NCBI GenBank assembly: GCA_976226885.1
Contig: OZ320315.1
Span: 84,196,001 to 84,260,000 of the forward strand
Reading direction: 5' to 3'
DNA: 64,000 nt
Source of the DNA: Iphione sp. A-MEVVRFRX5
Lineage: Eukaryota
In this document: positions 1 through 64,000 of the stretch, piece after piece
How the letters are laid out: each line of letters opens with the position of its first letter
Position numbering within the stretch: the first letter of the stretch is position 1
The notes under the pieces: generated by a model
What the model was told of the DNA's origin: nothing
The model's input: only the letters and a program-made list of their open reading frames with translations
Database searches by the model: none
Program-made: the position numbers and the translations under genes

Positions 1-2998
1 CCATAATAAAACAATATGTATATGTGTACAGATTGCTTTAGTTTAACACTGGGATATCTAATTTATCTCTGTGGCTCTGACTGAGTTCGAAACAAAATTA
101 CAAATGATGGGATGATATAACAATGCCCTGGTACGCCTCATGCCAGAAATTCCCATGAATATATATACCAGTAAATGAACAGCTCGGTGGTATTATTCAG
201 TTTCATTCAGTGTCTTTGTCTTGAATATCAACTTATACTGGGCTGAGGTTCAGTGACCTTAGAGGTCTGTGTTTTCATTGGATGACAAGAAACCATTGAT
301 TGCCCCGTTTTAGCCTATGTAACCTTGCCTCCGACCCCCTCCAGTACGCATTTAGCCTCTAGTCCACTAGGCACGCAATGTTGCGTGTTTCCTGTAATGT
401 CCTACAGAGGGCAGTAGCGACGCACTAGCCCCTAGTGGCAAGATTAGACACTGGCGGTAGGCGTCTTAGGGCTGGGCGACATTGGGGGGAGGGGGCTGGG
501 GATGGAGATGGGGATGTGGAGTTGTACACGCTGACATGGACGGCCTCGCTCGAGGTGTGGACACGCTAGTCACCGCCATGCCCTTCACAACGGCCGCTTA
601 CTGGACTCGCCAAGGTCATCATCTCCATTTGGCCAGTATTACTGGTTGATTTAGCGAACAAACAGACCAACGGGGTCTCTATGTGCTCACTGTTAGACTA
701 CACTGGCCATCGCGCCAATTGACCGCCGCTAACATCCGGCCCTCCAAAGCGATACATATTGACGTGAGCTGGCCCGACAGGTTTCTTATTGTTATGCAAG
801 GAAAATTAATGAATAATCAAACTGACGAGGTATACTTTCTTTCAGTGGCTGTCAAATTTATACATGTACCGGTACATATGAATGTACACGTATAACGTAA
901 ATTATTCCTCTGTTTATGTTGTTCACTCCACATAGATTGTGACCACAGCGTGAATTGATCTCGTGAGTCAATACCATTATGATGCTCCTTTCGCTCAATG
1001 CAATAAAATTTAAATTAGGCGGCAAATAAGCAGGTCTGATTGCCAAAAAGCTCACCGTCACGCTCTCAGGAGTAGGGCGGGAACAGCTAAATTCGATATG
1101 ATCAGTCATTCTAAAGCATGATCATAAAGTTGTTTCCAGTTAAATTACCCTTAAACAAACATTACATGTACATAACGCAGTTCTTGGAGATGGGCGATAC
1201 GTGACGGCGATCTTTCCAACTAGATTGGCTCCGAGTAGACAACATACCCTCTAGAACTCAAGTCATAGCCACGAAACAGAATTTCCAAATATTTTGGCCT
1301 TCTAATTCTATTCCAACTCCATCTGATACTTTCCTTCTAAACATCTGATATGTAAAGCCAAATACACATCTACAAATACATGGAGTTACCTTTACTGGTG
1401 TAATCAATTGAGAAAATGATACAGATCATGACAGAGAAGCGTGGTATCAACATTGTACGATGTCTTCCTACCTGTTCAGAGCTTTCGTCATTTCTTGTGC
1501 TCTCATCCGTTCGTCCTACACCGCTGTCTTTCTCTTGTTTATTAGATGAGTTCTCTGTCGTGGCCGTATCGGTTGTCCCTCCTTCTTCGTCGTTACCCTG
1601 AATGAATAAATCAGAAATTGAATATAGTGATGAGAAAAATAAGGATCATTTACATATTTCATCAGGTAGAGAAAAAAACTTATACATATTTCAGGGCTAA
1701 TTGGCAAAGTCGTTTGCAATTTTCGCTGGACAAATAGATCACACGTTGAACTTGAATCTCCATTTACCTGGACTGCCATGTATTTGAGGGTAAAATCTAG
1801 CCATGGTATAATCGGTTTAAAACTTTTGGATGTAGCAGTATAAATAACCTAAATACAGATATGGATATTCATCCAGAACCGTCTGGAGTTACTACAAAGA
1901 CTACGTAGAGTGTCGGACCTGGACGGCGAGTCTACAGGTTTGAATGGCCACGGTCGAGAGATCAAAGAGGCTCTCTCTACTTTTGGCTTGTAATGAACCA
2001 CGATGTGACGACAGCAAATTCAGTCATTCGTCTCTCTGCATAAAAGAGCCGCATTCTGTATCTGACACAGGGGAGGACAATCAATTTATCGTCACCTGTC
2101 ACCAATCAGCAGTAAAAATCTATGCATCCGTCGCCTATTGTACGATTTGTCAGTGGAGTTAATGTCTGAAGTGGTAGTCGCCCCATGTGAAGCAAAGCCG
2201 TTGGATGGCGTGAATTCTGTCATCCCTCAGGAGTTTTTAACCAGAAAACAAACAGTGAGTTCATAACATTTGAATGTATGGGTCTTCACGGCGAAAAGGA
2301 TGGAACCGCCTCTGCACACAGGGTTTGGAGAAGAAGAGAAAAAAAACTTTTCAATTTGGTAACTGAGCGATCCTTCGCGCGTATGCTAGATGTTAAACGA
2401 CATACCGAACCAGATCGGCAATTCGTGCCATTCGCAACGGGTTGATGAATGAAATAAATCGGAAATAGTGTAGTGCAGTTCATAATGGGGAATTTTGTGG
2501 AATACCTTAAAGATTCAAACTGCAATATACTATTACGTACCATGTAGTCAAAGACACATACACTACATCCCGGAGACATGGGAGATGCTTTCCATCTGAG
2601 GTGTATTTTGATTGGCAGCCGTTTGAATGCAGAATAGTAGATACCCCCTGGGGCCGTGATCCAGGATGTTACCTGGGCCGCAGGTAAAGATCAAAAGGAA
2701 CACTCATTTGCCGCCTACAGGGGTGTACCCCATGAGGGCTTCATTAGCAGTCGTGCCCTAGGTAACAATTTTTTAACTAGTTGGCCAGGACAACCTATAA
2801 GGTATGTTTACAAAACGTATAGGTCCTGTTTTCAATTCAGCCCGGTCGATTCAATTATCTAGCCAATATTTATTTGTCTGTTTACCCTCGCAGTCAATTA
2901 AAGAGGGGCTGCTTTTCAATGAAGACCACTAGAATACATGTATTTGTCCGTTTGGAACTATCATTAATTGTGCTGGAAATGTCATTTAAAAATTCCAC

Positions 2999-3090
2999 TG
3001 AGAGAGAGAGAGAGAGGAGAACAGGCAGGCGGGAAGAGAGACAGGAAAAGAGATAGAGAAGAGTGGGGAGAAGGAAGAGAGGCATAAGGA
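2999..3090. repeat. GA-rich polypurine tract
   Basis: (GA)n run followed by ggagaacaggcaggcgggaagagagacaggaaaagagatagagaagagtggggagaagg. Confidence 0.8.
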
Positions 3091-6000
3091 AGGAAAAGCT
3101 AATCGGGAGCAGTTGCAGCAGGAGCTCACTATACCGATTTCTGCAGGGATCATGGTGGTGGGGCCAATAGCGGAGCCTTCACATATTACACCGATAAATC
3201 ATACATAATGCCGAGGTCCGGGTGCCACCTCAGACCACTAAGGCCATAACATACTACTCCCTACACCCTCTACCCATCTGCATCACCAACCGTATCTCTC
3301 AGCCACCTTCCCTCCTTCCTTTGCACCTAACTGCCTGCAAGCCCCCTCCCCCACCCAACCTCCCCCAAGTTCTTAGAACAACCACGTGATGATGAATTGA
3401 CCAATGGGATGACGGTATTGGCATCAAGCCGACCCTTTTTTTCTCCACTTGATGGAGCAGACGTTCTAACGCGCAGGCGTAGTGAAGTTCAGCAGTAAGA
3501 TCGACGATCAACTGGCGATCGAGCTGTTGGGACTTGGCTTTGGCCGACTCTTAGAGCAGGAGATAAGAGACGAGACCCCTTAGAATTCAGCCACGGCTCA
3601 CCGTATTCTATCTTCACTAATAGTCCAGGCCATTTAGCATTGGTGGCCATCTATATGGATGAAATGCATGCCCATCTCTTTTCCTATATAGAGCATGATC
3701 TAGCTACTTATTGTTGACCAGCAAACGAAAACATACGTACGGGTAGTCTACCTGTTTATGCATTGAGGTACTGCATATACATGACGTCTCTAACTAAAAT
3801 AAATATCAACTACATGCACGTGTGTATACTGTAGACTGTTTTCTAGAATCCTGCTCGTCGTAAATGATGTTGAACGTATATGAGCATGCTTCATCTATAT
3901 TCACAAGAAAAAAACATGAAGCTACTGTCCAATCTTTTACCACCTAGCCATCCATCTTTCCTCATCTAGGAATCTAAGTGCCGCAACTACGCCGATTTGA
4001 TGGCCTTTATCAATTAACCTAATTTCCTCTTACAGTTTCCACCTCCCTAGATCTTAAATCGCGCCTCCGCGTATTTCTCGCTAGCACTGGTGCCCTTTAT
4101 ACCGGACGTACGCCTGAGAGTCCCCCTTCTTACCAAAGAATGTCAAGCCGGAATAGGCAAGGGAGAGCAAGGTGTAATGAGGCCAGTAGGCGTAGATTGA
4201 CGATGCCGTTCTGGCGGGTGAAGGCTACAATATCTGTTCCACAATATTGCAGCATTTTCTCAGTGTATATCCTTTTCAGAAAAAGTAGTCCCTGCCGTCT
4301 TTTTCAACTGGAGCAGCTCGTTCAAAAGTACATAACACCTGCAGAGGCAGACACGAGTAAATTCCAATACGCGGGAGGCTAAGCTGAAGTTCCCATGTAA
4401 ATAAAATAGCTCAGAGCGATAATTGCCTTGACCTGCCGGTATCCATATATTCACCCGAAGTGGAGGAGAGATCGCGAAAGAGTTACGGCATGGTATAGAT
4501 CGCCACCCTATCTGTCCAGGGCCAGATGTGTGCAGGTCCAAGGGTAGTTATCAGGAGCCCACCTGCAGGGCGTCAGACAGGTGACTCTCGCCTCTCTCAC
4601 CGTGCTCCCATCAGGCAGTCTGCCAGCCCAGGCCACCCGTTCACCTTTGTCACACCTGGGGGCGCACCGGGCCTTTGATCTTCTTTACCTGGCCGTCGCA
4701 AAAACACCCCCAGTAACCTTCATCTCACTCCCCGTTACTGGCGACGTCACTGCATCCTTAACGTGTTGCGTATCTCTTGGTCGGCACAAAGCTGACGACG
4801 AGACTTGCATAACACAGCTACTACGTGAAGTTACCCTCTCTTTCTCAAGAAGACTGTGGAACGAGCTTCATTTCACGTAGAATAAAGACCCCGCATCTTC
4901 TAGCTTCAAAAGAACGTTCCCTCCTGCCAAAATTATTGATGAAACATTTTTCAGCGTTGGATGGCTCGCATTAACGAGAGCAGTGGAAGTGTGATTCCCC
5001 CATCGACGGTATAGATGTGTGCCGTGGGGATGAAACTTAAGTACGTTTATGGCATTTTCTAATCAGATGGATGAAAACGGCAGACCACTGTAATATGATT
5101 GCCCATTTTATGAGAATACTGTGAAGATAATGTCAACGATAACCTATCTCAATGTATTGGAGCAGTACTAACGACAATGGTCTCTTCCAGACCCTATGAT
5201 GTGGTAATTTTAGCAAATATGTTGTTGACTTGTGGAGAATTGTTACGACACACTAGACCCACCCCAATAAACAGTTGCGTGTTTAAGTTAGTCAAGAAAA
5301 TCCGCACTAATTCATCAGATAAACACATTTGTATTTGGCATGGAAATATTTCCTGTACTTGTATGCGTAAAACTTTCGTATTCCATTTATATGATATTTG
5401 CTCACTACTTGTTTCTTCAACAATGGCAGAAAGCGCCTTCCTTGGAATGCAAGCTCCTTGATAATCCATTCGCTGTTAGTGTAATAAATTGTCATTAATG
5501 GTTTGACACCTAAATTTAAGGCGTATCGACACCTAATGGTTGTTACGAATGGCCTAAAGCATTAATCATTTGATGTTTTAACACCGCTTCCGTTCGTTTT
5601 GTGTGAATTCAGTTTGATACAATGCAGACAACTACTTGGTCTTGTTCACCTCATTACAAGAGCTGCAAGCACACGTTGAGCACCTGCTAGTTTAAAATGA
5701 GAGAAGAAGGGGGAACCGTTGGGTCTAATTTCCTGAAAAGTCATCAGAAATCACGGGAGAGACTTATCCTTGAGGCACAAATACCTATCAGAGAAGAACT
5801 GCATTGAGAAACATTGATCTTCCTTCAAGCTACCCGAATTTAGACAAAGGGTGGTGGGTGGGTGGGTGGGTGTGGGTGTGGGAGGTGGGTGAGGGTGGGG
5901 GGGCAAACCAACATTTATCCCACAGTCACACCACATCATCAATGGACCGACAACGCCCAATCGCTGTCCGGGGAAGGAACGCCTAGCGGCCAGATCTGGA

Positions 6001-8129
6001 TCACCTTAATCCCTGCTCAGATCTTTCATTTGTCCCCGGAGCGCGGCCCAAGTGTGTCTCGAAAATACAGAAAGGAAGGAGAAGTAGAGGTTGGTAGGTT
6101 GGAGGCGAGGCAGGAAAGTGGGGGTCGTAGGGTAAAAGCACCAGGCAGCAACTAGAGGAGACCCGCTGTAAGTCTTGCCTAGATCTTGGCCGTCGCTCTT
6201 GTATGTGATCAATGTCTCTCCTCCTGTCTGCATACAAAGGACCAATGCTACCTTCTGGTGGTCGCCAGCCCCGCCATTCCCTGGTCTTCCTAATGGGCGA
6301 ACCGTAACCTATACCTCAAGTTCACCAGATTAAGGATGTTGCGAAGCCTTTGAGGCGTCCACGATAAAAGGCGCCGCCAGGGATTAGGTCTCTCAGTGGT
6401 ATTCCTAATGCATAGCGCCACCTGAATCCTGGCCGTTGGTCCACATCAGATGCCCAGCCTGTACGTCATCGTTAGCGGGGCAGGTCAGTAAATGGAAGGC
6501 ACTTGCGCTGCGCATTGATTTCCATGTAGCAAAGACAACTTAAGATTCAAAGCAGCGCCAATAAAACAATCGCCCGATACCGATGAATATTACTTGAATC
6601 ATCCCCCCTTCAGCTGATCTCTTTAACATAACTCCTGCTCTCTGGATCTATCTACATGCACATGTATATCGCACTAGCTCAGCATTCTGCTTTACTTCTG
6701 TTGACTTCTGCCAACGTTAAAAAGACAGCCATATCTTCTCTGACGCCACACACTACAGAGGTTAGTGGACTTGGCCATTAATATTTTTTAACAAGAATGA
6801 GGACCTGTGAGGTCTATTGTACCCCGCCACTCATTCAATCACGTGGACCTACTTAGTGCTAACGGTGACGGAACTACCACTGCAGCGACTTGAAATATGA
6901 TGAGCGATCATATCTATATTAAGACAGGCTAACAATATTCACTCCCATCCGGTAGTCTTTTGCAGGTTGGTACATGTATATTGATAGGACCTGGCTCACA
7001 GAACAAACCAACACTCTCATTTTCCTTTTCGGAAAGTACTTGTCTCTTTGGCGTTAATCTATACATTTTCCCGTAGCTACGAGACCCAAACAATTTTCAT
7101 AAATATTGTCTCCCGTTCAATGCGAAACAATATAGTATATCGTGGGCGGCCATACACATGCGTCTTCTTAGATAGAGGGTCATCAAGAAGCACACAACTA
7201 CGATACACAAATTATTACTAGCCATAAATGTCAGCACGCACGTGAGTAAGGACTACATAAAACCTACTAGAAACTGAACCCGACGACTTTTTCATTTTCT
7301 CACCACCTGAGAGATTTCTCTTCAGTATTCCAAGTCTGGCGTCCCTATTGGGGTGCCAGACCGTGGCGCATGCTAATTAGAGACACGGTGGGCGATAAGT
7401 CGGGTTCCTTTGACCGTTCCCTCTCCCATTAGTATGCCAGGGGCCTGCGTGGGGCAAAAAGTATATATCACGTGACAGACAGCATGGCGGTCCATATACG
7501 CACCAGATTCGCCGATTCGCGGGCGTCACCGCCCGACGGGAGCGCCCCCGAGCGGGTGATGAATACAAATGGAGATACATCCGGCGCTAAATGATTTCTT
7601 CCTCGTCCGTACCGCCCTCACTCCTCCATCGTGGCCCGACAATGCCGATAAATCCTATGCACTACACGAGATGATCTATAATAGCTAGGGCCGTCCTCCA
7701 TCAACTATTATGTCAAGTCGGGTAGTCTTTCTGACACACTTGAAAGCAGGAGAATATCATCAAGTTCACGGAATATCCAAGATCTGTTATACTTCAGGAA
7801 CACACTGGCCATGAAGAGCATGCGCTTCATATGTATATACATGTATGGAATGGAAATTATAGTAAAAAGCTAAACTCAATTCTAATATATGGCTTTAAGG
7901 TACAGTCCCTTTCCCTTGTTGTAGCTGCCGCTGCTGCGGTCAAAGCTGGATATGACCCATGCCAGATCGCTGCGTATATGTCCCTGTGTGATCTTATTCG
8001 CGAAGTGTGTGTGTGGGAGAGGGTATAGATTCGATGATTGGACTAAAAGATGGATGAGAGAGGCCTGGCTGTCAATGTGATAAACTTGCCTATCCATTGC
8101 TGACGGGATCCTGATGCTAAGCGAGGAGC

Positions 8130-8290
8130 TCACCACGCCAGAAGAGCACCTCGCCCTCGAACGCTTCTCGCCTGCGCGCGATCTCGCCAATTCTCGCCAA
8201 TTCTCAGGGCTCCGTCTTCCGGTATCAAACGCCAATCCATCATGGCGGCGGCCACTGACCCCTCAAGGTCAACAGTGGCCACCAATCAGA
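8130..8290. promoter_or_regulatory. CpG-rich promoter-like island with four CCAAT, an ETS and a YY1-like motif
   Basis: CCAAT at 8187, 8197, 8232 and 8282, CTTCCGG ~8216, CATGGCGGC ~8241, minus-strand donor TG|gtgagc near 8132. Confidence 0.35.
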
Positions 8291-9503
8291 TGTCATTATT
8301 TTGACTACACTGACCCCCGGCCGCGAACGGGTGAACGAGGCTCCCTGGGAATACATTTCCGCATACTGTAGTCCGCAGCAAATGTGAGCTGCTGCTGCCA
8401 CGGAGACAAGTGTAGCCCCCGACCTTAGATGAGGTGCTATATCAAACATGCCAGATGCTTTCACTATTCCCTCACAAAGAGAAGTACATGTTCAGCGGTC
8501 TCTTATAGAAACGCGGGGAAATGCCAATGAAATACAGTACGTACATGTGTGCCTAGAAAGTATGATACATTGTCATTCCCAGAATCGCAGAAAATATCTA
8601 TCATATTAGTGTAATTTTTCCACCATTTCTCTAGTATTATAATGTTACAAGCACATTGCATGTTACAAGCGAAGTGATATACATAATATACACATTAACT
8701 ATTCGACTTGAAGTCAGAAAGTTTCACTTTGGCTGTCATTTAAATATTGGTTACGAACTTCAGGCGACGATATGCTACGAGCCTCTACAGTTTCCAGTAC
8801 ACTTGACGGACTTCGTTAAGCTGGGTCAGGCGTGAAGGTCATCCCAATTCATACAACATTAACCCATGTTGACCACACAACACTAAACAGGGCGCTTGGC
8901 GCCGGCGCCACGGCGTTATAAATCACGGGGGGGGGGGGGTAAATCGGCAATATCTAGTAGACTGTTGGGGAGGGACGGAGAGGCTGGTTGGGCCGGGCGG
9001 GTGAAGTTATTTACGGAGGTCGGATGAGGTGGAAGCAGAGTACCCGCCGAGTTTGAGTTATTGTTGGCTGGCATGCGGACAGTTTCTGAGTGACCCACCA
9101 GGGTCGATGATAAAAGGTGGTGGCCATCTTTAACGGCCTCCATGGGCACGCTGGCCTCTAGCACGTGGCCCGCATTCATTTGTGGGACCCCCAATCACTT
9201 TCAGTCAGGTCCATCGTAACTGCGGCCGTGGCAACCTCACTACATCCCTCATCTTAACACATAGCCACCCAGCCCTGGCGTCAAACACTACCACTCATCG
9301 CCATTCATCGCCAGGTATGGCCTCATCATACTTGACTCCCCTCATGTCCATCCAACTTTCTGCCAACTGCTGTAATTTGTGAATGCATATTATCTACAGG
9401 TTTAACAAACTGTCGTCACATGGCCGACGCCGGCAGGCATGGCATCGATCTTATATACATGCAACTGCGGTATATCATACTTCAAAGAATAACACGAACA
9501 TAC

Positions 9504-9611
9504 CTGTGTGAGTAGATTTTGTGAGAAAGTTGAGGTGCAAGCATGCTGCTCTAGCATCTCCATAGGCAGCTCGTCCAGTATGTTGTGTTCGTCCATGAAC
9601 CCATCGTCCAT
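9504..9611 (-). CDS. PDZRN3: PDZRN3/4-like exon, post-PDZ acidic segment (MDDGFMDEHNILDELPMEMLEQHACTSTFSQNLLTQ)
   Basis: Acceptor tttttttcttctag|ATG, donor CAG|gtatgt, 108 nt, phase 0-0. Resembles LDEGW.DD..N.FL..L.M.MLE.H of PDZRN3/4. Confidence 0.88.
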
Positions 9612-12600
9612 CTAGAAGAAAAAATTGAAAACAGGAGCATGAGAATAGAAATCGGTGTTTGACAAAACTACAATATATACATATACATTGATATATAAAC
9701 AGTATTCATGCTGAATGTGATGAGTGAGTGGACGATAGCCAACTGCATACAGGTAGAGCGGGACTTTATAGTAAGAGGGATATAACTTGTGCCGCGGCAC
9801 TGTCTTCACCAGAGGATACAGTGCCTACATGTACCTATAACTTTCAATGATGAATACGTTCATATCGGAGCTCCTGACGGCAACAAAATACAACAAATGT
9901 CATCCCTTTAACACCGAGTAAAGAAAACACCGAAGCACGCCGACAAACTACTGGCTTGGGCCGCTTTAATAGCGTAGTAGAATGGCATCTGCAAGACGTG
10001 AGTAGGACTAGTGCTGACCGAATCAACCCCTTGCTGCCTGCTTGACCATGGCTACTCGGCCTTACAAGCAGCCTGAAGCTCTAGCAACGTCTGGAGTTCG
10101 AGTCTCGGCCTTTCTCCACGCATATCAGCACACCTTATCTTCGTGTGACACAGCTTCCGGTCGGCTGCGTATCATGGGGCGGGTGCCTACTTTGCCGTTT
10201 TTCCTGTCGTGCTCAATTTCCTGTCAGACCTAACAGGCATCTTTCCGGCCATCAGTCATAGGCTGGAAATTACATCAATTCTGCCTGTTGTGATCAACAG
10301 AAACGCCTTAGGATCACCTTCCCAGCAAGGAGAGGCTTTGGCTTTATGCGGTAAAGGGGAAAAACTCTTGCCAAATGTTCACTAGGATGAACGTCTACCG
10401 GCTTTAATTCTTGGCAAGAAAGCCTAGAATAGATGAATTCTATGCGGATACAAAGCCCTCGGCGTGACCTTCAACTACATTCCAGCTCTCTGCACCTTAA
10501 ATCAAAGGGGAAAGTATGCAGTCTAAGCTTTTCAAAGTATATTCCTTCTTTAAGGGATTATTACTATCTTGAGCATGTGGAGGTAGTTTGTGATAAAAGC
10601 ATGTATGGATATGCCACCGGTGAAGACAGAAGCCTTCTTGTCCTATTCGTCACTAGTCGGGAATGTGGTAAACACCACGTTTTATTCCTATGGCGGTATA
10701 TACGTTTGTGTCTCACCGTCGGGGAATGAGCATCTGCCAGGAACAAAACCTGGCTATGAGCAGCTCTCAGCGCAGCAGCGTCACGCTCGGCCCAAGACAG
10801 CTATTCTGGATCTGTCCTCGCCAAATGGTTGGGTGAGCGCAGGCCAACAACTAACGGCAGGCCTTTGTTCTGGCGCCCATATATAACTCAGCGTCTGCGC
10901 TGGTGGTAGCCTAGGATGTTCCGAGCGGCAGAATACGGCATGTCTCTTGTCCACCGACCACGTCAGCTGATAAGGGGCTGAACAGTCGGTAACTGATGAC
11001 AGCACTCGGATCGTAAGCAATACTGATGGGGTGACCTCAGCATTGATGAATCCCTTACCAGCCCCAGAGCACATAGCCACTGGTCGTATTTATCCAGTGT
11101 TGCAAAGAACATATTGATTTGTCTATTCGTTCGGCAACATTGCCATTGTACAAGTCGGTTGAAACATATGTAGGTCTATACATTCGATAGCAGCAGGAAA
11201 ACAATTGAATACATCGAAAATATATACATAGTAAAAAGAATTTAAATTTGGTATCTCACTGTAAACATTGTTTTCTATGCTTTACTCATGCCAACTGTGA
11301 AATTTTATTAACACCGATGCATTACCTTGAATCTAACATGCTGGGAGACTCTGAAAGGCGCAATCCACCATTAAACTCATATCACATCAAGTCATCCATA
11401 AAGCGGTGCGTGGAGGCTTGTCAGTCACGTGAGCGCTAAGACTGATAACGAGGCGGCCACATGGAAGAATTCCATCGTGGCTGACATACGTACATCGGCG
11501 GGTCATGGCGGACAGCCGCAGCCGCGCCCCCTGTGATCTCAGCCCGTCACCTTGAACGTGGGAGGTCTGCACCTTGTTGGCTCTGGAGTTGGCGGCCGTC
11601 TCGCGTCTTTACCCTACGTCAGTCCGTTAATATCAAGGCGACATGTTGCACGATAAAATATTCCCGGCTTCCCCAGTCTCCCCCACCATTCTCTGTAATT
11701 TTCACAACCACTTCCTAGCCATCGTGAATCAAGAGAACGAGCGTTGACCTGGTCTCGCAGAGTAGAGCGAGCTGAGGTTCACCGCAGTCCCATTTGTCAG
11801 TGAGGGGGGATCATCGCTGAACTTAAGGATCTAACTGCGAAACCTAAGCCGCTGCTGATAGGCGTAACTTTGCGCAAGCGGCCTCGTATAGGTTGCTCCC
11901 CCACAACCTCCTTTCTCAGTCATGAGGTGGCATGTACCTGTCTGCTCCTTGTTCCTGATGGACCTCCCAGGTCGATGAACAGAAGTACATCTGTCTATGT
12001 GCGATGGCCTATCGGTCAGACTAACACAATACTGATCTACAGGCAGCCATGAGGAAAAACAGCGGGATAGAAATTAACCGCCTGTTCCTTTCTTCCCCCC
12101 CAAAAAAACGAAAAAGAGAAAAGTGAAAGTGGGACAGAAAGAAAAGATGCGTGACCAACGTTTCGGTGTCTATCTAAACAAGAGTTTTCCCTCCCTGGTG
12201 GGATGGAAAGCCCGGTGCAAATAATGAGGGAGTAGATTTATATTCCGCTGGCGTTGCTTTTAAAACAACACCATCGATTTGTTTCCACTTCTCTTCTCAC
12301 TAAAAGGACTCTCCTTAAAGTTTTAAAACCCAATTGTGGCCAGAATAATCTTAATGCTTCCCGTCCACGACCTTCCTGATCAATCTCCCTGTATGTGAGA
12401 AGAGGGATTGGCAATTTCTCGGATGAATAACCCTGGTACCTTACATACATGCACTTGTAGGTGTTTTTTTGGCAAATACGCCTGTGGCTTTGGGCGGCGT
12501 TTAAGCCGTAATTTTGCCTGTTTACTGCGGGTACCTTTGCCGAGAGGCCGGAAACACATCCAGTCAGGTTCTTTTTGTTGCAGCACATATTGACCCACAA

Positions 12601-13213
12601 CTTGGTGGTGTGCGTCTCTTGACACCTGTTCTGACAGACGGTCGTGTGCGCTTCACTGCTGACATACAGTTCTGTTGACAGCTATTCAGACACACCGCTC
12701 GGGTTGAAGCCCAGGCGACCCAGCCTGGCGCCTGATGCCACCGCGGAGCAGCAGCCATGTTTGCATGCTAGTTGCGCCTAAAGACCGCCTTGTTGACGCA
12801 AGCTCCCCAGTGGTCACACCTTCATTTGGCAGCATGCAGTAGTCTGCGTGTGTGACTGTGCGTTATGTATGTGTGGGTTTCGTGTGTGTTGTGAAGGGGG
12901 GTAGGGCCGGGGTGGATGGATGGGTGGGTGTCTGCTCCTGGAAGTGTGTTCGCAAACAACAGAGCCCGACAGCGAAGGGAAACAGAAACAAACCTTGTCC
13001 TTGGCAAGCGTACATCCACATTCGCGGAGCAGAGATCCGCTTGCATTCAATACATCCCATCCCTCAGCTTTTATTCCGCCGTCCTCCCTTTAAGTTCCCT
13101 CGGGGTCCTGAGTGAAACGACATATCAGCTCCCTCGAGTCCAATTAAAAGTCGCTTAAAAGGGCATCAACCGCAAAGGACACACCACTATATTTGCAGCC
13201 AATTCCAACATGA

Positions 13214-13249
13214 TATGCCACTCTCCACTATTGGGTGGAGAGTGGCATA
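13214..13249. repeat. Perfect 15-bp inverted repeat (hairpin) with a 6-nt loop
   Basis: TATGCCACTCTCCAC-TATTGG-GTGGAGAGTGGCATA. Confidence 0.9.
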
Positions 13250-16200
13250 GAAATAACAATACAGGTCTTACCTTGAATAGAACAGTATTAATGTACATGT
13301 ACATGTAATGTGAAGAACACTGTCTCACGAAGGTGGAAGTAACACGTTGAATGGATTAGAACGGAATTAGTAAGGGATTGTGAAAATGAAACCAGCATAT
13401 AGCAGGGCATCTTTTAGTGCCCGATTCTACAGGACACAGATGGTTTGAAGGTGACCTGGGGAGCCATACTGGAGCTGCCATATCGCCCCCGCAACACCTC
13501 CACTGATATATCATAATTACGCCGGGCAGGCCTCCGACCCCCACCGGCCTGCCATTATCGTCTGTTCCTCCTCTAGAGCCATCCTCCCATATAATGTAAC
13601 GTGTGGGTATCTGGCCCGTGTGACCTCACCAGGCCGACGTTGATCACCTGACTTACAGCTTGGTGTCACCATCGACCCCCTCCATCTCCAGCCCAATCCC
13701 CCAACCTCGACCCCCCCCCACCAACCCCCATCTCCACTCCTTCCACCCAACTCCAACCCGACTACCAACACCCTGGCTTTCACCGCGTCACTGACGCTGG
13801 GGTTTGCTCTCACGGACACCTACCAATCATCCAAGTTGCCGACATCAGCCCATAACTCGGCTGATTCCTCATCGAGCCCCGGGAATTTCTCGACACTCTT
13901 TACGTATGCAAGGGCCGGTCGGCTAACGACAGGGACCAGCGTCGTCGGGGTGGTTTCACGAACCCTATATAGATTTTGAATAGGGCTACCCGGCCAACAA
14001 ATTCTGATTTATTGCCAAGGGTCCCTTCGGAAATCGATCCCGTATAATAGACAGGAGTCATCCATTCTCAGAGGACCTCCCCCCCCCCCTCCATGTAAGG
14101 TAGAAGGGACCGGGTCGTGCAAGGATTTGTTCGGTTCGGAACGGGGGCCTGTTGAGCTGGGTGAAGGGATCCAGACGCCAGGACTCTACTGGCCGCCTGA
14201 TCCTTGGGAATAAATGCTGTGATGCATCGCCCTCTAAAGGCGGCTTGCTTTTAAAAAAACACACGGTCGGATTCCTTTCCGACAAAAGGCTTCCTAGGCA
14301 ATCACTCAGGGGTCTCATGCAGGATCCATTGAAAAGAGTGAATAATACAGACGGAGGGAGATGAAGAAAAAAAACCCGCAGTCAGTTCAAAATTTACGGT
14401 ACATCTATATTGAACCCTTCCTTCCGCACATGGTCATTATACACAGCTTGGCCACGGGCTAGTTTAGTATACACGCATGGGAGCCGGCCTATGCAGACTA
14501 CAGAATTGGTCGAACTGAGTCATGTGAAGTTAATGCTCGACGACGAGGTGCTTGGAATGATGGTGGTCCGGTAGCTATCGTAGTTCAGATAGCGTTTTAC
14601 GAGGCCTTCCTCTCTGTGAAGTAACCCCCGGTAGTGATGACGCTGCCCGGCCGTCTTGCCACCCAGCAGCCCGCCAATCCCTCTCCCCCGTCGGCGGGTC
14701 TCCTAGGATCAATGGCCCGCAAGCGAGGTGCCCCCCGGCGCAGTGGCCGAGCGCCTCAATTCTCATTTACCTTTACGACCAGTGCCAATCTCCTGCAGCA
14801 GAGCCTTCTGTCTTAGTCCGAGGAAATTCCCAGGCAACTCTGCTCATCCAGAGTCCAAAGGGATACTTGTACTTCCCCTGAGCCAACGAAAAACATCAAG
14901 GTCACATGGGTCCATTTTCAAGGTACTATATTAAAAGCAAACATTTTCTTTCACCTGCGAGGTTCTTCCCTAATTATACATTGTTGACTAACACACACAC
15001 CTTTCTCTTGAATTCTATCAGTGGTTCCATGCACTCTACTATGTGGGCCAGACGGAAGGGCGGGGGGGGGGGGGAGGAGACTTTACAAGGGAGGCAGAAG
15101 GACACTTCCTCTTTACATCTCTACTGGTCTCAGATGGTATCCTTGTTCTTGCAATTTGTGACCGTGGCATTAGAGGTCTGCCGAAGGAAAATGCCTCTTC
15201 CTGTGGGCTGAAAGCTTTCCAATTTCTTTCTGATAGGTTTCGATTCCCCCGAGAAAAAATGGTGCGACACATACACCGCCAGCTGCTTGCTAGGACTGGA
15301 GAAACGGTCGCCTGAATGTATTCGAGGAAGGGAGGAACAATACTACTCCCTCACTTACGACGTGTCATCCCTTTGTCTGACGGGGATTGTTTGATACATA
15401 GTATGAAAATCATCTGTTACCCTCCGACAATGCGGACGCCTCCGGCAGTGGGTATTGGGCTGTCTCAGGAAGACGTCACTTTAGATCACGACTTCCCGGA
15501 GGGGTTAATCACATGACCTTCGTCAGGGGGAAATGACACCGTCAAGGAAATGGAGGTCAGCGGTATTTTCGCATCCGACGTTGGGTCAAACATGTCATCT
15601 TTCCTTATACAATGGTATTAATTCTGCTTGCGTTCTCTCTTTACTACGACAATAGATACACACAATAACACGGCTTTGAAGATAGAGCTGCTTCCTTTGT
15701 TAGTAATGTATCACTGAAAAGTACTAGGGTACACATATGTATGTATATACTTGGTAAAACCGAGATTTAGAACTGGTGCAATGTACTGCCTGAAAAGATA
15801 TCAATAGTTTACTCCTGGTTTAATACCGATTGATTAAACACAAGTCAACTAGGATATTGTGTATAGGATAGCTTTACCGAGAAGGGAAATGGATATTGCA
15901 AATAAAGATGGTGTAATGCATTCTATCTCGCTAGATGTCCCAACATCTTCTGTGAGGATTTGGTCATCGTGTACTGTTTTTTTCTCAATCTGACAGCTAC
16001 CGGATGTAATGAACAGTGCCATAATAAAATCCCAACTAAGCTTTTTTTTGCGCGATGCAATTTCTCATTGAAGGATAATTGTGGCCACTGTCTATGTAAT
16101 TGTTTGGAATGCCAGCGCTATGAAGAACATGTGCTTTGTTTTACTTATTATGTTTCATTCGGTCAAAGAGACTCGTGCGAGGACTTTGCTTTCACCGTAG

Positions 16201-18384
16201 CCAATACCTGCAAACGCTGAGTGCCCTCAAAAAAATCTTGGCTACCTAAGGAACAGCCTGATGGAACAGAGCATGAATATTTGAAATCCTTTAAAACAGA
16301 TTAATGGTTTTCTTCTTTTCATTCACATTTCATCTTGAATTTCTGAACAAAACACCCTTTAAGAGAATAAGAAGTAGAATTAATGGTTTTCCTCTTTTTA
16401 ATGAGTTTTCAGTGTGAAATATAGTGTAAAACAACTTCATGAGAATTTGAAGTGTAATAAAGATGAAAAGAGTAGGTACAAGTTCACGAGGAAACGAAAC
16501 TCGATGAGGAAATAAACTTTATCTAACGGACAGAGCTGCAGAGATGGACAGACTCAGGTAGAAGAGAGCAGCCGGGATGGACAGGGCGAGACGGAACACG
16601 CCAGATAAGGATTGATACAATTACAAGAATGAATATTCTGACGATGCAGTCATGAAAACCTTGATGGGCTTGGGAATCGGCGAGGTGTGAGCATTGAAAG
16701 AAACCTTGAGGATTCCTTTTAGGCCGTAGGGGAGCTATCACTATTGTGCAATTACAATCTGCATAATGTTCACTTGAAGCAATTCTTTCTGCCTCGCCAT
16801 TGTAATGTGGCATTGTTACTGCGACTGAGGGCCTTCCTAGATCCAATCCTGGACCCCGTGGGAATATTGGCATCGCTGGAGGAAGAGAACGTTTCCAGTG
16901 CGCTCCCAGACTTGTCATAATTAAGCCTTGCTCCTCCCGAGTACAGTGATGGATGGGCCAAACAGATATGACTGCAAATGGCCAGATCGTGGCTCCCTCT
17001 GGGGACGGGGCGTAAGTAACTGATGGACACGAGCAGTTATCGTCCGCGGCGTTAGACGTCACGTGGTAAAGATCCGGCAGCTAGGAAAGAGCTGATGGAT
17101 AAAGGCTAAATGGAGTCACTTAAAATGGTCCTCGGGCAAGGGTCGTCCAAGTATATCAAAGTCGTACTATGAAGTTATCTTGACATTCTTTCTGTGTTTT
17201 ACTGCCTGGCTCCAGAAACTTAGCATCCCCAGCTACCTTTTTAATACCATACATACAAACTCGGATGCGTTAGACTTGACTATACTAATACGCTTGTATG
17301 CATAACCTTTCGTCGTAACCCGAGCTGAATGATATATATTTGTACTTGTATATTTTGTTATGTTATGCACATATTTATTCATATAGTATAGAACATGTGC
17401 ATTAATGTATAGCTATTCGTTTACTTATTTATTTATTTATAGAGAAAAAAGGGAATATATCGACACATTTGTGTTAAACAGCTTGAAAGACTTTTGAAAC
17501 AGCAGGTATTCAATTGCATTATACTAGTAAGACTCAAGGTCGAGCGGTAGCAATTACACTTTCTTCCTTTGTGCTGTTAACAGGGGAAGAGCTGGCTGCA
17601 GAATCCAATTTGGTTAACCAGGTTGACGGTAGCCACCGTTAGATTAATGAGGCGAATTAGCACTGGACCTGCTTTACCATCGACGCAGTGGAGCCATGTT
17701 TGTCGGGTCATACGTTACCACGCAGAAACATAGGGCGACCTTCTATGCGGGCAATATATACATACCAGCATGGGATTACTCTCTCCCAGTGCAGGCAGCC
17801 TACAACAGCCTACTTTACATGCGTAATTAAAACGGCTATCATGTACCTTTATGTATACGGGCATCCCCGATGCACCGTGTGACCAAAAACAGCCATCTGC
17901 AGCATCTTCCTAGATCACAAATCTCCTTCTATGTGACATGCTGCTGTATATCATCGCTGCCAATGGAGTTTTTAAAAATATATGCACAAGGCCTTGAAGG
18001 CTACGCTTCAATCGATACAGTCCACATGGTGCAGGTAGAATACTCTCGCCTCCTCACAAATAAAGCCGTTACTGTTTATGAAACCGTGTCTTTTTTTCCA
18101 TAACCGGCCCAGACACGAAAGCCGGCAGATTTATCATTCGTGTGACCTCTAATCTGGGAGAAAACATGAGCATACAGAGCATGTGAGACGGCGCGATCAA
18201 TCAAACGCAGGTATGAATCTATCTAGACAGAGGGCTTAATGAACGTTCTATGCATATTGTAAACGCCTTCCTTTCAGGCAGGAGCGGCTGTAAGGCCCAC
18301 TATGATGAAGAGATATGGCCCGGCCAGATTTAGGACATGTTGAGCTCCATGTTATACCCAAGAGGAAGATGGAGTTAGAAAACG

Positions 18385-18455
18385 CAGAGAGAGAAAGAGA
18401 AAGAGAAAGAGAGACAAAGAGACAGAGAGAAAGAGAGAGGGGGGGTAGAGAGAGA
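18385..18455. repeat. GA-rich simple repeat
   Basis: gcagagagagaaagagaaagagaaagagagacaaagagacagagagaaagagagagg. Confidence 0.85.
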
Positions 18456-18811
18456 AGAAAATCGAAAATGAAATACGAGATTGAATGTACATGCACATGT
18501 AATTGCTATTGTGCAGATACAGCTATTGCACACAAGATACTGACGTGATTCAAAGTTAAAATATAGAATTTGGCTGCATCAATTTACACGTTAGCAGTGG
18601 TTGTATTGGATATACTTGTATCGGGATACTGACGGAAAATCGTTCATTACATACGGTTGTTTTAAGGAACACAGTGGCTCCAACAGATATTGTTAGAATT
18701 CTTCCCTGGGAAAATACCGACGAGGTTAGGCCGCATGTTTATGTTGGCTGCGAAATTTCTAGAGAATGTCAACACAACTGGGACATTCTGCTTATGTGAG
18801 CAAGGCTTGGC

Positions 18812-18898
18812 GATGATGGCGATGCTGCTGGTGATGATGATGATGATGATGGTGGTGGTCGTGAAGCTGATGACTCTCAGAGTGATGATGATGATGAC
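18812..18898. repeat. Interrupted (GAT)n/(GGT)n trinucleotide microsatellite
   Basis: gatgatggcgatgctgctggtgatgatgatgatgatgatggtggtggt...gatgatgatgatgac. Confidence 0.9.
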
Positions 18899-21800
18899 TG
18901 GTACATGGTACTTACTTAGGCGCTGGGAATAGGGGGTGAGTACGCCGTGGGCCTGTATTCTGCACAAACAACGACAGCCGCTATGTTATCTTTGGGGACC
19001 AACCAGACAGATGTTACAGTTCTATCAAGGTAGATCAAACAGAAGCGGGCTGCAGAAGGGCAGGGTCCCTTCCGCCACTACAGGCTTCCACCTGAATACC
19101 AATGGTGGCTTCGACTGCGCCCAGTCTCTGTGGACCATAGGGCTATTTCTCTATCCAGGAAATCTATGAAACAGGATCATGACCTGGAAATAAGTTTCTC
19201 CTGCCTTAATCTCTTTAGCGAGGCATGTGGTCATAACGATAACCCAGTTGCCGGACCTCTTGCCCGCTGCAACTGTAGCAGGCTTGTACATTTGAGGCTT
19301 CATTTTTCATTTTGCTGCACTTTGGACATTCTTACTCTTGTATTATACTACTTACAGTTGAGATTGAAGAACGGCAATAAGATGTTACTGTGTTCTTCTG
19401 AGCTTACATTTTCACGGTGCTTAAACAGTTGTCCTAAAACCATTAAGATTTGAAAAACGGGTGCAACTTGAATATAAAAAATGCACTGCAGAGGTCTTCA
19501 GGGAAGTCAAGCAACCTGGTCTTACGACACATTTTCAGGCGACGTAATTTTTTACTGTTTAAAATCCTTTTTGAAGGAAATGCTAATCTAAGACACTGAA
19601 AATCAAAAATCAATAAATATGCATCACCATGCAATCAGGCCGGGTTATAAGACAAATTGTTACCTGACCAATATTGCTATCTAATCAAGAATACATTTTA
19701 TTATCTGGTCTAATTTCTTATCTGATCAAAATATCATGATAACTTAGTACGTAGGTTCTTATTAAATGTTGCGCCTAATTTCCCTTCCAATTGATCAATA
19801 GCCTTAATGCATGTTATTAAGTACATTATCAGCCTCCATTCCAATTGAGAACATTTGCCGAGACAATGCTTAAAGAATACAAACGCCAATCATCTTTCTT
19901 TATTGTTCGTACTAAATACTATCGTGCAGTGTATACTTTAATGACCACACGCATGTTGAAGGCAGAAGAAGTTCGTACACAACCTGTAGACCAGCTACAT
20001 AACGCTACGTACAGTTGCCGTCGCTCATGTTCTGAGTGTGTTTGTTGAGTAATGAGCCTGGAGGTTTAGTCAAGCCGTCGTTTCCTTTCCTTCAATGAAG
20101 ACGGGGAGGCACTGTGCCCTTATTGTACCAGATGGAAAGGGCATTAATTAGTCATCGGTCGCACCTTTTCTGGTAACCGGAGACCAGTGGTTCACTGTCT
20201 AAGGTCTGATGGTACGTGGTATTATTAATTATTAGTATTTTACCGTCCTCTACGCCGAGTACGAACCGTCTCCGCTGCTTGTAATGAGCGGCCACTTGAA
20301 CATATAAACAATGGCTATTTAGGTTCTTCTTGCGTCATAACTCTGCGCCGCTGCTGGATATGAGAGCATGTTGAGGTACTACTTCATTTATGGCTTCCAA
20401 CAGAAATGTTCAATATTTCAAACATGGACCAGAAATGATCGATCTGCTTGCACTAAAAGGCGCGATGCTTCAGACTCGTGTGACGTCCACAATTCATAAC
20501 CTGTTGCTAGAATGGGTGGTGTTTAAAGTAGGTGCTGGAACAGCACTACTTTAAAAAAAAGTCAACCGCGATCCGGCCGAGAGGCGTAGAAGACTATACG
20601 ATTATATACACAGGCCACGCTCGACCACGTCCAAAGGCCGCCTGATTGAACATCACGTTGGTTCTGTATAAAGAAGGCAAATCTTGCGGGCCTTTTGCTT
20701 GCCCGTCGCGAGCACCACCGTCTCTTCTCTCGGCAACGGCCCATATTGACTCGTGCCAGCCGCATTTGTACACGAGTTTTCAAAGGCCCGCCGCCAAGGG
20801 AGCTGAGCACTCCTTGCCTTCGCTGACGGCTGCATTATGCAAGAGTGCCCAATAAACACCGCGCCCACAGACTGGCAATGGCGCTACGGTTGTTGGCCTA
20901 GCCAATATCTCTCCTGGTTCAAAGACACTCTTTGTCGTCCGCCTAGTTTCTGATGGCCGTGGCAAGATCTGCATCCGTTGTACGCCTCGTGGAGAGTGAG
21001 GGGATCCCTGGGGTCGTCTGTTAGGTCTCACTGCGCTTGATTCATGGGTTTTGATATTAGTATCACGGACATGGCCACAGTGTACAATGTCTTAATATAG
21101 TCCGATCTCGTTATTTCCGAATGGAAATTTGTCTGCGTCAGTTGTCGATACTCGGGTACTACAGAACAAACCAATTTATCTTATCAATTTTTAGGAGTGG
21201 AAGGATTGAGCAAGACGTTTCTTTCATCTTTCTATTCTCTCTTCCCTCTTCCCCCATCACCCTTTGGAAACGGAGCTTTACTTTTCCACTTGGCCCCTTA
21301 CAGCATTGTCATTATCTTTGACGCGTGACGTATACATTCGATTTTAGCCTTTATTCAACAAAATCCAAAGTGCTCCTTTTTGAACGTGAACCTAATGTTA
21401 ACGACACAATGCCTTTGATTCAATAAGCTGCCAAAAGCCGGAGAGGCAACGCGCCGGAGAAGGCTGGCTTAAATGATATTGTCGTGTTGTTCCCTGAATC
21501 TGGCTTCCCCTCTCTGTTCCGACTTCCTCGATGTAGAAACCTTACGAGCTCTTATTGAATTTATACACAGCTGGTGCAGATAAACGAATTGCTTTTCTAG
21601 AATCTTTCCTCTAGGTACATCGGCTGAAGTCGTCTGCATATGAAATAAGCGCTTCATATCATAAGAAGACCTCGCATGGTGCACACCAACTTCCTATCAA
21701 TTCCCGAACGAAATATTCAAGTCTTCAGCAGTTTTACGGACTCTCTATCACGATAACTTTATTTTGAGACACTCTTGTGGACATCCATGAGGAGAATACC

Positions 21801-23948
21801 TCAATAATGAAAGTTTACTTTCATGCGGGCATAAAACAGACCCAGACGATTCCCACCGTGCCAAGCTAAGCCTATTATACCGCCATGTCCTGCAGACGCT
21901 GGCGATATGTAACTTCTTCGAAGAATGGTCCTACAGGCTGATAGTTACCAATGTCGCCAGTAGGGTGGGAGGAGGAGGCTACATGTCGCGGTGATGTCTT
22001 CAACCACTCGATGGGTAATCTCCAGAAATGCCCACGGTTACGTGTAATCATCTCAACGTGATTCCACTTCCAAAACGCTGGGCTAGCGTTTTTCATTCAG
22101 TGGACCGAGCCCGACAAGCCGTAAATGACAGAAATCTGAATTTTCTGCCTCAACAGCTTATGGCTGATGTTAGAAGCCGCTGCAGATAAATGGGATGGGA
22201 TAGGGGCATTTGAACCATGGTCCAGTGCCCAGACGCAGCAGTAATGTCTGACCGGGTCAGCAATAATCAATGGAAAGACACTCTCGGGGAGTATTTCACT
22301 GGGCGAGCGCATGTTACATTTCTTCTCGATACTGATAACCATAGAGGGACTAAAGGTAATGTTTACTGATAAGAGGTGGGTCATCAAACTGCCGGTCACC
22401 TACCACAACCACCACCACGGGAAAAACTAAGGACGTCAATTCCAGGATTAGAATAATGCTGCTTTAGAGAAGGACTTTGCAAAACTCATTCTCCAGTGAT
22501 AACGTTAGGGCAACGCCAATAAGTATGTCAGGAACACGAGACAGCGATGGAGCACTACGTTGAGAAAACACCGATACCCTCACATGTTCCTTACGTTTAG
22601 TCCTGCATAGGTCCCATATAAGCATCCCTACAGTAAGGTGGACCAACTGTATAAGGACAATATGGACTCTAAATAAGAAATGTTACCTTGATGTGTGGCA
22701 TAAATCATGACTGTTCTCTGGGTTGGGCTGGATATCCTAGCTGACCAAGGCCCGAAATTTAATGTGGTGAACAGAGCTACTGACAGAACGGCAATGACGA
22801 GACCAAACCAAGAACTATGCATCAACTGAACTAACATGTTTCAAAATATATTTGTGCAGCACAAGAACCAAACATTTATCCTGAACATTTTCCTCCATCA
22901 GATCCCACATCTTATTTTACGCTCCTACTTGGTATGACTTGCCTGGTTCATCCTTAATAAGACAAAAGCACGTAATACGTAGTGGCTTGCTGAAGTAGTG
23001 AAATGGCTGTTACGACTTCTTGGCAACGACAGAGGAAGAGAAGACGTCCAGACAAGTTAATGGGCGTCTCTGTAATACCGTATGCTCCTGCAGGAGGAGC
23101 TTCCCGCAAGTGGCCATTGCTGCCGCGGACGCCAACTGGCAATTCACCTCAAAGAGGCAGGTAATAGAACAAGGGACCTGGATAACCGAAGCCACACGAA
23201 AAATGGAAAATTCCAGGCAACATGCTGTATTGTACGCAGAAATTATAATCCAAATATAACCGGTGTCGATGGATATTGGTGGCTGATTTTAACCTTTTAA
23301 ACTTCATGTTGTACGGCAGATATGTATGTAGGGGATGGAGTGATTCAACTGCAGGATCTAAGAGATAAAGGTCACCCATTGAGGAGACTACAGGCTGTGG
23401 TTGGTAGGAACGTCAATCATTACCCGCCTTAGCTGTCCCGAAATGGCTGACGCCTGATAGGTTTCCTTCAAAACGAGTCCTGGCATACAATGTACTGATT
23501 GGGCAACCAGATCCACTCCTGCTGACTTCCTATAACACGCTAATGGCAAATACGGTTGTTAATGGAGCGATATTGAAAACGGGCCTTATCCTTCCACGGA
23601 CTGGTCCACACAACTTTCCCCCCTTTGCATAATTTAAGCGGACCAGCACACAGCCTTCTGACCAACTGTGGGGTCTTCGTATAGGCAATTATGACTGGCA
23701 ATTCACCTCCCGAGAAGCAGTTGATATAGCAAGGGGGTCAGGGCAGCGAATGAAGCTGGCTCCTCCTCGCCTGCCACCACTTCATACCGAGCTGATTTCA
23801 TCAGTGGCTATGCCTGGACACTGGCATTCCGCCGACATCAGCGACATAAGCGGTCACGCGGTCAAGCTGTTGTTAGGCGTAATGCGGACAGTCGAGCCCT
23901 GCCTCAGATACCATCCGCTGCACTGCCCGCTTCCACTAATGGCCGGGC

Positions 23949-23963
23949 CCAACAGGTGGCGCA
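23949..23963 (+). promoter_or_regulatory. CTCF-like motif
   Basis: CCAACAGGTGGCGCA, one mismatch to CCASYAGRKGGCRS. Confidence 0.35.
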
Positions 23964-26740
23964 CCGCCAACCGCAGGCCTCTCATGCATACTCAATACGG
24001 AGCCATTTTCAACCGGACAAAATGCGGCAGTCGTGGCTCGGGACCGACGGTATCCAAAATTGTTCAGACGGGGAAAACAGATCGACAAAACTAGAAAATG
24101 GTGCAGGCGGATTTGAAAAATTATCCTCGAAAAAATGGTTGTGCATGTAATGTAAATAGGAATGTCATATGAGTAACCTTGAAAAGGTCACTTTCAAATC
24201 TGACTCTGATCTCGATCATGGTTAGGTAGAATCGTCTGGTGCAGCAGTGTTAAAATACTGTTTCCCATTGATGGAAGGGCAATAGGAGTACCAATGTACA
24301 AAATACTGTTACTCTATGGTAGAAAGTAATATGCTATGTTTAAGGCAAATTAAATTATCATAAATTATCTATAAACAGTCTTTATACTTGCAATACCCAA
24401 CACAATAGGTGCGCGAAAGAATGTGATGAATACAATGTATTGTGGAAACTTAAGACAACTGATTATATTGTTGGGCGGCGATATAATATACATTGTACCT
24501 TGATGTAAATATCTATTAAAACATTAGGGCAATGGCACTCAAATCACCATGGATGCTTCCTATCTGTATTACGACTGCACACATGTATTTCATTTCTTGG
24601 TATATGCACATTGTATATATCATCAAACATTACTTTTGCTACACTATTAATTCAGTGTGCGATGCAACTCTGAAACAACACTTAGACACGAAACTGTTGA
24701 AAAATTGCTGACCATCAGAAACACAGCAAAATGTCTCATTGCCTTTCGTGCTGCTCGCTCAATCGACTGAGTAATAGATATTGGTTACAAGGAAAAAAAA
24801 CTTTGCGTACTCGTACTGCAAACGAGGAGTGCCGTTTCAAAGCTTCGGTTGCGTGTGCTACTACCCATTATAGGCTATATGGAGCGAGGGCACGCAGGCA
24901 TGTGTATGCCATGGGGCCGCCGCATTGACATCCCACACCCCCAGTGCTGTAGACGGAGAAGACGCGATGAGTGGGTCTCCTCTTGTGTCCAGTGGACATC
25001 GAGTGGTACAGGGTGACAAGTCGCCGGCAGCATGCTCCTCTGGCTGAACGAATACTTGCTCCTCGCTGCCGTGTTTGTTTGTCCGGTGTGTACTAAACTG
25101 CCCCGAGTCCAACCAATACTCGTCGTGTATTTTGTCACTCTCGTGACTGACACGCATGATGGAAACAGTGTTAGTGGGCGAATCTGTTTCTTTTAGCTTG
25201 AGGTGAGAATAATCTTGTATGGTGCAGACAAGAGAACGCACGGTAGACGCTTTTTTATATTTTTATCGTTTTACTTTACTTAAATGTATGAAGCATTGAA
25301 AGGTATTGCAAAGCTTTAGATGTGACAAGCTTATTACCAGCTGATCAAGCCACTTTGTTTCAAATACAGTAATCTATGAAACCGATTGTTTAAGTGGTTG
25401 CTTAGTTGCAAACTTTTGACAGAGACATCTCTTGTTTCGCTGCATGCGAGTTGACTCGAGAAATCCCGATATGTTTGCAGCCCGCCGGAACAAGCAGATG
25501 GTTTGGTCAGGGCTGTTGATATTCTAAAGGGACTCCCACTCTAGACATGCCCCGAATCGTAGCACACGGCCGTAAACATTCAAAATGTTAAAGTGCCGTA
25601 ATGTGATACTAATGGACTTTTCATGTCGGAAGCAGCGGCCGCAGGAGAACCAGTCTGCCCACGCTGCTGCCACACGGACAAAGTCTTGAGATGGGTTCAT
25701 AGTGGTCAGCTTGACGCCAGCATGACAATGCAAAAAACAACCCAACAAGGACAATGATTAAGCAACAACGAAAAGTCAATGACAAAAAAAATGAATAAAT
25801 AAATAGCAGCCACCGTTGAAGGTGTGTCAGTCAACACACGCTGTTGCATACTTGTTAGTGCGGTTCGGAGGTCTACACTTAATACTGCCGGGAAATGATT
25901 CGGTGCCGACGAGTCTAGACGCTGGAGAGTAGCGTTTGGCGTGTGTCGGGCCATCAGAACTTTTCTATCCCTAACGACCCCGACACCCGTGGGTGGAGAT
26001 GCCCGAGGGGTGGGGGTGGGGTACTGGAGGGGCTTCAATGGTTCCTTCCTTAGGCAGACAGAGGACGTGGTTATATACAGTCAGCGAAGGGGGCCTCTAA
26101 CCCGGTAGCTCGCACTCTCATCCTGACGTACATAAGGTTTACTTAATTTCGTCGGCCGGCGATACAAGGAAAGAGCTATGATTGCGAGGTCGTCCCGAAT
26201 CGCTATATAGCATGATAGAGTACATGAACCTACCTTTGTCGCCCCTAAAAGTACCCATCAAATATTCATTTTCAGAAACTTGCCCAGTCGATGGCCAATG
26301 TTTTCAAGTTCTTTTTTTAAAGTTCGGGAAATTCTTACGAATATGTTATATTTGAAATATAGTGTTATAAACTGATGTGATTTCGACACATGTAATCTTA
26401 GAAATATTTTTACGCTACAGGACCATTTAAGCTATTGTAAATGGCGACACAATTTCCGTATGGTATAAATTAGATACAAGTAATGTACATACATTACTCA
26501 TTATTCAAAGAAAGAGCCAGTCACAATAAATCCCTTCGTGTTTTCAAGACGTGGTCAAGCCCTTTGCTTCTTTGTGGCTACCTAGTAGTGTGTCAAAAGC
26601 CAGCTGGTGACCCTCCTTTTGTACTGGTAGTTTAATTGTTATGTTGTCCTTGGTGACATAGATTCAGGTCCCACACTGCTGTACATAAAAGGGGAGTGTT
26701 TATTTCTGTATAGGGGCTGTGGATGATCACTATTCCTTCG

Positions 26741-26764
26741 GTTTCGACTTGTTAGTCTCATCAG
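26741..26764 (-). ncRNA. Hammerhead-ribozyme catalytic core (probably degenerate or incomplete)
   Basis: Minus strand reads CUGAUGA-GACU-AACA-AGUC-GAAA-C: both conserved core boxes around a perfect 4-bp stem II with the canonical G-C closing pair. Stems I/III and an NUH cleavage triplet could not be completed in cis. Confidence 0.4.
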
Positions 26765-29092
26765 GCCTATGGTTATTTTGGTTGGGGTTATGGATGTAGA
26801 TATTTTAGGGGGCCAATTATTTACATATAATGTAATAGGTTGGTTTCAAAAACCCCTTATTATGGGTGGCTGGGGTGTCTATAGCAGGGATTTTTAAATC
26901 CCTTCATAATGCATGCCTTAAGAGACAGCACTGCGACATTTACAGAATATCACTTTATCTTCAATTTATCCACCCAAACTCGGAATCATCACCGAATCGG
27001 CTGTTGCAAGGGTGTACATGTGTAGTTATCTTCATCACTTTATCACCGAAGTCAACTGAGGAGCTTCTTCAGGAGAACATTTTCATTTTAAAAATTTCGA
27101 ATCACAATTCAGGAGGTGAAGCAATCACATCACAGAGTTATACACCCAATGGTAATTATCACGACATGACAGTGTAGAATAATCGAAAAGCAAAAATATA
27201 TACATGTAGGTACAAATGTGTTGATCATGATCAATAAAGCAAGCGGAAAAAGTACCCAGTTGCCTGGTATTGCTAGAACCCCCCCCGGGAGCAGCTACGC
27301 ATTTCAGATTTCACGAATCTAGCCAATGTAACCTTTTCCCAGTATAAACATATCTGATTGAACGAGAAGCGGTGAAAGGATCGGCTTGCAGACATTCAGT
27401 CTAGATCCTATTTAGCCCTCCTGTGGTTTCAGGCGCCATTCCCTCTTATATGCACCTGTCTACCTGCTCGGTTACTTTTGATCTAACTATAGCGTTTGAT
27501 GTAGCCGCCGCCGTACGCTCCAGCTACACAATCTATTGCGGTGCCCTTCTCAATGTATTCCACCCCGCATGGAACATAGACATCAAATCAGTGGATGAAG
27601 AGGAAGTTGGAGCTATGCCATGTCCTCGTGTCATTCATCTCCACGGTATCGCTTAGATCTGTGAGGGCATATAATCTACCCAGCTCAACTTGGGATGAGG
27701 GGTGGGGGGGTGGGGGGCTGAGACTTGGGTGGGTAGGAGGAGGTGTGGTTGGGTGGGGTGCCTGAGTTAGAGGAAGGGGATGGAGGAGCTTCGCTCCGGC
27801 TCGAGTCGGCAGGTGCATGTCGCTGCCTCAGAGCAGGCCATAATGGCTGGTACCCCCTTAATGGTTGACAGTTAAAGTCTTCTAAAGCACGCTCCTCTTG
27901 TTTATCTATAGTAAGCGTATGCGACCTAAAGTCTTTTCATCTCCTTTCCCCTTCACTCCATCCCCTTGTTTCGTTATTTCTTTTTGTTTTTAACAAAAGC
28001 TCACCGAATAGTGAGCGCTTTTACCTATAAACAAATAACGTGGTTCACTCTGAGTTATTTTTCAAAATTAAATTATGTTTATCTTTCAGTATAAGTACCC
28101 AAGCTGCTGCAATGGCTGTGAATTTTAAAATTAAGTGGTCCCCCATTGGTATAATCACGCGGCCTGCTCTGTGGGAGAAGCAATAGCCGTGCCTGTTTGC
28201 TTATTGTTTTAAGATGATTCAGCAGTAAAGCCATCATTTCCATCTACAATGCAAACAGGACCATGCCCAGGGGTACAGACTGACACATCTGAACGCACTT
28301 AAACATGTCGTGTTTGCCTTGAGGAACACGGTCTTGCTTTCACCTCCGCTCCGCCTGCCATTAATGGCAGCACCAAGGTGGCTGCCTGCAAGTATCAGGG
28401 TCGACGAAGGCCTACCCTACCGACGCACTAATTAAACAGCTAAATGTCAAAGGGCCACCGTTCCCAAGCCCGTACCGACGACAGCCAGTGTGCCCATTAC
28501 CCCGACCTATCCTCCAGTAGTCCTTTGGACCAGCAAAGTCATTGCCTTTTCTGATAATTGAAATATAATACAGTAGCTGGGAGGCCCTTTAAGAAGAGTG
28601 CAATGGGTGCTCCAGCGTAGCTGGCTTCAGGTAGACCAGCAGTCATTTTCTCCGCGTCCAATACGGCAGTTAAGTTGGGTGACAGTGTACTGGCGGCAGG
28701 TATTCCTCTATTAGACGGAAGCCTCGTTCACACGGACAGGTCATGCGGGTCATTTCATTCATTCCGGCCGACTGGTCACCCATAGTTCGGGCTGAGGCGG
28801 TAAATGGGAATCGATTGGTCGAGGAGAGGCATGATCCACCACTAAAACACACACATGTGAGGGGCAAGGAAAAGTGGGATGATAAAAAACATTATATGTG
28901 TGAACCGCCATGGAATATAGAAACATGTACATACATAACATGTACAGACTTATAAACAATATATCTTATATATTGTTTTTCTCGCGCAGCTTCAGATGAT
29001 AAGTATAATATAAAAGTACATAAAGTACAATTAGGAAAAATTGGAAATACCCTCTGCTGTACTAGATCAATTATCATTATTTAGTGATACAT

Positions 29093-29096
<4 letters not shown>

Positions 29097-29180
<84 letters not shown>
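29097..29180. repeat. Compound microsatellite (AG)28(AAAG)7
   Basis: Read directly from the sequence. Confidence 0.97.
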
Positions 29181-29181
<1 letters not shown>

Positions 29182-31100
29182 ATTTTATACATCAAAGTGT
29201 ACATTGTCTTTACACCTAATTTCATATATTGTTTTGTCTTTTAAGTTTATTTCATGCGTTAGAGTCAGCCGGTGCTTTCGGATCTGATACACACGAGAGA
29301 AATGAGGATAGAAAGCCATCACTTGGACGACTATTCTCTCACAGAACTGATCAACTGCATTGATCAACGGTTCACCCATTCCGGCGGCATACCCCCGGGT
29401 CTCAGCCCTGTGGTGCTTAACGCCGGCAGAAAGCAACATTCGATCATTCTTGAGCTGCTCCTTCAGAGCTGTTCGCAGGGCTCACAACTAGTCAGGATCG
29501 GAAACGCTTGGTCGACTTCACAAATATCAATCAGGTTCTGTTTTCCTTCCGTTGTGTCTTTGATACAAATGCGGATGAACTCAGAAAGGTCGACAACAAG
29601 GCAGTGATGATTAACATACTTATATAAATCCTGATAATGATTGAGAAGAGATTCACATAGATGGCAATGACCGTCTATACACATACTGTCAATGATCAAG
29701 AGGAAACTCAGAGAGATAGGAGAACTAGGCAATGACAGTTTATGTACATTCTGCCAATGATAAAGAAGAGAACAGGCCAGCGATGATTCATATCCATACG
29801 TTCCTTTTGTCTTTTTGTCTACTCTTGGGAAATATCTATCAGTATAGATGCTAAACATGAAAAGGGCCACTGTGATTAAATTAACGCATGCAATGCATGC
29901 TGTCACATGACAGACCGTCAGGGCTAGAGAAGCACCTGCACCTGTGGTCTCTGGCCTGTTTGCTAATTGCTTATCCGATCATTGCATCAACAGGCCACTC
30001 TCCATGGAGAGGGATACCCTCCATAATCCTCTCCACCAAGTGGACTTTCATTTCTATTGACCAATCGCTTTTGTGACCGTAGTTCCACCCACTGCCATAC
30101 GTCACAGACACATGCTTCTGGCATAGACAAGCTGGAAGTTGTCTAGGTCTTAATCAGTTATCTTAAGTCCTACAAATTAACAAATACAGCATATAATACA
30201 ACCAAACTTACAGTGAGTGATCTTTGGTGTTTTCTCTGTGTATATAATTAAATAAATTTATCTGTAACATTATCAGAGATATTCTAGGGTGCCATTAGCT
30301 TCAATATTAGACATCTTTGTTTTTCTATGCTTTCGATTCCTGCACTCTATGAAAGCTGAACTGTCACTAGCCAATCCAACTGTCATGTCAGAAAAAGTGA
30401 TCGGTCAATTGACTAAGGCTTTTTTCAGTGCAGATGAATAAACAATTTATGTAATCATATCCTTAAAATATACATTCCCAGAAGAAACCATACATTTATA
30501 TATTACATTTCCCTCATTCTCTTCTTGTTAACAGAAAGAGGAGATGCTTAAATCCATGAAAGGTATTCTGGACAATTACAGGGAGTCATTCCGCTCTTTG
30601 ATGTTGTAATAAATAATTCACAGTTAAGACACACTACGTAGAATATACCACAGGCAGCGTTCTTGTATACAGGTACGCTGCCACTCTCATCACTGACAAT
30701 GCTGAGCGCTATTGCATAAACGCTATATTGCCTGACTCTAACAGGTGGCTAAAAGCTTCTACTTCCCGTTTCGGTGTAGTAATGATAATGGCACACACAA
30801 CGAGCCCAGGGATATATTTACCCTAAAGCCAACACAGAAACTACCATAGAGCATACACGCTAAGTGTTTTCTTCTTGGCAGTCTAATGTATGCGAGGCGT
30901 TTAGTGGGTTTCCAGGTGATGATGAGCTACTGACCGCGCTGTTAATGTATTTAAACGGTGCGCTTTATTACAATTGGAACGACTCACTGCGAAATAATTT
31001 GGTCGGTTTGTAATTATGAACAGGAAATGGAGGACGGTCGGCCGCGTAGAGAGGACCGGGGCGGTAGTAAGACTTGTAGTAGCAGAGGCAGCAGACTTAC

Positions 31101-31202
31101 CTGGACGAGTTGGGGTCGGGACAGGAGCAGGGTAAGGTCGGTCCGGTTCTCGGCGAAGAGCCGGATGGCCTGCTCACGACTGTGTACATCCACGCCATTT
31201 AT
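31101..31202 (-). CDS. PDZRN3: PDZRN3/4-like exon, PDZ C-terminal part (INGVDVHSREQAIRLFAENRTDLTLLLSRPQLVQ)
   Basis: Acceptor gttgcctgcag|ATA, donor CAG|gtaagt, 102 nt, phase 0-0. Lies inside track ORF 31014..31544. ING-V pattern follows directly on GDQILQ. Confidence 0.93.
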
Positions 31203-31279
31203 CTGCAGGCAACAGATACAAGAAACATTAGAAAGGCATCCGAAGCGTCGGTTAGCAATGGTTGCTGCTTGTTTGGCAA

Positions 31280-31615
31280 CGTCGCGGGCGACGACGACGA
31301 GGAGGCGGCGAGTGCGTAGGTGCAGGGGAGGTGCTGTGAGAGCAACAACCTGTCCGTGCGCCACCGTGGAGACCGGAGTTGGATGATGATGATGACGGAA
31401 GCGGTGAGAGCTGCTGCCGCCGCTGCCACTGCCGCCGCTGCTGCGGCTGCTGCTGCTGCTGGCGGGCTGGCTGGGTGGTTGGTTGGTGGTGGTGTAGTGG
31501 TGGTGGTGCCACAGCGCGCGCGCTGGGCGCTTGCCCTCATGCAAAGCCCACCTACTGCTGCACTGCCTCCTGCTGCTCCTGTGGCTGCTGCTACTGCTGC
31601 AGCAGCGGCGGCCGC
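31280..31615. repeat. GC-rich mosaic of trinucleotide repeats (GAC, GAT, GCT/GCC, GGT) just upstream, on the gene strand, of the 31202 exon
   Basis: gacgacgacgagg, gatgatgatgatgac, gctgctgccgccgctgcc, ggtggtggtgtagtggtggtggtg, gctgctgctactgctgcagcagcggcggcc. Confidence 0.85.
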
Positions 31616-32337
31616 CTGGTCGGACAGGCGGGCATATACAGCTACTGCACCAATTGCTTCCGCTGGAATTTTGACGGCTACCCTTGAAAACGTGGCCTAC
31701 TTATTACCTACATTACTACATGCACCAGCCGTAAAGAAAACACTTCAAAGGTGAACACAAAAGGTATCAACAACGATGATTAAGCAAACGATACAAGCAA
31801 AAATTCTTCCCAGTATGTCTTTTAAAGAAAAGTGTCCGTGAAACCTTAGGACATGAACAGGTCGTTCCAATATCTGGTCCTTGTTTGTGAGCGATACTCG
31901 CGCTGGTTTATTACAAAGTCAGGGGAATTGCGCCGCTGTATCATCGATAATTTGTGCTTTCTGATGACCCATTTACCAGTTTTTCATCCATACGAGCCCC
32001 GATCAAAATTTAACACTAGCAACGATCGGTTGTCCTGTGTTGCGGACGTGGTTCGGTATTGTAGCAATCCTGATCGCAATGCTTGGACTATACAATGCAT
32101 TGGAAGCATGCTGGCCAGCAAGCTGCAATTCACCTTCTTGCTTAGTCTTGTTATCGATTCATTCGAGAAACAATAGGTTCGATGAAATGTCCTTCATCCA
32201 CCTAAGGCCTGCCAGGATTTGAATCAAGCGCCATTTGTAGGCTGACGAGGCATAGCCCTCCCCCCCCAACCTCCATGTCATCATAGTCCTGGTGCTTTCA
32301 CCCCCACACACATCACCTGCCAGAGGCGGCGGCTTAG

Positions 32338-32523
32338 TGACGTCACGCTAGATTTAACCCTGATCCATACAGGTACGGTAGGGAACCGACCTTGGCACAC
32401 CAAACTTAGAGGCATCTACAATTACCAAGAGGGAAAGGGCGAGCGGCGGGTTGAAAGAAGGTGGTCGAGTAGGAGGTAATCCTTGGCGGTTCCGGCATGT
32501 GGAACCAGGCGGCGTTGACGTCA
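32338..32523. promoter_or_regulatory. Two full CRE palindromes (TGACGTCA) in a GC-rich segment
   Basis: TGACGTCA at 32338-32345 and 32516-32523. Confidence 0.45.
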
Positions 32524-35500
32524 AGATAGCAGCTCCCAACGGCCGGAGCCCATTATTATCTGCCGCCCCTTCCTAGCTCACCTCAGACAGGACGGAGGCT
32601 CTAGTCGATCAATCATCGGGGATGGTCCTCCTCACTGACCACAGCTGTCTGGATCACACAGGCAAGCCTCAAGCGGCAATGTCGTTCTGGGCGACCCACA
32701 GACATATTCATGTGGTGGAAATCAATACCACAAAAGGCCCTTCTCGCCCGCTTTCTTCTAAAAGGCAAATTATCTTACAAATTTCTTCCGACTGAATCTT
32801 TTATCATCGGCTCTGATTATTCCCAGATTATCTGAGAACAGTGCATGTTCTAGTCGTGACTGCCGCATAAGAATGGCATAAAAGTCCAATTATTTGCACA
32901 ATGTTCAGAGTTGAATGTGTCATGCAAGTGGATAATGGACTGAATCTCCAGGAATATTTGTATATTTCGTCATGGGTCAGGCCATACGACCAATTAGATG
33001 TATATCCACAAAGTGTAATCAGAGGCAACTCACATGAATCACGACCAAGGTATGGGAACATATACATGTACATGTATATAAAAAACATCTGCAAAGGTCA
33101 GTTAAAACGAATAAATAACAATCTCAATCTCAATTGTTGTCGTCGCATGCGGCCGTGAATTAAAGATACTGTCGCCGTTAGCCAGCCGTACCCGTGTTGG
33201 TTAGAGACTCTTGAGCTGAATATATTGAGGGCGTGATAAATAAAGGTACCCAATATACTACCACCTCCAGCGTGGGCACCCATGACAGTCCCCCTAATTC
33301 CTATGCAGATACTCACATACCGAGTAAGTGGTCTCTAAGCAGATAAAATGTGAAACAGTCTGTCAGGACATGTGCCAGAATCCTCCGTCGCGGGGCCCAT
33401 ATATTCAGGGCAGGTACACTTATCAGTATATTAGACCATTGCCTAGCACCGGGCCCCTCGGTACTTATATCAAAGGCGGCCTCCTGAGTCTCTTGTTTAG
33501 ATGTGAGAGGGGCTAGCCATAAGCTCACGAGGAGCCGACATCTCAGTCATCGTCCTGACAGCCCCCGCCCTGCTTCTAGGCAGCTCCGCCTATTTACGCT
33601 GATCAATAGCAAAGATGATAATTAATCTTTCCTATTCTAATTGGCGCCATGCTGAGGAAGGCTAACGATCGTCTGCACATGGAATCATTTTCGTATTTTT
33701 TTTCCCTTTCCTCTTTTCCTGCTCTTTTTAACGTTGAGCCGGCGTCATTATCCGCCTATGGGATTCAGAAATTAGAGAGGCCATGATGCTCACCCCAACA
33801 GTTAATCACAGAAGGCTAGATCGCGTTAGTGGCTCTTATCTTAAATATTCATGACTGTATTAGAGTGGGAATTCATTAGGTATATGCCATCTGAAATGAT
33901 AACAAACAACGTATCATATACGACGCTCTCTACTGCGCATGAACGACGCACAATATAATTTCGACCAAAAAATATCCGAATCAAATGATGATTTACTGTA
34001 GAAAATACAAATTCGGCTGACAATTTTACCAACTAACGTTCTTCATAAGCAAACCAGACCCACTTTCATCTTTATTAGAACTGTGTGTATGCCAGGGGGA
34101 CGTTAAACATAAGTAGTATATGACAAGTGGTCGGCGAGGGACAAGCGCGAGACGACTTCTACAAAAGTAAACCTGACCGGTTCCTAACCTGTATCCTAAA
34201 AGAGGTTACACTAATGACCACTGTATTAGGTAGGAGATGGTCACCATTTCAGGCGCCATTTATGAAGCTTTTTGGATGTCTCAGTTCATTGGCTGGAGTC
34301 TAATAAAAATGTAAGTGAACGACCTCTGTGATCAATGCGCTTCTTATTTAAGACGGCCATAAATCTACGGACTCTTTCGTAACGCTCTTCAGGATATTTG
34401 GCAGGCAGGAGTGAAACGTCTACAGACTAATGAGAATCAACACATCTGTGTGCTTTGTGGTCTTCCGACGAACTACAATTTACAAACAGAATGACTCTGC
34501 AGCCCATGGGTGTTAATTCCAGACGCCATCCACATAAAACCTCTAGGTTTTCACTATTACGAGGCGGACGCAGCATGAACTACGTATAGATTAGCTGCAT
34601 TGGCTTAATTGTGGTGTTGAGGCACTCAGTAAAGTGGGTCGGAAGGAGGGTGGGTGGGGGGGGGGCGTGGGAAGGTCTCTTTGCAGGTAGGGTGTGTTCT
34701 TCACTCATTGACCTTAACGGGCCATCGGGTTCTGTCTTTGTTGGAGGCGGCCGTTTCTTTAAAGGGAGGGGCACCACCTCATATGCCGTCTTACGTACGC
34801 TTCTCGTTATACGCCGTCGGTCGTTCCCCTGCGCCGTTATGGCAAAAGCGCGCTCTTTTGAAACAGAATACGTATAAATCACGGGCTGGCCGTCTGTAGT
34901 CGGCCCTTTCGTATGATCGTCGCCTCCTTCCTTCTAACCCGGCCGTTCTTTCCTCTAAGACCTTGGCAGCTAAGGTTGGGCCGGGGCAGCTATAAATCCA
35001 GTTGGGAGGAAAGAACCATGATGGCGGTGGATTGGTTTAACCCTTGATCGCAACAGGAGAGACCCTCTGGTGGAAATTCCACGTTGGCTTCCAACCATGC
35101 TCACTCGTCACATTCTTCATTATATCGCCCTTGATTAAAATAGGTGGCCGGGTTCGAACATGCTGCTTCAATCTACATGGTTCCACATTTTTGGCATACA
35201 AATACTGAGCATGAAAATGACCGCGATCTACTGCAATTGTCGAGAATACCTTCTCGATGTACCACTTAGGCATGAGCGCAAGTCCGGTATATATATCATC
35301 CTTAGGCAAGGAGTTCCAAGACACAAGAAAACATGATGTATCCTAGAACAGTGAGTAAGCTTCCGTGGTCGTTATAAGGGGATGCATTTCGTGCTGGTTG
35401 TGTGAGAACCTTGATCTTAAGAAGGCGGGGAAAACCCACGAAGATTGTCAGACGAATGGTCTGTGACTCTGCCATCAATATAGCGCCTGGTGGAACCGTC

Positions 35501-37686
35501 GACTAGACACTTTACTGTGGGGGCTCGCGTGGAGCATCTGTCATTCAGCGCGGGCCCAGAGGCCATGTAAGGCCGGGCCGCCTGCATTACGCTGTATCTA
35601 TACCATATTTTATAGGGGATAGGGATTTCGACGCAGGCGCCGTCCATATGTGTGTGTGCGCGCTCGACTGGCTACAACTCGCTTTGCCTATAGCACCACG
35701 CCGCGCACCAGCCTCCATCCCCGCTCCCCCCCCCTCCCACCATCACACTCCCTACTCCTCACCGGCAGCGATTCTACGATCGCACAGCAGAAGCCCCCCC
35801 CCCCCCCCGCTCCCCCTCTCATTCTCTCTCTCTCCCTTTCTCAGACATAAAATATTCATCTACCAAGAGGATAATGTCGCCAATTTGAGCCATGGCGGCA
35901 TTTCTTCCTATCTATCCGGTGGTCTCCGCGACCGCCTCCAAATGCTCTCAGATGTGTCGTGTCTTTTAGTATCTCCTCCCGCGCCCTACCTAGGCGCGCC
36001 CACCACGTAGGCAGATCCTCTTTTAGCACGGGGCCTCATCCTTATTCTACCCGCCCTCCCCGCCAGCACTCCCGATCCCTGCCCCTAAACTCCAGATTGG
36101 CTGCCGTCTTGGTTGCCTTCTACAGCGCTTTATAACTGTTATTGGCCGGCAAAATAGGTGTAATTCCAGCCGCTGACTCGTAATTACCTTGGAATAAGGA
36201 GAGGTAAATATGGAGTATCGGGTTTTATGCTGGCGACTTGCGGCGAATATATGTTCTTTAAAACAGGCTTAATTCGTCTCAGACGAATTCAGGCCGCTCG
36301 GACGCGTGATGAATCCCGGCGACTATCCAGTTATTCGGTCGTCAACCAACTACACCAATTGCCACATTTAAGACGGCTTACGTCGATGTAGCAATGGATC
36401 CCGAGGGGACCTTCAAGTGTAGTCTCTACTACGTCGCCATTCTTTGAGCCTATGTAAAGCGACGCTTTTTTTCCAAGGGATTTCAAGCAGGAAAAGTGTC
36501 ATCATCAGCTATGTAGGGACCCATTTCCTGACAAGTAGAAATACGATGAAGCTTGGACGCTAGACCGTCAGACGGAAATAGTCAGCACGTGCGTGCTTAT
36601 TCAAATAATAATTTCAGGCAATCGGCAATTTGTATCAACTTTCATGAATGGCATGGAAAGAGGATTGCCATCTTGATGAAAAAGGGAAGGATTTCAGGAT
36701 TGACAGTATCTCCAATTCTTCTATGCTTGAAACATGAAAACATGGAAACGACGCGCGGGTTTTTAGATATATTAGATGAAACTGGGGGATAATTTGTACT
36801 TTTGTCAGATGATAACGAACAAGAACATTAGTCTCCCTACAATGGACACTGATAAAAGTAGGCGGAAAAAACGCTGGAGCTTATAACAATCGAGATGGCA
36901 GTACTTGGTACATTTAGTACGGATCCAGCTAGCAAGTCACCTGCTACTACTATGGCCAGGAGAAGAGCTGTTGAGTGGGGAAAGGTGCTGGAAGCAAGGG
37001 CAGCTCAACACTATAAATATCTGCCTGGCGCTGGGCCATAACAGGTCTGGGCGGTACAGGGCTGCTGGGCATACTCTTCGCCTTATTAACTTATGTATAT
37101 AAGGCCATAAAATATTCGCATCCCCCTCCATACGATGGTTTTGGTCACTAGTGGCTCACCAGGCGAATGTTGCTATTCTCCCTATTAACAAACACCAAGA
37201 TGGATACCTTTTAAAGCTACGTGGCAGTCTTTAGTGATTCCTGTAAATGAACCTGACGCTTCTTTTCCCCATAAGTCTCTTTAAGCAATCGCACATTTTT
37301 TACATCATGGGTTAAGGACATTGAGCAAATGGCCCGCACGAAAATATTAATAGGTTCGGCATCATCCAATCTGGGGTGAATATCAAAATCACATTTCATA
37401 TCGAATCGATATTGCCTTTCAAAAGACACGAGATGTCGGTGAACGTGCACGTCGGTTCGTATGTCATTGTGTTTCATCAAATGATCCTTAATGGAATGAT
37501 CAGCCGATATTGATTCGCGACTCACAAGTAAGGTTTAGATCAAGTCGCCAGGTAGTTCACCGGGGCCTTGTCATATCGTACCGCCGGAGTCGACATATCA
37601 TTTCTAGACTTGGGAGAGTGCACCGACGACTGACTATAAATAACATTACGGGAGCTGATCACAATGCTAATTCTACTCTGTTTTAC

Positions 37687-37794
37687 CTGCAAGCAGTCCT
37701 CAAGGTCGTCCTCGGCGTCTGACAATCCAATATAATCACGGGCCTTCGATGAATAGTCCTGATGATGGATATTACATAAACATTTTTCTGTCAT
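37687..37794 (-). CDS. Candidate alternative first or cassette exon (MTEKCLCNIHHQDYSSKARDYIGLSDAEDDLEDCLQ)
   Basis: ATG at 37794, 36 codons to donor CAG|gtaaaa (phase 0). Internal acceptor catcatcag|GAC at 37758 gives a 72-nt phase 0-0 cassette. No homology support. Confidence 0.35.
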
Positions 37795-40700
37795 CCCATT
37801 CGAAGACGGGACCCTTTATAGTGTGAAACATAATCCATTCTTTATTACAGACGATGGAACGAAAGTTCTCCTTCTCTATCTTCATTGAAGCACATGTCTA
37901 TTCATATTTCATAAATCGCTCTCCTCATTTTCTTGTTGGGACTTCATTTATTACATTGTACGTCAAAGATGCTGTAAAATTCTATAACTGGAGGATGGTA
38001 TGAATGGTTGACAGAGCTTAGAGTGTCACATACACTCTGTGGCTAATAGAGGCATTGACTCTATATCATGAGGGTGGGGGTTGAGGCTTTTCCTAGTAAA
38101 TTAATTTCCCGTATACACACATACATATACATGAAGAGACCTGTGGTAACTTGTTATACACAAACGTAAGGGATTTTGGGCCATAAGTTACAGGTTCTAT
38201 ACATGCATATGCACTTAATAGAAGCCTTTCCTATTACCTTCACATAGGTATATGTGATGGGCCTACGGGCCTTTGATCATAGATAATCAGGTACGTGTAA
38301 GTGTTAGGTACATTTCCTAATAGGCATTTGCAGGTATTAAAGAGGGACCTTTGGTTAGGGGTAACTGTTATGTGAACACCGAAATGGGGGGGGGATTCTG
38401 GTAATAGAATCATATACTATACACACAGTGTATATGTATATATGTGCGTGATCTTTAGCAGTATGTCATTGTGTTTCATCAGGACCTTTTCATAGAGATA
38501 CACGTATGTGAAAAATACATGTGTGAGGTGTTTCCTAATAGATGCATATAGGACACATTTGGTCGAAGGCATACTTACTATCTACACCCAAAGAAAAAAT
38601 CTTTCATCACGGATACATATATTATATGGATGAGTGTGGGGGATGTCTCTTAATAGGTACATGTAGGCATATGTGAAGGACCTTTGACAGATACATTTAC
38701 TTCACACATAAATACATAGCAGCATGTTTTAATAGTGGGTCACGTACATGTACTTATGCCTACATGTACATGTACATGTACTAGGTAGGCTTATATGACG
38801 GGCCTTTTCCCTAATGCATACACTGGGTGGGACATTGGCAATGGATACATGCACTCTGTAAACGGAAATGTGACTCCGGAGAGCAGCCTTTGATGAGGAT
38901 ATTTCACTCAAGTGAGTCACTATATCTATTAACAGGGCGCAATGAGCCCAGCTCTGCGCAGACTATGGAAGGGCCTACAGAGATCAGTGGCTAGGAGACG
39001 AAGCTCCCCAAAGGCACGTGGGCCGCTGCGGTCAGGACTGGTTTACATGTTAAAAATGCATGACAACTTGTGATGGATCATGTGACTGCTGATCCTTACA
39101 CCGCAGGGGAGACGGGTACGTTACTTCTCACCCTCCTCTCCCCCGGAGATTATGGGCGCCGGACCATAAGGTACAGGAGAGCAGATCATATGGCTTTAAT
39201 ACACTTTTAGTACATCCGCATTATTTACAGGCAGTCATCGCTTCTCATCTTCGTCATTTTGCGCGCATATTAAATCCTCGGCGGAACATGTCCAGAGACA
39301 ACACGGGGAGGTATATATTACTCACGAAAGGTGTCGCTTTCTGTGTATTTTATTACATGATTTTGATCACATGTCAATATGTATCCAGTTACCGTTCCGG
39401 CTTTGTGCTGCTTTGCCGTCTAAATTTGTCATATTATCGTTTCGGAACGTTTTATATCGCCGGAAATTCAGAGTCCAAATACAGATGTACAGTAGCAAGC
39501 TTTATGGCTGAGTAATAAAAAAATGAAGCTATGGTTGCTATATTAAGCCCAGACAGCATTCTTCTGTTTCAGTTCAAGTAGACCCACCCCCAACAACGAG
39601 TTTGCAGGCCGGGTGGGGTGTCCTATTTGCTCATTACCATACCGGAGGGCGCGGTATAGCCCGTGAGCAGATCCATCTACTCGCGAGTTGCTCGCGGAAC
39701 AAAACCGGCCACAAAAGTCACTGGCCTTGGGGCCACCAAAGAACCCTTCGCTCCCGAAAAATAATTGAATATTGATGAAGAACGAAGTGGGTTCTTTTGT
39801 GGGATCTAACTGGAGGACGCTAAACCGAGGGACCATACGGTTAGGCCTGTTTAATTAGCATAAGCGTGCTGGTAATCACTCATACAAAAATTTTCGACCC
39901 ACCAGGCCCTCCGGGGGCCCAAGCGTTAACACCGCCGTAATGGAGCACGCCGTGCGCGTCGCTTCGACGTGCGACCCGCGTGTTAAGTTCGGTAATTTAT
40001 CAACAGTTTTGTAAATACAGGATTGGAATAATTTTGTTGCTATAACAACCAATTTACGGTTCCTGGAGGGAGGAGGGGAAGCGGGGGGGGAGGCAAAACA
40101 AGCATGACAGCCGGGGGGGGGGGGGATGCATGCCCGTCCGCTTCTCCATTGTATATGGGGCAATAAATGCATACTTGCATGCACCACATGTGTCATTCAT
40201 AAAACGTCTCAGTCGCCGCCCTAATGCATGAAAGGACATTGCGGCCGGAGCCCCAGTATATTTTGATTACGCGTAAGGCAACTGTGCAGCCTGGCGCATA
40301 GTTCACATCGCGCCGCCGTGAGCTCCAAAGCATTCAACACAGCTTTTCAACTGAGGAGACCTCTCCAGCTTCTCCTTTGATCCACTGGAGATGGGCCTAC
40401 CAAAAAGAGGGGCGCTGCATGTCATATGCCTGATACCGACTTGGATTGCGTCAGCGCTGCGAACGCCTTTTAACGTTATCATGCCTTGCGCGCGCCATGT
40501 GGAGTGATTTATGCAAATTTAATACCGTCCCGACTCGAGTGGAATTCCTTTAACGACTCAAAGCCATCCGAGACGTACATCGCCATTTTCATTTATCTCA
40601 CATTCAAAGGGAAACACGGCGGGCGGAATGTTTAATCTTTCTCCACTCTTGAATTTTTCGAATCGTACTATGACTCGCCGTTCCAATTCGATCACGCGTC

Positions 40701-41575
40701 TGATGTTTTGTTCATGAGGAGCGTGCAACCATAACACGGTTTATTTATGCTCGTATTAAGGTCCATGACAAATGCTGTGAAATATAAGCCCATCCGAAAA
40801 ATGCGTCCAGCCGAATCACGCTGTAATATCTTAATAACACGACGAGAGTGTGTATTCATGGAAATGCTCTTCTTACGCAGCAACTTTCTGCAACAGGCGT
40901 GGCGTTACGTGATGAAGGCAAGGCAAATCTGAACTTCAACTTAATTATAGAACTTGAGTCGTGAGCTAGTGCAATTATCACGTTTTCTTTCTGGAGTTAT
41001 GGAACATGCGGTCTCCACTGGGAAGACATGTCAGGTCAATTATGCCACGCCAGGCCGGCCAGACAAATATAAGTAGTCATCAGGTAGCAGGCACTTATGC
41101 ATATAAAATGCAATTTCTTCTGCGTCAGGTATCGTTTTAGGATGTACGCAGGAAACAAAAATCAGAAAGGCCTTAACCAGTCTACACAATAACACAATGC
41201 TGAAAATCACTACCGGTATAAGCACGTGTATACATGTACATGCATATATATATATATTATATACAAGTATGTTTGTGAAAGCGGAGTTGGAATAAAGATG
41301 AACATATGATAGTCTGGTGTTAGAAACACGGCCATAACGGCAGTTGGGGGAATTCAGTGAAACGCGTTAGACTTATAGAAACAACATGAGGAAAATCGTT
41401 GTTTGATAAACATCAAGTAAAAGTCTTAAAGATAGGTACTCATTTTTTTCTCATCTCCACTCACAGGAATAAAAATGCAGGTATTTGACATGTTTAGCTA
41501 GTTGCATGACACGAAATTGACAGAGGAGATAACACATTGGTTTCTTTTTAAAATATAAGTGTCGGCAGCACATAC

Positions 41576-41638
41576 CTGGAGTATCTGGTCTCCCTCGTGT
41601 ATACGTCCACTCCTGCCGGCCACACCATTTGGCTCGAT
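41576..41638 (-). CDS. PDZRN3: PDZRN3/4-like exon, PDZ middle part (IEPNGVAGRSGRIHEGDQILQ)
   Basis: Acceptor ttttgttctgcag|ATC, donor CAG|gtatgt, 63 nt, phase 0-0. Contains the PDZ signature A..GRI..GD.ILQ. Confidence 0.92.
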
Positions 41639-42304
41639 CTGCAGAACAAAATGGGAGAAAATATATCACTAGGCGTCGGGAGCAGCCGGTCAGAGATAGG
41701 CGATGTTTTCCTACACATGTGCATAACACTTGGCCGTATAGTTGGGTTAAAAAAAAAGAGAAGAAGTAGCTGACAGCCATAGGTCTCCCGCATGACCGGC
41801 TGTGTAGCCGCGGGCGCCACACCAGGACTGGTAGGGGCCGCGTGTTCTGGACTCTCTGTATGGGTGACTTTACAGGCTGTACGTCCGGGTCGGATTTCTG
41901 TTCTGCTTTTTGGCCAACCCATCGACAATGACATAAACCTGGTCACAGACAAGCTGAGTATAATCTAAAGAAGGTAAACTGTTTAAACAATACGGAAATA
42001 TCGGAAATAAAAACAACATGTGGATTCTGAAATATGATCTCAAGCGAAACGCACATAGAGTTACACACATCAACAAATTCTATTTCCACAAAGAACTATC
42101 TTTCATACATATGGAAGTATAGTCTGGTTTCAACCGCGCACTGTTAACTGACAATTCCAAACACGGTATGTTATGCAAAGCCCAGTCCAGTCCGGACAGC
42201 AGCGAACAATAGTAATGGATCGCGAGCAACTCCGCCAGCTGAATAGGTCGTATTATGTTTCACCTTCATATTTCTTCACAAAAGGATGACACGGCAGAAC
42301 TCAC

Positions 42305-42382
42305 CTTGGTTGCTGAACAGATACAGGTGTGCTGTGCCTCGACTGTGGTGGTGGCTGAGCCGCAGGACAGCACTGTGCCCAT
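42305..42382 (-). CDS. Candidate alternative first coding exon (MGTVLSCGSATTTVEAQHTCICSATK) joining the 41638 exon
   Basis: Strong Kozak cacgccATGG, consensus donor AAG|gtgagt, exactly 26 codons (phase 0), 667 bp upstream of a phase-0 acceptor, MGxxxS acylation motif. Confidence 0.6.
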
Positions 42383-45246
42383 GGCGTGCTCCGGCCAACC
42401 ACCCCGCCGCCCCACTTGCCGGGGCTGGCTGCAGGAAGGCGGCCAAATACCAACTCCTGCTCGCACCCCCCGGCTTGGACGTGGAGGAGGCGGTCAGTCG
42501 GTGGTGGCATGCATCGCCCTCCTCTGCCACCTCCCAGGCAGCAGCCACAAACTGACCGGAGGCCGTTATGGCCGCCGTCGGAGGCAGGCGATTCGGCGGG
42601 CTGGGCCGATGACCGGTCGGAGAATTCTCTCCAGGAAAGTCCCTGCCCAGAGCCCTATGAATATTTCAACCCCTCCATGGCCACAACAGGCACTGTTCCT
42701 CTGTTTGACTGCCGCGGCCGGCACATTCCACGGCGAACTATATCCATCTGCAGCAGCAGCGGACACTTATGACCAGCGTAAAGCCCAGCAATGAGTTATT
42801 GGCCGGAGAGCGGCGAGTCGCTCTCGTAATGGGACGGTGGCTGTGCAGTGTTGAAGCAGCACACTCACCAGCGCCTCTAGTCACGGTCTGACCCGTTGTT
42901 GCGTTGTATACGTATCCGTCCTGTGTGAGTAGTAGTGGCAGCGGTGCAAGTAAGACCAGAGGATTAAACGTGTGGGCCTACCACTCCTCCTCTTGTTCCT
43001 CCTACCACTCCTCCACCCACAAGACGCCGCCGCCGTGTGCTTCTCTACCGCCTACATCCCTTCCTGACATTCAACAGCTTGAGGCTCTGGGGCACTCTCC
43101 TCCTAAGGTACTTTCCCTCGCTACGGCTTCTCCAGCTTCTTCCTCCAGCTCCCCACAGGCCACTGGCTGGTCTTCACACTGAGTAACCCAGTGGCCCTTC
43201 AGGATGTGTTCTGATCGTCTTGATTCAGGAGCTCTTCCTACCTCATGGTTGCCAGGAGCATCGCGCTCCATTTACCTCCCACCTCTACCCACACCCCATT
43301 CCGTTTCTCACCCCCCCCCCCGTAGGCCGTAGCTTCGTATTGGCGGGGGGAGTGTTAGGGGCTGCCAGTGCTAGACAACAGCGCTTTCCGGAATCACTCC
43401 TTCCAACCGAAAGAGACCTTGTAAATACACTTCACCTGGCTTTCCCACAAACTAGTGAAGCGGAGCTGGGGCTTGGAATGGGTAACATGCAGGTGCACCG
43501 ATAGGAACCTGGCACTCAGGCCCATCGTTTCATCATATCCAGTTGTAGCAGCAGCTAGTTGGAGAGAAGTCCCCAATTGTTCCTCCTTTACCTCACACTG
43601 TTAACGTATATATTGTCAACTTGAAATTGAGGGATGACAGAGCCCAACGACTTCTCTCAAAGGACCCAGGCTCTTCTTTGTTGTCATTCCTAACATGCGC
43701 GTACCTGTCTCAGGGAGGAGAATGAAACGTTTGGGTTGGATTGCCATCAATCTTCACTAATACCCGAATCAGCTTGGAAGGGACCTTCCGTCGATCTCAG
43801 CCACGTAGTGAATACCGGTATATCTTAGTCGCCCATTGGTTTGAGCCCTTCTATCCCACTCCCAAACCTCTACCGCCCTTGCTCTTTATCCTCTTTTCCT
43901 GTCTACCTTTTCTCACTGCCTTCCAAGCCGCGGTACTCCGCGCAAACGGCGGCAATGAAGGATCGCTGCTAGAACTAAAAGCCCAGGTCCGCGTCGTCGA
44001 CCTGGCTCAAACGGCCATCTAGCAAATTGTTACAATCCTCCTCGCAAAGTAGCTGTGTGATACATAATTCAGCCTTCAAAAACAGCACTCTGTTAAATGG
44101 GAAGGCCAAGGCGTTAGTTTAGTGATAACTATTTATGCAGGTTTCCCTCATTTGATGAGCTTTGTCCCGCATTAAGAATATAGGAAAGACCCGACCGTTG
44201 GTGAGGGAACAAGGCTATCACGTAGCACCCTGCTTAAGTAGAGGGTTAGAAGGAGATGCCATGTAGAAAAAAAGAGTAATTAATGGATAAATTGCAAAAT
44301 TAAGAGAAAGAGAGATAAGAAGAGAATGGGTCAGAAACAAAGACAGGAAGATAGACTCTGACGGATAGAGAAGATGAGAGAGAAAGTAGAAATCATTATA
44401 GGTAACAAAAAATACTTTTAAGTTGTAACTGACTTGCTAGATAAAAGCAATATAAAATTGATTGGCCTTGTCCATCGTTTTATGAGCCTTATCTAGATGC
44501 AGACGAAAATGATGTATTGATGCAAGCTTTCACAATATTATGGGACTCATGGCTGCAAAGTACTTTAGCTTTCAACTCATTGCAGAAAAAGTGCTTGCAA
44601 TGCCACGCTAAAGGGTTTTGTTATGGAAAGGTAGAAACATACAGGCGCTCTAAATCGATTTATCCTCTCCATATGTGGCGATAAAACATTTCTTGCGATT
44701 TACATCTTTTATTTATGACCAGTCTGGCGCAGTAAAATGAAAGTTAGATCATTATTAATATAGAAAAAAAAAACATTCAAGCCACAATTGTTAATTTGAA
44801 CTGAAGTGAATCTCCTTACTTTCCATTTTCTCTGCAAAGCAAGTCTCAATGAAATGTGGTTTGCTCTCCTACTACGTAATTCTGTCTGATTGCAAGAGAC
44901 AGTGTGCATGCTCTGATAAACACGTAAACCTAGCCTTGAAGTTCAGCCCTGGATTCCTTTAACACTCCAGAGGACATAGAAAGCCTCACCATCTCTCTTA
45001 CAATAAACAGATGTATCGACGATGGACAATACCGTCTTTCCCTAATGCATGTTTAAAATTTACCCGGTCAACATGAAAGGCGACCTTTTCTTGTTCTGGA
45101 CGGAAGACAAAACCTGTGGTTTCTCCGCCAAGTCCGTGGAAGCACTTGGACTTGTCTGGAGGCCATCTTCGCCACAGCCCCTCACCTCCCAATGGCCCCT
45201 CTTTGGCCTGTATCTTTGACCCGGATATCATGTGAAACATCAGCGA

Positions 45247-45300
45247 TCACCAGAGGGCGTGGTGGGCTAGCGCCCCCTACTGGATTCCACAGGTGGCGTG
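45247..45300. promoter_or_regulatory. Cluster of CTCF-like motifs
   Basis: TCACCAGAGGGCG (+, 45247-45259), CCAGTAGGGGGCGCT (-, 45283-45269), and a 3'-core match CAGGTGGCG (+, ~45290), compared with consensus CCASYAGRKGGCRS. Confidence 0.5.
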
Positions 45301-47178
45301 ATAGGGATGATGCCTGGTCAGCCTCAGCAGGACAAGGCCAGGTGCCCCAGGGATCAAAGCCTGATAGCTATCAGCTCAGCTTTTGCCCTGATCCGTCCTG
45401 TTTTATAGCAACAGTCCCCTGTGATAACCCTTAGCTCCTTAGCCTTGTCACTACTAAAATATCTTATGTAAGCTGCAGCTGATGCACGCACTTAAGGCCT
45501 TCCTTTCTTCATTAAGCACAACACTTCGTCAATGCACAAGGGACGTTGACGCGCACATTTAATTTTGACATTCTGCAAGAGGAAAGGTGAACTTTTCAAT
45601 GAAAGCCAAGCACTTCTTCCCACTCAACTAAAAGTTTGAACTTTGTGGAGTAAGGAAAACATTTCTTATTCAGCAGAAACAAAAGTTCATTTTCCTCGGC
45701 CATAAACACATCTGATGATGATAATATAGGCTTCACTGCCGTTATTTTCTTCACCCTTTGGCTCTGCTTTTACATTGAGGGGCAAAGCAAGAGCCGCCCC
45801 TGGTGTTAGCTCCTCATTAGTCAGCAGCACACCTGTGTTCACCTCCAGGTGAGAGGAGAATATGGCCAGCCCCTGAAACTTCATAATTGATAGTCATGGG
45901 AGGCCCGGGCCTTCATCTCTGGGCGGTGGCAGACCCCCCCCCCCCGGAACACATTACCGAGTCGCATGGTCGGACTGCAACTTACACCAATTAGCCTTAC
46001 TGATAAGGTATCATCTAAGCAAGGTGTAATATGTTCTTCAGCTTCCCAAAAACGTTTCCCCTTTTCCTCCCTATACTTGTTCGCCCATCCTTCGTAGCTA
46101 TCTAATCAAAGAAGCCGGCGAATATCGTATGGTCTTATAACGCAGTCGTGAACATCGAGAAGCTAGCTGTCTTCATTTTCGTACGTTACGTGCTGGGTAG
46201 AAGAAAAACGAGGGGGGAGAATAATTCATGTTCGGAAGCCATAGGGCAATATGTACCAGATGCGGAGGGCATGGCACGCTGTCACGGCGTTAGGCATAGA
46301 CGAAAACAGAGCCAAGAAAAAATACTTTGACGGATAAATATGAGAAGGATAGATGGACGTACACTTGGAGTCTGCAGGTACAACAGCTTGGGTGCAGCAG
46401 AGCCCAGTATGCTAAGATCAAAGCGCACACTGGAGTGTCTGATGATGGGCTGTCAGAGTACGATGGTGAGGCGGCCTAACTGACGGCCGGCTCTGTGACA
46501 CCATTAGGTGCACAGCCCATCCGTTCAGTTCGCATGGGCGGAGTCGGTATAGTCTAGGTCCAGTAGTCGAGCGACCCGCAGAGCTATCTGTCTGTTGTGT
46601 GTAGGCCGGCTACTACACGGCATACTATAGACCGCAGGCGGGAATATAACGGAGAGAAAACAATAGTACGAGTAATCTAGCAGTGTTATACATTCACCTA
46701 TGCCTTCGTGAGGAACCGATGGGACCGTGGACGATCAACCGATGCCAGAATAAACGGTCCAATGTGCTCCCTTTATAAACATGCACATGTATATGACTAC
46801 CTGAGAGGTGGCCCTGCACACTAACTGATGTTTATGGAGGGTTAGATCGTTGAACGGGCTAGGCTCGTGCAGCGCCATGTGCGGCAGCCGCAGCAGTAAT
46901 ACAACTGTATCTCTAAAGCCTCCCCTCCCCGCTCCGATTTCAAACCTTCAGCCTACCACGAGTCAATGTGAGTTGCTCCGAGTGATTCACAGTGACAAGT
47001 TTGATGGTGCCGAACAAACGTCCCGTGAAATCAACTCTAAAGCCACGCGGTGCGCCGCCGCCTTGTTTACATCGCGCGGACGGACAAATTTGATCAAAAT
47101 TGAAATCAGATTTTTCAATCAGGCTGTTTGTAGGGACAGTGGTCGCCGGATCGAGGCGGTGCACCCGGGCGCTTGCTC

Positions 47179-47262
47179 TGCGCATGCCCATTGTCAACAC
47201 ACAAGTGAGGCAAATTCACACTTCCGCCCATTTAACCATCGCCATGCATCATGGGAAATTGT
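47179..47262. promoter_or_regulatory. NRF1-like + ETS/GABP + ZNF143(Staf)-like motif module
   Basis: TGCGCATGCC 47179-47188, ACTTCCG 47220-47226, GCATCATGGGAAATTGT 47246-47262 (reverse complement ACAATTTCCCATGATGC). Confidence 0.35.
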
Positions 47263-48544
47263 GCAGTTAACTTGAAGGTTTCCTAGGTCTTTGTTACTCA
47301 AACAAAAGACGGTGTTTTCTTGTTCGTCTTCCCAATCGCTTTGCACTCTTCTTTATTCGCCGTCGCGTAAAGTCGCGATCCCTTCGGTCACGGTCCAAGT
47401 CAATATCTTAAGACAGGATTAATTAAAGTGTGTGTTTTTTGTTGAAGGACCATTCCTAGTGGCAATGGTGCCGAGGAGCCAAAGCACCTAGCAAAGATAT
47501 TATCATTTTTAATTGCTTTGGTCTACTTTGTCTCAAGGCGGCAAGAGCACTAGCAAGGTTTTATTCATAATCCTTATTCCTTGAGGGCCAGCTGCAAGTG
47601 ACGGCTCCGTCCGCTGGCTGTGACACATGCCTTGCTGACTGAGCTGCTCTCCAGCTCGGCCTACTCTCAACCGTTCCCCTGGGTGGGGTGTTTGGGGGGG
47701 ACCTGGGACAGGTAACTGGGCAACTTATGCTGAGTGGGTCTCTCTGCTCACAACCGTCACCCATGCATTTTCCGCCAGTGCACCCACTGCTAACCCCCCC
47801 CCCCCAACCTCCTCCTCTACTTGCAGGCCGTCATGGTGGAAAGCCTTTTCTTGGCGGGACTACAAATCAGCCTGCAGCTATGACTGTGCCGTATATTACA
47901 TGGAGTGCAGCCAATTTGGAAGCAGACTAGCGCTGAACGCAAAAGTTATAAGTCTGCTCTAGCTAAAGGGAGATAGTGTGCGTTCAAAATGTTACAGGCC
48001 ATTGGATAAAAAAAGAATTTAGCCTCGCCGCGTATATTGGTATAAATCGAAGACAAAAAATGTAGTAGATACTTTTATTGATATATCAGTGTTATATAAT
48101 TGGTGTTTATCCATATATACATATGTGGTGTTTATCCATCATTTTCTCTTTCATATTCATAGCGTTCGTCATTTTTAAAGTCAATTCACTCAACATTAAT
48201 TACAAACATCTGACGGTGGCACTGCTCACTGAGTAAAACTAGACCCGGTTTCATTCGGAAATCATGAGCAACAGGCTAGTTTATGACAGTGTGAAAATCC
48301 AGAAACCAATCAGAATGACCATCTCTGGAAATAATAATAACGGACATTTAAAAGCCACTGTGCATTCAAAACCTCAATAATGAATCGTCCCATCAAGGGA
48401 AAAGGCTGATTTAGCATTAACACTTAAAGTCCCAAGCTAAGGACCCCTGCAAGAGCCACTTAAAAGCCTCGCCTCCGCGTTCACAGCTTTTCATCAGGCA
48501 AAATTAAAACAGGGAGGATTGACAAAGCTATTTCCATCGCTCAC

Positions 48545-48628
48545 CCTCAACTCACCCAGCCGAATTGAAGGATTCTGCTTTTTGGAAACGTTCATCGGTA
48601 TCGGACGCAGGCGCCATGAATGTTTCAT
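48545..48628 (-). CDS. Candidate alternative first exon (MKHSWRLRPIPMNVSKKQNPSIRLGELR)
   Basis: ATG at 48628, 28 codons to donor AGG|gtgagc (phase 0). A second donor G|gtgagt lies 11 nt earlier. Sits just downstream of a CCAAT cluster. May instead be non-coding. Confidence 0.3.
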
Positions 48629-48743
48629 GCTGACATAAATACAAATTTCATTGCAGTCCGACCGATAACCGACCGCGACTGATCTGGGTCGTCATAGCTA
48701 ACTTATCTGTGCATTTCTGCACCGCCGCCGCCGGGCTCCAACG

Positions 48744-48852
48744 CTGATTGGCTGCGCCGCCGGTGGTCCCAGCATTCTGATTGGCCGACGCCGGGGCCCC
48801 GTCTGGCCCACTGGTGGCCGCCACTGACACATGCTCGTGGCAGACATATTGG
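48744..48852 (-). promoter_or_regulatory. Tandem CCAAT (NF-Y-type) boxes in a GC-rich island; candidate internal promoter
   Basis: CTGATTGGC at 48744-48752 and 48777-48785 (33-bp spacing; GCCAATCAG on the gene strand), plus ATTGG at 48848-48852. Confidence 0.5.
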
Positions 48853-49176
48853 ATAGGATCAGAGTGGGTGTCCGCAGGAGCTTTATCGGCATATACGTGT
48901 AGCGCAGGGGATCAGCCTACCTCTCCCGTCATACCATCATGTCACCGCCAGAGAGCGCCCACTCATATTTTGCCCGCACGTGACAATTCACTGGCTGTTT
49001 TTTTCTTCTAAGGGAGTTCGTATCGGTCGGAAAAGTTTTCCCTCCCGGGTATCCATCTCATGTAGCAAGCGTTAGGATTTCAAAATGAAAAAGTTACCTC
49101 TGTAAATGTAAACGTTTAAAGGTATGGGGAGATAGCTGTTAGGTATGTAGGTAGGTATTCATTAAGCTAGCCTTAC

Positions 49177-49275
49177 CTCTGATACGAAGACGTCGGTAAT
49201 GTCGGCGACTGCTGAGCCGTAACACAGAGTGAGACCTATCTTATCGGACGGACATTTTCTGGTTAAGGTCACCTC
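49177..49275 (-). CDS. PDZRN3: PDZRN3/4-like exon, PDZ N-terminal part with carboxylate-binding loop (EVTLTRKCPSDKIGLTLCYGSAVADITDVFVSE)
   Basis: Acceptor tatcttgcag|GAG, donor GAG|gtaagg, 99 nt, phase 0-0. Not in the ORF track. Matches the DKLGLTVCY...IYISE motif. Confidence 0.92.
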
Positions 49276-52229
49276 CTGCAAGATACACATAAAAATACAT
49301 TATGTAACACCGGGCAAAATCAAACCGTGTGAACATACACTTGAATATAGTGAACAAAAATCCCACACACCTACACAACATATTTCGTGTAAGAACCAGT
49401 CGAGGAAAATTTATCATATTTTCGACTTGAGTATGAAATAACACTCTGTGAACCTTATGCAAGTGTGTTTGCTAAATATTACCATGATTATTTGACTCAA
49501 CGACAGTGGTGTTACATGTCCCTGAAGAGAAACGATATTAACACGGCTCATATTGATGTAATTGAGACTCCATTGAAAATCAAAACATAATAATATGGGC
49601 AAAATATTTGCCTTCAACGCAGGTATCAACATATCAGTCATCTCATTTCTTCTAAAGGTGTCTCGAAGTTTGGAATGGGGTGCAGCAATTCGGGCAACGG
49701 GCGTGGAATTTTATTACTCTTCAGATAAGGCACATAACGTTACTCCATTCATAAAATCTGTAATACACCGTTTGCATTTACTTTCGAATCATTCTCGCAA
49801 GAAAATGTGAACAATCCTGCTCGCAGGGGTCAGAACATCCACCGCTTTGGTATCGATCTATGTTCATGTATATTTGTTGAGTTAAGGGATCGCTACATCC
49901 CAGTTCGACCGAACAGTAACTCTCCTCAGTGTTCGCTATGCACGAGTCCTTTCATCCTACGAATCTATTAATATATCAAACCGAGTACCCTGCGGCACGT
50001 TCTCGACGTTTATGAATCGTTGCGAGGTAAGCTACGGTGACTGTCGCCATTACTCTCTCTCTCTCTCCTCCCCCCTCGTCTCCAAATGATCACCGGCTAC
50101 CACATGATGACATCACAGGTTTGAGGGGACCCCTGGTAGTGAGAGTTGAATGGGTTCTGGGTCAGGAGGTCGGACGACTGGTGGCCGGGTGGAGACGACG
50201 ATGACAAGCAGGACCATGGTGGGTACGGTGTTACCAAGAAGAGATATTTCCAGCTAGATTCGCATAGTTTGCCTACGGATTTCATCACACAGTAAAATGA
50301 TCGTGGTTGAATCTAGTTCTGGGAGAGCCTCTGCGATCTTTAAAAAAATATTACTAAATGTATGGTGCAAGAGGTGATATTATAAATCCAAGGTACCAAT
50401 TTATCGCCTGGAGTTGTCATTAACTCTGTGAGGTAAACGTAACTGCCTGCCAGTCTACACTGGAAAAGATCCAACTGTTCGAAGGAAATCGAATTTCCAT
50501 TCAAACTCAATGCACCGAACGGTAATCGAAGCGTTATAATTTCACCACAAAAAGACCACTCTAGCTTGGCCGGGGCTTGATTTAGTAGGAAGTACACTGT
50601 CGACAGTTCATAATAAATCCTGCCCCATCAACAGTGGGGGAATTTTGCTGGCAACATTTCAATTTAGTTAGAAATATATACATGTACAAATACTTTCACT
50701 GTCACTGCCTTCGGTGAATGGGATGCGCATGTGCCAGTGGTTACATGACTTCGCATTGTAGCAGATGCTTTACACAAGGGATATCTAGGAGAAATATGTT
50801 TTAATGGAAGTGAAAATTGGGAAATTTTATCGTGGCATAGCATATAAAATATTCATGAGCTTTTTATAAGACAATTCCTCTGGGTGTCATTTGGGTCTCC
50901 GCTTAGGGCCATGCGATGTACAAACGTTTCGTTCCCATGAAAGTCATCTCCTATTTAATCAATATAATTCCTTGGGTAAATCATAGAAGGAAAAATTTAG
51001 TCCAAAACTGTATGGGTATCGTTGGACCCGTTTCGTACGCACATCTTTAACCTATTTTCTCGAGTGACCTTAAGCAAATGAAGACTGTGTGTACACTAAC
51101 CTCAGGAGGGGATTATCGTTTTAGAACTGCACGAAGGTCTGCACAGACCTAACTCAGGTAATGCACGTATCGTAACGGCCCCTTTCGACTTCATGCTTTC
51201 CTCATACGCACCTTCTAATTTACGACCCCGTTTCTAATCACCAGCCGGGCCGAGGTCTTTGTCTCATGTAGTATGCACTCTCGCCCCCCCCCCCGGTTAC
51301 TGGTGTCAAGAAAAATGGCTGTTCGGCGCTGCCGTTCAACAGCGTACTCTTGGTCGTAATACATGCACTTCCAAATAACGCACGGTTGTGAAGGTGACCT
51401 CGGCGCATACGGCAATAAGCATTCATCACCGCCGCTGATATTAATCAGTGGAACTCAATATTGAATCGACTGGGAACACCCTTTCGTAGCGCTGCTGCAA
51501 AATGCTTAAGTGAGCAAGCTAACTGCAAGAGGGAACCTCTAAGCCCTGCTCATTAGCATATGACTATGTACAGCACCCAGTCACCTGCAATAAAACCGGA
51601 CTCAAAGGGAGAAAATAGCAACATCATTATCTCTGATGAAACAGACCTTTAAACACCGGCAGCGTGTTTGAAGTGCAAAACGCCTGTTAAAAGTGCTAAT
51701 CGCCTGTACTTGTTGATTCGTTCAGTCGGATAATAACAAGCAAAAAGTTTACCATTTGCAAGCATGTATGTTTGCATAGAGAATAATAAACATAGACAAC
51801 ATATGTGTACATGGTCTACTACTTATATATCTTCTGACATATTCAAGCTATTTCATCCGTGCTGGCAAAGCCTGTAGTGACCACTTGTTTCCAAAAGTTA
51901 AGGTCCGACCTTCCGTGTTTAGGACCCACGCCACTCCCCATTAAAGTATCTCTCACTGTGAGCCTAGTCAGTCTTCCTATGGCTGCTCTAATATCGAACG
52001 GCTGTGGTGGGTGATCGTCAGCAGGAGAGGGACAGATCAAAGCCGAGGCCTCTCCCGCCGGTCACCATATCATATCCCGAAGGAGAGCAAGCGGCTCATG
52101 CCAGCGAATAGCACCGTGCCCTCCCTGCGCAGTATATCCGAGCAGACACAGGCGGCATGTTTGCCCCCGCCAGGAGGCGCACCGCGGGGACCACTAATAC
52201 CCGTGTCAGACGCCGGCCGGGACACGGCC

Positions 52230-53906
52230 TATAGAAGAGCGCGGAGCTACGTCACAACTCGGGGCAGTCAAGCGGAACCACTGAAAACCCTCACAGTGAT
52301 ACCCACATGTACACATACATATGGTGCTTTAACTACAGATATGTGTATAGTTGTGTGTATAGATGTGTGGTTGTATGTGTGCATGGATGTGTGTAGGTAT
52401 ATGTGTCTATAAATATGCATGTAGTTGTGTGTATAGATGTGTGTATTTGTGTGTAGGTACATGTGTCTATAGAAATATGTGTGTATAGATGTGTGTATGG
52501 ATGTGTAGGTGTCTATAGATATGTGCAGTTGTGTGTATAGATGTATGTATGGATGTGTCTAGGTGTGTGTGTCTATAGACATATATGTAGTTGTGTGTAT
52601 AGATGTGTTTATGGATGTGTGTAGGTGTATGTGTACATAGGGATGTATGTAGTTGTGTGTATAGAAGTGTGTATGGATGTGTCTATGTGTCTAAGGACAT
52701 GTATGTAGTTGTGTGTATGGATGTGTGTAGGTGTATGTCTGTGCTGCCTGCAGATATGTGTGTAGCTCTGTTTATGGATGTGTGTATGTGTATGTGTATA
52801 CAGGCATGTATGTAGTTGTGTGTATAGAAGTGTGTATGGATGTGTCTATGTGTATGTGTCTAAGGACATGTATGTAGTTGTGTGTATGGATGTGTCTATA
52901 AATGTGTGTAGCTGTGTGTACAGATGTGTGTAGGTGTATGTGTCTGTATACATGTATGTAGTTATATGTTTAGATGTGCATATGGATGTGTGTAGGTGTA
53001 GGTGTCTATAGAAATATGTGTGCAGTTGGGTGTATAGATGTGTGTATGGATGTGTAGGTGTAGGTGTCTATACATATGTACAGTTGGGTGTATAGATGTG
53101 TGTATGGATGTGTAGGTGTAGGTGTCTATACATATGTACAGTAGTGTGTATAGATGTGTGTATAGATGTGTGTATGGATGTGTAGGTATAGGTGTCTATA
53201 CATATGTACAGTTGTGTGTATAGATGTGTGTATGGATGTGTAAGTGTATGTGTCTATAGATACGTGCAGTTCTGTGTACAGATGTGTGTATGGATGTGTG
53301 TAGGTGTATGTGTCTATAGATATGTGCATTTGTGTGTATAGATGTGTGTATGGATGTGTAGGTGTATGTGTCCATAGATATGTGTAGTTCTGTGTATAGA
53401 TGTGTGCAGGTGTATGTGTGTCTGTAGACATGTCTGATAGATGTGTACAGAGATGTGTGTATGAATGTGTGTAGGTATCTCTTGGTGTTTGTGTGAATTT
53501 ATATATGTATCTATATGTGAATGTGTAATGGCATGTATGTGCATGCTAATATGAGCATGTAGAGATGTCAATATGTTTTTTATAGGGAGTGTGTGGACTT
53601 CTGTTTATATAAATGTGAGTGTATGTGTGTATCAGCATATACATGTATTTTCTATATGAAGATCTGTGAATATGTACAAAGGTGTAGATATGTGTGTATG
53701 CATTAGTAGATATGTGTATGGATGTGTAAAGGTGTATGTGCTTTGATGTATGTATACATATGTATAGGTGAGTGTGTGTGTGTGTGTCTTTCTTTCTCTC
53801 CTCTCTCTCTCCCCTCCCTCTATGTGTTAGCACTACTTCACACCTTTGTTTTCAGTGGTTACGCCTGAGTGCCCCCGAAGTCCCCGGCTGTCCGCGCTCT
53901 TCTATA
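52230..53906. mobile_element. Putative non-autonomous DNA element (MITE/foldback-like) with 58-bp imperfect terminal inverted repeats and an internal minisatellite; possible TA target duplication
   Basis: Left arm 52230-52287 TATAGAAGAGCGCGGA-N15-GGGGCAGTCAAGCGGAACCACTGAAAA. Reverse complement of right arm 53849-53906 is TATAGAAGAGCGCGGA-N15-GGGGCACTCAGGCGTAACCACTGAAAA. Identity is 16/16 and 24/27 in the two blocks. No transposase inside. Confidence 0.55.
52320..53790. repeat. Degenerate TG-rich minisatellite, unit about 52-60 bp
   Basis: Repeated unit such as TATAGATGTGTGTATGGATGTGTAGGTGTAGGTGTCTATACATATGTACAGTTGGGTG (58 bp, near-exact adjacent copies around 53030-53150). Ends in (TG)n followed by a TC-rich tract. 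Confidence 0.9.
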
Positions 53907-56900
53907 CGCAGCCTGGCCCCCGGGATGATGGGGGGGGGGTCCTCCCGAGTCAGCGATAGCAAGTGGCTGGTGGTGGGGCAGAGTCGCCACGGAACCCATA
54001 CAAAAACAGCACAAAAAGGGACTACGTTGGCCCGACTGAGCGCAAAGGGACAGCGCGAGTACATTTCGGAAAAGAAAAAAGAGACAATCTCATTTTGCAG
54101 CATGTCCCTTTCTCGGAAGCCACTTTTGATATACTACTTGGTCCACAGTATGCCACGTGACGCTTGTATGGTAATTGGGATAAGTGGCCAAAAAAGAGCA
54201 GCCTCATACAAAACATTTTCTGTATATACATGTATTCGGACAAAACTTCACGTCAGCGACAATGTCTGTTCATTTAAACCTCCATAACCACATATTAGGT
54301 GTGGCATTGAAAATGCTGAAATTACCCAATACTCAAAGAATACTTGAGTACATATGTACTGAATCTGGATGTTGCTAAAAGAAACCTTATATACATACAC
54401 ACACATATATATATATATGGACTGACAATATGAGCAATATTCAAGCTAAGGATATTGGTAAATAGCTCAGACCGGTAAATACCAGTTGTTTTGTGCAATA
54501 TTGAACGGTTAAGCCCATAACCATATTAGGAAGACTAATTGACTGCCCTATTTGATGGTACTTTTCATTCGCTCTACCTCCTCAGCGTCTTCCTTCCTTA
54601 GTCTTCTCCGCACGTTAGGCAGGCCATTTGGGGCCGCGTGGAGTTGTTTATACCGGTGAAGGGCCCCTTTCCTAGTTGCCCCCAACAAGCTTGCCCGCTA
54701 CTGGGCTTGAGGCAAGGCCCACTCTCAGGCATATTGTTATTCTCTCCACGCGTCCTCCCACGGAAGGCCACCGGAGGCCATGTAGAGGCGAATCCCCCTA
54801 TTGTCTGCTGATAAGATTCCACTGACAGCAATGATAAGCGACTAGCACATGACAACACCCTGCTCGCCGGAGGTAGAAAGGAAGAGGGCAGGGTTAGGGC
54901 GGGCGGAGGGGCGCTGATGAACCCACAGGGAGGCAGGGCAGCTCGGGCCACGCTGAAAGAGTCGGCCAGCAAAGCAGCTTAGAACCAACCAGCAGTACAC
55001 TAGGCAGCCACGGGTTGGGGGGGGGGGGTGACTGCCATGTCATTGACAGTAACACACCCAAGACAGACCAGCTCGTGAGAGACACTATGCTGGAGATCTG
55101 TCGAGCAGAGACACGAAAGGGTCTCCTTAAAAAGGCTCCGCGGCCAGGATTGAGGCAGAGGAGTGAGGGTGATGGATGAAGAGTCTTGTCATCAGAAATT
55201 CCCCAGAAGCAAGGGCTGGACCTGCGACCAGCAGATTGGGTTTGCACTTCTCGTAGGTAGATGGAACCGGCATCTTGATGAAGACATGAAGAATCTATTA
55301 TATTTGCCTATCAAATTATGCCAGTCCTCGGAGTGTTGTCATTTAGATATGCAAACACCGTAAAATACGATCAGCAGACGGATATTCATTTCTAATCCAC
55401 GATAGTACTTTTTTAGGACATACTAAAACCTAAAAATGTCTCCAACTGTTTAAATCCATATGTGAGTAATTTTGTCTGCACTGCCATAACCTTACATGTA
55501 TGTTCCATTGAGCCTCAGAAGGAAACAGTGCAGCATGATTCAGTATTCATCGCAATGGCAAAGCAATTATGCAACGAGGGGAAAGCTATTGTTTGAGCTA
55601 GAGGGGCTTTTTTCGAAGTGCCCCTTGCCAGCCCTTTACGATACTTTGTGTCCTGTAAATATGGCCTCGTAAAGCCAGAGGTAATTCCTTCTACAAGCTA
55701 TTCCTTCCTCTCGTTGTTCAATTGCTTAGCGTAGAATACATACATTTTTTAACTAAGAACCATTGTCAACAGCTGTATTTCAAATGCCTTACCCTGTTGA
55801 ATACCTCTTAATCAGTGGGCCAATGCCTTAGCCTTAATTTGTACGATAAACGATGCTGTCACTTCGAGGCATGCTCTAGAAACATCTTCCCCAAATCCAC
55901 CGCTTCCGGTTCCGCCAAATGCTCCCCATGTCGGTATGTTTTGAAATGATGGGCAAGCCATTGTTCTTTCGGACGGTTGTCATCCGTGAATTTTTTTTAA
56001 AAATTCATTGCCATGCTGGGTGATCCTATTGTCAGCTTAGTCAAGCATCTAATCAGCATCGATTTTTAGATTGTCGCATATTTCAGATTTAATGTGGCGT
56101 GCCGACGTCGACGCTCATCGCCATGATATATGGGGGAGCAATGGAAACGAGAAAACGCCTCGGACCACCACCCAGCTGCACGCCATGCATCCTCTGGCCC
56201 TAATAGTGACCAAAACTAAACAAGGGGGAACCAATAACGGGATGAAGACTTACCAAACGTCACCATCGGAGAGCGTCGTCACAAAGGACGCTCCGGAGGA
56301 GGTACTCCAGTCTAGGAAGCATTCTATTCTGGTCGGTAGTCAGGCAGGCGTACAAATAGGGTAAGAAATATTCCACTGGTGTTTTTTTGTTTTGCCCCGG
56401 TGCACAATATGCGTATTCATGGGCAATACGAGACAAAGAGTTAATATTTCTTCTGTACACGCCAGTTGGTTTGGTCAGGCCGAGAAAGACGAGACATTTA
56501 ATGAGCAGGCACCAGAGCCTGGCCACAGAAGCAGACGATATTGAGTTGCTTTGTTTGTTCTGGACATAATATCACCCAGGCTACTCTCCTTCACGTCTGC
56601 CAAGTCTGCAGGAAATTTAGGCAATTTTAACGTTCGTCCATCTCCGTGCATTTCATGAGATTTCAATATTCTATGCGTGGCGCCTGCCAGGGAATGAAGT
56701 TGACAATAAATGAAAACGTCAGATACCAAATCGAAAGAAATCTGAAAGATGAAGTGTACTACACGGTTGTTGAGTCAAGTCGTATCCACGACTTCTACTT
56801 CTTGATTTTTGAGCAGAAACTTTCCTGACAAATTGACAGCTGCTCAGTCACTGGCTCGCTACACAGGCAGTGATCTTTAATAACTAACGTATTAATGCAA

Positions 56901-59604
56901 CTTGAAAATTCACACATTCTTGTCGACTAAGAAGCCGGTAGACGTGCATGGCCTTCTCTACCAGTAAGACACACGAACCATCCAACCATCATTTACGTTA
57001 ACGAGATCTAATACTTCCAGTTGACAGGTAAATTGACAATGCATGCCCTCCCTTCAATGGACGAGGACAAAAATACAAGATCACATTATGGATGATTGCT
57101 ATCACGTCTTAGTAGGCCGAGAGGAAATCTGGAGTCTTTTTCGCCTACGAGTAAGGAGGAGTCTATGGTAAAATAATCGATAATTTCCATCAGCGGCTAA
57201 AGGATTCACTACGTTCCCAGTATGAGGGAGGGGGGGGTTATATTATGGTATGTAGACTTATGTCAACATGATGAGCTCACAGCTTATCACAGGTGTATGG
57301 ATAATGTGATAGTGCTTTGATGGATTGTGTGAGTTATCGATGAATATGATGGATTATCGCGGCCTAATTATGCACGCATGCTGTTTTCTCTCATAGATGA
57401 ATGCATAATATGATCATCACTACTCATTATAGACTGATCAATTACACTTGGCGACTGGCAGGGGGTGTAGACAGGGATCATACCAACATACCGTTCTTAA
57501 TTGCAGGAAGTCATCGCTCATCGATTCGGATTTAAACCTCAGGATTTCCCTCGAACGCCAATTTTAACTTCTATTTACTGCAGCAAAACCGACTCCTGCC
57601 TAAGATTGGGGAGTATCCTCCAGATTTGTCAACACGCTGGCCGTGACAGGTCTTGGGCGCAGAACTTAAAGTGCTCATATGGAGTGTTGTTTACCATGCG
57701 TTGACAATGGCTGTGCTATATGGTCCGGTGACCGCCAGTCGCGTGCGGGCTCCCACTGGGCCGCACACGCCAACCGAATGACCAGCACACAATGACGTGA
57801 TCCATCTTGCAGTCTGGTGGTCGCGGACACGGGCCGTGAGGGTCAATCAATCCCTGGACCACTGAGGTCGGAGCCGCCCGTTAAATGACCAGCTGTGGTG
57901 GGCCCTCCCCACACGCTCAAATCACAGCACGAGCAGGGACAGTCAGGCCCCTGGCGTATGCCGCAGAAGGATCGGCATGTGTGCGTGTGTGTATGTATGT
58001 TTGTCGGAAGATACATGTACGTTGTTCCACGTTCAACCAGACCAATCGACGGAGTGGTGATTGGCGTCAGTAGTATACGGAGAGGGAGGTGTTATTCAGG
58101 CGTGAACTCCTGAAACCCATGCCCATGATGCTGTGTGACAAAACTATATCCTATTTTAATCGTTCATTCTTACTCCAAAGGACGACGTGGGAAACATTTA
58201 AATCATGGAAGGACATGATGATATTTGATGAACTACAACCAACGATTGTTAAAACAATGTTCACAGTGGGAGGGATACAACCCGACCGTGAAGAAGAGGG
58301 GCAGACTGCGATGGAGTCCTCCATACGTGTGTAACGACCTTCCCTTATTGTCCCATAATCAGTTCCGGTGAAACCTCTGGCGGTTGCGACTACGACGCCC
58401 AAGGTTACTCTATATAAGGAAGGGGGATGGGGACAGTGATAAAGAAGCCGCATCCCTGCGATGATCCCTGCTGATAGCCGGTTCCAAGGGAGGAAGCCCC
58501 AGTAACGACGGTGCTGTCTCCCGGACCACCGGGTAGGGTGCCCGACGGGTGATAAATGCCCCGGGGGCCTGGCATGGGATATCCACGGGTCGTATGTAAT
58601 ATCATACACGCCCAGGGATCCTATTCTGGCTGGACAAGTCAGCTGTTTCGATCGCAGCCACCCGCCTTTCCGGCCCCATTCTCCATTTTTATCGGTCAAA
58701 CACTGCCACTGCCTCTCTATCGTTTCCTGACTTCTCTTCCTAACACATGTCTGTAATTTTTTCTTGCTGCCTTATAATAAAGTTATTTTCTGTCTGCCTG
58801 AAGTCCTGCTTGTTTGCCTGTGCATTTCCGTTTGTCTGCCTTTCGGTCTGTTAATTAATTTTGCAAAAGTCAAAAATACTGACATTTTGTTTGGTCTTGC
58901 TCTCCCTGTCTCTATGTGTCTGTGTGCCCATCTGTATGTTTGTCTGTCTCTCTCAAACACAGATACACGGCACAAATTAATTCTGACATAATTCTACGAG
59001 ACCTCACTTCAAGTAACCCTCTCCGCTTACCTCTCCAAGCGGTCATCTGGCCTGGCCGTTCTATATCCATTTTCTATTGAACATAAAACACGCTACCCTT
59101 TCGGAATACGTTTAAGTTTATTATCAGGAAGTTTTATTGTCCATATAACTTGATCATCAATATTGCAGCCCTCGCTATGGCATATTATGGATGTAAATGG
59201 ACCTCCGAAGTGCATTTTGTCGTAGCTGATTGCACCTTCGCATGGTTCATCAAGGGCAAAAAAAGAAGCGCCTCCTTACGGTCAGGAAGCAGACGTTGGT
59301 GAAGGACAAGGCTCCAAACCCAACTCCATTGGGCACTGATACACGGATACTCTGTGGTGGTATGCAGATGGTCATTCCCCCTCTTTATTTCTATGCACAT
59401 ATTTAGCCGACTCGAGTTGGTGAGGGCGGACTCTGAAAAAAAAAACTTATGCCGCCATTACTATTGTATGGTGCCGGTGGGCTCGGCCATTGCGCTGATT
59501 GCAGCCGGCTACGAGTGGCCTGTAAATCGTGCCCACTAAAGCCTGGGACGCTCGTAAACCCCTCTGGCGGTGACTGCAACGTGGACTGCCCCCACCGAAC
59601 TCAC

Positions 59605-59687
59605 CACGCAATCGGCCGACCCACAAAGCCTGCCAGTTCATTGGACATTCAGATATGCCACCTGCAGCCAGCGTGGGCTCCTTTATA
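59605..59687 (-). promoter_or_regulatory. TATA box + Inr-like start + ~52-nt first exon ending in a consensus donor
   Basis: TATAAAG at 59687-59681, GGCATA with the A at 59656 (31 nt downstream), donor TG|gtgagt after 59605, strong acceptor ttttttttttcag| at 59432. Confidence 0.45.
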
Positions 59688-62600
59688 CATCCAGTCGTCA
59701 GCAGCTGCGGCCTCGGCCAGTGGGTGAGTGAGTGAGTGGGAGCGTGGGTGTATAAGTCAGTGCGTGCGGGTGTGCGGACGTAACTATGCGTGCGTGCTTG
59801 TGTTTTGATGTTCCCCTCCGACGTAGTACTTTGTCCGCTAAAGGACTAGCGGGAGATAGGAAGGCCCGGCTTAGTGGTGAGCCACTCAGACCTACCTTCG
59901 TCCGGCTTCACTGTGTGAGCCGTCTGTACCGAAACATCTCAAATACATGGACCTCAGTCTCTACATCACCGCATAGGATACACATACACGCGCGAAGCTT
60001 TACGAATATTCCAATAACGCTATTTTTCCTTCTGGTATTTGGGGCACAATAGGCTTAAATTTCCAGATCAAATAACACGTTCCTGGAAGTGTGTAGTCAA
60101 TCTGCTTTGGTGGTACACATATTATTCTAAGTGATGATATTTTTTAGATGAAAAGTATTTTTCGTAAAGCTTTCAACGTATTGATTAACCTTTTCTTAAA
60201 TCCAAGTTGTCGGTACTTTTAGTAGTGCACTAAGCTAAACTAATTCAGGTATTTTACGCCAAAGTACATTAAATCTGGCATAGTTTCTTGGTAAGTGGCC
60301 ATTTACAAATACATGTAGTCTAAGGTGTTGTTTTGAATAGTGTCCTATTCAACTACACGTATTTAATTTTACTCTATTACATATATTTAATTCAGTCCTG
60401 TATTGTTGCAAATCGTGGTTTTCATGTGTGCTCAATAGGCTTTGGAACATGAAACCGGAAGTTTGCGTGGGGTCCATTAATTAATGTGTATTTGCTAACT
60501 TCCACATTTCTTTCTCGGCCTATGGAGCAAGTCCATTAAGTATTTCACATTTATATGAAAGACGCAATGCAACACGCAGTGAGTCTATACAATCTTTCGT
60601 AATAATATAATTCAGTAAAAACACCTGCTGAAATGGCTACGTTTATCTGGACCAACTGTCGAGCCGAAATAAAGGTAATCTAGGGAATAAAACCACATTA
60701 TGAATAGGAATGGTTTAAGTATCTTCAGGGATCTGATGGGTTCTAAAAGAGCACGACATACAGAAATGTATCAGTGAGATAAAACGAAAGGGATTTCATT
60801 TCCTTCCTTTCTATCCAATAATAAGATTTCCTCCCTTCAAGCACTTAGAAAACCATTTCCTTAATTGAACGGCAACATTCTGCACATCCTGTTCCCTTGA
60901 CTCCATCCCGGAAGGCCAGGTGCTTAGCATGCCTAGTTTCGAACTATAATCCTATCAATTAGCTTACCTTGAGCTGATGACTTCCAATTTGTAACAAAAC
61001 AAGATGGATTTGGGTCCCACATAGCTTATGAGCCTTACATTTGAGAAAGGAAATTAAAGAGTTTTGCAGATCTGTAATGATTGCCGGTGGGCGCATATTT
61101 TGGGAGCAGCGTTAAAAAGCCTCTGGAGACTGTGGCTTGAGGGGGATGGCTAACTTCATCATTCTGATCAGTCCTCCGACCGGCAGACTAGACTTTCATC
61201 AGGCTAAGTAACACCCTGCAGATATCTAGCGCCGGAGCTGCTACATTTAACTTTAATTTCCCGAGGGTGCTCCACCAAGCTCCCCCCAGTAACAGACTGC
61301 CTGAGAGGGTACAAGAACACTGTAACGGGTTTGCGGCGGCAGCTTGGTAGGAGGCGGCGGTGGTTGGCAGGGTCCTGGTTGCCTTACGGGCTGTGCACAA
61401 GCTTTGGTCCCGGACACCCGGGCCATTGTGACTCGCCCGGTCCTTACAAAACTAACAGTTTTCAATGGCATGCCTGCAGATTGGACAAATGAATTTGACT
61501 GTGAAAGAAATTGCTGCCCTTTTTTTAATCAGGTTTCCAGAGAGATTGATCGAAAAGCCTGACGTTCGCATCCGAACAAGCAATCACGATAGCAGGTAAG
61601 ACCGACGCTTTAAATGGCATAATGCACACCCAATAGGGATTGATTGGTCTGGTCAGCAAAACTATAACGCACATTTACTGACTAAAAATACGACGGACAA
61701 AGCAATAGGTTAGCACGACGTATTTTACGGGTCTGTCTTTATATGAGCCACATTCATTAGTCGTGAGGTCAGGAGGTCAACCACATTGAATTACATCCTA
61801 AGTAAGAACGCATTCATTGCGATACTTCAAGCTTTCAATATGATTGCGATACTTTTTCTTACCTTAAATGAATAATCTTACTGCAGGTGAAATAAAATCA
61901 TACTCTATTCGATCTATTCGAGGGCTCTCTTTGGGACAACCTATATGAGGGATGTACTCAACTACAAACATGAAGTGGCTCTCTCAGGTGGTGATTTCTA
62001 TCCGAAATCCATACCATTTACCCTGAATCCACACGAGCTCTGACGTTTGCCTGTGTGTCCCTCCAACCTCACATCCTACTATCATCTCATCACGCTCTGC
62101 TCAAACTGCTGCTTCCTCTGCCTCGCCCAAAGGCATGCCAGTCAGGATATTGAAGTCAAATAATCCATTGGCATTTCCCTCTTGCTCCTGGTTTGCCAGC
62201 CGGTAATGGCTGTTTGGTGCTAAGCCCATTTCTTCACTACTGCCCTCAACTGGTATCTGACCCTGGGATATTCGCTTTACGATGTTACCTGAACAAGGCG
62301 ATGTGAAGCGGGTTTTCCCTCTTCCTGTCTGTGGTTATCCTCCTGACAGATTGCTGTATTACACGAGTCCTTCCTACAGAAGGTGCAGAACACGTCCATA
62401 CAGTTCGGTCTTCCTCGATTCAAGGTGGACAGAGTATAGTGATGGGTGTTTATGTGGCTAGTCTCCCTTGCCTGCCTCCTATCAGCAGTATCTCCTCGTT
62501 ATGCGCATTTGCGGCGCAACGCCGACGCCCGAATGGCGGGTTTGTGTAGACGCCCTATGCATTACTGTACCCCATCACACTTTGGAGATACTGTAAGTAC

Positions 62601-64000
62601 CATTGCAACTCGCACTGAAACATATTTCATGACTGTTAGAAAATACTTTGAAGTGTCTTATTAAAACCACTTGTTTGGGATGAAAATCTTACTTGTATTA
62701 TTTGACGATAAAATTACCTTAAGGAAACGACCAATGTAAGTGAAATAAAATCAGAAGCAGCGCGCCAGAGAAGGTCATGATGTTCGTAATTAAGCTGGCT
62801 TATCTCTGGGCAAAAGTAAGCTTTATTATCGCCCAACTAATATCCTATCGCAAATGTCATTCGGCGTAAAACGTCTCTAGTGGATTCCGATGCTACTAGA
62901 GAGCGTTTATTGGTCGGGGGCTTTTTTTGCCTCGGTGGTGCCGTTAATTACAGCGTCTATTCCAGATATGCACAACTTTTGATTGGCTTTGTTTGCCGCA
63001 CCATGACCTCTGACTAAACGGGAAAAAAACGCTACATGCTCTCTGGTACCTCCTGCAAAACGCTGCTCGGTGTTATCAGTAGAGGAAACACGTAGTTTTC
63101 GCTCATATAAGGTCAGGTTATGAGTTAAGATGAAAGATCATTGGTGGAAAAGTGAACAATCACTATCATTAAACGCATTTCAAGACGTCCTTTCAGAAAA
63201 CGCGACTACAGGTTTTACTGATAAAGGCGACCTACGAAAAACTGACAACAAATGACTGGGACTGTGATGCGTCCTCTTCCTCGTCTCTTCCTTTCAATGT
63301 TTTGTGTATTTCTTAGTGAAGTCATACGCATTTTTTTTCGAACAACTCCCGTGAAAGCCTGATTGGGGACCCTTTAACATAGTGAGGTCTGTATAACAGC
63401 ATGCGATCATTATGTGAAGGTAGACCCCTTACACAGACAGAAACTCACAACGGACCTACGAACAGCTCGGTTCTCTGTGCTTGATTGACGTTTGATGATC
63501 GATTTATACATGTACATGTGCATCTACACGTAATGTGCTCGATTGAAAATGTCGTTCATGCATCAAGGCCGTCGATACATAAATCTTGAGATAAGAATGG
63601 TGGAACCATCCATCTATTAAAGATAACAATAATGGAATAACACATGTGCGAGGGGCAGGTGTTGCTGAGAGCCAAATTCAGACGAATTTGCATTCCATCT
63701 ATGAGAGATCGTGACAGAACGAGGGTTTTCATACCGGCACTGGGGAAGATTAGGCGACGGAAAACACCTGTGCCATCAGAATGAATTGTGTCTCGGTCAG
63801 CTATTGAACAGCACGGAGACAGGTAGCCGACACGTTGTCGCCGGGTGCTATCAACAATGCCAGGCCGATTAACTGTGTCCAGTGTCGGCTCAATAAATAA
63901 TACAAGTTATCTGTGAGTCGTCCTCAACCGCATGTACAGGCAACGGTGACAATAACATCGTCAGCCGGGGGATGCACTAGGAAAGTAGGTCCTTATTCAG

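What the first reader, a model, noticed from the sequence alone, without database searches (positions are those of the whole stretch)
42305..42382. Internal first exon that gives a PDZ-broken PDZRN isoform a myristoyl/palmitoyl-type anchor (MGTVLSC)
Seen: ideal Kozak, ATG GGC, 26 codons, consensus phase-0 donor, and the next acceptor (IEPNGV) is phase 0. Established: MGxxxS is the N-myristoyltransferase consensus, and MGTVLS matches the first six residues of myristoylated CDK5R1/p35 as I recall it. Vertebrate PDZD4 and short PDZRN isoforms begin with an acylation-type MGC N-terminus spliced into the first PDZ region. Inference: an apparently independent acylated start is plugged into the second PDZ after the KIGLTL ligand-binding loop. 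This would give a membrane-anchored, RING-less, PDZ-dead isoform, with Cys7/20/22 as possible palmitoylation sites, that could act as a dominant negative or scaffold.
Basis: partly seen in the sequence, partly recalled or inferred. Interest (0 to 1): 0.7.

Follow-up and report, generated by a model that had tools for sequence, protein, structure and literature searches.

The report
Unproven lipid-anchor start exon in PDZRN3
Inside an intron of a worm's PDZRN3-like gene lies a well-formed possible alternative start exon whose first residues match a known lipid-attachment signal, but no RNA data or related species could show that it is used.

Summary
On the minus strand, ATG 42382 to AAG 42305 encodes 26 codons (MGTVLSCGSATTTVEAQHTCICSATK). 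It has a purine at -3 and G at +4, and ends at a near-perfect phase-0 donor (AAG|gtgagt, 12.45 of 12.74 bits). It lies in the 7.5-kb phase-0 intron that splits PDZ2 of a spiralian, annelid-like PDZRN3/LNX3-type gene, 666 nt upstream of the IEPNGV exon.

The side claims hold. GTVLSC fits the N-myristoylation rule and equals residues 2-6 of myristoylated p35. Vertebrate short PDZRN3/4 isoforms do start MGC(S/N)LC spliced into PDZ1. Removing exon E1 takes away about 40% of PDZ2, including the binding loop.

Use of the exon is unproven. No sequencing run was listed, and an ORF search found no relative. About 70 spiralian PDZRN3 isoforms have many alternative first exons, but none at this junction except one unrelated Nucella model. 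The orthologous introns of Lottia, Pomacea and Lingula hold nothing similar. Chance expectation is 0.003 to 0.06 per 64-kb strand, so the signals alone do not decide.

My estimate is about 0.4 that it is a real start exon and about 0.4 that it is chance. If real, it would be a new variant of a known kind.

The parts
42305..42382 (-). Candidate alternative first coding exon: 26 codons, MGTVLSCGSATTTVEAQHTCICSATK
   Evidence: Read directly and translated. It is the only Kozak-type ATG with an open frame and a strong phase-0 donor on this strand.
42299..42304 (-). 5' splice donor gtgagt following AAG, phase 0
   Evidence: 12.45 bits of a maximum 12.74. The gene's confirmed donors score 8.4 to 12.7.
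42383..42428 (-). 46-nt ATG-free leader between an acceptor-like site (ttcctgcag|CC, first base 42428) and the ATG
   Evidence: If 42428 were used as an acceptor in transcripts from upstream promoters, the 124-nt cassette would shift the frame.
42494..42514 (-). Six-codon upstream mini-ORF (ATG 42514, in-frame TGA 42496-42494), plus an out-of-frame ATG at 42510
   Evidence: These would hinder translation of the main ATG if transcription starts upstream of 42514 and the leader is not spliced.
42864..42872 (-). Second strong donor (CTG|gtgagt, last exon base 42869), a possible end of a non-coding leader exon
   Evidence: 10.6 bits. It is one of only three donors of at least 8 bits in 44600-41500. 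All five upstream ATGs between 43000 and 42383 lie between this donor and the 42428 acceptor. That this is a leader exon is inference only.
42100..43500 (.). GC-rich patch (0.56-0.62 GC against 0.46 for the window) around and upstream of the candidate exon
   Evidence: CpG observed/expected is not raised (0.5-0.8 against 0.78 for the window). The patch is not repeated in the window. It has no Pfam hit in its ORFs and no Rfam hit.
49177..49275 (-). PDZ2 exon E1 (EVTLTRKCPSDKIGLTLCYGSAVADITDVFVSE), which the proposed isoform skips
   Evidence: Homology to spiralian PDZRN3.
41576..41638 (-). PDZ2 exon E2 (IEPNGVAGRSGRIHEGDQILQ), the proposed splice partner
31101..31202 (-). PDZ2 exon E3 (INGVDVHSREQAIRLFAENRTDLTLLLSRPQLVQ)
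9504..9611 (-). Exon E4 (MDDGFMDEHNILDELPMEMLEQH...), which starts with an in-frame ATG
1472..1597 (-). Exon E5 ([42 protein letters not shown]), a family-specific conserved motif

Best explanation
The most likely single reading, by a small margin, is a lineage-specific alternative first coding exon of a spiralian PDZRN3/LNX3-type gene. Transcription would start in the GC-rich patch inside the PDZ2 intron. The start could lie just upstream of the ATG, or in a short non-coding leader exon that ends at 42869 and is spliced to 42428. The 26-codon exon would then be spliced from 42305 to the phase-0 acceptor at 41638. The product would lack the RING, PDZ1 and the first ~40% of PDZ2 (beta1, the KIGLTL binding loop, beta2-3). 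It would keep the C-terminal PDZRN-specific regions. Its N-terminus, Met-Gly-Thr-Val-Leu-Ser-Cys, would lose Met1 and receive myristate on Gly2, possibly with palmitate on Cys7, tethering the protein to membranes. What is shown: the sequence signals, the reading-frame compatibility, the loss of the PDZ fold and the match to a proven myristoylation signal. What is inferred: transcription, splicing, translation, acylation and any function.
For: Start context, open frame and a near-maximal phase-0 donor are all present, and the combination is unique on the strand. Chance expectation is 0.0033 per 64-kb strand at this donor strength, or about 0.0004 for this 7.5-kb intron. All five flanking coding exons are phase 0, so the junction is in frame. 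The exon lies in the second most GC-rich patch of the window. This gene family uses many internal promoters: spiralian species show 4-8 alternative N-termini each, entering at several different exons. Lingula starts an isoform just before E1. One Nucella model (KAL8593720.1) starts exactly at the E2 acceptor. Vertebrate short isoforms begin with the acylation-type MGC. A RING-less mouse PDZRN4 isoform with a truncated N-terminal PDZ is Golgi-bound (PMC11882927). GTVLSC fits the N-myristoylation rule, and its residues 2-6 equal those of myristoylated p35.
Against: No transcript evidence could be obtained, because no run was listed. No ORF-level homologue exists in 5.8 billion clustered proteins, although a related worm's DNA contig is in that collection. 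None of about 70 annotated isoforms from Lineus, Mytilus, Octopus, Mercenaria, Ruditapes, Pomacea, Patella, Liolophura, Lingula and Biomphalaria starts at this junction. The Nucella first exon is unrelated (MDIITGVFQ, no Gly2). The orthologous introns of Lottia and Pomacea have no comparable exon, and Lingula's intron is only about 150 bp. The GC-rich patch has no raised CpG content. Upstream ATGs at 42514 and 42510 would interfere unless the start site or splicing avoids them. A pattern this rare per window still occurs by chance roughly a hundred times in a gigabase genome, and the plus-strand control has one at the >=8-bit threshold.
Confidence: 0.4

Rival explanations
1. Chance arrangement. 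An intronic GC-rich stretch happens to contain an ATG in good context, a short open frame and a consensus GT donor. It is never used as an exon and has no function.
For: There is no conservation signal of any kind and no expression data. GC-rich sequence lengthens open frames and makes ATGG/GGC common. The plus-strand control shows one Kozak+MG+small-residue-6+donor pattern at >=8 bits. Expectation is 0.003-0.06 per 64-kb strand, which means tens to hundreds genome-wide. Another GC-rich patch next to E3 (31.0-31.7 kb) needs no promoter to explain it.
Against: At the observed donor strength the expectation for this one intron is about 0.0004. The site lies 666 nt upstream of a phase-matched acceptor, in a gene family that uses many internal first exons.
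Confidence: 0.4
2. The segment is a real exon but not a coding first exon of a stable isoform. It could be a 124-nt cassette (42428-42305) included in transcripts from upstream promoters. That would shift the frame and give a stop in E3, so it would act as a poison exon for nonsense-mediated decay. It could also be part of an untranslated or regulatory transcript.
For: An acceptor-like site, ttcctgcag|CC, lies 124 nt upstream of the very strong donor. 124 is not a multiple of 3, and read from E1 the frame stays open through the cassette and then hits TGA in E3 (my own reading).
Against: The polypyrimidine tract is mediocre (71% pyrimidine, against 82% at E2). No transcript data exist. The well-placed ATG, and the fact that it is the first ATG after that acceptor, fit a coding start better.
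Confidence: 0.1
3. The exon belongs to an independent nested transcript, or to an exonised or mobile-element-derived promoter unrelated to PDZRN3.
For: The GC-rich patch differs in composition from the rest of the intron.
Against: The patch has no repeat copies in the window and no terminal repeats. ORFs on either strand have no Pfam domain, and there is no Rfam family. No other coding exon was found nearby.
Confidence: 0.05

Closest known systems
Vertebrate short PDZRN3 / PDZRN4 isoforms beginning MGCSLC.../MGCNLC...
   Same: Both involve an alternative promoter and first exon that supplies a Met-Gly start of acylation type. Both remove the RING and cut a PDZ domain in the middle, leaving the C-terminal PDZRN-specific regions.
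   Different: The vertebrate exon is joined before VNGKDLS, the second half of PDZ1, and leaves PDZ2 intact. It is conserved from sharks to mammals. Here the junction is inside PDZ2, so no PDZ survives. The peptide is unrelated (MGT, not MGC) and no conservation is seen.
Mouse muscle PDZRN4 isoform with a truncated N-terminal PDZ (tPDZ), Golgi-localised (PMC11882927)
   Same: It is a RING-less isoform carrying a broken PDZ at its N-terminus, and it sits on a membrane organelle. It is the closest experimentally studied analogue of what is proposed here.
   Different: It retains a complete second PDZ. The paper does not test or discuss acylation, so a link between the MGC start and Golgi binding is my inference.
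CDK5R1 / p35 N-terminus (MGTVLSLSPSYR)
   Same: The first six residues, MGTVLS, are identical. p35 binds membranes through N-terminal myristoylation.
   Different: There is no homology beyond six residues, and residues 7-9 differ. The resemblance bears only on likely recognition by N-myristoyltransferase, not on ancestry.
C. elegans PZLS-1 and Drosophila Slip1 (RING-less proteins of the LNX3H branch)
   Same: They show that the C-terminal LNX3H core works without a RING. PZLS-1 acts in Wnt-Ror-Dishevelled polarity (bioRxiv 10.64898/2026.10.09.757662). That makes a RING-less, PDZ-dead isoform functionally plausible.
   Different: They are separate genes, not isoforms, and no lipid anchor is described. 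The LNX3H region of the present gene lies outside the window and was not examined.
Nucella lapillus model KAL8593720.1 (P0071)
   Same: Its first exon is joined at exactly the same junction (MDIITGVFQ|IDPYSLAG...). Pfam no longer detects a PDZ above threshold (PDZ_6 scores 25.2 against a cut-off of 27).
   Different: The first-exon peptide is unrelated, with no Gly2. It is a genome-project 'hypothetical protein' model of unknown RNA support. Its locus could not be fetched.

Membership tests
N-myristoyltransferase substrates (PROSITE PS00008-type rule: G-{EDRKHPFYW}-x(2)-[STAGCN]-{P} after Met1) | Gly at position 2, a permitted residue at 3, a small residue at 6, and no Pro at 7 | tested here: met
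   The residues are G2, T3, S6 and C7. The rule is quoted from my own knowledge. Residues 1-6 are identical to p35, which is myristoylated.
N-myristoyltransferase substrates (PROSITE PS00008-type rule: G-{EDRKHPFYW}-x(2)-[STAGCN]-{P} after Met1) | The Met-Gly is a real translation start of an expressed mRNA | not testable with these tools
   No sequencing run was listed for the exon or its surroundings, so read laying could not be used.
N-myristoyltransferase substrates (PROSITE PS00008-type rule: G-{EDRKHPFYW}-x(2)-[STAGCN]-{P} after Met1) | Myristate is covalently attached to Gly2 | not testable with these tools
   This needs metabolic labelling or mass spectrometry.
PDZRN / LNX3-LNX4-LNX5 branch of the LNX family | A second PDZ domain and the conserved [19 protein letters not shown] region, in the family's order | tested here: met
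   Exons E1-E5 align at 60-70% identity to spiralian PDZRN3-like proteins and at 50-54% to vertebrate PDZRN3. The orthologous Lingula PDZ2 matches PF00595 at 1.8e-11.
PDZRN / LNX3-LNX4-LNX5 branch of the LNX family | N-terminal RING, PDZ1, C-terminal LNX3H domain and TTV end | not tested
   These parts lie outside the 64-kb window. No such exons occur at 49.3-64 kb or below 1.4 kb.
Alternative-first-exon short isoforms of PDZRN genes | Own ATG, an open frame, and a donor in phase with a downstream constitutive acceptor | tested here: met
Alternative-first-exon short isoforms of PDZRN genes | Transcript support (junction reads, capped 5' ends) | not testable with these tools
   Searches listed no runs. 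Exact-match scans of metagenome contigs for E2 and for the candidate exon found nothing.
Alternative-first-exon short isoforms of PDZRN genes | The exon is conserved in related species | tested here: not met
   No protein shares three 5-residue words with the 66-aa ORF. None of about 70 spiralian isoforms has it. It is absent from the orthologous introns of Lottia, Pomacea and Lingula. Caveat: no close relative's genome could be examined, since the nearest homologue is only about 70% identical in PDZ2.
Alternative-first-exon short isoforms of PDZRN genes | Entry point in the middle of PDZ1, before VNG(K/Q)DLS | tested here: not met
   Here the entry point is the E1|E2 junction inside PDZ2. If real, it is a variant and not a member of the conserved MGC type.

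The most novel reading that the evidence does not exclude
An annelid-like worm has independently evolved what vertebrates achieved with their MGC exon. An internal promoter would give the PDZRN C-terminal (LNX3H) core a dual-acylation membrane anchor, here by cutting PDZ2 so that the product has no RING and no working PDZ at all. It would be a lipid-tethered, PZLS-1-like polarity or scaffold protein made from the same gene as the E3 ligase. That would be convergent evolution of membrane-anchored RING-less PDZRN isoforms.
Probability: 0.3. Interest if true: 0.45.

Novelty: new variant of a known kind. Interest (0 to 1): 0.3.

Why it matters
RING-less PDZRN/LNX3H proteins are now being linked to Wnt-Ror-Dishevelled polarity (C. 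elegans PZLS-1) and to neuromuscular-junction maintenance (the Golgi-bound short PDZRN4). What places them on membranes is not known. A second, independently evolved isoform with a textbook myristoylation start would support the idea that membrane tethering of the C-terminal core is a recurring, selected feature of this family. It would also draw attention to the untested MGC starts of the vertebrate isoforms. In its present state the finding is an annotation hypothesis for one unannotated invertebrate genome, and it may be a chance pattern.

Tried and rejected
1. RNA evidence. The look-up of sequencing runs on 41300-42900 (rna) and on 42230-42560 (any) listed no runs, so read laying could not be used.

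2. ORF-level conservation. The 66-aa ORF around the exon found no candidate. This is a weak negative, because the length filter (36-115 aa) and the patchy sampling of relatives limit it.

3. Same-species proteins. Searches with Lottia and Lineus homologues returned nothing closer than about 70% identity. The species itself is therefore not annotated in the collection.

4. Orthologous loci. The Lineus and Owenia genes are too long to fetch (279 kb and 192 kb), and the Lineus X3 isoform and Nucella are not on record. Lingula, Lottia and Pomacea were fetched and hold no equivalent exon.

5. Exact-match scans of metagenome contigs for E2 and for the exon found nothing, as expected.

6. Apparent duplicate exons in the Lingula locus proved to be the real E3 and E4 exons with over-extended alignments. 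I rejected this lead.

7. A CpG-island promoter is not supported. CpG observed/expected in the patch is 0.5-0.8 against 0.78 for the window.

8. Transposon or non-coding RNA origin of the patch is not supported. There are no repeats, Pfam hits or Rfam hits.

9. A literature search for acylation of PDZRN3, PDZRN4 or PDZD4 found no paper that addresses it.

Full report
**What is there.** On the minus strand the window reads cacgccATGG at 42389-42379. From ATG 42382 there are 26 open codons, MGTVLSCGSATTTVEAQHTCICSATK, ending at 42305 and followed by gtgagt. The next acceptor downstream, ttgttctgcag|ATCGAG at 41638, is phase 0. It opens the exon IEPNGVAGRSGRIHEGDQILQ, which ends CAG|gtatgt at 41576.

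**The host gene.** Motif and homology searches place five coding exons of one gene on the minus strand:
- E1, 49275-49177: EVTLTRKCPSDKIGLTLCYGSAVADITDVFVSE
- E2, 41638-41576
- E3, 31202-31101: INGVDVHSREQAIRLFAENRTDLTLLLSRPQLVQ
- E4, 9611-9504: MDDGFMDEHNILDELPMEMLEQH...
- E5, 1597-1472: [42 protein letters not shown]

All junctions are phase 0. A search of 1.84 billion representative proteins with E5 recovered PDZRN3/4-type proteins only. Over E1-E5 the best matches are PDZRN3-like proteins of Lineus longissimus (69.6%), an unnamed transcript-derived protein (67.7%), Lingula (66.7%), a chiton and Owenia. Vertebrate PDZRN3 reaches 50-54%. Window-wide CpG observed/expected is 0.78. The gene is therefore a spiralian PDZRN3/LNX3-type gene. 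Earlier notes on this genome call the animal annelid-like; my data fit that but do not prove it. The RING, PDZ1 and LNX3H parts lie outside the window.

E1, E2 and E3 together encode PDZ2. In the Lingula orthologue, Pfam PDZ covers residues 15-93 and E1 corresponds to residues 14-46. E1 therefore carries about 40% of the domain, including beta1, the binding loop and beta2-3. The candidate exon lies in the 7.5-kb E1-E2 intron, 666 nt upstream of E2.

**Is it more than chance?** I scored donors with a simple position matrix. The candidate donor AAG|GTGAGT scores 12.45 of a possible 12.74 bits. The five homology-confirmed donors score 8.4 to 12.7. On the whole minus strand, 19 ATG-initiated open frames reach a phase-0 donor of at least 8 bits. 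Only this one also has a purine at -3 and G at +4.

Order-3 Markov simulations (1,500 strands) give expectations for the full pattern: Kozak context, Gly2, a permitted residue 3, a small residue 6 and a phase-0 donor. Per 64-kb strand these are 0.058 at >=8 bits, 0.013 at >=10 and 0.0033 at >=12. The plus strand, used as a control, has one pattern at >=8 bits and none at >=10.

For this single intron the chance is about 0.0004. The exon lies in a GC-rich patch (0.56-0.62 GC, the second richest in the window). CpG content there is not raised. The patch has no repeat, Pfam or Rfam signal.

Both hold.
- The first 12 residues of p35 are MGTVLSLSPSYR (PMC5897396), and p35 binds membranes by N-terminal myristoylation (PMC4607440). 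GTVLSC also fits the PROSITE-type rule, which I quote from my own knowledge.
- Among the proteins retrieved, dozens of vertebrate PDZRN3/4 short isoforms begin MGCSLCSLQK...EVCQ or MGCNLC..., joined to VNGKDLS in the second half of PDZ1.
- The literature adds that a RING-less mouse PDZRN4 isoform with a truncated N-terminal PDZ is Golgi-bound and needed at the neuromuscular junction (PMC11882927).
- RING-less LNX3H proteins such as C. elegans PZLS-1 function in Wnt-Ror-Dishevelled polarity.
- None of the papers searched discusses acylation of these proteins.

**Tests of use and conservation.** None of these gave support.
- No sequencing run was listed for the region, for either RNA or DNA, so no reads could be laid.
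- The 66-aa ORF containing the exon shares no three 5-residue words with any protein of 36-115 aa in the 5.8-billion-cluster collection. That collection does hold a genomic contig of a related worm, whose E5 is 100% identical in protein and 82% in DNA, with no alignable intron.
- About 70 isoforms of spiralian PDZRN3 were listed, from Lineus, four Mytilus species, three Octopus species, Argonauta, Mercenaria, Ruditapes, Pomacea, Patella, Liolophura, Lingula and Biomphalaria. They show many alternative first exons. Most are joined to VNG(Q/R)DLS and some enter further downstream, but none enters at the E2 acceptor.
- The only model that enters there is a Nucella lapillus 'hypothetical protein', with an unrelated first exon (MDIITGVFQ|IDPYSLAG). 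In that model Pfam no longer finds a PDZ above threshold.
- In Lingula the E1-E2 intron is only about 150 bp.
- In Lottia (6.5 kb) and Pomacea (2.6 kb) the orthologous intron holds no Met-Gly start with a usable donor.
- The Lineus and Owenia genes were too long to fetch.

The exon is therefore not an old, shared feature. Whether it is conserved among close relatives could not be tested.

**Further anatomy.**
- Upstream of the ATG the frame is closed by TGA at 42496-42494.
- An in-frame ATG at 42514 opens a six-codon mini-ORF, and an out-of-frame ATG lies at 42510. Both would hamper the main start if they are in the mRNA.
- An acceptor-like site, ttcctgcag|CC, has its first exon base at 42428. 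It leaves a 46-nt ATG-free leader.
- A second strong donor (CTG|gtgagt, 10.6 bits) ends at 42869.
- All five ATGs between 43000 and 42383 lie between that donor and that acceptor.

A spliced non-coding leader is thus possible, but it is inference only. The same acceptor allows a rival reading. Included as a 124-nt cassette after E1, the segment would shift the frame and lead to a stop in E3.

**Verdict.** The anatomical and biochemical parts of the interpretation are sound. If the mRNA exists, the product would lack the RING, PDZ1 and a foldable PDZ2, and would very probably be myristoylated. Its existence is not shown.

I weighed three things: the strength and uniqueness of the signals, the family's habit of using internal promoters, and the complete lack of conservation or expression evidence. 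This gives about 0.4 for a real alternative first coding exon, about 0.4 for a chance pattern, about 0.1 for a non-coding or poison exon, and about 0.05 for an unrelated nested element. If real, it would be a new variant of a known kind: alternative-promoter, RING-less, PDZ-truncated PDZRN isoforms with an acylation-type start. It would be interesting mainly as a possible case of convergence with the vertebrate MGC isoforms.

Noticed in passing
Proteins P0284/P0290/P0293 (Octopus), P0063 (Lineus), P0053 (Pinctada); Several spiralian alternative first exons joined to the VNG exon are cysteine-rich and hydrophobic: MLSDQNLLSCCWCLGNFGTKL, MDWLGIFTYCFCRRPRSWQ and MKDLTGLLCCLGLGEKH. They look like palmitoylation-type membrane anchors. 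A short MDF(I/V/M)ILK first exon recurs across molluscs, in a Lineus (nemertean) isoform and in unnamed transcript-derived proteins.
   Followed up: partly
window 42864-42872 and 42428 (minus strand): A second strong donor (CTG|gtgagt, 10.6 bits) lies 560 nt upstream of the candidate exon, and an acceptor-like site lies 46 nt before the ATG. Every upstream ATG between 43000 and 42383 falls between them, as expected if a spliced non-coding leader exists.
   Followed up: partly
window 9609-9611 (minus strand, start of exon E4): Exon E4 begins with an in-frame ATG (MDDGFMDE...). Any transcript that starts in the upstream introns without a coding first exon could initiate there. Annotated spiralian isoforms starting MKSR... 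or MGLTDIEM... do the equivalent at other exons.
   Followed up: no
window 31203-31700: The most GC-rich 500 bp of the window (0.63) lies in the intron directly upstream of exon E3. It is open in several frames and encodes Ala-, His- and Ser-rich low-complexity strings. Its meaning is unknown.
   Followed up: no
window 52000-54000: A minisatellite-like block rich in TG/CA has extreme GC skew (+0.41) and long artefactual His/Thr/Tyr-rich ORFs on the minus strand.
   Followed up: no
L003 19721-19894 (Lottia gigantea) compared with window E2/E3 and L002/L004: The E1|E2, E2|E3, E3|E4 and E4|E5 junctions are at the same positions in this worm and in Lingula. E1|E2 and E2|E3 are also at the same positions in Pomacea. 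Lottia encodes E2 and E3 as one 58-aa exon, which indicates loss of that intron.
   Followed up: partly
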